Shown: positions 1 to 42,405 of the stretch, one piece after another
Numbering within the stretch: the first letter of the stretch is position 1
Layout of the letters: each line of letters begins with the position of its first letter
Virus record (IMG/VR): IMGVR_UViG_3300020005_000001
Origin: a virus
DNA length: 42,405 nucleotides
Strand: one strand, 5' to 3'
Made by a program: the position numbers and the translations under genes
Notes under the pieces: generated by a model
The model's database searches: none
Seen by the model: the letters and a program-made list of their open reading frames with translations, nothing else
Told to the model about the DNA's origin: nothing

Positions 1-127
1 GGGAGATCGAAGCCTTCAATGTGACAGGCATCGAACATCGTCGCGACCGCATCAAGGTAAACAGCCTTCGGCTTGTTGGTGGTTTTCGAGTTGCCGAAGT
101 ACGTGCCGATGAACTTGATCCCGTTAA
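1..127. repeat. Terminal direct repeat, copy 1 (identical to 42279..42405). Most likely an assembly overlap of a circular contig.
   Basis: Base-by-base reading: gggagatcgaagccttcaatgtgacagg...gatgaacttgatcccgttaa occurs at both window ends. Confidence 0.95.
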
Positions 128-1004
128 CATTCCCAAAGGACGTCGCGTGGTGGTTAATCGTCAGCGCGTACCGACCCACTGCACTCGGATCGGTCCCGGC
201 GTAGCTGATCTGCCCGCCTCGGAATTGGTTCTCGTTGATCGTGCCGCCATCGTCGGCGTACATCCAGATCGGGAGCGCACAACTCGCGATCATCGACGGC
301 TCGATCCAGTTCTGCGTCGTCTCGGACTGATTCGGTGGCGCAGGACTCCGGATCTCGATGCCCTTCTCAAGCCATCGGACGCTGACATCACGCAACATGC
401 AGTTGTTGCACTTCAGGAGCTTGTAGCCGATGCCCCCCGCCGTCCAATCAACCGCCGCCGAAAACGTCTGCACTATGCCGCCGAATATTTTGCAGCGGGC
501 GATCTGGATCGTATCGGCTCCCAGCGTGATGCCCGCGCCCACGAAGTCCACCGCAATCGTGACTCCGTACATCCACCACGTCTGGTCGTCGTACGCGAGG
601 ATCAGCCCGCTCTTGATCCGATAGGTCGTGCGTGGCCGAAAGTAAACCATCCCCCCCGGCCCTGCCGCCGCCGCCGCCGCCTGGATCGCGGTGCGGTCAT
701 CCGCGATCCCATCGCCCACCGCGCCGTACAGATGCACGTCGTGGACGTTGAGGTACGTGACGGCTGACCACGGTGTGAGCGGGGCCAGCGTTTCCACCTC
801 CCCGTTGCCGAACTTCGCCTTGAGATCCCCGTCGACGGCATCGACATAGATCGAGAGTTTCTTGGGATGCGCGTTGGGTTCGGAAATGCCGGGGCCATCC
901 GCGATGAGCAGTTGCGGGAGCACGCCGAGCTGCGCCATGAGCGATTCAAACGCCCGCTTGACCTCATCGTCCTGGATCGCGTTCAGGTTCGGGATGACGC
1001 TCAT
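1..1004 (-). CDS. Tailspike / tail fibre with a pectate-lyase-like beta-helix, N-terminal 322+ codons. The gene continues across the junction into 41387..42278, 631 aa in total.
   Basis: Hand translation of the minus frame from ATG 1004 (ATGA overlap with the stop of 1001..2998) shows no stop down to position 1. It is in frame with ORF 41387..42316. Motif LYGAVGDGIADDRTAIQAA (nt 675..731) is typical of pectate_lyase_3-type phage depolymerases. The gene is missed by the ORF track because it is split by linearisation. Confidence 0.8.
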   Translation of the reverse strand, partial: MSVIPNLNAIQDDEVKRAFESLMAQLGVLPQLLIADGPGISEPNAHPKKLSIYVDAVDGDLKAKFGNGEVETLAPLTPWSAVTYLNVHDVHLYGAVGDGIADDRTAIQAAAAAAGPGGMVYFRPRTTYRIKSGLILAYDDQTWWMYGVTIAVDFVGAGITLGADTIQIARCKIFGGIVQTFSAAVDWTAGGIGYKLLKCNNCMLRDVSVRWLEKGIEIRSPAPPNQSETTQNWIEPSMIASCALPIWMYADDGGTINENQFRGGQISYAGTDPSAVGRYALTINHHATSFGNVNGIKFIGTYFGNSKTTNKPKAVYLDAVATMFDACHIEGFDL

Positions 1005-2998
1005 CGCCGTTCCTGCGCTTCGAACGGAATCTCAAGACCGTAAAAGGCAAACATCTGCGTGGTCGCCGCGTCAAAATCACCCAAGCGCAGCATGAACGAC
1101 CCGATCCCGGCAAGCTCCAGGCCCTCCACCTTGGAATGGTAGGGCGCAAAGTCCGTGGCCCCGGTCGCCCACGCGACGGTTTTGGTCACAATCAACGGCG
1201 TGGCCTGCGTAGCGCCGTTATGGCCGAAATCTCCGTAGAGCCCCACCTTGAATTGTTCGTTCGACGACGCGCGCGGGGAGGTATAGACGATGGAGGGTTG
1301 TCCCACGCTGATGTTGTAGAGCAGCCCGGCCGGCGCGTATTCCTTGGTGTAGATGATGCCCGTATAACTCGTCCCAGCGTCCGTGGTCACGCCATCGACA
1401 TCGCAGCGCCAAATCTGGCCTGGCGCGGTACTGTAGGCGATGAGCGGCTTGAGATCGCGGCTCATGGACGCGCCGATCGTGGCAGAGAACATCACGGACG
1501 CGTACGCATGCGTCGATTCCCCGGAGTCCCAACTCCACCCTTTGCGCACTTGGTTGTCGGATTCCGGCCGCCCGTTGCGCGCGTCAAACTTCAGTTTGAA
1601 ATCGGTGTAGACGCTACTGGCGACGGTGGGGACGAAGAACCAGACCTGATGCTTGTCGCCGTGATAGACCGCGTGACACGGCCCCGCCAGATTGACGGTG
1701 GCCCAGAGGTCCGAGACATCCGCCCCGAGATACTGCACCCCATTGGAGCCGACCCGATACGGTCCCTTCGCGCTCAGAAAGTAAATGCAGGGGTTGCCGT
1801 TCTCGTCCTCCGCCGAGACGATGGACTGATGGCGGATACAGCCGACCGAGGTGCTGATCGAGTAGCGGGCATAGGGATCGGCCGGGTTGCTGGTGGGAAC
1901 AAACTTCCAGATCCGTCGATAGCTGAACACGTAGAACGCCCCGTCGAGCGGGCCGCCGAGTCCCGTGATCGGCGCGTCCACCGTGTAGGTCAGGCCAACC
2001 GGGATGCGTTCGGAGTCTCCGACGTCGTTGTCCCCGATGACGGGCGTGATGTAGATGCCCTGTGTTCGCGACTTGACATAGGCTTCGGTGGCAACGTTCG
2101 ACTGTCGCCCCGCTAGAATGAGACGCGAGTCCGTCGCGATGATGTACTGCGCGGCGGGCGGCGGGCGGTTGATGCCGTCTACCGCGGAGAGCGTTGAGCC
2201 GTTCGCATCGGATGTGGGAATCGTCGCGCTGTTGTTGGAGTAGGTCGTGGTGCCGATAGCCGTCGTCGCGATGCGATACCACGGCCCCGTCGCGGCGTCA
2301 GACGCCTCCAGTTCCCAATGGGTCGCATCCTCCCCCGTCGTCACGCGCGTGACATCCACGCCAGCTTTCGAGGCAATCGTAAAGGACAAGACCGGGGACG
2401 CCTCAGACCGTCGCCGTATGTCCGATCCCGACAGGTCGATATTGCGGACGCGATAGTAGCGCGTGAACGACAAGCCACCCGCCGCGCCATTGGAGCCGGT
2501 CGGCGCGATCGGTGTCGCAATGCCCGTCTTGCGCACCTTGGACAGCAGGGGGTCCCAGACATACGAGCGGTTGTCCGTCGCGGCGGATTTGTAGCAGAAG
2601 TAGAGAAATCCGTTCAGCCCCGCGCTCACGACGTTATCGGCATCCGACGCGGCGTTGAGGTTCTGCACCAGCGAGGCTTCCACCCACGTCGTCCCACCCG
2701 CGAGCCGCGCGAACCGATTCACCACGGTGCGGTCAACCGCCCACAGTTCCGCGGCGGTTTCATCCGCCGCCGGGACGAACCGATGCAGCGACCCAATCGG
2801 CCCGCCGAAGGGTCCCCCGGAACTGAACGTGACACCAATCGGCGCGGCGCCCCATCGCTTTGTGCCCATCGGGGATTGCCAGAAATCCACGTTCCGGGCT
2901 TCCTGACATTGGTCGTCGGGGATATTCAGCGGCGTGTCGTAGCCGTTCCGACCCCCGGAGAGGTTGGTGATCGTGATCGAGGTCTCTTTGGACGCCAT
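1001..2998 (-). CDS. Large virion structural protein, putative tail nozzle / tubular-B-like.
   Basis: 665-aa ORF directly upstream of the tailspike, coupled on both sides (TAATG at 2998, ATGA at 1001-1004). Beta-rich composition. The function is positional inference only. Confidence 0.5.
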   Translation of the reverse strand: MASKETSITITNLSGGRNGYDTPLNIPDDQCQEARNVDFWQSPMGTKRWGAAPIGVTFSSGGPFGGPIGSLHRFVPAADETAAELWAVDRTVVNRFARLAGGTTWVEASLVQNLNAASDADNVVSAGLNGFLYFCYKSAATDNRSYVWDPLLSKVRKTGIATPIAPTGSNGAAGGLSFTRYYRVRNIDLSGSDIRRRSEASPVLSFTIASKAGVDVTRVTTGEDATHWELEASDAATGPWYRIATTAIGTTTYSNNSATIPTSDANGSTLSAVDGINRPPPAAQYIIATDSRLILAGRQSNVATEAYVKSRTQGIYITPVIGDNDVGDSERIPVGLTYTVDAPITGLGGPLDGAFYVFSYRRIWKFVPTSNPADPYARYSISTSVGCIRHQSIVSAEDENGNPCIYFLSAKGPYRVGSNGVQYLGADVSDLWATVNLAGPCHAVYHGDKHQVWFFVPTVASSVYTDFKLKFDARNGRPESDNQVRKGWSWDSGESTHAYASVMFSATIGASMSRDLKPLIAYSTAPGQIWRCDVDGVTTDAGTSYTGIIYTKEYAPAGLLYNISVGQPSIVYTSPRASSNEQFKVGLYGDFGHNGATQATPLIVTKTVAWATGATDFAPYHSKVEGLELAGIGSFMLRLGDFDAATTQMFAFYGLEIPFEAQERR

Positions 2999-3969
2999 TA
3001 CCAGCGCCCCTCAGGAAACCACGGCCCGAGATTCGATCCAGTGCGCTCACTGTTTCCGCCCGGTACCACCGTGAACCCCGGTGGACAGGTCACCTGATAG
3101 AGCAAGTTCCGGACGCCCTCGTCGTATTGCAACTTCGCGACGACGAACCGCTTGTCATCGGTCTTTTCGTATTCCTTCATCCGTGCGCCCATCGCCAGCA
3201 GCCGATGGAAGCGCGGCGGGAGCAACGGTTCGTCCGTGGCCGCCGTGAGCGTAAAGAGTTCGTGTTCGATGTCGCAGGTGTAGGTCAGCGCCGACGACGG
3301 CGTGAGGCAGAGGATGAAACCCCAATAGCGCGAGGTCGTTTGCCCTCGAGGAATCACCGCGAAGTTGTTGCCCGCCACCGCGGCATCAGAGAGCACAATG
3401 TCCCCCACCGCCGCCACGCTCAGCGCAAACTGCGTCACGTCGATGTAATCGGTCAACGTGCCGACCTGCACGCGCGTGGTGCCGTTCAACGTCGTGGCCG
3501 CCACGGAGTGCGGGAAGCCGCCCGCACGGATCGCGTCGATCGTGACGGTGACGGCCGTATCCGACGCGCTCGAGCTGTTGACCCACAACCCGGTGCCGGT
3601 CGCCGCCATCTGATCCGCGAGGGCGACGGTCCCGAGCGGGATATACCACTCGGGAACGCCTTCGTTGAGTGCGGGCGCGGGGTTGCGGGCGCGATACCAC
3701 GCGAGCGAACGCGGCTGGAGTGTGACCTGATTCGCCGTGTCCACTATCGACCGGATCTGGGCCTGCGTGGACAGGCCATACCGCGCCCGACTCGCCGAGC
3801 TATTGAGCGTGAGCGTGCCGTAGAGCAACGACCGCAGCGAGGGATTCGACAGCAGTTCCTCGTGTACTTCATTCACGTACGCAGTGATCCGAGTCACGAC
3901 AGACGAATCCGGCGCGGCCAAATAATTGAGGCGTCGGTACGTGTCGAGCAAGATCGCCGCGAGCGTCAT
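2998..3969 (-). CDS. Virion structural protein, putative head-tail adaptor / tubular-A-like.
   Basis: 323-aa ORF between the head genes and the nozzle-like gene. No recognisable motif. Confidence 0.45.
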   Translation of the reverse strand: MTLAAILLDTYRRLNYLAAPDSSVVTRITAYVNEVHEELLSNPSLRSLLYGTLTLNSSASRARYGLSTQAQIRSIVDTANQVTLQPRSLAWYRARNPAPALNEGVPEWYIPLGTVALADQMAATGTGLWVNSSSASDTAVTVTIDAIRAGGFPHSVAATTLNGTTRVQVGTLTDYIDVTQFALSVAAVGDIVLSDAAVAGNNFAVIPRGQTTSRYWGFILCLTPSSALTYTCDIEHELFTLTAATDEPLLPPRFHRLLAMGARMKEYEKTDDKRFVVAKLQYDEGVRNLLYQVTCPPGFTVVPGGNSERTGSNLGPWFPEGRW

Positions 3970-3970
3970 G

Positions 3971-4606
3971 CTACGCGCTCACCGTCTGGGAATCCTGACT
4001 GGCTTTCACCAGCCGCTCCAGTTCCGCGATGCGCGCGATCATGTCCAGTGGGGTCACCGCCTTCGGTCCCTGCGCGAGTTCCATTAGGATCTCCGGCAGC
4101 GACTTGGGCAGATCGTTCAGTTCGTCCAGCGTGAACGACGGCACATTGACCTGGAGCCGTCGCCCGTTCTGGTCGATCTTCGCCCTCCAGGTTTCGCCAC
4201 GCGCCGTGCAATCCGCCGTGATGGCGTTGAAGCTCTCGATCTCGAGCGGCGTCAGTTCGTCCTCGGTTTCGCGGTGGTTGTTAAAGTACGTCTCACGTAC
4301 CAAGCGCGGCTTGGGCCGCTTGAGATCGCCCTCCGGGTACGAGAACACGCTCTTGTGCTCGTGATCGGCGTTGGAGTGCCGGACGGTGCGCCTGGATTCC
4401 TGCTCGGCGCGATTCGTCTTCAGAATCTCCGCCAGCGCCTCCGGCGTCAGACCCGCCGCGGGCGAACTCGCCGGCAAGCTGGCGATGAGTTCGCGCAACT
4501 GCTCCATGCTCATCGCAATGAGCGGGGAGGCGGCCGGAGCCGCCGCGGGCCGTTCCGGTGCATTCGTGTCGTTCGCTGCTTTTTCCACTGTCCACCCTTT
4601 CGCCAT
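3971..4606 (-). CDS. Hypothetical structural-module protein (211 aa).
   Basis: ORF 3971..4780 trimmed to ATG 4606, which has a GAGGAA RBS and avoids overlap with 4614..4907. Confidence 0.55.
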   Translation of the reverse strand: MAKGWTVEKAANDTNAPERPAAAPAASPLIAMSMEQLRELIASLPASSPAAGLTPEALAEILKTNRAEQESRRTVRHSNADHEHKSVFSYPEGDLKRPKPRLVRETYFNNHRETEDELTPLEIESFNAITADCTARGETWRAKIDQNGRRLQVNVPSFTLDELNDLPKSLPEILMELAQGPKAVTPLDMIARIAELERLVKASQDSQTVSA

Positions 4607-4613
4607 GTGTTCC

Positions 4614-4907
4614 TCAGGCTGGTCGATAGACCCACTGATTGCCCCACTCGCCGACGTGGACGTAGGGCTTGCCTTCGTGGACGATTCGGTACTCTTTGAC
4701 GCCCTCGTCTCCGAGGACGCTGTCGATGCCGTGGAGCGCCGTGTGGTCGGGCGCGGGGTCCACTCCGTCCGCCACTTCATCGCTCACCTCCGTGTCCGTC
4801 ACTTCCGGTTCCGTGCCTGGGGAGGCGTCGCTGGTGCCGTCCCGCTTGGTGACGGGCGCGGCCGGCGGCGGAACCGCTCGTTTGGTGTCGGGTTTCTTCT
4901 TCGCCAT
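4614..4907 (-). CDS. Hypothetical protein (97 aa), basic N-terminus and acidic middle.
   Basis: ORF track; normal composition; sits in the structural operon. Confidence 0.55.
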   Translation of the reverse strand: MAKKKPDTKRAVPPPAAPVTKRDGTSDASPGTEPEVTDTEVSDEVADGVDPAPDHTALHGIDSVLGDEGVKEYRIVHEGKPYVHVGEWGNQWVYRPA

Positions 4908-4916
4908 GTCGTCCTC

Positions 4917-5510
4917 CTAGAAGCTGCGCAGTTCCGCGTTGACGATGGTGTTGGTGCCGGCGAACGACGTGCCGCCGTTGAAGGACACAGAGATGATGGA
5001 CCCCGCCACGGTCGAATCGAACCCGCTGGACACGACGGCGAGCTGGGCCTGTCCTGAGGCACCCGTGCTCGTCAGGCCGGTGGCCGCCAGCGCGTGCTGG
5101 ATCGTGGCCGTCCCCGCGAGCACCGCACTGGTACCGCTCCCCACCGTGCGGAACTGCGCCACGATGGTGACCGTGCCCGTATCGACCGCCGCCGTGCCCG
5201 CGGCGAACGTGAACGTGAGGATCGCGGCGTCCGCGACCGTGCCCGCGGTGCCGATGCGGACGACGAAGATGGGCGTCGCGGTGCCCGCCGCCGTTTTCAC
5301 CATGTCGAGCACGACGGTGTAGCGCGACCCGGCCACGAAGCCGCCCGGCGGCATCGCAATCGCCGTCCCCACGACCGCGGTATCCACCGCGAAGCCCGTC
5401 TGGTTGGCCGCGCTGAAGTTGGATTTGAGCGTGGGGGACACCAGCGCGCCGTCCGTGCGCAGCGTGCCCTTGATGCGGACGTTACTGGAAATCGTGCGGA
5501 GTTCGGCCAT
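4917..5510 (-). CDS. Ala/Thr/Gly-rich beta protein, possible capsid decoration or head fibre.
   Basis: 197-aa ORF two genes downstream of the major capsid gene. Function inferred from position and composition. Confidence 0.45.
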   Translation of the reverse strand: MAELRTISSNVRIKGTLRTDGALVSPTLKSNFSAANQTGFAVDTAVVGTAIAMPPGGFVAGSRYTVVLDMVKTAAGTATPIFVVRIGTAGTVADAAILTFTFAAGTAAVDTGTVTIVAQFRTVGSGTSAVLAGTATIQHALAATGLTSTGASGQAQLAVVSSGFDSTVAGSIISVSFNGGTSFAGTNTIVNAELRSF

Positions 5511-5555
5511 GACATCCTCTCAGAAACAGGTGACGGGTTTCGTGACACGAAGCGT

Positions 5556-5583
5556 CGGCGCGCGCCTCGGTGGACGCGCGCCG
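5556..5583 (-). terminator. GC-rich hairpin (9-10 bp stem), candidate terminator or attenuator after the capsid-associated gene.
   Basis: CGGCGCGCG (5556-5564) pairs perfectly with CGCGCGCCG (5575-5583). It lies 14 nt past the stop of 5597..6328. No U-tract follows. Confidence 0.4.
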
Positions 5584-5596
5584 ATAGACATGCGGG

Positions 5597-6328
5597 TTAC
5601 GGCTCGAGCAACCACACGACCGGGAGCACCTTGCCCGCACGGCCCGTGCAGTTCATCGTCGCCACGACGTTCAGTTCCGCCGAATGCACCGTGAGCGCGC
5701 CCGCCGTGGCCCCCACCGAGGTCAACGGCTGGCCGGCGCCAGGCGTGCCGAGAATCAGCGCCGCCCCAGGTCCGCCCGTCTGTACCCACCCGAATTCGCT
5801 GATCGCGAGCGGATAGATACAGCCCCCAATGGCGCTGTTGGTCGCCGTGGTCACGGGATGCTGAATCACGTTCTTGTACGGGTTCTGCGTCAGCGTGATC
5901 TTGGACGCCGTGGACAGCGCCACCTGCACCGTCTCACCATCCACGAGGACCAGTTCACCGTTGGTGGACGCCGCGATCGCCGCATGGCTCGCGATGCTGT
6001 AGACGTAGCCAATGCCCGGCGTCGTGTCCACGACCGCGAAGCCTTCGGCGTACTCGTTCTCATCGAGGGCGCCGCCGCTCGCGCCGGTCGTGATCTTCAA
6101 CGTCCGATCCCCGATGGCTGTTGCGCGCACCGCAATGTCATCGTGATCGACATCCTCGATCGGCGCCTGGAGACAGTTGCCGACGACGAGGAGGACACCG
6201 CCGTTCTTGGCGTAGCGGAACGACCGCCCGCTGCCAACCGCCCGGAAGCCGAGTTCGTGAAACTGCGTGGCCGAGGACGAGAACAGCGGCTGCGAGACTG
6301 CCTGTCCGTTGGCGCCTGTAATCTTCAT
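5597..6328 (-). CDS. Virion structural protein (243 aa), possible cement / second capsid protein.
   Basis: ORF immediately downstream of the major capsid gene, flanked by hairpins. Confidence 0.45.
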   Translation of the reverse strand: MKITGANGQAVSQPLFSSSATQFHELGFRAVGSGRSFRYAKNGGVLLVVGNCLQAPIEDVDHDDIAVRATAIGDRTLKITTGASGGALDENEYAEGFAVVDTTPGIGYVYSIASHAAIAASTNGELVLVDGETVQVALSTASKITLTQNPYKNVIQHPVTTATNSAIGGCIYPLAISEFGWVQTGGPGAALILGTPGAGQPLTSVGATAGALTVHSAELNVVATMNCTGRAGKVLPVVWLLEP

Positions 6329-6390
6329 GATCGTTGCCTTATCGTTTCGCCGTGTGTCGTGGGCCGCGTCTCAGGATCGAGACGGGTCGA

Positions 6391-6420
6391 GGTGCCGCCC
6401 CCCACGGCGGACACGGCACC
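6391..6420 (-). terminator. Hairpin after the major capsid gene (7-bp stem GGUGCCG/CGGCACC).
   Basis: Inverted repeat 6391-6397 / 6414-6420, 13 nt past the capsid stop. No U-tract. Confidence 0.35.
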
Positions 6421-6432
6421 CCAACCGCCGAG

Positions 6433-7404
6433 TTACGAAATCGCCGAGACGACGCCGAGATGCCGACGCGCGGACGTGGTGATGTTCCCGAATGTCGCCA
6501 CCTTGTGAATGTTGGAAAGCTGATTGGCGGGATCGACGCCGGGGTACATCTTCATCCACCCACCCGCGAGGTAGTTGAACTTGAGGAAGTCGTTGTTGAC
6601 GAAACGGAACTCCCCGGCCGGCGCATCCTCGTCGTAGACCACGGGGATGCCCTTGTACTTGAGGGCGTCGTTCATGAACGCCGGATCCCCGTCGTTCTCG
6701 CGGTCCTTGCGGTCGTAGCGCGCGAGCTGCGTCAGCGTGGACTCGAACAACTCGAACGAGGCCCGATCCCCGATCGCCGCCTTCGGGGCTTTCTCCGTCC
6801 CGCCGAGCGTGCAGAGATTGAACACCGTGCGGAACGCCGCCTGCACGTTGTCGCCCGGTGTGGCCGTGGCCGCGCCCGAGGTCTGCCGGTTGCGCCAGAA
6901 CGAGAACGTGCCGCCGTTGATCCCGCCCACCGTGCCCGTCGTCGGCGTGATGGAGATGATCTTCTGCAAGCCGTCCAGGTCGTTGGCGCCGAGGCCGAGC
7001 CCCCACGCCTGCCGGTTGAGCAGGGCAATGTGGGAGTTCTTCCCGTTCTGGAGCTTCGCCGCGAGCAGATCGAACTTTTGGCTGCCCCCCGTGGCGCGGA
7101 GCTTCTCGAGCTCGGAGTAGATGACCGTGCCCGCCGCGATCTTCTGGTTGAACCGGGCCGCGTCGAACACGTTGATGCGGGTCGTGTCGAGCGTGTCCAT
7201 CTCGCCCTGCATCGCGTTCGTGGTGTTCTCGGCGTATTCGATCGTCCGCTCGAAGAGCCGCCCGCCGTCGGCTTCCTCCTTGAAGCCGTGCTCCCCGAAG
7301 AAATAGAACAGGGCGCGTGACGTGAAGATGTTGTCGGTCGGCTTCTTGCCGATCTTGTTTTCCCAGACGCTCGCGGCGACTTCGCCGATGTTCAGATCTG
7401 CCAT
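6433..7404 (-). CDS. Major capsid protein.
   Basis: 323-aa ORF after a scaffold-like gene. Size and sequence style (GGINGGTFSFWRNR, C-terminal hydrophobic blocks) match podovirus HK97-fold coat proteins. Not verified by search. Confidence 0.6.
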   Translation of the reverse strand: MADLNIGEVAASVWENKIGKKPTDNIFTSRALFYFFGEHGFKEEADGGRLFERTIEYAENTTNAMQGEMDTLDTTRINVFDAARFNQKIAAGTVIYSELEKLRATGGSQKFDLLAAKLQNGKNSHIALLNRQAWGLGLGANDLDGLQKIISITPTTGTVGGINGGTFSFWRNRQTSGAATATPGDNVQAAFRTVFNLCTLGGTEKAPKAAIGDRASFELFESTLTQLARYDRKDRENDGDPAFMNDALKYKGIPVVYDEDAPAGEFRFVNNDFLKFNYLAGGWMKMYPGVDPANQLSNIHKVATFGNITTSARRHLGVVSAIS

Positions 7405-7431
7405 GATGTCCTGCTATCTACTGAAAAAGGG

Positions 7432-8412
7432 TCACCCCATCCGACGCCGCGAGAACTCCGCGGCGATGTCCTCGGAGGTGAACCGGCCATCGTCTGAGCG
7501 CTTCGGTGCCCCTACGGGCGCGCGTCCCGGCGTGACGCCGGAGGCGGTGGCCTTCGTGTTGATGTCGTGAACGGCCGCCTGCCGCGACAAGGCATCCTGC
7601 CGAGTCGTGACCACGCGGTGATAGGCGCGCAACGTGATTGCTTCAAGGAACGCGGGGTCGTTCGTGCGGGGGTCGTCGCCGTACTGCTGGAGCATGGAGA
7701 CGACTTCCGCGCCGATGACCTGCTTGTTCGCCTCGAAATGCGGGTAGGCTTTCAGTTCCGCGTTGAGCGTATCGGCGAACTTCTTGCCTTCCGCCATGTC
7801 GTGATCGTGCTGTCGTTGCGCTTCCAGGGTTTTGTGCGTCTGGACGACCGGGGCGTATTTCTTGTCAACCTGCGCGATGATGAACTGCGCAAACTGCGCC
7901 ATCGCCTTGTCGGAATACGCACCGCCGACGACGTTGCCGTTCGCGTCCGTGACCGCCACGTCCGCTTCCGGCATCGCCTGTTCCTGCTGTCCACGGCCCG
8001 CCGCGAGCGACTTGGCCGCGAGCGACATCAGGGCGTCCCGATGCACGGGGTTTTGATTGACTTCCGCGATGAGTTCCTGCAAGGCGTTGACGGGATCGGC
8101 GCTGAGACGCCGAGCCAGTCCTTGGACCTGCTGGTACTCCTGCTGGCTGACCGTCTCGGCCCAGCCGTGCTTGGCGCGGTATTCCTCGATCGCTTTCGTG
8201 CGTGCGTTTTCGAGGATGGTCGGCCACTTGTCCGGAGGCGGTTCACCAGCCCGGACAGGTGCCTGTGAGACAACGGCCGGGACTGTGGTGCCCGTGCCCG
8301 TCGCTGCTGTCGTCGTCTCGGGGGTCAGCGCGGCAGACGAGTCTGGTGAAGCTGAGGCATCGCTGCCCCCGCCCATCGCACCTGAAATGTCCGCGCCGGT
8401 GAAGTCGTCCAT
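7432..8412 (-). CDS. Scaffolding protein (putative).
   Basis: 326 aa, acidic and helical, with a low-complexity N-terminus. It lies directly upstream of the capsid gene. Confidence 0.5.
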   Translation of the reverse strand: MDDFTGADISGAMGGGSDASASPDSSAALTPETTTAATGTGTTVPAVVSQAPVRAGEPPPDKWPTILENARTKAIEEYRAKHGWAETVSQQEYQQVQGLARRLSADPVNALQELIAEVNQNPVHRDALMSLAAKSLAAGRGQQEQAMPEADVAVTDANGNVVGGAYSDKAMAQFAQFIIAQVDKKYAPVVQTHKTLEAQRQHDHDMAEGKKFADTLNAELKAYPHFEANKQVIGAEVVSMLQQYGDDPRTNDPAFLEAITLRAYHRVVTTRQDALSRQAAVHDINTKATASGVTPGRAPVGAPKRSDDGRFTSEDIAAEFSRRRMG

Positions 8413-8568
8413 GTGCGTCCTCTGTGCGGTCTGTGGTGCCGCCGCCCGTGGCGCGTGTGGTGCGCCGTCCCAAAAACGCTGGGCACAAAAGAAAAGGCGC
8501 CTGTCATCACCGCGTGTGTGCGGTCACAACAGAGCGCCTTCGGTCTCTGTGCCCTTTGTCGCTGGACT

Positions 8569-8585
8569 GCCGCGAGGCTCGCGGC
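8569..8585 (-). terminator. Hairpin GCCGCGA-ggc-UCGCGGC in the 215-nt gap upstream of the scaffold gene.
   Basis: 7-bp perfect inverted repeat, extendable to 9 bp, about 45 nt past the stop of 8628..8906. No U-tract. Confidence 0.3.
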
Positions 8586-8627
8586 GGTTCGGGTGCCCCC
8601 TAGTCCAACGGTCAGATGTCGGCTACG

Positions 8628-8906
8628 TCAGTAACTGCTCCCCTTGTAGTACAGCATTCGGTGCCGGCATCTAAAAAGAATCTCCCCGTCCGTGACGTGT
8701 GCTTCCATGCCGTCGCTGAGATTGCCTTGGAAACACTCGTTGCAATAGCTCGAGGTCCGGATCCCGTGCGCTTCCAGAAACTTCTTGTACGCCCGGAGCA
8801 CGATCGCATCCTCCGTGGTGAGCAACTTCGTGGGCACACTCGTCGGGTTGCCCTGTGCGTCAAGGACAACGCCCTCCACCACATTGGTATTGGGACGGAT
8901 CAGCAT
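8628..8906 (-). CDS. Hypothetical protein (92 aa).
   Basis: ORF track; normal composition. Confidence 0.55.
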   Translation of the reverse strand: MLIRPNTNVVEGVVLDAQGNPTSVPTKLLTTEDAIVLRAYKKFLEAHGIRTSSYCNECFQGNLSDGMEAHVTDGEILFRCRHRMLYYKGSSY

Positions 8907-9220
8907 GTAGCCGATTCCTGAGTAGGCGTCTCAGTCTCCGCGATGGAGACGGTAATAGGTGTCCGCTTCTTGCGATCGATCGGCCACGGCTCCAATGTCG
9001 GATCGCTCTCGAACATCCACGCCAGCGCCTTGCGCGCGGTCTTGAGCACGCCTGCCGGTTCACCTGTGAAGGCGTCGTCGGTCGTGGTTCCGACATAGCA
9101 CGTCTGGCCGAACATGGCGGTTTCGATGACGAGGCGCGTGCCATCTTCGTTGAGGGCAAACCAGCGGCCGTGGTGCTCGCCTTCCATCCAGCGCCGTCCG
9201 TCGTGCTCGAAAAACTTCAT
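8900..9220 (-). CDS. Hypothetical protein (106 aa).
   Basis: ORF track. Confidence 0.55.
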   Translation of the reverse strand: MKFFEHDGRRWMEGEHHGRWFALNEDGTRLVIETAMFGQTCYVGTTTDDAFTGEPAGVLKTARKALAWMFESDPTLEPWPIDRKKRTPITVSIAETETPTQESATC

Positions 9221-9221
9221 G

Positions 9222-9533
9222 CTAGTACCACTTCGACACGTTCTTGTTGACGTCGGTGCCCGGCGCAGAGCAGTGCTCGTCCCGAATGCGCAACCCGAGC
9301 TCCTTTACTCTACGCCGATGTTCTGACTTTGAATAGAACGTTTCCGGTTCACGTGTCATGTTCTCGACCACAAAGCCGCCCGGCACGCCATCCGCGATCA
9401 CGTTCGGGAACGAGGACATCCACACGATCTCCGTCGCCGCGCCGCACGTCGAGCACTGCGGCCGAGTCCCGTAGGGCACGATCATGTCGGCCATCACGTG
9501 ACTGGATGGACAGGTGAAATCGTACTTAGGCAT
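9222..9533 (-). CDS. Zinc-ribbon protein (FmdB-like N-terminus MPKYDFTC...CSTCG).
   Basis: 103-aa ORF. The MPxYxFxC start and a CxxC pair resemble CxxC_CxxC_SSSS-type regulators. Confidence 0.5.
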   Translation of the reverse strand: MPKYDFTCPSSHVMADMIVPYGTRPQCSTCGAATEIVWMSSFPNVIADGVPGGFVVENMTREPETFYSKSEHRRRVKELGLRIRDEHCSAPGTDVNKNVSKWY

Positions 9534-11644
9534 CAGACGCGTCCAATTCCGGGGGTCCCGCCCGTGAGGTCGGCCTGATGTTTATCGATCGGTGCCACGC
9601 GATCCGCCGCCCCGCCGTGCGCCGTGTCTCCAGCCGTCAGACCGTTCGACGCCGCCTTCGCCGCCTCTGCGGCTTGTTTCTGCTCAGCCTGAATCTGTGA
9701 CCAGAGTTGCCCGAACACACTCATGGCCTGCATCATCTCGTCCGGAATCGTGATCCCGATGGCGGCCGCAATAGCCTGCGCGGCCGGCGCCTGCGGGCCG
9801 ACGAAATCAGCCGGTGAAATCGTGACGGACCCCTTCGCGGGCGGCGGCCCCTGCTTGTCTGGCTGCTTCATGATGCGCGCGGGGTCCACGCCGAGTTGGA
9901 GCGCCACCGGCTTGACCATTTCCTCGCGCCGGACATACGGATCGTTCGCGAGCAGGTTATAGGCTTTCAGCGCGCGATCCAGCAACTGCGTGGCGTCGAG
10001 CCGAATGTGCGAGTCCGGCCGGGCCTTGAACGCGTACGGGCCAGGAATCTGCAACTTCGTCCACTGCTCCATACGCGCCGCGCCCGATTCCCCTTCCAGA
10101 CGCACCCAGTCCGGCTTATCCGCGTACACCTGCAACAATCCGAAGAGCTTCATCGCGCCCTTGACGCAGTAGGTGGCCACCCGGAACCGTTCGGCTTCCA
10201 GGCGGGTATCAACCGCGCTCTGCACCTGATTCGACTTCGTCGCCGTCTCCGGAGAATCCGATCGCAACACGCCCGCATTCGCCCCGAGCGCCATCGCCCG
10301 ATCGATGTCCTGCATGCCCTGGTCGTTGAACGCGAAGTTCTCGCGGCCGAACGTGCCCTTGGGGATTTCTCGGAACGTCGAGTCGTCCACGGGACGATTA
10401 AAGCCGATAAAGCCGGTATTCTCGTTCTTCTGAATCGCCGCGAGTGAATCCGGCGTGACGGCCGTGGCGTCGTAGCCCACTTGCGGCAGGGATCGATCGC
10501 GCCGACGCAGCAGTTGCGTCCGGCCCTTACTCACTTCATCAATCGTCTGCCGGATGTTCTGGATGTCCGACGCCGGGAAGCACGTATCGGACGTATAGCG
10601 CAGTGTGAGGACGTGCAGCGGGTAGCCGGCCATCCCGATCAGCGAGCCATCCGCCGCCCATCGTTGGTCCCGGCTGTCCTCGTGGACGCTCGGCGCATCG
10701 TCGTCGTCGTACAACTTGAACGTGCGGACCAATTCCGGGTTCTTGCACGTCGGATCGAAGCGGCACGCCCGGTAAAAGGCTTCAGTGCCCCATCGCACTG
10801 GCGGTTTCGTCCGACTCGTCTGTACCGGGTCAATCAACAGTAAGTCGTCATCGTTCTGGCCGCCGCCACGTCGTGACCGCCGCCCGCCCTTGGGATCGTC
10901 CGCCGGCACGTCTTCCTTGAACCGATGCGCGACCCAATCGGCATCATCAAAGTCGGAGCCCGTAAAGTCGGCCGGCGCTCGAAAGTAGCCAGGAGGGACC
11001 CGCTTCCAGTAGTACTGTTCGCTGACGACGTTCGGCGCGTCCTGCATGATGGGACGCATCGGTGTGGGACCAAGGCCGAGGATAGACCCTGGTTGTCCGC
11101 CTGGTACGGGTTCTTCGCCGACATTCACCGGCTTCGTACCATCAACATAGACTTCAATGCCGATCTTGCAGACCATGAAGCCCACGCCGCACACGACGTC
11201 CGTCATGCCCTCAAAGATGGCCGTGATCGCATCGACGCCGACCGGCTTGGGACCGAGTTTCGCGTTGATGATGCTCTTGGCGATCGGGACCGTGTTTTCC
11301 AATTCGGGCCGCGTGGCTTCCAAATTGATTTCCGGCATCTGCGAAATGAGCTGCGCCTTTTTCTGTTCGGTGTAGCTGAAATCCAGCGGCACCACCACTT
11401 CCGCTTCCAGCGGGGCTTTAAGCAGATGCTTCACGCGGTAGCGTGCGGTGTTGGTCTTACCTTCCGTGATGATCGCGGCGATCGGATCACGGGCGGCTTC
11501 CAGGCGCATGCGCCAGTCGCTCACGTCGTCGTCGGTGAGTGCCGGCGCGGTGTTCTGGTACGGCAACGGCGGCGGGGGCGCGGGTGGCTGTGGCGGCGGC
11601 GCCCCTGGAGCCATGCCGGGCTGAGGCTGGGCGGGAGGCATCAT
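9533..11644 (-). CDS. Portal protein (putative), with a Pro-rich N-terminus.
   Basis: 703-aa ORF one small gene downstream of the terminase. Call rests on size and position. Confidence 0.6.
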   Translation of the reverse strand: MMPPAQPQPGMAPGAPPPQPPAPPPPLPYQNTAPALTDDDVSDWRMRLEAARDPIAAIITEGKTNTARYRVKHLLKAPLEAEVVVPLDFSYTEQKKAQLISQMPEINLEATRPELENTVPIAKSIINAKLGPKPVGVDAITAIFEGMTDVVCGVGFMVCKIGIEVYVDGTKPVNVGEEPVPGGQPGSILGLGPTPMRPIMQDAPNVVSEQYYWKRVPPGYFRAPADFTGSDFDDADWVAHRFKEDVPADDPKGGRRSRRGGGQNDDDLLLIDPVQTSRTKPPVRWGTEAFYRACRFDPTCKNPELVRTFKLYDDDDAPSVHEDSRDQRWAADGSLIGMAGYPLHVLTLRYTSDTCFPASDIQNIRQTIDEVSKGRTQLLRRRDRSLPQVGYDATAVTPDSLAAIQKNENTGFIGFNRPVDDSTFREIPKGTFGRENFAFNDQGMQDIDRAMALGANAGVLRSDSPETATKSNQVQSAVDTRLEAERFRVATYCVKGAMKLFGLLQVYADKPDWVRLEGESGAARMEQWTKLQIPGPYAFKARPDSHIRLDATQLLDRALKAYNLLANDPYVRREEMVKPVALQLGVDPARIMKQPDKQGPPPAKGSVTISPADFVGPQAPAAQAIAAAIGITIPDEMMQAMSVFGQLWSQIQAEQKQAAEAAKAASNGLTAGDTAHGGAADRVAPIDKHQADLTGGTPGIGRV

Positions 11645-11898
11645 GCGATTTCCTTGGGCATGATGTAAATCGAATCAGGCGGCGCGTCGGCGCGCGGATA
11701 CACTCGCGCGGACTTGAACAGTAAATGCCGTTCCTGTGGCTCGGCGTCCGTTGGCGGGTTGCCTTCTCGCACGAGACACGGCAATTCGGATTCAAACTGC
11801 TGAAACAGCGGCGGGCTCATGTAAATCACCGTCGGCGTGCCACCAGACGTGACGTATTCACGCCACAGCGCCGCGAGACGTTCACGGATACTCATCAT
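11641..11898 (-). CDS. Hypothetical protein (85 aa).
   Basis: ORF 11641..12009 trimmed to ATG 11898, which forms an ATGA overlap with the terminase nuclease stop. Confidence 0.5.
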   Translation of the reverse strand: MMSIRERLAALWREYVTSGGTPTVIYMSPPLFQQFESELPCLVREGNPPTDAEPQERHLLFKSARVYPRADAPPDSIYIMPKEIA

Positions 11899-12587
11899 GC
11901 CGCGCCTCGCACGTTCCCCGCGCCCAGGACCGGCTGACGGCCGAGACTCCCGCGTAGTTCTTCGAGGAGATGCCCGGCCGTGCCCTTGGGCGCACGCGTG
12001 GCCTGCCATGTGACGGTCGGACTCGGACGGCTCATCGCCATGTACCGGAGCGCGTCCAGGCCGTGATCGTCGCCGCGCGTGTTCACATCGTCGGCGTTCA
12101 GCTTGTCACTTTGCGCTGAGGGAATTGTGCGCCGCAGATACGCGCAGGTTTCGTCAATCGTGAGTAGCGGATCGCCGGTCACGTCGCCGTCGTCATTGCG
12201 CGGCACCCGGAACAACGAATGGAGCCGTGACCAACCATCTTCGCGCGCGTTCTCCGCTTTCCGCAGCGGCATCCCGGCGCGGATGAGCGTCTCGGCGCGC
12301 GACTGACCGCGCTTCGCATTGCGCCCGTCTCGAATCCACATCGACGGGTCGCCCGCGACGTACCGCACATAAACCTTGAGGGCCTTCGTGCGCGTGACGT
12401 AGCCCGCGGCAATTTCTTCATCTGCGAGGTCGGAAAACTTCCACTCACGCAGCACATGCAGCCGATGGTTCGGCAGACACGCGGCCCAGACGATGCAGCC
12501 CGGTTCGTTGTGACCCCAATCCATCCCCGCCACGTACTCCAGCTCGCGCGGGAGTTCCAAGTCGGTCGCGATGAGGATGGCCTTCAT
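11895..12587 (-). CDS. terL: Terminase large subunit, nuclease (RNase H-like) domain as a separate ORF.
   Basis: Motifs YVAGMDWGHN and GDDHGLDALRYM. ATG 12587 overlaps the ATPase ORF stop (ATGA). Confidence 0.75.
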   Translation of the reverse strand: MKAILIATDLELPRELEYVAGMDWGHNEPGCIVWAACLPNHRLHVLREWKFSDLADEEIAAGYVTRTKALKVYVRYVAGDPSMWIRDGRNAKRGQSRAETLIRAGMPLRKAENAREDGWSRLHSLFRVPRNDDGDVTGDPLLTIDETCAYLRRTIPSAQSDKLNADDVNTRGDDHGLDALRYMAMSRPSPTVTWQATRAPKGTAGHLLEELRGSLGRQPVLGAGNVRGAA

Positions 12588-13630
12588 GCCGCGATCACCG
12601 CGCGGCGAACGTGGAACTGTTCCGCCCAGCCTTTGAAGAACTGCCCGCCGAAACAGTACCAGTCGCCTTCCGCGAGTTGCTTGTACCGCGTGGCCGAGAG
12701 GACCGCGAGATTGGTCTGCGCGTAGTCGGCGCGCATATAGGGGTTGTCCTTGAGACTCGCCGCGATGTAGCGCCACTGGTCCGGTCGATAGCCACTCACC
12801 TGGAGGCCATCTTCCCCGTAGACCGGACGCAGGGCCGGGAACGTGTCGTAATCCGGGGTGTGGTCGATGAAGTTGTCCTTCAGCCACATCGCGGATGGGC
12901 CGCCAGGATTCGTCGTCGGCAGAAACACGCCTTTGACCGGATTTCCCGCCCGGTCGGTGTAATCCTTGCGGGCGCGCGTCGAGAGTTCCGCCAGCACCGT
13001 GACGCCTTCGCTATCGACGGGATAGAGACTCGCCTCATCCGGCCCAATCAGCCCGTATTCAATCCCGACGTAGCGCGACACCGCATCCATTTCCGCCATG
13101 TGGCCGCAGTAGATCAGCGATTGGTCGGAGCCCTTGCCAAAGACCGCGAGGCGGTCGCCCTCGAGCCACCGGCCGCCGAGTTGGGGCACTTCCACGGCCA
13201 TCTTGATCGTGTGATTGGCCTTGAGCTGGTCCCAATTCTCGCGCAGCAGCAGCGCCTCATGGCCGGGGACGTTGAGCGAGCGGTGATACGCCAGCCAGCG
13301 CAGGCCGGTACTCTTCCCTGGACCCGCCCGTCCGCCCCAGAGCAGATAGCCGCCCTCGTTCGCGGCTTCGTAGAGCGGGACCTGTGAGGGCAGCGGGACG
13401 TGCCAGCAGTAGGTGCCGAGTTTCTTGACGCCGATCGCCGTCGCTTGCGCCTTCGTGTGGACGATCGTAAACAGCGCCGCGGCGGTCTGCCGGGGATAGC
13501 ACGCGGGGCACAGCCAACAGCGAAGCTGTTCAACCGTCGCAATGACGAGTGACCGCTGACACCACGCACAGGTGGCCACGGCGTGCGGCGTCCCCGGTGG
13601 ATCCGTGTCGAGATGGGCGGTAGGCACCAT
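12584..13630 (-). CDS. terL: Terminase large subunit, ATPase domain ORF, with an N-terminal Cys4 extension.
   Basis: Walker A GGRAGPGKST and Walker B LIGPDEAS. The N-terminal ~65 aa carry CAWC...CPAC. Confidence 0.8.
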   Translation of the reverse strand: MVPTAHLDTDPPGTPHAVATCAWCQRSLVIATVEQLRCWLCPACYPRQTAAALFTIVHTKAQATAIGVKKLGTYCWHVPLPSQVPLYEAANEGGYLLWGGRAGPGKSTGLRWLAYHRSLNVPGHEALLLRENWDQLKANHTIKMAVEVPQLGGRWLEGDRLAVFGKGSDQSLIYCGHMAEMDAVSRYVGIEYGLIGPDEASLYPVDSEGVTVLAELSTRARKDYTDRAGNPVKGVFLPTTNPGGPSAMWLKDNFIDHTPDYDTFPALRPVYGEDGLQVSGYRPDQWRYIAASLKDNPYMRADYAQTNLAVLSATRYKQLAEGDWYCFGGQFFKGWAEQFHVRRAVIAA

Positions 13631-13813
13631 CTAGTGCTGAATCTCCCCGATCCGCGTGCCCGTGAGAAACCGATCCGGGGTCATCGGCATGCCGTGCTTC
13701 AAGTCCTGATGGATCTGCATGCCCGCGATGGCGTTGGTCGCGGCCTGATCCGGATCACGATCAACCCCAATACTCTGATAGCCGCAGTCGGGACAAATCA
13801 CCAGCGCCTTCAT
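13631..13813 (-). CDS. Small zinc-ribbon protein (60 aa) immediately upstream of terL.
   Basis: MKALVICPDCGY...; ATG 13813 overlaps the upstream stop (TAATG). It is the C-terminal part of the spurious 283-aa ORF 13631..14482. Confidence 0.5.
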   Translation of the reverse strand: MKALVICPDCGYQSIGVDRDPDQAATNAIAGMQIHQDLKHGMPMTPDRFLTGTRIGEIQH

Positions 13814-14790
13814 TAGTCGATCACCGTCGTGGTGACCCAAATGAAAATCGAGCCCTGCGACAGATTCGTCACGGTGCCGTTCCCGATGTTGCCGGTGCCA
13901 CTCGTCAGCCGCAGGACGAGCGCCTGTGTGCCGCTCGAGAACGTCCCGCCCTGAATCGCCGCGGCGCGGGTCATGAGCGTCCCCAGTTCGGCGTCGGCAT
14001 CGCCAAAGAAGCCCGCGGCGGCATCGGCATCGAACGACGCCAGATACTCCGCGCCGCCCGCGCCTTTGCCAACGATGAACGAGAGCGTCGAGGTGGTACA
14101 CGTCGCGGCACACGCAAACGTGGTCACCAGTTGTGCCGTCACGTTCGTGGTCCACACATTGGCCGCCGGCAGCGTGCCGATCGTGAGATCGCACGTCACC
14201 GCGGCACAGACAAACGCCGTGGGGCCGACATTGACTTTGTAGACCTGGGTCCGGATCGTGCCCGGGCTGGTAATCGTCAGGCCCGTCGCGCTGCCCGCCG
14301 TGATTTGCGCTGCGGAGGACACCACGGCGGGCGCCGTCACCAGCCCCGCCTTGGACACCGAGAACAGGTTCGTCGTCCCCGCCGCCCCGCCGAAGATCTG
14401 GAGCGCCATCGACGTCGCCGCACTGGCCGTATCCGTGATCACCGCTTTCCAGTGCGTGAAGGCCACCGCGCCGTTGTTCCACGTCACCGTGGAGGTCAGC
14501 GCCTGCGCATCCGTCGTCCGGGTCCCCTGCGCAATCGAGACCGACGTCGGCGTGAGCGTCCCGCCCCCGACCGTCACCAGGAGCTGCCCGCTGCTATCGG
14601 TCCGCCCCCGCAACTGCCCCATCGGCGTCAACGGTCCCTGCGTCCCCGAATACGCGCCCGCCGACGTCATCAACGCGCCGTTACTGTCGGTACGCCCCGC
14701 CAGATTGAACAAGGGGGTCAGCGGCCCCTGCGCCACCAGCGCGCCCGCTACGAGGAAGGCGAAGAGAGCCGCGAGGACCAGCTTGCGCAT
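13813..14790 (-). CDS. Signal-peptide (exported) Gly/Ala/Thr-rich protein with a tandem ~30-aa N-terminal repeat.
   Basis: MRKLVLAALFAFLVAGALVAQ followed by GPLTPLFNLAGRTDSNGALM / GPLTPMGQLRGRTDSSGQLL. 325-aa ORF. Confidence 0.65.
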   Translation of the reverse strand: MRKLVLAALFAFLVAGALVAQGPLTPLFNLAGRTDSNGALMTSAGAYSGTQGPLTPMGQLRGRTDSSGQLLVTVGGGTLTPTSVSIAQGTRTTDAQALTSTVTWNNGAVAFTHWKAVITDTASAATSMALQIFGGAAGTTNLFSVSKAGLVTAPAVVSSAAQITAGSATGLTITSPGTIRTQVYKVNVGPTAFVCAAVTCDLTIGTLPAANVWTTNVTAQLVTTFACAATCTTSTLSFIVGKGAGGAEYLASFDADAAAGFFGDADAELGTLMTRAAAIQGGTFSSGTQALVLRLTSGTGNIGNGTVTNLSQGSIFIWVTTTVID

Positions 14791-14845
14791 GCCGTCAGGG
14801 TGCGCCGAAACCGCTCAGATGTCAAGAATCTGACGCGAGGTGTCA

Positions 14846-14863
14846 ACGTTCCACGTGGAACGT
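14846..14863. promoter_or_regulatory. 18-bp perfect palindrome ACGTTCCACGTGGAACGT, candidate operator.
   Basis: Self-complementary when read directly. It lies between gene 14863..15066 and the signal-peptide gene. TTGACA hexamers lie on the minus strand at 14841-14846 and 14820-14825. Confidence 0.45.
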
Positions 14864-15066
14864 CAACCGTTCGACAGGTCGCGATTCCTCCAGAACGTAA
14901 ACGAGCATGGTGTGGACCACCCAGTCGGTTCACCCGTCCAGCGGTCCCACCGAATCGCCACAGTGCCATCCGCGTCCGGCGGCGTGTAGTCGTGCAGCAG
15001 CAACGTCCGGTCGGTGAACCACTGGTAGCGGAGAATCCCTAGCTCCACCATCGCGAGCGGATTCAT
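14863..15066 (-). CDS. Hypothetical protein (67 aa).
   Basis: ORF 14863..15216 trimmed to ATG 15066 to avoid overlapping 15099..15317. Confidence 0.45.
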   Translation of the reverse strand: MNPLAMVELGILRYQWFTDRTLLLHDYTPPDADGTVAIRWDRWTGEPTGWSTPCSFTFWRNRDLSNG

Positions 15067-15098
15067 GAGATGCCGACCGTCTCGTACGCGGTCCTCGC

Positions 15099-15317
15099 TC
15101 ACTGCGCCCCCAACCACTCCTGATACGCCCGCCACGCTACCGATTCCAGTTCGGTGGCCGAGGCCGTCCGCGGTAAACGCCTGACAGCTTGCGCTAAATA
15201 CTGACGCAACGGCCACGATACCTGCGGCTCAACGTCGACTAACTGCCGCATAATCCGCCGCGCGAACTCGTTTGGCGTCTCTTCGTCCCACTGGACGCCG
15301 CGATTCGCTAGCGTCAT
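15099..15317 (-). CDS. Hypothetical protein (72 aa).
   Basis: ORF track; ATGA-coupled to the RHH gene. Confidence 0.55.
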   Translation of the reverse strand: MTLANRGVQWDEETPNEFARRIMRQLVDVEPQVSWPLRQYLAQAVRRLPRTASATELESVAWRAYQEWLGAQ

Positions 15318-15634
15318 TGTGTTTCCTCTTCCGGATGGTCCCGCAGATACGCCTGCCGCTCCGCGATCCGCTGCGCCTGCTCGCGAGGTGTCTCTGGGCG
15401 ATTCGCGGCGCCGTGGACCGCTGCTACCAGCCGCTCAAGCCCTTCCCTCACCGTGGTTACCCGTGGCTCCAACGGCTGACTCAGCTCCAGCATCGTCGCC
15501 ACCGGCCCTCCCAAGTAGAGCTTCAGCGCATTCTCCACCAGCAACGCCACCGTCCGCTGCTCCTCGATAGCCCGCAACCGGACCCGCTGCCAGACCTCTT
15601 CCTCAATCCCAACGAGCACCTTTTTCACCGCCAT
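15314..15634 (-). CDS. Ribbon-helix-helix (CopG/Arc-like) DNA-binding protein, first gene after the 337-bp regulatory gap.
   Basis: MAVKKVLVGIEEEVWQRVRLRAIEEQRTVALLVENALKLYL is a classic RHH pattern. Start taken at ATG 15634. Confidence 0.65.
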   Translation of the reverse strand: MAVKKVLVGIEEEVWQRVRLRAIEEQRTVALLVENALKLYLGGPVATMLELSQPLEPRVTTVREGLERLVAAVHGAANRPETPREQAQRIAERQAYLRDHPEEETQ

Positions 15635-15971
15635 ACCCGCACAGTTTAACATGGTTACTAAATAGGGCTAACTTGTTTAACTCCGCCCAATCCGTTTCTG
15701 GGTTCTCCGCTGACCCTAGGGGGCCACCACCACCCCGTCGGGTCCCCTCTTCGGGATCGCGCGCCGAAAGGCAGGGGAGGGGTCTGGATGGGTGTGAGGG
15801 GTCGGCCTAGAGCTGCCCACGCGCCAGCCGGCGGCCCTACGCGGCGCTCTGCTGTGCGTACGCTGTGTGTTGACTAGCTAGTGGTGTGCCGTGCTAAGCT
15901 ACGTATGCGCTTGCACTTACAGGGAGTGTCTAGGGTAACGTAAGAACGCTTATCAGAACCAGCCCTTATCC

Positions 15972-16400
15972 TTAGCGATTCTTCTCACCTTCGCCTACGC
16001 TCGTGATTTGAGGGGGCGAAAGTCCCACGTTCACCTGCACCTGCGCCGCTCCACCGACAATTATTGTCAGCCCTCCCGCCTGCTCCGCCTGAAGCACGCT
16101 AACTCCTTGCAGGGCTTTAATTAGGTCGCTTGCTGTGCCCTTATGGCGGACCTTTTGAGCCATGCCAAGTGCCTGTCCGCGGAAATATGCTCCGGCTTCG
16201 ACGGTGGTGTCCTGGCATTGGCTGAGCCATCGGGAGATGGTGGCTTGGTCACAGTTAAGCCTGTGAGCGATTTGGACTTGTGTGAGGCCGTCGGCGTGAT
16301 AGCGGAGGGCAAAGGCTTTATCGGCGTCGGTGAGGCGTTTGACGGGCTTGGTATGCGTCTGAGCGGGGTGTTCTAGGGTGAGCTTGAGGGTCTCGCTCAT
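15972..16400 (-). CDS. HTH DNA-binding protein (resolvase/transposase-type or small-terminase-like HTH).
   Basis: LTDADKAFALRYHADGLTQVQIAHRLNCDQATISRWL. ORF trimmed to ATG 16400. Confidence 0.55.
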   Translation of the reverse strand: MSETLKLTLEHPAQTHTKPVKRLTDADKAFALRYHADGLTQVQIAHRLNCDQATISRWLSQCQDTTVEAGAYFRGQALGMAQKVRHKGTASDLIKALQGVSVLQAEQAGGLTIIVGGAAQVQVNVGLSPPQITSVGEGEKNR

Positions 16401-16527
16401 GAGGGAGAGGATAGCACGGACGAACGTTGGTGTGCGCGTTCGTGGTGTCTCTCTAGTATGGGGCTGGTCTACTACTAAGGACAGCGTAAAAAGTCTAACG
16501 TTTTGACGCGAATTGGGCACCCGGACG

Positions 16528-16932
16528 TCACTCGACACGTTGCCGTACCGCATCGACGGCCAGTGGTGGCGCGATAGGATGCCTAGTGAGCGGGAGGCCC
16601 GCTTCTACCTCTAAGGCTGCAAGGTGCCCCCTCAGCATCACAGCAGCCCACCCGCCACCACTGAAGTACCCACCTTGTTCGTCTCTCGCGTAGGCATCCT
16701 CGCCCCACTGGAGCCATTGGCGAATTGCTTTCACTACATCGGCCGTCTCTGGAGCCGGGGTCTCTCTGACTACTACGCGCAACGACCGTACCCGAGGCTC
16801 TGGAAACGTCATCCCGTGCGCGCCTGAGAAGTGCGACTTGCACTCATCAACCGTCAGCATCCAGAACGGCGGAGCATCGAACGGGCAGTGCCAGCACGGG
16901 ATAGGACGACAGTCAGCGCTGAGATACATCAC
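16528..16932 (-). CDS. Hypothetical protein (about 133 aa).
   Basis: ORF track. The first codon is GTG 16932, with ATG at 16929. Confidence 0.5.
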   Translation of the reverse strand: MMYLSADCRPIPCWHCPFDAPPFWMLTVDECKSHFSGAHGMTFPEPRVRSLRVVVRETPAPETADVVKAIRQWLQWGEDAYARDEQGGYFSGGGWAAVMLRGHLAALEVEAGLPLTRHPIAPPLAVDAVRQRVE

Positions 16933-17447
16933 TAGCCTTTCGTATCGGTCGGTGCGTGTTGCGGTGTTTGCCCCTCGTCAAGCTCCCCAGAACGCGCTAA
17001 CGCGTCGTCCAGTTGCTTCCTGAGCCCCGCGAGCTGTAAGGAGAGAGAGGTCACCGCAAGACGAAGAGACGAAAGATCTTGCGCGGATTCCGTTGCGCCC
17101 TGTTCCATCGGCGTTGCCCCCGCGTTCGCCCACGTGGCTGGTTCGATCAAAGGCCCGGCGACATCACAGGCCGCGTGCAGCTTGTAGATCGGACACTCGT
17201 CGGCGTGCAGCTTTGTGCCCTCATCGCCCAATGGATCACGGTAGCGGCAGACCGTGCAGATGAATACCTGACGGCGCTCGTTGAAGTCCACCGCGTTGCC
17301 GATGATCACCATCGCGGCGTTCACGAGGCCGCGCAGGGCGGCCTGCTGCGGCTTCGGTGGGAACACGATACCGGCGCCTTCGCAGCGGTCACAATACGCG
17401 GGCTTGACGTTGAGATGCGCGCACGATGGACACGGAGTACTTGTCAT
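16932..17447 (-). CDS. Cys-rich protein, member A of the mosaic repeat family.
   Basis: CPSC..CDRC..CTVC pattern, then NAGATPMEQGATESAQDLSS and a coiled coil. Confidence 0.6.
   Translation of the reverse strand: MTSTPCPSCAHLNVKPAYCDRCEGAGIVFPPKPQQAALRGLVNAAMVIIGNAVDFNERRQVFICTVCRYRDPLGDEGTKLHADECPIYKLHAACDVAGPLIEPATWANAGATPMEQGATESAQDLSSLRLAVTSLSLQLAGLRKQLDDALARSGELDEGQTPQHAPTDTKG
17081..17124. repeat. 44-bp dispersed repeat R1, copy A.
   Basis: gcgcggattccgttgcgccc...ggcgttgcccccgcg. Conserved ends are shared with copies at 17950, 19178 and 19857. Confidence 0.8.
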
Positions 17448-18214
17448 TCGGAGCCTTTCGCGTGCCGCTTACCGCAGACCTGACAAATAGACGGCTGTGA
17501 CGGATCGTGTTCGTATCCACCAACGAAGTCGTGCGACTGCGCGGCGCCGTCTGGTTGCGGACGTCGCGGAGATCCAATCGGTCCAGATGCGGCAGATCCG
17601 ACGCTGGCGCGTAACCGTACGTTCTCCTGTTGTGCCTCCTGGAGCTGTAAGGAGAGACGGGAGACCTCAGCCTGTAGCCGTTCTCTCTCACGGCCCCATT
17701 CCTGAGCTCGCAACCTCGTCCACTCACGTTCGTTCTCCACGTCCTCCCGTGCGGGGATCCGCGTCTCCTGAACCGATGATGCGAGTTCCGCAGCCGCATG
17801 CCGTGCATCACAGTGGCCCATCTGATAGGCACGCTCCACGGACGTGATGCCCGCGAGCGTTGGCGTGCTCGGCAGATTCATGATCTGCTGGTGCAGGGTT
17901 GTCGGCTCGTCCTTCGACGGAGGGGGAGAGGACGACGACGAAGGCGTATGCGCGGACTCCGGTGCGCCCATCGCGGAGGGCGTTGCCCCCGCGGGGTCGA
18001 TCATTGCTAGTTCGCGCAGCGTGCCGACCTCAGCGACCGTGGCTTCAATGCGACCGGCAACGGCCCGCAGTTGTTCACTGACAAAGCGGCGATCCGCCCA
18101 GTGCGAAATGTCGGAGCCGTGCGTATCAAGTTTCTCAGCCCACTGGCGAAGCCGGTCAGAGTCCAGCATCGTGATCGCCAATCCAAGATCGTCCCGTGTC
18201 TTCCGTCTCATCAT
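17444..18214 (-). CDS. Mosaic family member B (256 aa), coiled coil with a C-terminal CxxC.
   Basis: DPAGATPSAMGAPESAHTPSS; LQLQEAQQENVRLRASVGSAASGPIGSPRRPQP. Confidence 0.6.
   Translation of the reverse strand: MMRRKTRDDLGLAITMLDSDRLRQWAEKLDTHGSDISHWADRRFVSEQLRAVAGRIEATVAEVGTLRELAMIDPAGATPSAMGAPESAHTPSSSSSPPPSKDEPTTLHQQIMNLPSTPTLAGITSVERAYQMGHCDARHAAAELASSVQETRIPAREDVENEREWTRLRAQEWGRERERLQAEVSRLSLQLQEAQQENVRLRASVGSAASGPIGSPRRPQPDGAAQSHDFVGGYEHDPSQPSICQVCGKRHAKGSE
17553..17615. repeat. About 65-bp repeat R2, copy 1 (roughly 80 percent identical to 19616..19681).
   Basis: Aligned by eye: ggttgcggacgtcgcggagatccaatcggtcc... against ggttggggacttcgcggagatcccgtcggtcc... Confidence 0.7.
17950..17993. 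repeat. 44-bp repeat R1, copy B.
   Basis: gcgcggactccggtgcgccc...ggcgttgcccccgcg. Confidence 0.8.
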
Positions 18215-18274
18215 CGCTCGCAGCCTTTCATCGGTTGACGCGGAGATCCTGTCCGTCCCATAGATGACCGCACG

Positions 18275-18691
18275 CTAGCGCGCCTCGGTCTTCTCTTCGT
18301 CTTCGTCGATCCTTTGTCGGGTGACCCGGAGACTAGACGAAGACGATTGATCCGCGGAGCCGATCGCCGGTGTGCCTACCGACGACTGGACACGCGCGGG
18401 GACGGCCTTGCCTTTCTCCGACTGCGCCTTATAGAGCGCGTCCACCTTCGCGATAAGCAGCATCGTCGCGGCCTGCCACCGGCCCGCATTCATCGCCGCG
18501 AAGAGATCCTCCTCATAGTTCGAGAGACTTGGCAGCCGCCCAGCCATCCGTAAGCCGCCGACGTCCAGCGTCCGCACCTCAGAATCAGTCGGCATGGACG
18601 CCTCCGCCATACACCACGTTAGATGCGGATGGCCGTGACGTGCCGACTTCCGATTCAGCGATCCGCACCGGCATTCTTGCTTTTCTCGCAT
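18275..18691 (-). CDS. Hypothetical protein (138 aa) carrying 30-bp repeat R3 near its 3' end.
   Basis: ORF 18275..18739 trimmed to ATG 18691. C-terminus ...SLRVTRQRIDEDEEKTEAR. Confidence 0.5.
   Translation of the reverse strand: MREKQECRCGSLNRKSARHGHPHLTWCMAEASMPTDSEVRTLDVGGLRMAGRLPSLSNYEEDLFAAMNAGRWQAATMLLIAKVDALYKAQSEKGKAVPARVQSSVGTPAIGSADQSSSSSLRVTRQRIDEDEEKTEAR
18304..18333. repeat. 30-bp exact direct repeat R3, copy 1.
   Basis: cgtcgatcctttgtcgggtgacccggagac is identical at 18767..18796. Confidence 0.9.
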
Positions 18692-18695
18692 CGTC

Positions 18696-19451
18696 TCAAT
18701 CCTTTCCCGTGATGGCTGCGGGTTGCGGCGGTGGATCAACGTCCACCATCTCAGATCGCGTCAAAGCGTCGATCCTTTGTCGGGTGACCCGGAGACGGGC
18801 GGCGGCGAGATCGGCCGCACACTCGAGATAGCCTTCAGCATTGCGCGGCTTCAACTGTCCCGTGTAGTAGTCACCACGTTTGCGCCATTTGGCTTCCAAC
18901 GTCTCGATCGCCTCGTCTTGTGCCGTCGTCAGGGCGGCGATGGCGGATTCGGCTTGCTCGGCTCGGATTAACTGACACTTCCCGCAAATGGTTCCATTCG
19001 GGATGCCTGGATGCTGACCGCAGCCGTCTCTCTCTTTCGCTTGAAAAGCAAGAGCCTCTTCCAACGTCTCAATCCCCATGTGCAGCAATTCGCACCGAGT
19101 CTTCAACGTGGCGATCTCCTGCTCCTTGGCGGCGAGGGCGGACGTAAGTTGTGCAATCAGAGCCGACGAAGAGTCATGCGCGGACTCCCCCTGTGCTTCC
19201 GCCACCAGCGTTGCCCCCGCGTCCTCCATCTGCTGTCCTTCGTCGCCGGAATCGAGCAGCACCATGCCGCCTTGCCCCATCAGGTTGCCGCTGCGATACG
19301 CCCCATGAACGCCCCAATCGTCAGGGCCGACCGCGGCGTAAGTGATGGAGCCTTCGAGCGAATCACCTTCGCTGATTGAGTCGGCCATGTGCCGAAGGTG
19401 CGCCATCAGGTCGTGCGTGCTCATCGCAGGATTTCGCGGCTTCGTCGTCAT
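18696..19451 (-). CDS. Mosaic family member C (251 aa), coiled coil.
   Basis: Trimmed to ATG 19451 (GGAGAGGAA RBS; ATGA overlap with the upstream micro-ORF). MEDAGATLVAEAQGESAHDSSS; ...ARLRVTRQRID. Confidence 0.6.
   Translation of the reverse strand: MTTKPRNPAMSTHDLMAHLRHMADSISEGDSLEGSITYAAVGPDDWGVHGAYRSGNLMGQGGMVLLDSGDEGQQMEDAGATLVAEAQGESAHDSSSALIAQLTSALAAKEQEIATLKTRCELLHMGIETLEEALAFQAKERDGCGQHPGIPNGTICGKCQLIRAEQAESAIAALTTAQDEAIETLEAKWRKRGDYYTGQLKPRNAEGYLECAADLAAARLRVTRQRIDALTRSEMVDVDPPPQPAAITGKD
18767..18796. repeat. 30-bp exact direct repeat R3, copy 2.
   Basis: Identical to 18304..18333. Confidence 0.9.
19178..19221. repeat. 44-bp repeat R1, copy C (most diverged in the centre).
   Basis: gcgcggactcc...agcgttgcccccgcg. 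Confidence 0.7.
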
Positions 19452-19603
19452 CGCTCGGTTCCTCTCCGCTGGATCTGGATGTTGTTCCCCCAGATGGCCA
19501 AGGCCACACCGAGCGCGATGCGCCAGTCGCTCCAATAGACCAGCAGCATTCCGACCGTGCCAATCACCGCGCCGACCCATAGACGAGCGACGTAATCAGT
19601 CAT
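19448..19603 (-). CDS. Two-TM membrane microprotein (51 aa), not in the ORF track.
   Basis: Hand translation: MTDYVARLWVGAVIGTVGMLLVYWSDWRIALGVALAIWGNNIQIQRRGTER. Its stop overlaps the next ATG (ATGA). Confidence 0.5.
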   Translation of the reverse strand: MTDYVARLWVGAVIGTVGMLLVYWSDWRIALGVALAIWGNNIQIQRRGTER

Positions 19604-19611
19604 TCGGATCC

Positions 19612-19953
19612 TCATGGTTGGGGACTTCGCGGAGATCCCGTCGGTCCCGATGCGGTAGACCCTACGCTAGCGCGTAGTAACTCGTGCTCTTTCTGCAAGT
19701 TCGAGAGGGCGGCGGAGACGGAGGCGAGCTGATCGGCCCCCGCACGCCAGCCGGATAGCCAGACTTCTCGATAGTCCTCGCGCACATGCGGTGGATCGGG
19801 TGCCTGTTCCCGCTGTCGTATCTCCGATACCGTGAGGGACGGCGACGAAAGATTTTGAGCGGACTCCGGTGCGCCCTGAACCAACGGCGTTGCTCCCGCG
19901 TCCAGTATCTCGGGTTCTTCGTCCTCGCGGTCGCGCCAAATCATGTCCACCAT
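19612..19953 (-). CDS. Mosaic family member D (113 aa).
   Basis: ILDAGATPLVQGAPESAQNLSS ... LLRASVGSTASGPTGSPRSPQP. Start taken at ATG 19953, just after the upstream stop. Confidence 0.55.
   Translation of the reverse strand: MVDMIWRDREDEEPEILDAGATPLVQGAPESAQNLSSPSLTVSEIRQREQAPDPPHVREDYREVWLSGWRAGADQLASVSAALSNLQKEHELLRASVGSTASGPTGSPRSPQP
19616..19681. repeat. Repeat R2, copy 2.
   Basis: See 17553..17615. Confidence 0.7.
19857..19900. repeat. 44-bp repeat R1, copy D.
   Basis: gagcggactccggtgcgccc...ggcgttgctcccgcg. Confidence 0.8.
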
Positions 19954-19954
19954 G

Positions 19955-20200
19955 TCAGAACTCGTCCATGCTCTTGAGATACACCGTGCGACTCTGGACA
20001 CTCAACATCCGATCCAGATTCCGCTGATAGCCCACCACAAACTCCGCATCCGTGGACACCGCCCACCAGCTATCACTCGGTCCCTTCGGCTTCGGCTCGA
20101 GGAACCGTCCCCCAATGACCGTCCGCTTCTGGTGGCGGATGTTCTCCAACTGTGCCGCACTCCGTCGATAGGCTTGATTCGGTCGTGATCCACCATGCAT
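19955..20200 (-). CDS. Hypothetical protein (81 aa).
   Basis: ORF track; balanced composition. Confidence 0.5.
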   Translation of the reverse strand: MHGGSRPNQAYRRSAAQLENIRHQKRTVIGGRFLEPKPKGPSDSWWAVSTDAEFVVGYQRNLDRMLSVQSRTVYLKSMDEF

Positions 20201-20201
20201 G

Positions 20202-20477
20202 TCAAATTCCTTTTTCCGCGATGGGTCGGGCGTCGGTGTCTCGTGGCGGCGTGGCTACCGCGCCGCGCGTCCTGCCCGTCCAGCGAGGGGTGTATTCATC
20301 ACGCCACCGAGGCACGCGACACCCGATGTCCTCTAACACCTCAAGGTCCCGCCGAATCGTCCGATGATGCACCTTGAACTCCACCGCCAGCGCCTTCACG
20401 CTCGGATAGCGCATCCCTTCCACTCGACGCCAAAGAGCTAAGACACGACGCAGCGTGGCGTTGCGACCGGGATTCAT
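20202..20477 (-). CDS. Winged-HTH transcriptional regulator (DeoR/HTH_11-like).
   Basis: LRRVLALWRRVEGMRYPSVKALAVEFKVHHRTIRRDLEVLEDIG. ATG 20477 in an ATGA overlap. Confidence 0.55.
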   Translation of the reverse strand: MNPGRNATLRRVLALWRRVEGMRYPSVKALAVEFKVHHRTIRRDLEVLEDIGCRVPRWRDEYTPRWTGRTRGAVATPPRDTDARPIAEKGI

Positions 20478-20785
20478 TTCAGCAACCTCTCGACCCACCC
20501 TAACGCCTGCCCGGTATCAACCTGGTGCGTCGTCACCCGAAGCACCCGCCAGCCCGCCAGCAGCGCCTCCGCGAACTTCTCGCAGTCGTTGGCGACCCCA
20601 GCCCCTCGGGTATGCCGGCCAGCCGTCCAGGTCGCCCCGTCCACCTCCACCGCAATCGACTTGTCCGGCCACGCCCAATCAAACCGCCAACGGCGGGTCG
20701 GATGAAACCGGAACTCCGCGACCGGCTTCGGCAAGCCCGCGAGCTGCACCTGACGATCGAACGACAACGATCCGCGTCGGCTCAT
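20474..20785 (-). CDS. PD-(D/E)XK endonuclease, Vsr/DUF559-like.
   Basis: GLPKPVAEFRFHPTRRWRFDWAWPDKSIAVEVDG...GWRVLRVT is the typical pattern of this family. Confidence 0.6.
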   Translation of the reverse strand: MSRRGSLSFDRQVQLAGLPKPVAEFRFHPTRRWRFDWAWPDKSIAVEVDGATWTAGRHTRGAGVANDCEKFAEALLAGWRVLRVTTHQVDTGQALGWVERLLK

Positions 20786-20842
20786 CGTGTCCGCCTCAGC
20801 GCCTTCATCTGCATCGAAAACGACGACGCCTTGACGCGCGGG

Positions 20843-21073
20843 TTACGCACGAGAGGCTTGCGCTTTCTTCTTACCGCGTTGGGGGCTCTTGCTGACCCGC
20901 CACGTTGATGACGTAGCCGTGACACGAATCGTGTCTGCTCCACCCTTGCAGTCAGGCGACACCGAGCGATGCAGCGTCGTGATGATGTCTGCGCCGCGGT
21001 ACACACCTTCGTCGCTACGGACATCGCTGCCGCCTGTGCAGCCACACATACCGCAACGCCAGTCGAATCTCAT
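20843..21073 (-). CDS. Small Cys-containing protein (76 aa).
   Basis: ATG 21073 in an ATGA overlap. Preferred over the Arg-rich ORF 20782..21045. Confidence 0.4.
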   Translation of the reverse strand: MRFDWRCGMCGCTGGSDVRSDEGVYRGADIITTLHRSVSPDCKGGADTIRVTATSSTWRVSKSPQRGKKKAQASRA

Positions 21074-21273
21074 GACACGTTCTCCCACGGCTTCCAGCCC
21101 TGTTCGACCATGCGGGCCTTAATCCATTCGCGCGCTTCCCGTCGTCCCGCTTTCCATCCGCTGCGATACCCTCGGATGTAGTCGTCTGACCGCTTCACGA
21201 AGCGCCGTCGCACGCTTCCACCCTTCCGGCCCGCTGCTGAGGCACGGGGATCGCCCTTGATGAAACCCTTCAT
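21070..21273 (-). CDS. Basic hypothetical protein (67 aa).
   Basis: ORF track; ATGA-coupled. Confidence 0.5.
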   Translation of the reverse strand: MKGFIKGDPRASAAGRKGGSVRRRFVKRSDDYIRGYRSGWKAGRREAREWIKARMVEQGWKPWENVS

Positions 21274-21623
21274 GACGCCTGCGCCTTCCCGGCGTCAAGT
21301 TGCTTTCGGATGTGATGGCGCATCTGACCTTCACAGACCCCGCCGTGCATCACCTTGCACTCGTCAAACCAGTCCGCGCCGGCCGCCCTCGTCACGCGCA
21401 CGGCATATTCATCCATCCAACGGCCCTGCGTTAAGAACGTCGTCGGGTGGCACCAGTCGGCATACTCCGGCTTGTGCGCGGTGTACGCCGCGACCCCTTT
21501 GAGGATCTCCCCAGCACTGGCGATACGTCGCGCCTTCGCATATGCCTTTTGCGCCGCGATCTTCCCAACGCGCCGCGGGTAGGCGTTCCAGAAGTCGTCA
21601 AATTCTCGCGTCCGCTCGATCAT
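21270..21623 (-). CDS. Conserved phage protein (FDDFWNAYPRRVGK family).
   Basis: The motif F..FW..YPR..GK..A.KA is common in prophage early regions. ATG 21623 has a GAGG RBS. Confidence 0.6.
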   Translation of the reverse strand: MIERTREFDDFWNAYPRRVGKIAAQKAYAKARRIASAGEILKGVAAYTAHKPEYADWCHPTTFLTQGRWMDEYAVRVTRAAGADWFDECKVMHGGVCEGQMRHHIRKQLDAGKAQAS

Positions 21624-21988
21624 GAGAACCTCTACCACCCGTTGTGGTTCGCGCGTTTTTCTGTACTGCGACAGACACCCCGGCCATTCCTCTTAGGGAT
21701 CGTCTCTGCGCCGCCGCGAGCATGCCGGTTCCTCAAACCGAAAGAAGCTCATCGCCCCTCGTCTGTGTGTTTCAACGCCTTCGCGTCGTCCCTGTAAGTT
21801 GGGGTTGCAGGCCGGTCGCATTGCCCCACACACAAACCGCTCGTCAGGGTCCTGGCTATCACGGCCAGTCGGTCACACGTTTCAGGGTTTCAACCTGCGG
21901 AGTGTTTGCCTTCAGACGCCCGACACATTCCGTCGTCTCTGCGTGGGGGCTGCTCTTGTCATGCGCTCAGCCCTCAGCGCGGTAATGC

Positions 21989-22483
21989 CTACGCTTTCTT
22001 GAACGGGTGGTACCTCGCAGCCACAACGCCGCCAGCGTCACGAATAGCTTTTTTCCTTTGCTTTAGGTCTTTTTGGTAGGTGCGAAAGCACGTCTTACAC
22101 TTACGACCAGTCTTCCTATGAAACGTGTTCTCTGCCGTGAACTCGTGGCCCTGAGCGCAGTGAGTCCAAGCGGCCCGACCGTTGTAAGTGCGGCCCTTCG
22201 CACCACGGTCGTCCATGTTGTCCTGATACGTGCCGGTGAACAGATGGGCAGGATTCACGCACTGCGGGTTATCGCAGTGGTGGCAGACAATCAGCCCGTC
22301 TGGAATCGGCTGGCCGTTATGGAGCTCCCACGAGTAACGTGACGCGAGATACCGGCGTCCGTTAGCTATGAATTGGCCGTATCCTTTTGCAGATGTGCGA
22401 GAGCCGAGCCATAGCCAGCACGAGTCAGTTTTCTGGACTTTCGTCCAAAATCGTTCTTCCGATGTACGATAGCGATTAGCCAT
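21989..22483 (-). CDS. HNH homing-type endonuclease (HNH_3-like), in a low-GC island.
   Basis: ERFWTKV..CWLWLGS..KGYGQF..ASRYSWELHNGQPIPDGLIVCHHCDNPQCVNPAHLFTGTYQDNMDD. ATG 22483 has an AAGGAG RBS. A/T-rich codons, unlike the neighbouring genes. Confidence 0.8.
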   Translation of the reverse strand: MANRYRTSEERFWTKVQKTDSCWLWLGSRTSAKGYGQFIANGRRYLASRYSWELHNGQPIPDGLIVCHHCDNPQCVNPAHLFTGTYQDNMDDRGAKGRTYNGRAAWTHCAQGHEFTAENTFHRKTGRKCKTCFRTYQKDLKQRKKAIRDAGGVVAARYHPFKKA

Positions 22484-22555
22484 GCCGCCTGCTCCTTCTA
22501 GCAGTGGGTGTGGTAGGAGCGCGGAAGGTGTTGAACGCACCAACTGCGCTCCGCT

Positions 22556-22584
22556 ATTATCGCACGTTCGTGTAGAATTACTAA
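22556..22584 (-). promoter_or_regulatory. Candidate promoter for the HNH gene (TTAGTA - 17 nt - GATAAT).
   Basis: Read on the minus strand inside the 105-nt gap upstream of the HNH gene. Weak -35. Confidence 0.3.
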
Positions 22585-22588
22585 GCAT

Positions 22589-22876
22589 TTATCGCAATTC
22601 GAAGCCGTTCAGCGAATGGCCGCGCAGGATCGGCGTCTCCTCTTGCGGCAGTGCGACAATCGCGTACTCGCTGATAATGAATCCGCCCTCGCCCACCTTG
22701 ACCCACCGCTGGCGGTTGTGGACCGTCAACCCTCGTGGCTTCAGGATGGGTCGCGCTTCGCTACAGGCAGTTCTCCACGCGTACTTCCCGCCAGGTCCCT
22801 GGAGCGCCGCACCGTCGACGTAGACGCCACGGCCTTGACGTTCTAGAAAGGCGATGACACGTTCGGCGCGGTTCAT
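22589..22876 (-). CDS. Hypothetical protein (95 aa).
   Basis: ORF track; ATGA-coupled upstream. Confidence 0.55.
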   Translation of the reverse strand: MNRAERVIAFLERQGRGVYVDGAALQGPGGKYAWRTACSEARPILKPRGLTVHNRQRWVKVGEGGFIISEYAIVALPQEETPILRGHSLNGFELR

Positions 22877-23025
22877 GGCTTAGCCTTCGTCCGCTTTCGA
22901 GTTTTAGGCGATGGCCTGCCATCGGCGTGATTGACCATGTTGCGTTCCCACCGGCCGCAACAGCCACGACACCACGCGACGTGACCGGGATTCCGCCAGC
23001 CGCATTTACAGATCCAGAGCCTCAT
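22873..23025 (-). CDS. Zinc-ribbon microprotein (50 aa).
   Basis: MRLWICKCGWRNPGHVAWCRGCCGRW...; ATG 23025 in an ATGA overlap. It is the tail of the spurious ORF 22873..23295. Confidence 0.5.
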   Translation of the reverse strand: MRLWICKCGWRNPGHVAWCRGCCGRWERNMVNHADGRPSPKTRKRTKAKP

Positions 23026-23489
23026 CGGTGATCCTTCTCCGGGGCCAACACCCCCGGCCAAATCTCTCGAGCCACTTCCACCCACCGCGGCCCACGACGC
23101 TCCAGAAACGCCAAGGGTCCATCCGCCTTCTCTGGGCTCAGATAGAGCACCTTGCGGTCCCCTGAGTGCAACGAGCCCGCCCCCTGGTGACAACAGACAC
23201 GCACCATCAGAGGCGCGCGGGAGCGGATCGTTTGCGGATCCCCGCCCATGCCCTTGTGCGTGAGGTGGCCGACTTCCGGCCGGGACCGCCGGCACAATTC
23301 CTTGGTCTCTGGCGTCAGGTGCGGCCAGCGGCAGTGCCCGTCCCGTTTCCGGACCTTGGCCTTCTCGGCGTCCTCGCGGTGGTCCGCTTTCATTTTTCGG
23401 ACGATGCGGGCCAGCTTGGCCGCTCCGCGTGACGGCTTCGCGCCGACACAGACTAACGGAAAGCGATAGCCAGGAACGTAGGCGTCCAT
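23022..23489 (-). CDS. HNH-like nuclease (tentative).
   Basis: RDGHCRWPH...EVGHLTHKGMGGD...VCCHQG resembles the HNH/Cys pattern. Confidence 0.4.
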   Translation of the reverse strand: MDAYVPGYRFPLVCVGAKPSRGAAKLARIVRKMKADHREDAEKAKVRKRDGHCRWPHLTPETKELCRRSRPEVGHLTHKGMGGDPQTIRSRAPLMVRVCCHQGAGSLHSGDRKVLYLSPEKADGPLAFLERRGPRWVEVAREIWPGVLAPEKDHR

Positions 23490-23707
23490 TACCGCTTCAA
23501 CTCACGCTGAATACGTGCCTGCGTCTCCCGCTGGAGCTCGGTCGCTTCCCTACCTCGGAACACCGGCTCCAACGGCTCGGCGTCAATGGGCCACGGGTCG
23601 GTCTCCGCGCCGCACTCTGGACAGGGATTGCCGGTCACCATGTCGTCGCACATGGGGCAGAAACGTTTCTTCATGGCGATCCTCTCTCGGTAGAACTGGC
23701 GGATCAT
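23489..23707 (-). CDS. Zinc-ribbon protein (72 aa).
   Basis: CPMC...CPEC. Confidence 0.55.
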   Translation of the reverse strand: MIRQFYRERIAMKKRFCPMCDDMVTGNPCPECGAETDPWPIDAEPLEPVFRGREATELQRETQARIQRELKR

Positions 23708-23896
23708 CTAACTGGCCTTCCGCTGGTGAAGTTCCGCCTTAACCAGTTCCCGGCATCGCTCCGAACAGAACGCGCCCACGCGCGCCAAGGTGCAGACGAA
23801 ATACATCGTCTTGCCGCATCCGGACCGCTCGCACATCTCCCCGCGGCGCTCGCGGCCGTCTTGTCGGTTATACGGATCGCGGTAGACGTCGCTCAC
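23708..23896 (-). CDS. Small Cys-rich protein (62 aa), GTG start.
   Basis: ORF track; GTGA overlap at 23893-23896. Confidence 0.45.
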   Translation of the reverse strand: MSDVYRDPYNRQDGRERRGEMCERSGCGKTMYFVCTLARVGAFCSERCRELVKAELHQRKAS

Positions 23897-24402
23897 GCTG
23901 CGGCGCCCTTCTCGCGGCGCATCGTTCCGCGCGCATCACGCTTCGCCTCTCGGAGTGCGGCGCGCTCGCGTTCCTTTTGCACGTCCTCGCCTTGTTCCTC
24001 GAACGTCAGCCCGCCGAACTCCTGCCAGAACAGCCTGACGTCGTCGACGAACTTGCAGAAGCGGCTCACCTTCATGCCGGACGTGCGCCGGACCACCTCA
24101 AACTCGATCATTTCGCCCGTGGCCGGGTTAATACGGCTGATCGTCTCCGTCGTGAACCGCGCACACATCTCGTCGTGGATGTCCTCTTTCGATTGCCCGG
24201 TGTAGTCGTGGACCACGTTGTAGACCGGACCCCAGAGGTAGCGATTCGCGGCGCTCGACCGCTTGGCTTCCTCCGTCTCGATCGTGAGCGTTGCGTCGCA
24301 CGTCGGCCACGTCTTGAGGGCCGCATCGAGCGCCTTCCGGTCAACGTCGATCCGGCCCTTGTGGACCTTCACGCTGATGGCGAACGAGAAGCCCTTAGCC
24401 AT
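23893..24402 (-). CDS. NinB/Orf-like recombination mediator (tentative).
   Basis: KRSSAANRYLW... and RTSGMKVSRFCKFVDDVRLFWQEFG parallel lambda NinB RSLDQNRKLW / STSRMRVGEFAELLELIQAFG. Confidence 0.5.
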   Translation of the reverse strand: MAKGFSFAISVKVHKGRIDVDRKALDAALKTWPTCDATLTIETEEAKRSSAANRYLWGPVYNVVHDYTGQSKEDIHDEMCARFTTETISRINPATGEMIEFEVVRRTSGMKVSRFCKFVDDVRLFWQEFGGLTFEEQGEDVQKERERAALREAKRDARGTMRREKGAAA

Positions 24403-24669
24403 CTACGCTGACCGCCCCTCGGCTCTGGCGATAGCTCGGTCGATCCGCGCACGGGCTGACGCTGGGATAGCTGAGCGCCGACGGTCTTTCCGACAATCGT
24501 TATCGGCGTCCCGCACCATCACGAGCGCGTCGTACAGGTCCTCAGCGAACGTTTGGATATGGCCGGCGATCCAGTTCTGCTCCTGGTCCTCAAGCGGATC
24601 GCGCATCGCCATCGATTCGGCCATGTAGCGGACGACGCCAGCGCCCAGCGGATAGTCGGTGTCAGCCAT
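24403..24669 (-). CDS. Hypothetical protein (88 aa).
   Basis: ORF track. Confidence 0.55.
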   Translation of the reverse strand: MADTDYPLGAGVVRYMAESMAMRDPLEDQEQNWIAGHIQTFAEDLYDALVMVRDADNDCRKDRRRSAIPASARARIDRAIARAEGRSA

Positions 24670-25326
24670 CTATGCCGCCACGCCGGCCGACGCCAGCACC
24701 TTCTCGACTTCGGCATCCACTTCAGACAGGAACAACGTGACGGCCAGCTCGTAGGCGACGAGGTCCAGATCGGCTCGGTGGATACGCACACGGACCAGCT
24801 CCAACTCCGGCTTGAAGCGGTCATCGAACGAGCAGAGGTCGCACCACTCCGCGCCGGTCAGCCAGATCGCATGGAGCGCCTGCCCGAAATACTCTTGTCG
24901 GAGCGTGTCCGGCGATAGGAAGTAGTCCAGATGGGTCTGCGACTTCGGCGCCTTCAACTCCACAATGCCCGCGAAGCTGCCTACCTGCCCGTCAGGCGAG
25001 CAGCCCGCTTTCAAGGTGTTGTGCGACACAAAGCCGACGCTGTGCGCCACCAGCCCCGTCAGGGCCTCGTAGGCGGCAAACGCCTGCGGCTCGAGATCAG
25101 CCCCACGCTGCATGTAGTGCGGCAGGAACGGCACGTCATCCACACCCAGCCCGGTCAGCCGTTCGCAGACCAACCGCTTGCGGAGGTCACGACGGACGGC
25201 CAGTTCCCCGGTCCCGCGCTTCCGCTCCTGAATGACCGCGCCGGCACAGGAGCCCGTCAGCAGCCCAACACGAAGGGCGAACCACTCAGGACTCCGTTGG
25301 GCGACTTGGTGCGTGATAAAGCTCAT
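24670..25326 (-). CDS. YqaJ-type (lambda Exo-like) recombination exonuclease.
   Basis: QRSPEWFALRVGLLTGS..., ...CSPDG..., ...VELKAP... PDDEXK pattern. ATG 25326 in an ATGA overlap with erf. Confidence 0.75.
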   Translation of the reverse strand: MSFITHQVAQRSPEWFALRVGLLTGSCAGAVIQERKRGTGELAVRRDLRKRLVCERLTGLGVDDVPFLPHYMQRGADLEPQAFAAYEALTGLVAHSVGFVSHNTLKAGCSPDGQVGSFAGIVELKAPKSQTHLDYFLSPDTLRQEYFGQALHAIWLTGAEWCDLCSFDDRFKPELELVRVRIHRADLDLVAYELAVTLFLSEVDAEVEKVLASAGVAA

Positions 25327-26114
25327 CGCACGGCCTCCGCGCGCGTCTTGATCTTCGCCCAGCCCTTCGGGTTGGTTTTCGTCAGGTGCTTCCTGAACGG
25401 GCCGGGGGAGGCATCCCACGCCGCCTGGAGCTTCGCGCTCCCCTCGTCGGCGGTCGCCTCCATATCTTCCAGCCACGCGACGTAGCCGTCAGGGCCGGCT
25501 GGGAGGTTGATCTGGTCGGTCTTTTCGCCGTCGTCGTCCTGACCGCGGCTCGTGATGTTCAGGAGGTCGATCGTGGTGTAGCGATGGCCGTAAGACACCG
25601 CCGACCCAAGCCCCTGGATAGCGTTCTTGCTGCCAGATTCGTCAGCCGCGGTCTGGAACTCCGACGTCCTGGCGTGGCCTTCGTTGTGGGTCAGGATGCC
25701 GATCACCTTCACCATCTTCGGCCCCGGCCATTCCGTGCGAAAGCTGAGCGTGAACCCGTGCGCTTTGAGAATCGGCCGGATAACCTTCTGAATGTCCTCG
25801 TTCTTCGCGTAGCGGCTCTGCACGCCGCCGTCTTTGTTCTTGATCGCCCCGCGCTCGGTGATCTCGGGAATCTTCGGCTGCATCTCGGCAAAAGCCACAT
25901 TGAACGCTGCCTCCGCGTTGCGGTCGAGTACCCGTTCCTGCATGGCGATCAGCCGCTCAAGCTTGTCCACGTTGACGTCTGGATTGCTGGCAAGCCGTTC
26001 GATCATCCGGGCCATCTCGGACTCTGGCGCGACGACGGCCGGTACTGTGGAGCCCTCCGGCGCCGTCTTCAGGTCGACGACGAGCGAAGGCTGTTGCGCA
26101 GTAGCTGCTGACAT
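25323..26114 (-). CDS. erf: ERF-family single-strand annealing protein.
   Basis: RYAKNEDIQKVIRPILKAHGF...AIQGLGSAVSYGHRYTTIDLLNI, typical of ERF. Confidence 0.75.
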   Translation of the reverse strand: MSAATAQQPSLVVDLKTAPEGSTVPAVVAPESEMARMIERLASNPDVNVDKLERLIAMQERVLDRNAEAAFNVAFAEMQPKIPEITERGAIKNKDGGVQSRYAKNEDIQKVIRPILKAHGFTLSFRTEWPGPKMVKVIGILTHNEGHARTSEFQTAADESGSKNAIQGLGSAVSYGHRYTTIDLLNITSRGQDDDGEKTDQINLPAGPDGYVAWLEDMEATADEGSAKLQAAWDASPGPFRKHLTKTNPKGWAKIKTRAEAVR

Positions 26115-26387
26115 CTAAACCTCTTCCCCTGTGATATGTGACGCCATCCGCACCCAACGGACGACGCGATCCCGGCCGTACTGATCGATCAACCCGTAGA
26201 GCCCGTCCGGGCCGTGGCCGGTGTCGGTGACCCAGCCCATGACCGTCTGCGCGTCGTGGCGCTGCACCAGGGCCAGGATCGCGTCCATCGCCATCAGACG
26301 CTCCCACTGCTCTGGGGTGGGCGGATCGAAGGTCGGGGCGGCACCTATCTGCGGATCGCGGGGATCGTGAAGTTCGCCAGCCATCAC
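26115..26387 (-). CDS. Hypothetical protein (about 90 aa).
   Basis: ORF track. Confidence 0.5.
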   Translation of the reverse strand: MMAGELHDPRDPQIGAAPTFDPPTPEQWERLMAMDAILALVQRHDAQTVMGWVTDTGHGPDGLYGLIDQYGRDRVVRWVRMASHITGEEV

Positions 26388-26740
26388 CGGACCTGTGCCA
26401 CTGGCGTGGCTACCGCGTCGGCGGGTGTGCCCTCATCCGACGTCGGCAAGAGACGATCGCAAATGGCTTCAATCCACGCGTCCTGCAACATCTGGAACTC
26501 GGCCACCGTGTCTGAGTTGTCATCCCGGTCGATGTTGAAACCCATCGTCCGAGATGTCGGACCGTTGAGACCGAGATGCCCGAAGTAGTAGTAACTGCCA
26601 AGCAACTGCCCAATGACGCAACGAAAACAACTACCGAGATGAAGATTTCCCGTGTCAATGCGGCTGGCCCATCCCGGCGTGACCTGATCGAGATGCGCGG
26701 CGCCCTTGGCGACTCGTTCACGTGCGTCTTGAAATGTCAT
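26384..26740 (-). CDS. Hypothetical protein (118 aa).
   Basis: Trimmed to ATG 26740 (AAGGAA RBS). C-terminus ...PADAVATPVAQVR. Confidence 0.55.
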   Translation of the reverse strand: MTFQDARERVAKGAAHLDQVTPGWASRIDTGNLHLGSCFRCVIGQLLGSYYYFGHLGLNGPTSRTMGFNIDRDDNSDTVAEFQMLQDAWIEAICDRLLPTSDEGTPADAVATPVAQVR

Positions 26741-26756
26741 GCGTTGTTCCTTTTCT

Positions 26757-27083
26757 CTACGCGATGGGTCGTTCCGTGGTCGCCTCGACCGGCGTTGCGA
26801 CCGCGTCGGCGGACACTTGCTCATCGACCGGCTCGTAGGTCGCTGCGAAGATGTCCGGCTTGCAGGGGTAGTACTCGCCCTTCACGCCTCGGATCACCCA
26901 GTCGCCCGGAGTTGCTTCAAATCGGCCCTCCAATGTCTCGATGAAATACTTGCCGTCCCATGCACACGCCGCATTGGGGCCGCAGCTTTCGTGGAACTGA
27001 ACGACACCGAACGGCCACTGCCACGGCTCATTCGGAAGGAACTGTTCTGCGTCAATCACGACCGGTTTCTTTCTGAACTTCAT
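26757..27083 (-). CDS. Conserved small phage protein (PGDWVIRGVKGEYYPCKPDIF family).
   Basis: ORF track. The motif recurs in many phage genomes. C-terminus ...SADAVATPVEATT. Confidence 0.6.
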   Translation of the reverse strand: MKFRKKPVVIDAEQFLPNEPWQWPFGVVQFHESCGPNAACAWDGKYFIETLEGRFEATPGDWVIRGVKGEYYPCKPDIFAATYEPVDEQVSADAVATPVEATTERPIA

Positions 27084-27156
27084 AGATGCTCCTAGCCTTT
27101 CGTTGCGGTGGACGCGGTAAGAAGAAACACGGAGCCTTCTCGGTGCGCCCCGCGCG

Positions 27157-27249
27157 CTAAAACCAGTTTTTGATTTCGTATCGGCGTATATAGAACACCG
27201 TGAACGCCCAGACCGTCAGGACCAGGCCTGTCCACTCTTGCCAGTTCAT
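27157..27249 (-). CDS. Single-pass TM microprotein (30 aa).
   Basis: Hand translation MNWQEWTGLVLTVWAFTVFYIRRYEIKNWF; ATGA overlap at 27246-27249. Confidence 0.45.
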   Translation of the reverse strand: MNWQEWTGLVLTVWAFTVFYIRRYEIKNWF

Positions 27250-27380
27250 CGGCCACACCGTTCCTGATCGGCGGCGTCTAAGGCGGCGCCCCCTCGGACT
27301 ATGATCAACACCGCACAGGTGAGGAAGCCCAGTACCACGCCGATGACGAGTCCGCAGGCGACGAGCAGGATGGACATCAT
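27246..27380 (-). CDS. Single-pass TM microprotein (44 aa).
   Basis: MMSILLVACGLVIGVVLGFLTCAVLIIVRGG...; ATGA overlap at 27377-27380. Confidence 0.5.
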   Translation of the reverse strand: MMSILLVACGLVIGVVLGFLTCAVLIIVRGGAALDAADQERCGR

Positions 27381-27493
27381 TGCGTCACCATCATCCAAGC
27401 CCCAGCAATCACCAAGCTCACCAGGATCAGGGCCACGGACACCACGAACAGGGCCGCGATCCAATCCCACCGGCTCACATCGGCTTCGGTCAT
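27377..27493 (-). CDS. Single-pass TM microprotein (38 aa).
   Basis: MTEADVSRWDWIAALFVVSVALILVSLVIAGAWMMVTQ; ATGA overlap at 27490-27493. Confidence 0.5.
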   Translation of the reverse strand: MTEADVSRWDWIAALFVVSVALILVSLVIAGAWMMVTQ

Positions 27494-27933
27494 GCCCATG
27501 TCCTGTGCGTTTCAGCGATGTGTTCCTGACCGTCGTATTCGCTGATTTCGTAGTCCGTGCCGTCCGGTATCTCCACGACGCTCAGTTCCGCATGAGGACC
27601 GTTGGCCGCGTCTCCGAGTTCTTCCACCACGCGAATCACGAGCGGATGCGTGCGGTTCTCTCGCGTCCATCCGTCCCAATACCGCTGCGCGATCCCGGCC
27701 TTGCCCTTGTACTTGTGGTAGATGTCGGTAAGGCTGCTCTCGCCTTCGGGTGTCAACTCCCGGTCAAAGATGACTTCGCCCTCATTGGCTGGCTGCGGCT
27801 TATATAGACGCGTCTTTTGGTCGCGCTCCTGCTCGATGTACTTGCGCACCGGCACGCCGTACTCCGCGAGCTTTTCGTACGCTGCATCGCTCAGGCCGAA
27901 ACCGCCGAAACACTTGTTGATCACGACCTTCAT
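27490..27933 (-). CDS. Conserved phage protein (MKVVINKCFGGFGLS family).
   Basis: ORF track. Confidence 0.6.
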   Translation of the reverse strand: MKVVINKCFGGFGLSDAAYEKLAEYGVPVRKYIEQERDQKTRLYKPQPANEGEVIFDRELTPEGESSLTDIYHKYKGKAGIAQRYWDGWTRENRTHPLVIRVVEELGDAANGPHAELSVVEIPDGTDYEISEYDGQEHIAETHRTWA

Positions 27934-28178
27934 GCGCGCCTCCGGTCACGGTCGTACGTCTCGCTCCACTGCTCGTAACTCAGCACCTTGCGGGATGAAC
28001 CACGAACCGTCGATGCGGGTTGCGGAGTCACAATGCTCACCGCCTGTCCCTTCGCGTCAAACGTTCTTCGTGGTCCGTCGTACTTCTCTAACTTCAAAAG
28101 CCGATCTCTGAGATCAGAATGGTTCGGGGTCCTCACACGGGTGAGATGCACGAAGAACGCTTTGACGCGCGTGGTCAT
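27930..28178 (-). CDS. Hypothetical protein (82 aa).
   Basis: ORF track; ATGA-coupled on both sides. Confidence 0.5.
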   Translation of the reverse strand: MTTRVKAFFVHLTRVRTPNHSDLRDRLLKLEKYDGPRRTFDAKGQAVSIVTPQPASTVRGSSRKVLSYEQWSETYDRDRRRA

Positions 28179-28540
28179 CCTGTGATCTTCTCACCGACTG
28201 GATCTACCACGTCCACCGACACAGGCTCACCGTTCGCCCACTTCTCGGAGATGCGGGCATGGCCTGCCAGTGCCTCGGTTTCCGTGCTATAGCGATCGGA
28301 GTCCATCTCTCCAAACGACGTAACCTTGCCGTCCTTGTCGCACGGGAACACCATCGTCTCGAAGATGAGCGGCGGGCCAGAACCGAAGGCGTGATTCAGG
28401 CCCAGCCAAACCGTGCTCACCCAATAACCAGACGGGAGGATCGTTTCGGCCACGCGCGCCTCGTCTATGCCGCCCTCAAGGCGGTTGGCCCACTGCTTCA
28501 GCGTCATTGGATTGCCTTGACGGTCGTAGTACTCACTCAT
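28175..28540 (-). CDS. Conserved phage protein (VSTVWLGLNH...PLIFETMVF family).
   Basis: Trimmed to ATG 28540 (AGAGG RBS). Confidence 0.6.
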   Translation of the reverse strand: MSEYYDRQGNPMTLKQWANRLEGGIDEARVAETILPSGYWVSTVWLGLNHAFGSGPPLIFETMVFPCDKDGKVTSFGEMDSDRYSTETEALAGHARISEKWANGEPVSVDVVDPVGEKITG

Positions 28541-28544
28541 GCGA

Positions 28545-28754
28545 TCAACCTCTGTCCGTGGCTGCGTGGATGTGAGCGGGCGGTACGTCAGGACTCCCAG
28601 AGCGCGTCGAATCGTCGTCTCCGAACTCACGCACAAGGCAGTCGTTGCAGATCCCGTGGGAAGCCGTCGCGTTCCGAGGATCGTTGCGGTCCCACGTTGG
28701 GCACCACGCGCAGATCGTTAAGAGGACATCGCCGGGCTTGGAGAGGATGGTCAT
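28545..28754 (-). CDS. Small zinc-binding protein (69 aa).
   Basis: CAWC...CNDC. Start taken at ATG 28754. Confidence 0.5.
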   Translation of the reverse strand: MTILSKPGDVLLTICAWCPTWDRNDPRNATASHGICNDCLVREFGDDDSTRSGSPDVPPAHIHAATDRG

Positions 28755-28756
28755 GA

Positions 28757-29038
28757 CTAGATAGGCCAGAAACAGCCGAGCACCCAATACATCGGGTCAC
28801 TCGTCGTGAGGTTCTTGCAGGGGTCCGTTATGACCACCTCGTCGTCAGCGCGGGCCACCGTCGCCCCAACGGTGCCAAGGATGCCGATGGTCACCACGGC
28901 CACGAGGACCCGCTTGACCTTGGTCGGCCGATACGCCGCGAGATGCGCGATGAGCACCGCGAGCGCCATGGACACCGACAAGCCCCCAGCCGTCGCCAGC
29001 GCATCCGGCCACACCGAGACGATCACCATCGCGGTCAT
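28757..29038 (-). CDS. Membrane protein (about 3 TM, 93 aa).
   Basis: Hydrophobic segments in the ORF-track translation. Confidence 0.55.
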   Translation of the reverse strand: MTAMVIVSVWPDALATAGGLSVSMALAVLIAHLAAYRPTKVKRVLVAVVTIGILGTVGATVARADDEVVITDPCKNLTTSDPMYWVLGCFWPI

Positions 29039-29391
29039 GCCGTCTTTCTCCAGTCGGGAATCAGATCCGCGATTTTCTTGGCACCGAGCACCGCCGCGCC
29101 ACGGATAAGGGCGAGGTCCTCCGGCGCGATCACCGCCGCCCCGAGGCGTGCGGCGCGACGCCGGAGGAAGGACACGTGAAACCCCATCGGGAGGAACGAG
29201 AGCCGATAGGCGTTAAGGGGTTCCGTGCCGGCAAGCTGACGGGAGAGTTGCTGTTCGCTTGAGAGCCCCATCTCAATCGCGGCGGCCTTCTGGCTGATCC
29301 CGCTGTCGGCCAGTGCCCCCACGATGTCCTGCGCGTAGGCGCGGGAGTCCTCCGTATGGCCGGTCCACGCGGCGAAGAGGCCGCCCATCAT
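29035..29391 (-). CDS. HTH DNA-binding protein (cII-like position).
   Basis: GISQKAAAIEMGLSSEQQLSRQLAG. Confidence 0.5.
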   Translation of the reverse strand: MMGGLFAAWTGHTEDSRAYAQDIVGALADSGISQKAAAIEMGLSSEQQLSRQLAGTEPLNAYRLSFLPMGFHVSFLRRRAARLGAAVIAPEDLALIRGAAVLGAKKIADLIPDWRKTA

Positions 29392-29645
29392 CGGGCGACC
29401 CCCGCAAGCGTCTTGTAGGTACGAACCGGACGGGCCTGGAGTAGAGTCGCTCCCGTGACGAGATCAGGCTGGACAGGCGCGGCGGGTTGGGTTACTGTGG
29501 CGCATCGCTCACGCGATGCCCGCCGACAGAAATTCCCAAGGAAATCGGTAACTTTGCAAACCGCAAAGTAAACCGACCATACATTATCGGAACCCGCATC
29601 AATCGCCAGCAATTCCGCCGTCCGCGTTGTAGGACAGACACTCAT
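29388..29645 (-). CDS. Hypothetical protein (85 aa).
   Basis: Trimmed to ATG 29645. Contains the inverted repeat at 29552-29570. Confidence 0.45.
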   Translation of the reverse strand: MSVCPTTRTAELLAIDAGSDNVWSVYFAVCKVTDFLGNFCRRASRERCATVTQPAAPVQPDLVTGATLLQARPVRTYKTLAGVAR

Positions 29646-29646
29646 A

Positions 29647-29871
29647 CTACGCAACCTTCGCAATTTCGGCGATCGTCTCGATCGGCACATTCGTGGTTTT
29701 CGCCAGCCGCAGCACGACGTCAAGTGAGGCGCGGCGTTTGCCCCCGAGGATGTTGCACAGGTGGGATCTGCTGATTCCACACAACTTAGCGAGAGCGCCC
29801 TGGTTGGTCCCCGTCGCGTCTTGCCATGCTTCGACTGAGGAAAAGGCGCGTTTTGGACGGCGATAATTCAT
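29647..29871 (-). CDS. Cro-like XRE-family HTH regulator, first gene of the leftward operon.
   Basis: QGALAKLCGISRSHLCNILGGKRRASLDVVLRLAKTTNVPIETI. Confidence 0.7.
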   Translation of the reverse strand: MNYRRPKRAFSSVEAWQDATGTNQGALAKLCGISRSHLCNILGGKRRASLDVVLRLAKTTNVPIETIAEIAKVA

Positions 29872-29902
29872 GTGACCTCAGAGAAAGTCGTAACGTGTGA
29901 CG

Positions 29903-29930
29903 ATATTACGCCTTTTGCCGAAGTTTGCAA
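29903..29930 (-). promoter_or_regulatory. Leftward early promoter (TTGCAA - 16 nt - TAATAT).
   Basis: Minus-strand reading cTTGCAAacttcggcaaaaggcgTAATATcgtc, about 30 nt upstream of the GAGG RBS of the Cro-like gene. Lies in the AT-richer 166-bp divergent gap. Confidence 0.55.
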
Positions 29931-30037
29931 GCCCAAACAAGCCTCAAAGTAAGAAAAACTCTAACTTACAGATTTCATTGGACTTACGTGTTTCGTCCAG
30001 CAACAATGTAGGACTAAGACTGCGAGTGAAGGACGCC

Positions 30038-30517
30038 ATGACGACGCGCCACGAGAACGCCGCCGCTCGCGTGCGACGACGCATCGCAGAGTGGGCGAAA
30101 AGCGAAGGTCACGGGAGCCGGAAGCGGCTGGCGGATGCCGTCAAGGGTCTCTACGGGAAAGCCCGGTCCGCCTCATGGGTCACGGACCTCATCGACGGTC
30201 CAGACCATGGCGGACAGGATTTGCGCCTCCGCGATCTCGACGCCGTCGCGGAGGTGATGGGGATTCCACCCGGCGATCTGGTCCGACGCGACGACAACAT
30301 GTACGCGGAAGTCACCCCGTCAGAGCTTCGGATTCTCCGTTTTCATCGGTCGCTCCCAGATGTGACGCGTCATCACATGATGGGCTACTTCGATTACATC
30401 TATAATCTGCAACAGCGGGCGCTGGAGAGTCAGGCGCGGGACCGCGACGAACGCACGGCGGAAGCGAAGCGCCAGCGCGCTCGGGATCAACAGACACGCA
30501 AGCGTCCGCCCGCGTAG
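30038..30517 (+). CDS. cI-like HTH repressor (159 aa), divergent from the Cro-like gene.
   Basis: ORF 29897..30517 trimmed to ATG 30038 (GAAGGA RBS). RRRIAEWAKSEGHGSRKRLADAVKG...LRDLDAVAEVMGIPPGDLV XRE-type HTH with a C-terminal helical/basic tail. Confidence 0.6.
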   Translation: MTTRHENAAARVRRRIAEWAKSEGHGSRKRLADAVKGLYGKARSASWVTDLIDGPDHGGQDLRLRDLDAVAEVMGIPPGDLVRRDDNMYAEVTPSELRILRFHRSLPDVTRHHMMGYFDYIYNLQQRALESQARDRDERTAEAKRQRARDQQTRKRPPA

Positions 30518-30734
30518 GACGAACACTGATTGACAGCGAGCCGTACACTGCTTGGTATGCGATCCCATCTTGCGCATCTCGCCTTGTTCGTCGCCCTATG
30601 GTCCACCGCCGGCGCGGTCCTCTGGGTACGATGGGTGCCGTGCCCACAGCGCGACTGTCTCAGGACATCGATTTCACAGGTGCCGTGAACGGCGGGCGAG
30701 ATGGAAGAAACCGACCTTAGCCAGAGATGCGCTC

Positions 30735-30763
30735 TTGACTATCTCGCGATAATCATTTACTGT
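30735..30763 (+). promoter_or_regulatory. Sigma70-like promoter (TTGACT - 17 nt - TACTGT) driving the structured RNAs and rsr.
   Basis: The predicted +1 at about 30770-30772 coincides with the first base of the RNA unit 1 terminal stem. Confidence 0.5.
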
Positions 30764-30771
30764 CTCTCCTA

Positions 30772-30866
30772 GCCGCCGTGGCGTAGGTGAGGGATACTTC
30801 TTTTGGAGAACGGAAGCGGGCCGAAAGGCAGCGCACGAAAACCCCTCATCGTTTGTTCCCGGTGGC
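30772..30866 (+). ncRNA. Structured RNA unit 1, Y-RNA-like candidate (95 nt).
   Basis: Terminal stem GCCGCCG/CGGUGGC. Conserved bulged helix UGGCGUAG // CGUUUGUUCC. Inner stem GGUGAGGG/CCCUCAUC. Hairpins UUCU[UUUGG]AGAA and GCC[GAAA]GGC. Same fold as unit 2, with compensatory changes. Confidence 0.6.
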
Positions 30867-30875
30867 CTTCTCTCT

Positions 30876-30957
30876 CTCGCCGTGGCGTAGATTGCGGTTA
30901 CTTCATTGCTTATGAACGCCCGCAAGGGCATTTCCGCAGTCGCTTGTTCCCGGCGAG
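30876..30957 (+). ncRNA. Structured RNA unit 2, Y-RNA-like candidate (82 nt).
   Basis: CUCGCCG/CGGCGAG. UGGCGUAG // CGCUUGUUCC. GAUUGCGG/CCGCAGUC. UUCAU[UGCUU]AUGAA and GCCC[GCAA]GGGC. Ends 7 nt before the rsr AGGAGG. Confidence 0.6.
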
Positions 30958-30974
30958 GTTCTTTAGGAGGCAGC

Positions 30975-32321
30975 ATGGCGCGCATAAATGTCGGATCGTC
31001 GGCGTTTGCAGGGACCACGCACGAAGGTGCGCCCGCACGTGCGTTGACGTCCGAGCAGGAATTGCGGCGCTCCGTGCTGGCCTGCCTGCTCTGGGAGGAC
31101 GGCTTTTACGAGTCCGGCAAGTCTGTCGCGGATCGTATCGCGGCACTCGTGCCCACCGTGGCGCCGGAACGTGTCGCCGCACTCGCCATTGAAGCCAGTT
31201 CGCAGATGCACCTCCGGCATACGCCGCTGTTCCTTGTGCGCGAGATGGCGCGGCACGTCTCGCATCGGCCTTTCGTCCGAGCCACGCTGGCGGCCGTCAT
31301 TCAGCGCGCTGACGAACTCACGGAGTTCTTGGCGATCTATTGGGGTGGTGGCGATAAGCGCAAGGCGAAAAACCGGCCGCTGCCGAAGTCTGTGCAGCGT
31401 GGACTAGCTGACGCCTTCGCCAAGTTCAACGGCTACCAGCTCGCCAAGTACAACCGGGACGCGCCGATCACGCTGCGCGATGCGCTGTTCCTCTCGCATG
31501 CGGAACCGAAGGACGATGCGCAGGCGGCGATCTGGAAGCAACTGATTGGGGGGACCCTGCCGGCGCCGGACACGTGGGAAGTCGCCATCACGGCAGCGGG
31601 CAAGGACGCGGCGAAAAAGCGCGCCGAGTGGACGCGCCTCTTGACCGAGCGGAAACTCGGCGGGTTCGCGCTGATCCGCAATCTGCGGAACTTGCAGGGC
31701 TGCAAGGTGGCCGATGCACTCATCCGCTCCGCACTCACCGACATGAAGCCGGATCGGATTCTGCCGTTCCGGTTCTTGGCAGCGGTTCGCCACGCACCGA
31801 CGTTTGCGGCTGAACTGGAATCGGCCATGTTCAAGAACCTTGCCGACCAGCCGCATTTCGACGGCATGACCGTGGTGCTCGTGGACGGGTCCGCGTCCAT
31901 GAATGCGGCGCTATCGGCCAAGTCCGATATGACGCGGCACGATGCGGCGCTCGGTGTCGCCATCGCGGCGCGCGAGTTGTCGGAGTCCTGCCGCGTGTTC
32001 GCCTACTCATCGCGGATGGTGGAGGTTCCGGCCTACCGTGGGCTGGCGCTCAGCGCCGCGATTCTCGGCGCGGTCCCTGCGCAGTCCACCTTGCTTGGCG
32101 CGGCCGTGCGGTGGCTGAATACGAACGTGGAGTACCGCCGACTGATTGTTATTACAGACGAACAGTCGCACGATCCGGTCCCTGGCCCGAACGGGCGCGG
32201 CTACGTCATCAACGTGGCGATGAGCAAGCCGGGTATCGGCTACGGACCGTGGAACCACATCGATGGATGGAGCGACCGCGTCCTCGACTTCGTCTGGGCG
32301 GACGAGTCCGAGCGTGCCTGA
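30975..32321 (+). CDS. rsr: Ro60 ortholog (Rsr): TROVE domain plus vWA/MIDAS domain.
   Basis: ATG 30975 has AGGAGG 5 nt upstream. LLWEDGFYE, LFLVREM, ELTEFLAIYW, YQLAKYNRDAPITLRDALFLSHAEP, LIRNLRNL, ILPFRFLAA, VVLVDGSASM, ITDEQ parallel human Ro60 (KYKQRNGWSHKDLLRLSH.KP, LLRNLGKM, IHPFHIL, LAVDVSASM, FTDNE). Confidence 0.9.
   Translation: MARINVGSSAFAGTTHEGAPARALTSEQELRRSVLACLLWEDGFYESGKSVADRIAALVPTVAPERVAALAIEASSQMHLRHTPLFLVREMARHVSHRPFVRATLAAVIQRADELTEFLAIYWGGGDKRKAKNRPLPKSVQRGLADAFAKFNGYQLAKYNRDAPITLRDALFLSHAEPKDDAQAAIWKQLIGGTLPAPDTWEVAITAAGKDAAKKRAEWTRLLTERKLGGFALIRNLRNLQGCKVADALIRSALTDMKPDRILPFRFLAAVRHAPTFAAELESAMFKNLADQPHFDGMTVVLVDGSASMNAALSAKSDMTRHDAALGVAIAARELSESCRVFAYSSRMVEVPAYRGLALSAAILGAVPAQSTLLGAAVRWLNTNVEYRRLIVITDEQSHDPVPGPNGRGYVINVAMSKPGIGYGPWNHIDGWSDRVLDFVWADESERA

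Positions 32322-42405: not shown

What the first reader, a model, noticed from the sequence alone, without database searches (positions are those of the whole stretch)
30735..30970. Two tandem structured RNAs with compensatory base changes, between a promoter and the phage Ro60 gene: candidate divergent Y RNAs
**Shared sequence.** Segments 30772-30866 and 30876-30957 share the blocks GCCGUGGCGUAG (30775-86 / 30879-90), UACUUC, and CG(U/C)UUGUUCC (30850-59 / 30941-50).

**Shared fold.** Both fold the same way:
- 7-bp terminal stem: GCCGCCG/CGGUGGC versus CUCGCCG/CGGCGAG.
- 8-bp inner stem: GGUGAGGG/CCCUCAUC versus GAUUGCGG/CCGCAGUC.
- Two apical hairpins: UUCU[UUUGG]AGAA versus UUCAU[UGCUU]AUGAA, and GNRA-capped GCC[GAAA]GGC versus GCCC[GCAA]GGGC.

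**Covariation.** Five pairs change on both strands while keeping pairing: G-C to C-G and C-G to U-A in stem 1; G-C to U-A, A-U to G-C and G-C to C-G in stem 2. The bulged helix between the two stems is conserved in sequence, as expected for a protein-binding site.

**Context.** A TTGACT-17-TACTGT promoter places +1 at the first base of unit 1. Unit 2 ends 7 nt before the rsr Shine-Dalgarno.

**Interpretation.** Ro60/Rsr proteins bind Y RNAs through a conserved helix formed by the RNA 5' and 3' ends, and bacterial Y RNAs are normally encoded next to rsr. I could not find the T-arm-like GUUCRAAUC module described for YrlA-type RNAs. These may therefore be a different, undescribed Y-RNA class, or a cis-acting Ro-responsive leader.
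Basis: partly seen in the sequence, partly recalled or inferred. Interest (0 to 1): 0.9.

Follow-up and report, generated by a model that had tools for sequence, protein, structure and literature searches.

The report
Two tRNA-less phage Y RNAs
Just upstream of this phage's Ro60 gene lie two small structured RNAs from a very large, uncatalogued family of Ro-linked "Y RNAs"; they keep the conserved Ro-binding stem but lack the tRNA-like part, so they are a new variant of a known kind of RNA, not a new kind.

Summary

**Family membership.** A covariance model built only from 28 units of other phages and metagenomes scores them 60.7 and 68.2 bits. Nothing else in the 42 kb exceeds 12.5 bits.

**Link to Ro.**
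- The same module (GUGGYGWAG, 8-bp stem, YUACUUC ... CGYUUGUUCCC, terminal stem) occurs in arrays of 1-8 or more copies beside Ro/TROVE genes.
- It was found in 119 of 128 non-redundant Ro loci.
- Every one of 476 units counted against a Ro gene lies on the Ro strand, and most are upstream.
- Both helices covary strongly.

**Relation to YrlA.** Sister units in the same arrays carry tRNA-like T/D arms and give sub-threshold Rfam YrlA hits. The window units have only a UUC...GAA hairpin and a GNRA-capped hairpin. They get no Rfam or tRNA hit.

**Best reading.** They are Y RNAs co-transcribed with rsr from a TTGACT promoter and bound by the phage Ro60 through the conserved bulged stem. Ro binding and processing are untested.

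**Novelty.** Two Y-like RNAs upstream of a phage Ro60 gene have a 2025 precedent (Thermus phage phiLo), and tRNA-less Y RNAs (YrlB, Yrn2) are known. The news is the family-wide picture and the absence of any tRNA mimic in this phage.

The parts
30735..30763 (+). Putative sigma-70-type promoter: -35 TTGACT (30735-40), 17-nt spacer, weak -10 TACTGT (30758-63). It predicts a start at about 30769-30772, the first base of unit 1.
   Evidence: Sequence read. The consensus scanner did not call it (-10 matches only 3 of 6). Comparative support: TTGAC starts 31-44 nt upstream of the first unit in 42 of 177 arrays, peaking at -33 to -36, against about 6% of random 70-nt windows containing TTGAC. The window's is at -37.
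30772..30866 (+). Y RNA unit 1 (95 nt). Terminal stem 30772-78 / 30860-66. Conserved 5' strand UGGCGUAG 30779-86. Inner stem 30786-93 / 30843-50. AUAC-UUC 30794-30800. Hairpin A 30798-30810. Extended GNRA hairpin B 30816-30834 (GCC-GAAA-GGC 30820-29). Conserved 3' strand CGUUUGUUCC 30850-59.
   Evidence: Fold. R2 60.7 bits; R1 64.5 bits. The central module is nearly duplicated in L049:718-812, with a GCC/GGC to GUC/GAC compensatory change in hairpin B.
30867..30875 (+). 9-nt pyrimidine linker CUUCUCUCU between the units; a likely processing site.
   Evidence: Across arrays the linkers have a median length of 9 nt and are U/A-rich (T 0.36, A 0.28, against 0.22 and 0.24 in the loci). Processing itself is inferred.
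30876..30957 (+). Y RNA unit 2 (82 nt). Terminal stem 30876-82 / 30951-57. UGGCGUAG 30883-90. Inner stem 30890-97 / 30934-41. UUAC-UUC 30898-30904. Hairpin A 30902-16. Hairpin B GCCC-GCAA-GGGC 30918-29. CGCUUGUUCC 30941-50.
   Evidence: Fold (z = -3.6). R2 68.2 bits. Near twin L116:1799-1881(-) has the same hairpin A, and hairpin B has all 4 pairs flipped (GGGC-GAAA-GCCC). The same architecture is seen in L014:1478-1557, L028, L095, L118, L035, L127 and others.
30965..30977 (+). Shine-Dalgarno AGGAGG (30965-70) and ATG start (30975-77) of the Ro60 gene, 7 nt and 17 nt after unit 2.
   Evidence: Homologues align from residues 1-15 of the ATG-started protein. The distance from the last unit to the Ro start has a median of 34 nt in 113 loci.
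30975..32321 (+). Phage Ro60/Rsr (TROVE plus vWA with a DxSxS MIDAS motif), 448 aa; the presumed protein partner of the two RNAs.
   Evidence: Pfam TROVE 8.4e-17. phrog_850 'RNA-binding protein' 3.5e-40. Best PDB match is Thermus phage phiLo Ro60, 9KOP/9L5Y, residues 8-440, E 3e-19.

Best explanation
The two elements are small non-coding Y RNAs of the phage's own Ro60 protein.

**Proposed mechanism, with the basis for each step.**
1. Transcription starts at the TTGACT-17-TACTGT promoter, at or just before the first base of unit 1. It runs through both units into the Ro60 mRNA. This is inferred from position and comparative promoter data.
2. The precursor is cut in the short pyrimidine-rich linkers, releasing RNAs of about 95 and 82 nt. 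This is inferred by analogy with M. smegmatis YrlA/YrlB, which are processed from one precursor upstream of rsr.
3. Each RNA presents a stem closed by its 5' and 3' ends. Its middle is a sequence-conserved bulged helix: 5' GUGGCGUAG paired across a UU bulge with 3' UUGUUCC. This is the Ro60 docking site. Conservation and covariation are shown; binding is inferred.
4. The variable apical module projects from the Ro ring and either gates access to it or tethers a host partner. In this phage the module is a UUC...GAA hairpin plus a GNRA-capped hairpin, with no tRNA-like T or D arm. PNPase is the precedent for a partner. This step is inferred.

The two units carry different apical modules, each with its own relatives in other phages. 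They probably specify two different Ro RNPs.
For: **Family membership is independent of the window.** R2, built from 28 foreign units, gives 68.2 and 60.7 bits; the next hit in the window is 12.5 bits.

**Linkage to Ro.**
- R1 finds 66 units in 21 of 22 Ro loci from phage records and viral contigs, and 175 units in 62 of 73 loci from genomes and metagenomes. All are on the Ro strand.
- Of 119 viral contigs picked only by a 15-base DNA pattern, 85 have model hits and 80 encode Ro. All 235 units there lie on the Ro strand, none opposite; 214 are upstream and 21 downstream.
- 119 of 128 non-redundant Ro loci carry units.

**Structure.**
- On 138 distinct units, 89.1% of cells pair against 62.0% shuffled. 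The covariation score is 0.733 against 0.207 shuffled and 0.07-0.13 for slid registers. 17 of 19 pairs show double changes.
- The bulged helix GG/CC is nearly invariant while the flanking stems covary. This is the pattern expected of a protein site.

**Link to known Y RNAs.**
- The motif GGCGUAG is one substitution from the published Rsr-contact motif GNCGAAN0-1G. The published YUAY is matched by UUAC in unit 2; unit 1 has AUAC (PMC4201824).
- In the same arrays, units with the same stem enclose T/AS/D arms that hit Rfam YrlA at 30-52 bits.

**Apical hairpins are conserved as structure.**
- GNRA- or UUCG-capped hairpins occur in 32 of 69 long tRNA-less cores, against 5.1 in shuffles, with 21 different stems.
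- The twins L116 and L049 show fully compensatory changes.

**Promoter.** TTGAC is enriched at -31 to -44 in 42 of 177 arrays.

**Precedent.** Phage phiLo Ro60, the closest solved structure to this protein, was reported to bind Y-like RNAs and host PNPase (PMC12135203).
Against: - No experiment: neither expression, nor processing, nor Ro binding is shown for this phage or for any member of this exact RNA family.
- Rfam YrlA and Y_RNA give no hit, even at E<=10.
- The canonical GNCGAA motif is not matched exactly (U for A).
- Unit 1 has AUAC, not YUAY.
- The -10 hexamer is weak, so the transcription start is uncertain.
- The experimentally tested phiLo Yrl1/Yrl2 lie upstream of that gene and are not detected by my model. 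The experimental precedent is therefore by analogy, not homology.
- The effector of the apical module is unknown.
Confidence: 0.8

Rival explanations
1. A cis-acting leader. The two structures stay attached to the rsr mRNA. They act as an autoregulatory operator, in which Ro60 binding next to the Shine-Dalgarno sequence represses or activates its own translation, or as an mRNA-stabilising 5' structure. They would not be free Y RNAs.
For: - Unit 2 ends 7 nt before the SD.
- The last unit lies close to the Ro start in most loci, median 34 nt.
- In the window, the 12 nt before unit 1 (CUGUCUCUCCUA) can pair with UAGGAGGCAG over the SD (-12.7 kcal/mol).
- There is no convincing terminator between the units and rsr.
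Against: - The flank:SD pairing is not conserved: mean -8.41 kcal/mol against -8.10 +/- 0.27 for permuted partners in 102 loci. It would also lie largely upstream of the predicted start site.
- 21 of 235 units lie downstream of Ro.
- Some units have their own promoter and terminator (phiLo locus).
- Arrays reach at least 8 units with different apical modules, which is hard to explain as one operator.
- Known bacterial Y RNAs upstream of rsr are processed from the precursor (PMC4201824).
- This reading does not exclude the best explanation; both could hold.
Confidence: 0.1
2. Decayed remnants: former YrlA-type tRNA-like Y RNAs that lost their T and D arms and are now non-functional relics of a tandem array.
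For: - In sister units the order is V hairpin, T arm, tetraloop-capped AS hairpin, D arm.
- 31 of 61 T+D units have a GNRA/UNCG hairpin between T and D.
- The window's two hairpins look like V plus AS with T and D deleted.
Against: - Both units keep perfect stems, with compensatory changes relative to each other and to relatives.
- Both score near the top of the family: 68.2 and 60.7 bits with R2, 72.1 and 64.5 with R1.
- The two-hairpin type recurs in at least 47 distinct units.
- 22 of 119 Ro loci with units have no T arm at all. This argues for a maintained variant, not decay.
Confidence: 0.05
3. Generic RNA punctuation, either intrinsic terminators/attenuators or tRNA-like processing signals, unrelated to Ro binding.
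For: - The terminator scan flags the 3' half of each terminal stem plus the pyrimidine linker: 30846-30865 and 30940-30956.
- Ro genes often sit among tRNA genes.
Against: - The flagged stems are parts of larger covarying helices, and the tails (CCTTCTCTCT, GGTTCTTTAG) lack a real U run.
- There is no tRNA or other Rfam hit.
- The nearly invariant 5' and 3' strand motifs and the exclusive linkage to Ro genes are not features of terminators.
Confidence: 0.03

Closest known systems
YrlA (Rfam RF02553; Chen et al. 2014, PMC4201824)
   Same: - Encoded next to Ro60/rsr on the same strand.
- Stem formed by the 5' and 3' ends.
- 5'-strand motif close to GNCGAAN0-1G (here GGCGUAG).
- Conserved YUAY/UA after the inner stem: UUAC in unit 2, AUAC in unit 1.
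- A V-like hairpin and a tetraloop-capped hairpin resembling the AS arm.
- Sister units in the same arrays carry YrlA-like T/AS/D arms.
   Different: - No T arm and no D arm, so no tRNA mimicry.
- No RF02553 hit even at E<=10.
- The 3' strand (CGYUUGUUCCC) is strongly conserved here, whereas Chen et al. state that only the 5' strand is recognisable in the Salmonella and M. smegmatis RNAs.
- Even the tRNA-like sister units stay below the Rfam gathering score of 69 bits.
YrlB (S. Typhimurium, M. smegmatis) and Yrn2 (D. radiodurans): second, shorter Y RNAs
   Same: - Ro-bound Y RNAs encoded beside rsr.
- S. Typhimurium YrlB carries the GNCGAA-type motif (PMC4201824).
- Several Y RNAs per locus.
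   Different: [quoted passage not shown]
- The window units have a three-way junction with two apical hairpins.
- Salmonella YrlB orthologues were found only in S. enterica, whereas the module found here spans more than 100 phage and metagenome loci.
Yrl1/Yrl2 of Thermus phage phiLo (NAR 2025, PMC12135203; PDB 9KOP, 9L5Y)
   Same: - Two Y RNA-like sequences directly upstream of a phage Ro60 gene, one with two hairpins and one with one.
- That protein is the closest solved structure to the window's Ro60.
- Reported to bind phage Ro60 and host PNPase.
   Different: - They were picked by a CGAA motif plus RNAfold.
- My family model finds nothing upstream of phiLo Ro60. It finds two candidates downstream instead (27.5 and 15.1 bits).
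- The resemblance is therefore in arrangement, not demonstrated homology.
Metazoan Y RNAs (Rfam Y_RNA RF00019)
   Same: - About 80-110 nt.
- Terminal stem from the 5' and 3' ends.
- A conserved bulged helix as the Ro60 site, with a variable loop module for effectors.
   Different: - No sequence or model match.
- Different motif (GGUCCGA).
- Pol III genes with a 3' U tract that binds La.
- Not co-transcribed with Ro60.

Membership tests
Y RNA (Ro60-associated ncRNA, general definition) | Encoded close to the Ro60 orthologue on the same strand (bacterial Y RNAs: within about 4 kb; PMC4201824) | tested here: met
   Units end 109 nt and 17 nt before the Ro60 ATG, on the same strand. In related loci, all 476 units counted against a Ro gene are on the Ro strand.
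Y RNA (Ro60-associated ncRNA, general definition) | 80-130 nt, with a long stem formed by the 5' and 3' ends that holds the Ro60 site, plus a second module of loops and stem-loops | tested here: met
   The units are 95 and 82 nt. Stems are supported by covariation. The apical two-hairpin module recurs with compensatory changes.
Y RNA (Ro60-associated ncRNA, general definition) | Conserved Ro-contact motif on the 5' strand (GGUCCGA in animals; GNCGAAN0-1G in bacteria) | tested here: inconclusive
   The window has GGCGUAG, which is GNCG-U-A-G with one substitution. The family consensus is GGYGWAG. The exact GNCGAAN0-1G occurs in only 33 of 409 distinct units, though the sample is biased by the search pattern.
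Y RNA (Ro60-associated ncRNA, general definition) | Physically bound and stabilised by Ro60 | not testable with these tools
   Needs co-immunoprecipitation or EMSA.
YrlA (RF02553) | T-arm-like stem-loop (GUUCRANYC loop) and D-arm-like stem-loop forming a tRNA-like domain | tested here: not met
   No T or D motif in either unit. ARAGORN finds nothing in the window. There is no tRNA hit in 30600-31050 at E<=10.
YrlA (RF02553) | Rfam covariance-model score at or above the gathering threshold (69 bits) | tested here: not met
   No hit at gathering in the whole window, and none at E<=10 in 30600-31050.
YrlA (RF02553) | Conserved YUAY after the stem, at the start of the V loop | tested here: inconclusive
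   Unit 2 has UUAC, which fits. Unit 1 has AUAC, with a purine at the first position. In the family, UUACUUC occurs 159 times and AUACUUC 73 times.
YrlB / Yrn2-type second Y RNAs | [quoted passage not shown] | tested here: not met
   Both units fold with a three-way junction and two apical hairpins. Many sister units of 63-72 nt are simple hairpins.
Ro-linked stem family defined here (models R1/R2) | Terminal stem, GUGGYGWAG, 8-bp stem, YUACUUC ... CGYUUGUUCCC, terminal stem; scored with a model that excludes the window | tested here: met
   R2 gives 68.2 and 60.7 bits, E about 1e-16 and 1e-14.
tRNA / tRNA-like element | Cloverleaf recognised by ARAGORN or RF00005 | tested here: not met
Intrinsic terminator | GC-rich hairpin followed by a U run | tested here: not met
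   The scan flags 30846-65 and 30940-56, but the tails are CCTTCTCTCT and GGTTCTTTAG, and the stems are halves of larger covarying helices.

The most novel reading that the evidence does not exclude
The window's RNAs may be members of a very large family of Ro-linked RNAs that is uncatalogued in Rfam and, as far as I could read, undescribed at family level.
- A Ro-docking helix conserved on both strands is combined, cassette-like, with interchangeable apical modules: none, V+AS two-hairpin, T-arm only, or a full tRNA mimic.
- The units form arrays of up to at least 8 copies.
- About a fifth of phage Ro loci, including this one, carry only tRNA-less versions.

[quoted passage not shown] It would also imply that the two-hairpin GNRA module recruits a different, unknown effector.
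Probability: 0.35. Interest if true: 0.55.

Novelty: new variant of a known kind. Interest (0 to 1): 0.45.

Why it matters
Y RNAs are the obligate partners that decide what the Ro60 ring does, yet what their effector modules recruit in bacteria is largely unknown, and in phages only phiLo has been examined.

- **What this locus offers.** It gives a minimal, clean case. One phage Ro60 is paired with two short Y RNAs that keep the conserved docking helix but carry a simple two-hairpin module in place of a tRNA mimic.
- **What the comparative set offers.** More than 400 distinct units were collected, and their stems covary. Together they define the docking helix on both strands. They also supply a covariance model that finds Y RNAs that Rfam's YrlA model misses at its gathering score.
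- **What becomes testable.** One can test which part of a bacterial or phage Y RNA binds Ro60, and what the non-tRNA modules recruit during infection.
- **Annotation.** Several annotated phage 'tRNAs' and at least one 'hypothetical protein' CDS appear to be Y RNA units.

Tried and rejected
1. **Rfam.** At gathering score on the whole window, and at E<=10 on 30600-31050, there were no hits. The units are not recognisable as YrlA, Y_RNA or tRNA by existing models.
2. **ARAGORN.** No tRNA or tmRNA in the window.
3. **Close relatives of the window phage.**
   - Megablast of 25 kb against phage records found nothing.
   - The closest Ro proteins with upstream sequence are about 49-56% identical.
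   - The only 83% match (L165) lacks the upstream region.
   - Orthologous comparison of the exact locus was therefore impossible, and the evidence is family-level.
4. **Anti-SD hypothesis.** CUCUCCUA before unit 1 can pair with the rsr SD. I rejected this as a conserved feature: -8.41 kcal/mol observed against -8.10 +/- 0.27 for permuted partners in 102 loci.
5. **Experimental anchor through phiLo.** My model does not hit the upstream region where the published Yrl1/Yrl2 lie. No homology to an experimentally bound phage Y RNA could be claimed.
6. **A bona fide YrlA in sister arrays.** None of 20 loci reached the Rfam gathering score. Only sub-threshold hits of 30-52 bits link the families.
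7. **Neighbouring ORFs.** Pfam and PHROGs gave nothing for 27301-35578, so gene context adds no functional clue.
8. **MAFFT alignment of two-hairpin units (A5).** It was not structurally consistent in the apical region. I quantified hairpin B with a script instead.
9. **Literature access.** The 2020 Annual Review on bacterial Ro60/Y RNAs and the supplements of Chen 2014 were not available. I cannot exclude that tRNA-less relatives of this family are mentioned there.
Full report
**1.

- GCCGTGGCGTAG lies at 30775-86 and 30879-90.
- CG(T/C)TTGTTCC lies at 30850-59 and 30941-50.
- TTGACT (30735-40), a 17-nt spacer and TACTGT (30758-63) precede unit 1.
- Unit 2 ends at 30957, 7 nt before AGGAGG (30965-70), and the ATG is at 30975.

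RNAfold returns the proposed architecture for both segments.
- Each has a 7-bp terminal stem.
- A short bulged helix follows, in which GG pairs with CC and CG pairs with UG across a UU bulge.
- An 8-bp inner stem comes next, then two apical hairpins, the second GNRA-capped.
- Unit 1 folds at -38.9 kcal/mol (z = -2.1). Unit 2 folds at -35.3 kcal/mol (z = -3.6).

Five pairs differ on both sides between the units, two in the terminal stem and three in the inner stem.

The downstream ORF (30975-32321) is a Ro60/TROVE protein.
- Pfam TROVE gives 8.4e-17, and phrog_850 gives 3.5e-40.
- The best solved-structure match is the Ro60 of Thermus phage phiLo (9KOP/9L5Y), covering residues 8-440. The alignment shows a DxSxS MIDAS motif.

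The window itself is a novel phage.
- Megablast finds no match.
- It carries a terminase large subunit and a tail-spike-like protein.
- GC content is about 0.63.

**2. Existing libraries do not recognise the RNAs**

- Rfam 15 gives no hit at gathering score in the whole window.
- Rfam gives none at E<=10 in 30600-31050.
- ARAGORN finds no tRNA.

**3. The units belong to a large Ro-linked RNA family**

The closest Ro proteins in phage records belong to Xanthomonas, Brevundimonas and Caulobacter phages, at about 45-50% identity.
- In Xanthomonas phage MET23-P3, the roughly 700-nt gap upstream of the Ro gene holds five units.
- Some have T- and D-arm sequences and hit Rfam YrlA below threshold, at 52.3 and 37.5 bits against a gathering score of 69.
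- One is a 69-nt hairpin with the same conserved blocks as the window units.

A regex scan and then a MAFFT alignment of 20 short units from 12 loci plus the window gave a clean alignment.
- Invariant blocks are UGG.G..G, U.C.UC and G....UCCC.
- On this alignment the named structure pairs in 88.9% of cells, against 68.1% in shuffles.
- The covariation score is 0.60 against 0.20 (0 of 500 shuffles reach it). Slid registers give 0.10-0.22.
- 7 of 8 inner-stem pairs show double changes.

Covariance model R1 gave the following results.
- In the window it finds only the two units; the next hit is 11.8 bits.
- It finds 66 units in 21 of 22 Ro-anchored loci from phage records and viral contigs.
- It finds 175 units in 62 of 73 Ro-anchored genome and metagenome loci.
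- All of these units are on the Ro strand.

A 15-base DNA pattern (GTGGCGTAG-N8-TACTTC) was scanned over viral contigs without reference to Ro, and returned at least 119 contigs.
- 85 have model hits and 80 encode a Ro homologue.
- All 235 units there lie on the Ro strand and none on the opposite strand; 214 are upstream and 21 downstream.
- The 32 contigs with neither a model hit nor a Ro gene fit my rough estimate of chance matches for such a pattern; that estimate rests on an assumed collection size.

Among 128 non-redundant Ro loci with at least 900 nt of upstream sequence, 119 carry units.

On 138 distinct units from the Ro-anchored set:
- 89.1% of cells pair, against 62.0% shuffled.
- The covariation score is 0.733 against 0.207. 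Slid registers give 0.07-0.13.
- That alignment was fitted to the model and leans towards it. The independent MAFFT result points the same way.

Because the window units were in R1's seed, I built R2 from 28 units of other loci only.
- It scores the window units 68.2 and 60.7 bits.
- Nothing else in the window exceeds 12.5 bits.

**4. Relation to known Y RNAs**

Chen et al. 2014 (PMC4201824) define YrlA by several features:
- a 5' motif GNCGAAN0-1G, the proposed Rsr contact, compared there with the vertebrate GGUCCGA;
- a conserved YUAY at the start of a V loop;
- T, AS and D stem-loops forming a tRNA-like domain;
- a location within about 4 kb of rsr on the same strand.

They report YrlA-related sequences in 254 bacteria and 22 phages. 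[quoted passage not shown]

The window units compare as follows.
- They have GGCGUAG, one substitution from the published motif.
- They have AUAC and UUAC followed by UUC.
- Across my collection the family motif is GGYGWAG. It is followed by (U/A)UACUUC, and the 3' strand is UGUUCC.
- Here the 3' strand is as conserved as the 5' strand. Chen et al. note that only the 5' strand is recognisable in the Salmonella and M. smegmatis RNAs.
- The same stem module flanks YrlA-like tRNA domains in sister units. Examples are L001 2326-2451 and 2786-2923, L004 1996-2136, and the actinophages BRock and Atuin. This links the family to YrlA-type Y RNAs.
- None of those units reaches the Rfam gathering score.

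The window units fail YrlA's defining feature, the tRNA mimic. I therefore file them as Y RNAs with a YrlA-type docking stem, not as YrlA.

**5. The apical modules**

Classification covered 409 distinct unit sequences, of which 307 carry the parsable 5' motif; 102 could not be parsed.
- 189 lack T and D motifs. Most of these are simple hairpins of about 63-72 nt.
- At least 47 have two hairpins like the window units.

Each window unit has close relatives elsewhere.
- Unit 2's near twin is L116:1799-1881(-). Hairpin A is almost identical (UUCAUUGCCUAUGAA), and all four pairs of hairpin B are flipped (GGGC-GAAA-GCCC against GCCC-GCAA-GGGC).
- Unit 1's central module recurs in L049:718-812, with GCC/GGC changed to GUC/GAC.

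Hairpin B is conserved as a structure.
- A stem of at least 3 bp closed by a GNRA or UNCG tetraloop occurs in 32 of 69 long tRNA-less cores, against 5.1 in shuffles.
- Those hairpins use 21 different stems.
- In full tRNA-like units the same kind of hairpin sits between the T and D arms in 31 of 61 cases, which is the AS arm.

From this I infer that the window's hairpins correspond to the V and AS arms of YrlA with T and D absent. This is an inference from order and shape, not a demonstrated homology.

22 of the 119 Ro loci with units have no canonical T-arm motif in their flanks. The window phage is one of a sizeable minority without a tRNA mimic.

**6. Transcription and the cis-leader alternative**

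- Comparatively, TTGAC starts 31-44 nt upstream of the first unit in 42 of 177 arrays, with a sharp peak at -33 to -36. Only about 6% of random 70-nt windows contain TTGAC at all. The window's TTGACT is at -37. A start at or just before unit 1 is therefore plausible.
- Linkers between units have a median length of 9 nt and are U/A-rich.
- The last unit ends a median of 34 nt before the Ro start. No convincing terminator intervenes.
- Co-transcription with rsr followed by processing is the simplest reading. It matches M. smegmatis, where YrlA and YrlB are processed from one precursor upstream of rsr (PMC4201824).

I tested one concrete cis-regulatory idea.
- In the window, CUGUCUCUCCUA before unit 1 can pair with the SD region (-12.7 kcal/mol).
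- Such pairing is not conserved across 102 loci: -8.41 kcal/mol against -8.10 +/- 0.27 for permuted partners.
- It would also lie mostly upstream of the predicted start.
- Units also occur downstream of Ro, some with their own promoters.

An autoregulatory role of unit 2 cannot be excluded, but nothing requires it.

**7. Precedent and novelty**

- A 2025 paper on Thermus phage phiLo (PMC12135203) reports two Y RNA-like sequences upstream of that phage's Ro60 gene, one with two hairpins and one with one.
- They bound the protein in EMSA and cryo-EM and formed complexes with host PNPase.
- The arrangement 'two Y-like RNAs upstream of a phage Ro60' is therefore published.
- tRNA-less second Y RNAs (YrlB, Yrn2) are also known.

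What I could not find described is the following:
- the family-level picture of one docking helix, conserved on both strands, combined with interchangeable apical modules in arrays;
- the two-hairpin V+AS type;
- the existence of Ro phages with no tRNA mimic.

I could not read the 2020 Annual Review or the 2014 supplements, so this is a cautious statement. I rate the finding a new variant of a known kind, of moderate interest.

**8. Limits**

- No member of this exact family has been shown to bind Ro60.
- Expression, ends and processing are inferred.
- The effector of the two-hairpin module is unknown.
- No close relative of the window phage with the upstream region was available, so all comparative evidence is between paralogous and distantly orthologous units.

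Noticed in passing
L215 (Thermus phage phiLo, MH673673) 3992-4057 and 4182-4263, + strand: My family model finds two units immediately downstream of the phiLo Ro60 gene (27.5 and 15.1 bits). Both have GGGUACUUC and fold well (z = -3.2 and -4.6). The second is preceded by TTGACA at -36 and follows a terminator-like hairpin. They overlap the annotated CDS phiLo_25. The model finds nothing upstream, where the published Yrl1/Yrl2 were chosen by a CGAA motif. The family-type Y RNA candidates of phiLo may therefore be untested.
   Followed up: partly
L004 (Caulobacter phage CcrColossus) 2173-2240; L003 (Brevundimonas phage Gurke) 2811-2885: The annotated 'tRNA-Gln' in CcrColossus lies inside a Y RNA unit (L004 2168-2334, R1 45.2 bits). 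The annotated 'tRNA-Ser' in Gurke overlaps a sub-threshold YrlA hit (L003 2836-2934). These 'tRNAs' are probably the tRNA-like domains of Y RNAs in arrays of up to 8 units.
   Followed up: partly
window 32263-32466 (+), overlapping the Ro60 stop at 32319-21: A small ORF (67 aa from the ATG, or about 50 aa from a GTG at 32313) reads ...DIDKKLWKQFKERAAVEGRSLRWVIIEMIKHYV... It gives a sub-threshold ribbon-helix-helix hit (RHH_1 E 0.006; FitA-like 0.018). This may be a small DNA-binding protein translationally coupled to Ro60.
   Followed up: partly
window 30760-30771 with 30964-30973: CUGUCUCUCCUA just before unit 1 is complementary to UAGGAGGCAG over the rsr Shine-Dalgarno sequence (-12.7 kcal/mol), enclosing both units in a long-range stem in the MFE fold. 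This is not conserved in 102 other loci and is probably upstream of the transcription start.
   Followed up: yes
L175 1720-2932; L216 (Streptomyces phage BRock); L217 (Arthrobacter phage Atuin): In some loci Y RNA units are interleaved with bona fide tRNA genes. In L175 the array lies downstream of Ro, with tRNAs at 1800-1873 and 2937-3011. In the actinophages, Ro sits in the middle of tRNA clusters with weak family units between the tRNAs. This fits the proposed tRNA origin of Y RNAs.
   Followed up: no
L003 6387-6732 (Brevundimonas phage Gurke): A permuted tmRNA lies about 2 kb downstream of the phage Ro gene (RF04321, 57.7 bits, above its gathering score of 47).
   Followed up: no
L216 5013-5176 (Streptomyces phage BRock): A near-threshold manA RNA motif hit (49.7 bits against a gathering score of 55.2) lies between tRNA-Lys genes downstream of the Ro gene.
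   Followed up: no
window 27301-35578: None of nine candidate ORFs flanking the Ro locus has a Pfam or PHROGs match, and 25 kb of the window has no megablast match in phage records. The phage is poorly related to anything annotated.
   Followed up: no

What the first reader, a model, noticed from the sequence alone, without database searches (positions are those of the whole stretch)
30975..32321. Phage-encoded Ro60 (TROVE + vWA) ortholog
The 448-aa protein carries the TROVE hallmarks (FYE, LFLVREM, YQLAKYNRD...LRDALFLSHAEP, LIRNLRNL, ILPFRF). It also has a C-terminal vWA domain with MIDAS-like DGSAS, and aligns with human Ro60 motif by motif.

Ro/Rsr is an RNA quality-control and RNA-decay scaffold. 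In Deinococcus it is tethered to PNPase by Y RNA. In Salmonella it is linked to the rtcBA RNA-repair operon.

In a 42-kb podovirus-like genome that has no replication genes of its own, keeping a 1.35-kb RNA-surveillance gene plus its RNAs suggests a role in host takeover, in survival of RNA-targeting defence, or in lysogen fitness.
Basis: partly seen in the sequence, partly recalled or inferred. Interest (0 to 1): 0.7.

Follow-up and report, generated by a model that had tools for sequence, protein, structure and literature searches.

The report
Phage Ro60 homolog with Y-like RNAs
This complete 42-kb phage genome encodes a real but compact relative of the Ro60 RNA-binding ring protein, preceded by two small structured RNAs that are probably its partners. 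This kind of phage module is already known and widespread, so it is a solid but largely ordinary find.

Summary
Window 30975-32321 (+) is an intact 448-aa gene with a significant Pfam TROVE hit. Its predicted fold has Ro60 proteins as its 13 best PDB matches (phage phiRo60, human and Xenopus Ro60, Deinococcus Rsr). It has a complete vWA MIDAS motif (D304, S306, S308, T372, D395), invariant in 48 homologs.

Directly upstream on the same strand lie two ~90-100-nt structured RNA modules (30771-30870 and 30875-30961). A covariance model built from such modules finds copies next to the Ro gene, always on its strand, in 23 of 24 related loci first tested. Covariation is strong. In many relatives one module carries a YrlA-type tRNA-like core. 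The window has none; both its modules are of the short type.

A small Arc/RHH-like ORF overlaps the Ro stop codon and is conserved in the closest relatives.

Phage Ro60 proteins with Y-like RNAs are already known (mycobacteriophages, 2003/2014; Thermus phage phiLo, structure and PNPase binding, 2025; Bas63 gp130, an anti-defence factor, 2024). The family has thousands of members. Verdict: a new member of a known kind. Function in this phage is inferred, not shown.

The parts
30735..30763 (+). Promoter-like site for the Yrl-Ro operon: -35 TTGACT (30735-30740), 17-nt spacer containing CGATAATCA (near-palindrome), -10 TACTGT (30758-30763)
   Evidence: Read from the sequence. Relatives have an equivalent TTGAC(N)-17 nt-(-10) just 5' of their first module: L027, L028, L026, L029, L032 and L054. 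blastn conserves only this part of the upstream gap, in L028. The consensus scanner did not list it because the -10 is weak. Inference only; no transcript data.
30771..30870 (+). Y-RNA-like module 1 (Yrl1). It has an outer stem, a bulged U, a conserved internal loop (5' GGCGUAG / 3' UUGUUCC) and an inner stem ending in AUACUUC. The distal domain is GAACGGAAGCGGG-GNRA hairpin-CAGCGCACGAAAA. There is no tRNA-like domain.
   Evidence: cmsearch 65.3 bits, E 1.5e-16. Fold. Covariation. It is 83.5% identical over 85 nt in phages whose Ro gene matches only over a ~180-nt stretch at ~66% DNA identity. 15 further distinct modules from other loci share the distal domain and were aligned with it.
30875..30961 (+). 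Y-RNA-like module 2 (Yrl2). It has the same basal architecture, and its distal part is two small hairpins (UUCAUUGCUUAUGAA and GCCC-GCAA-GGGC). Its flanks match the long YrlA-type module of relatives L027 and L028, but the ~66-nt tRNA-like core is absent.
   Evidence: cmsearch 72.7 bits, E 1.1e-18. Comparison with L027 9673-9811 and the L028 long module. No T-arm motif nearby. No Rfam YrlA hit at E<=10.
30965..30970 (+). Shine-Dalgarno AGGAGG, 4 nt before the ATG and outside the module 2 stem (which ends at 30958)
   Evidence: Sequence; fold.
30975..32321 (+). Ro60 homolog, 448 aa. The HEAT-repeat (TROVE) ring is about aa 11-290. The vWA domain is about aa 295-430 (nt 31857-32264), with MIDAS residues D304, S306, S308 (nt 31884-31898), T372 (32088-32090) and D395 (32157-32159). 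A C-terminal helix spans aa 436-447.
   Evidence: Pfam TROVE 8.4e-17. PHROG 850 3.5e-40. phiRo60 by phmmer 2.8e-19 and by profile 6e-44. AF2 pLDDT 85.7. The Foldseek top 13 are all Ro60 proteins, TM 0.59-0.71. Invariant residues.
32263..32466 (+). Small Arc/ribbon-helix-helix-like ORF. The longest ORF is 67 aa. The likely start is GTG 32314, which gives 50 aa and overlaps the Ro stop codon (GTGCCTGA), suggesting translational coupling.
   Evidence: RHH_1 E 0.0063. PHROG 6506 'Arc-like repressor' E 1.7e-4. Conserved just after or overlapping the Ro gene in the four closest relatives L026-L029 at 57-69% identity, where 44-48-aa genes are called in L026 and L028.

Best explanation
The locus is a phage Ro60-Y RNA operon. 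A promoter at about 30735-30763 drives one transcript carrying two Y-RNA-like modules (Yrl1, Yrl2), the 448-aa Ro60 homolog and a small Arc/RHH-like protein.

The protein folds into the Ro60 ring: HEAT repeats closed by a vWA domain with an intact MIDAS site. The two RNAs are most likely cut out of the precursor, as in M. smegmatis. They would then bind the outer face of the ring through their conserved bulged helix (5' G-U-GG-CG-UAG / 3' UUG-UU-CC), which corresponds to the GNCGAA(N)G Ro-binding motif of bacterial Y RNAs.

The variable distal domains of the RNAs would then tether the ring to a host factor. By analogy with Deinococcus/Salmonella Rsr and Thermus phage phiRo60, that factor is most plausibly a 3'-5' exoribonuclease such as PNPase. 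The phage would thereby redirect or dampen host RNA decay or surveillance during infection, possibly as a counter-defence.

Shown here: the homology, the fold, the MIDAS site, and the existence, conservation, strand and covariation of the RNAs. Inferred: processing of the precursor, binding of the RNAs to the protein, the identity of the host partner, and the benefit to the phage.
For: Protein:
- TROVE HMM hit and PHROG 850.
- Full-length alignment to phiRo60 with all four MIDAS ligands matched.
- A family profile reaches human and Xenopus Ro60 and Rsr.
- A confident AF2 model whose top 13 PDB matches are all Ro60 proteins.

RNAs:
- Two tandem modules fold alike.
- RNAalifold independently recovers both basal stems, with compensatory changes in 10 of 15 pairs.
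- 87% of cells are paired, against 41-55% in the slid controls and 68.5% in shuffles (0/500).
- On 64 modules, 90.5% are paired against 38-50%, and 17 of 19 pairs show double changes. This alignment was fitted to the model.
- The model finds 55 hits in 23 of 24 loci, all on the Ro strand and nearly all just upstream. In the window it finds only these two, with the next best hit at 10 bits.
- Long modules in relatives match Rfam YrlA (48.8 bits, E 5.6e-10 in a local search).
- Module 1 is more conserved than the Ro gene across phages (83.5% over 85 nt; the gene matches only over a ~180-nt stretch at ~66%).

Literature:
- Y RNAs lie within 4 kb of Ro on the same strand, and M. smegmatis YrlA and YrlB are processed from one precursor upstream of rsr (PMC4201824).
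- phiRo60 binds two upstream Yrls and host PNPase and attenuates PNPase activity (PMC12135203).
- Bas63 gp130, a Ro60-like protein, counters the ppl defence system (PMC11482910).
- The crAss001 TROVE gene is an early gene (PMC8375218).
Against: - There is no expression, processing or binding data for this phage, and the host is unknown.
- Only 3 of the 8 basic residues shown to matter for Yrl binding in phiRo60 align with basic residues here (K130, R142, R168).
- The 5' motif is GGCGUAG, one base off the published GNCGAA(N)G.
- The window lacks the tRNA-like YrlA-type RNA. Chen et al. 2014 found one in every characterised species, so partner recruitment may differ here.
- No PNPase, RtcB or RNA ligase gene is in the window, so any partner must come from the host.
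- Module 2 ends 16 nt before the ATG, so a purely cis-acting role is not excluded.
Confidence: 0.75

Rival explanations
1. RNA-repair or anti-nuclease scaffold. The Ro-Yrl RNP works with host RNA-repair enzymes (RtcB/RtcA, RNA ligases) to counter defence nucleases that cleave tRNA or rRNA, rather than acting through PNPase.
For: - The Salmonella rsr-yrlBA-rtcBA operon (PMC4201824).
- Jumbo phages pair ROT/TROVE proteins with RNA-repair systems (PMC7824862).
- The 70%-identical relative L027 has RLIG1 and RlaP genes 4-6 kb upstream of its Ro gene.
Against: - The window has no RNA ligase, RtcB, kinase or phosphatase gene.
- tblastn with the L027 RLIG1 and RlaP proteins finds nothing in the window or in almost any other locus.
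- The window lacks the tRNA-like Y RNA that would be the obvious decoy or platform.
Confidence: 0.2
2. The upstream modules are mainly a cis-acting 5' leader of the Ro mRNA, for example for autoregulation or mRNA stabilisation by Ro binding, and not stable trans-acting Y RNAs.
For: - The modules sit between the promoter-like site and the Shine-Dalgarno sequence with no terminator between them.
- Module 2 ends 6 nt before the SD.
- In nearly all loci the modules abut the Ro start codon.
Against: - Homologous long modules are YrlA-like. YrlA and YrlB are experimentally stable, Rsr-bound RNAs processed from such precursors (PMC4201824).
- Arrays of up to six copies, and copies downstream of the gene (L022, L023), are hard to explain as a leader.
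- The SD is not sequestered.
Confidence: 0.12
3. Lysogeny-expressed 'moron'. The operon is expressed from a prophage and benefits the host (stress survival, as with bacterial Rsr, or exclusion of superinfecting phages) rather than serving lytic growth.
For: - The + strand island (30038-32466) sits between the end of the late genes and a divergent Cro/CI-type HTH gene (29647-29871, -). That is the classic immunity-region position.
- It has its own promoter.
- It carries an Arc-like regulator.
Against: - No integrase or recombinase was detected in the complete genome.
- The 159-aa neighbour has no recognisable repressor domain.
- Homologs are common in strictly lytic phages (crAss001, where it is an early gene; jumbo phages).
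Confidence: 0.12

Closest known systems
phiRo60 with Yrl1/Yrl2 of Thermus phage phiLo (PDB 9KOP, 9L5Y; Hu et al., NAR 2025, PMC12135203)
   Same: It is the best sequence and structure match (phmmer 2.8e-19, profile 6e-44, Foldseek E 6e-19, TM 0.67). Both have a ring of HEAT repeats plus vWA, and all four MIDAS ligands are conserved. Both are phage-encoded, with two Y-like RNAs directly upstream on the same strand.
   Different: Identity is only 23-24%. The proteins are 448 and 502 aa. Only 3 of 8 mapped RNA-contact basic residues are retained. The phiLo Yrls were defined by a CGAA motif and folding, whereas here the RNAs belong to a covariation-supported family with both strands of the binding helix conserved. 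PNPase binding has not been tested here.
Bacterial Rsr with YrlA/YrlB (Salmonella, M. smegmatis) and Rsr-Yrn1-PNPase (RYPER) of Deinococcus (Chen et al. 2013/2014, PMC4201824; PDB 2NVO)
   Same: The fold is the same (TM 0.61 to 2NVO). The Y RNAs are encoded next to Ro on the same strand and are probably co-transcribed. The 5' motif resembles GNCGAA(N)G. Relatives of the window carry YrlA-type tRNA-like modules that score against Rfam RF02553.
   Different: The window has no tRNA-like Y RNA and no rtcBA linkage. The protein is about 90 aa shorter than Rsr and is detectable only by profile (E 1.8e-5). The basal helix of these RNAs is not matched by the Rfam YrlA model: only model positions 23-86 align.
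Metazoan Ro60 with Y RNAs (PDB 1YVP, 1YVR, 2I91, 9NEN)
   Same: Ring plus vWA/MIDAS fold (TMq 0.59-0.71). The partner RNA has a conserved bulged helix formed by its 5' and 3' ends. From my own knowledge of the hY RNA sequences, the 5' GG(U)CCGAAGG / 3' CUUGAC of animal Y RNAs resembles the 5' GGCG(W)AGG / 3' CUUGUUCC seen here.
   Different: 14-17% identity. The animal protein is about 540 aa. Animal Y RNAs are separate Pol III genes bound by La. The biology is different.
Bas63 gp130, a Ro60-like counter-defence protein (PhageMaP preprint, PMC11482910)
   Same: A phage-encoded protein with a Ro60-like structure. It is the only phage case with a genetic phenotype (it counters the ppl defence system).
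   Different: Homology to the window protein was not tested here. The Bas63 gene lies next to tRNA genes rather than Yrl arrays. The ppl system may be irrelevant to this unknown host.

Membership tests
Ro60 / Rsr (TROVE2) protein family | HEAT-repeat TROVE domain forming a closed ring | tested here: met
   Pfam TROVE 61.9 bits against a cutoff of 23. AF2 model with pLDDT 85.7 and pTM 0.79. Full-length Foldseek matches to 13 Ro60 chains, TM 0.59-0.71.
Ro60 / Rsr (TROVE2) protein family | C-terminal vWA domain with a MIDAS motif (DxSxS...T...D) | tested here: met
   D304, S306, S308, T372 and D395 are invariant in 48 homologs. They align to the Ca2+ ligands D322, S324, T391 and D416 of phiRo60 (PMC12135203). 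vWA domains follow the Ro60 hits in Foldseek. Pfam VWA_2 alone is sub-threshold.
Ro60 / Rsr (TROVE2) protein family | Sequence homology to canonical Ro60 and Rsr | tested here: met
   Profile of 48 homologs: human Ro60 4.1e-10, Xenopus 5.9e-7, Rsr 1.8e-5. A single-sequence search reaches only phiRo60.
Ro60 / Rsr (TROVE2) protein family | Partner Y RNA(s) encoded close by on the same strand | tested here: met
   Two modules at 30771-30961, 14 nt upstream of the ATG. The same arrangement is found in 23 of 24 related loci.
Ro60 / Rsr (TROVE2) protein family | Physical binding of Y RNA on the outer surface and of misfolded RNA 3' ends in the cavity | not testable with these tools
   Needs EMSA, RIP or a structure. 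Only 3 of 8 phiRo60 RNA-contact basic residues are conserved by alignment.
YrlA (Rfam RF02553) bacterial Y RNA | tRNA-like domain (T arm, acceptor-like hairpin, D arm) | tested here: not met
   No Rfam YrlA hit in 29000-34000 at E<=10. No T-arm motif near the gene. Module 2 has a 14-nt GNRA hairpin where the L027 and L028 orthologs have the 66-nt tRNA-like core. Relatives do meet this feature.
YrlA (Rfam RF02553) bacterial Y RNA | 5' GNCGAA(N0-1)G Ro-binding motif in a basal stem formed by the 5' and 3' ends | tested here: inconclusive
   Both window modules have GGCGUAG, one mismatch from the motif. Several relatives have an exact GGCGAAG (L003, L011 and L032 among others). The basal stem itself is strongly supported by covariation.
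YrlB / Yrn2-type short Y RNAs | Ro-binding stem plus a simple distal hairpin region, no tRNA mimicry, encoded next to Ro alongside other Y RNAs | tested here: met
   Architecture of both window modules. This is a loose structural class, not a sequence family; Chen et al. found YrlB orthologs only within Salmonella (PMC4201824).
RYPER (Ro-Y RNA-PNPase) machine | Y RNA tethers Ro to PNPase | not testable with these tools
   No PNPase gene in the window, and the host is unknown. Analogy only (PMC12135203, PMC4201824).

The most novel reading that the evidence does not exclude
This phage's Ro may work only with non-tRNA-like Y RNAs. One of them (module 1) carries a distal domain absent from Rfam 15: ...UACUUC-N4-GG-N-GRACGGAAGCGGG-[covarying GNRA/UUCG hairpin]-CAGCGCACGAA... 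This domain is kept almost unchanged across phages of very different GC content whose Ro proteins are only 43-70% identical. It would be a new Y-RNA effector or tether domain, directing phage Ro to a partner other than those reached through tRNA mimicry. It would also show that tRNA mimicry is dispensable for Ro function in phages.
Probability: 0.3. Interest if true: 0.5.

Novelty: new member of a known kind. Interest (0 to 1): 0.3.

Why it matters
As a gene call, it adds one more uncultivated phage to a large, already recognised set of phages that carry Ro60 plus Y-like RNAs.

Three by-products may be more useful than the gene itself:
- A covariation-supported model of the Ro-binding basal helix. 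It finds unannotated Y-RNA arrays next to Ro genes in many phages, including cultured ones. Xanthomonas phage Sopo, for example, has five modules in a 675-nt 'empty' gap.
- Natural variants, this window among them, in which the tRNA-like core of the YrlA-type RNA is missing.
- A strongly conserved alternative distal domain.

These give concrete RNAs and mutants for testing what phage Ro RNPs do. The leading ideas are hijacking of host exoribonucleases and counter-defence. That question is still open despite the 2025 structure.

Tried and rejected
- ARAGORN found no tRNA or tmRNA in the window.
- Rfam found nothing at gathering level in the window. At E<=10 in 29000-34000 it found only a chance snoRNA hit. 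The RNAs are therefore not recognisable as YrlA or Y_RNA by Rfam.
- NCBIfam gave no hit for the protein.
- Megablast of 29000-34000 against GenBank phages gave no match. blastn of the Yrl region against the same collection gave no match either.
- The TTG start at 30906 was rejected. It overlaps module 2, the homolog N-termini agree with the ATG, and the SD precedes the ATG.
- The sigma-70 scanner found no promoter. The promoter proposed here rests on comparison with relatives and is an inference.
- No integrase, replication or RNA-repair gene was found by a Pfam sweep of 50 ORFs. PHROGs left most structural ORFs unassigned.
- The 159-aa upstream ORF (30038-30517) has no family hit and no homolog in related loci. 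It is not part of the conserved module.
- The L027 RNA ligase and RlaP proteins have no counterpart in the window.
- About 10 of the 33 metagenome pattern hits were chance matches in coding DNA without the Yrl frame, and were discarded. The invariance of the two pattern halves among the rest is partly due to how they were found.
- The remainder of the upstream gap (30518-30734) and the downstream gap (32467-32717) have no conserved counterpart in relatives.
- The whole-gap fold energy is not better than shuffles (z = -0.17). The support for the RNAs comes from comparison, not from thermodynamics.
Full report
**1. The observation**

The window has an ORF at 30906-32321 (+). An AGGAGG lies 4 nt upstream of this ATG. 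48 homologs share the N-terminus MARxN...THEGAPAR, so 30975 is the real start. The longer TTG start would run through a structured RNA.

- Pfam TROVE is significant (E 8.4e-17; 61.9 bits against a cutoff of 23). VWA_2 is sub-threshold.
- NCBIfam gives nothing.
- PHROG 850 'RNA-binding protein' scores 3.5e-40.

**2. Is it a Ro60?**

A single-sequence search of PDB sequences finds only the 'TROVE domain-containing protein' of entries 9KOP and 9L5Y (E 2.8e-19, full length). These entries are phiRo60 of Thermus phage phiLo (PMC12135203).

A profile of 48 homologs reaches phiRo60 at 6e-44, human Ro60 at 4e-10, Xenopus Ro60 at 6e-7 and Deinococcus Rsr at 1.8e-5.

An AlphaFold2 model (pLDDT 85.7, pTM 0.79) has Ro60 proteins as its 13 best PDB matches: phiRo60, human, Xenopus and Rsr. 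These are full-length alignments with TM 0.59-0.71. Isolated vWA domains follow them in the list.

The Ca2+ ligands of the phiRo60 MIDAS site (D322, S324, T391, D416) align to D304, S306, T372 and D395. Together with S308 these are invariant in the family alignment.

The protein is therefore a genuine but compact and divergent Ro60 homolog: 448 aa against 500-540, and 14-24% identity to solved structures. Of the eight basic residues whose mutation weakens Yrl binding in phiRo60, three align with basic residues here (K130, R142, R168).

**3. The RNAs**

The 457-nt gap upstream of the gene contains two direct-repeat pairs. These are the 5' and 3' strands of two tandem modules that fold alike.

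The same 5' (GCCGTGGCGTAG) and 3' (TTGTTCCCGG) strings recur in tandem just upstream of the Ro gene in distantly related loci from IMG/VR and GTDB, whose proteins are at most 55% identical.

All modules share one architecture:
- a variable outer stem;
- a bulged U;
- a conserved internal loop (5' GG-YG-NAG / 3' YUGUUCC);
- a variable inner stem ending in GGUUACUUC;
- a variable distal domain.

On a MAFFT alignment of 20 short modules:
- RNAalifold independently predicts both stems, with compensatory changes in 10 of 15 pairs.
- The named structure has 87.3% of cells paired, against 68.5% in shuffles (0/500) and 41-55% when partners are slid.
- It has 80 double-change cells against 34.5 in shuffles.

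A covariance model built from this alignment, run over the whole window with filters off, finds only 30875-30961 (72.7 bits) and 30771-30870 (65.3 bits). The next best hit scores 10 bits.

In 24 related loci the model finds 55 hits in 23 of them. All are on the Ro strand and almost all within about 1.2 kb upstream. On 64 modules, 90.5% of cells pair against 38-50% in the slid controls, and 17 of 19 pairs show double changes. That alignment was fitted to the model, so it leans towards the structure.

**4. Relation to known Y RNAs**

In many relatives one module is long (130-170 nt) and contains a T arm, a GNRA-capped hairpin and a D arm. Rfam YrlA (RF02553) matches this core in L001 at 48.8 bits (E 5.6e-10 in the local search, below the gathering score of 69). 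Only model positions 23-86 align.

The 5' GGCG(W)AG corresponds to the GNCGAA(N)G motif that Chen et al. proposed as the Rsr-binding site. Some relatives have an exact GGCGAAG. The window has GGCGUAG.

The window has no tRNA-like module. Module 2 shares its flanks almost exactly with the long module of the closest relatives L027 and L028, but it has a 14-nt GNRA hairpin in place of the ~66-nt tRNA-like core.

About six of the 24 locus types with module hits (window included) lack a tRNA-like module. So do L054 (67% aa identity, same two-module order) and L032. The four closest full-context relatives (L026-L029) all have one.

Module 1 carries a different distal domain: GAACGGAAGCGGG-hairpin-CAGCGCACGAAAA.
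- It is 83.5% identical over 85 nt in a low-GC phage lineage whose Ro gene matches the window only over a ~180-nt stretch, at ~66% DNA identity.
- Pattern scans of IMG/VR and metagenomes, after chance coding hits were removed, left 15 further distinct modules of this type that were aligned with the window's. All sit in the Yrl frame, and wherever the contig extends far enough a Ro gene follows.
- The hairpin stem covaries and is capped by GNRA or UUCG loops.
- The invariance of the two pattern halves is partly an artefact of how the sequences were found.

**5. Operon and context**

A -35 TTGACT / 17 nt / -10 TACTGT sits at 30735-30763, just 5' of module 1. Equivalent promoters precede the first module in relatives, and this is the only part of the gap conserved by blastn. 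The generic scanner did not report it. It is an inference.

A small Arc/RHH-like ORF (weak hits) overlaps the Ro stop codon. It is conserved in the four closest relatives.

The window is a complete phage genome:
- a 127-bp exact terminal overlap;
- major head protein and terminase, HNH, and ERF, YqaJ and NinB;
- no integrase, polymerase, helicase, RNA ligase, RtcB or PNPase detected among 50 ORFs.

The + strand island sits between the late genes and a divergent Cro/CI-type HTH gene. The codon usage and GC content of the Ro gene match the rest of the genome, so it is not a recent capture.

**6. How common, and what is known**

The protein family has:
- more than 7,471 90%-identity clusters at E<=1e-10;
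- 3,763 50%-identity clusters at E<=1e-3;
- matches in 87 GenBank phage records, including Xanthomonas, Brevundimonas, Caulobacter, Rhizobium, Streptomyces, crAss001 and jumbo phages.

In cultured Xanthomonas phage Sopo, the model finds five modules in an unannotated 675-nt gap upstream of the gene.

From the literature:
- Ro60 in mycobacteriophages since 2003, and YrlA-like RNAs next to Ro in 22 phages (PMC4201824).
- The crAss001 TROVE gene is an early gene.
- Jumbo-phage TROVE proteins have been discussed together with RNA repair.
- Bas63 gp130 (Ro60-like) counters the ppl defence system.
- phiRo60 binds two upstream Yrls and host PNPase and slows PNPase.

**7. Verdict**

The most likely mechanism is a phage Ro-Yrl RNP that engages a host RNA-decay or RNA-repair factor. 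This rests on analogy and is untested here.

It is a new member of a known kind. The modestly new elements are the absence of any tRNA-like Y RNA, a conserved alternative distal domain, and the coupled RHH gene.

Noticed in passing
window 1-127 and 42279-42405: There is an exact 127-bp direct repeat at the two ends. This is the signature of a circularly assembled, complete genome of about 42,278 bp. The absence of integrase and replication genes therefore applies to the whole genome, within Pfam's sensitivity.
   Followed up: yes
window 32263-32466 (+): An Arc/ribbon-helix-helix-like small ORF overlaps the Ro stop codon (GTG 32314 / TGA 32319-32321). It is conserved downstream of Ro in L026-L029 only. 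It may regulate the operon. A near-palindrome CGATAATCA (30747-30755) lies in the promoter spacer, and TGATAATCA / TGATTATCA lie at the same place in L027 and L028.
   Followed up: partly
L030 (Xanthomonas phage Sopo, LR743529.1) 2319-2927: Five Yrl modules (E 1e-18 to 2e-6) fill an unannotated 675-nt gap upstream of the 'hypothetical protein' that is the Ro homolog of this cultured phage. This is a ready experimental system.
   Followed up: partly
L031 (crAss001, MH675552.1) 3946-4034: There is a weak model hit (16.9 bits, E 0.003) in the 900-nt unannotated gap downstream of the crAss001 TROVE gene gp96. It could be a divergent Y-like RNA, or it could be chance.
   Followed up: no
L027 1215-6292: The 70%-identical relative carries RLIG1 (RNA ligase), RlaP (RNA-repair nucleotidyltransferase) and T4_Y16D genes a few kb upstream of its Yrl-Ro operon. 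None of these is in the window.
   Followed up: partly
L014 3485-3552; L010 6058-6368: The tRNA-like core of one Yrl module in L014 passes Rfam's tRNA gathering score (30.2 bits). This shows how annotation pipelines can call such modules tRNAs. L010 has four genuine tRNA genes 3 kb downstream of its Ro gene.
   Followed up: no
window 30561-30582 and 30726-30747: A direct repeat (73% identity) duplicates the promoter-like sequence GAT.C..TCTTG(C/A)..ATCTCGC. The upstream copy resembles the -35 region of the L026 and L029 promoters. The 140 nt between the copies is GC-rich, folds strongly, and has no counterpart in relatives.
   Followed up: partly
window 30038-30517 (+): A 159-aa ORF lies between the Cro/CI-like gene and the Yrl-Ro operon. 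It has no Pfam or PHROG hit and no homolog in any related locus. It might be this phage's repressor, but nothing supports that.
   Followed up: partly
window 32718-32882 (-): A 54-aa ORF with a CPHC...CPCC zinc-ribbon pattern is convergent with the Ro operon. It was not analysed further.
   Followed up: no
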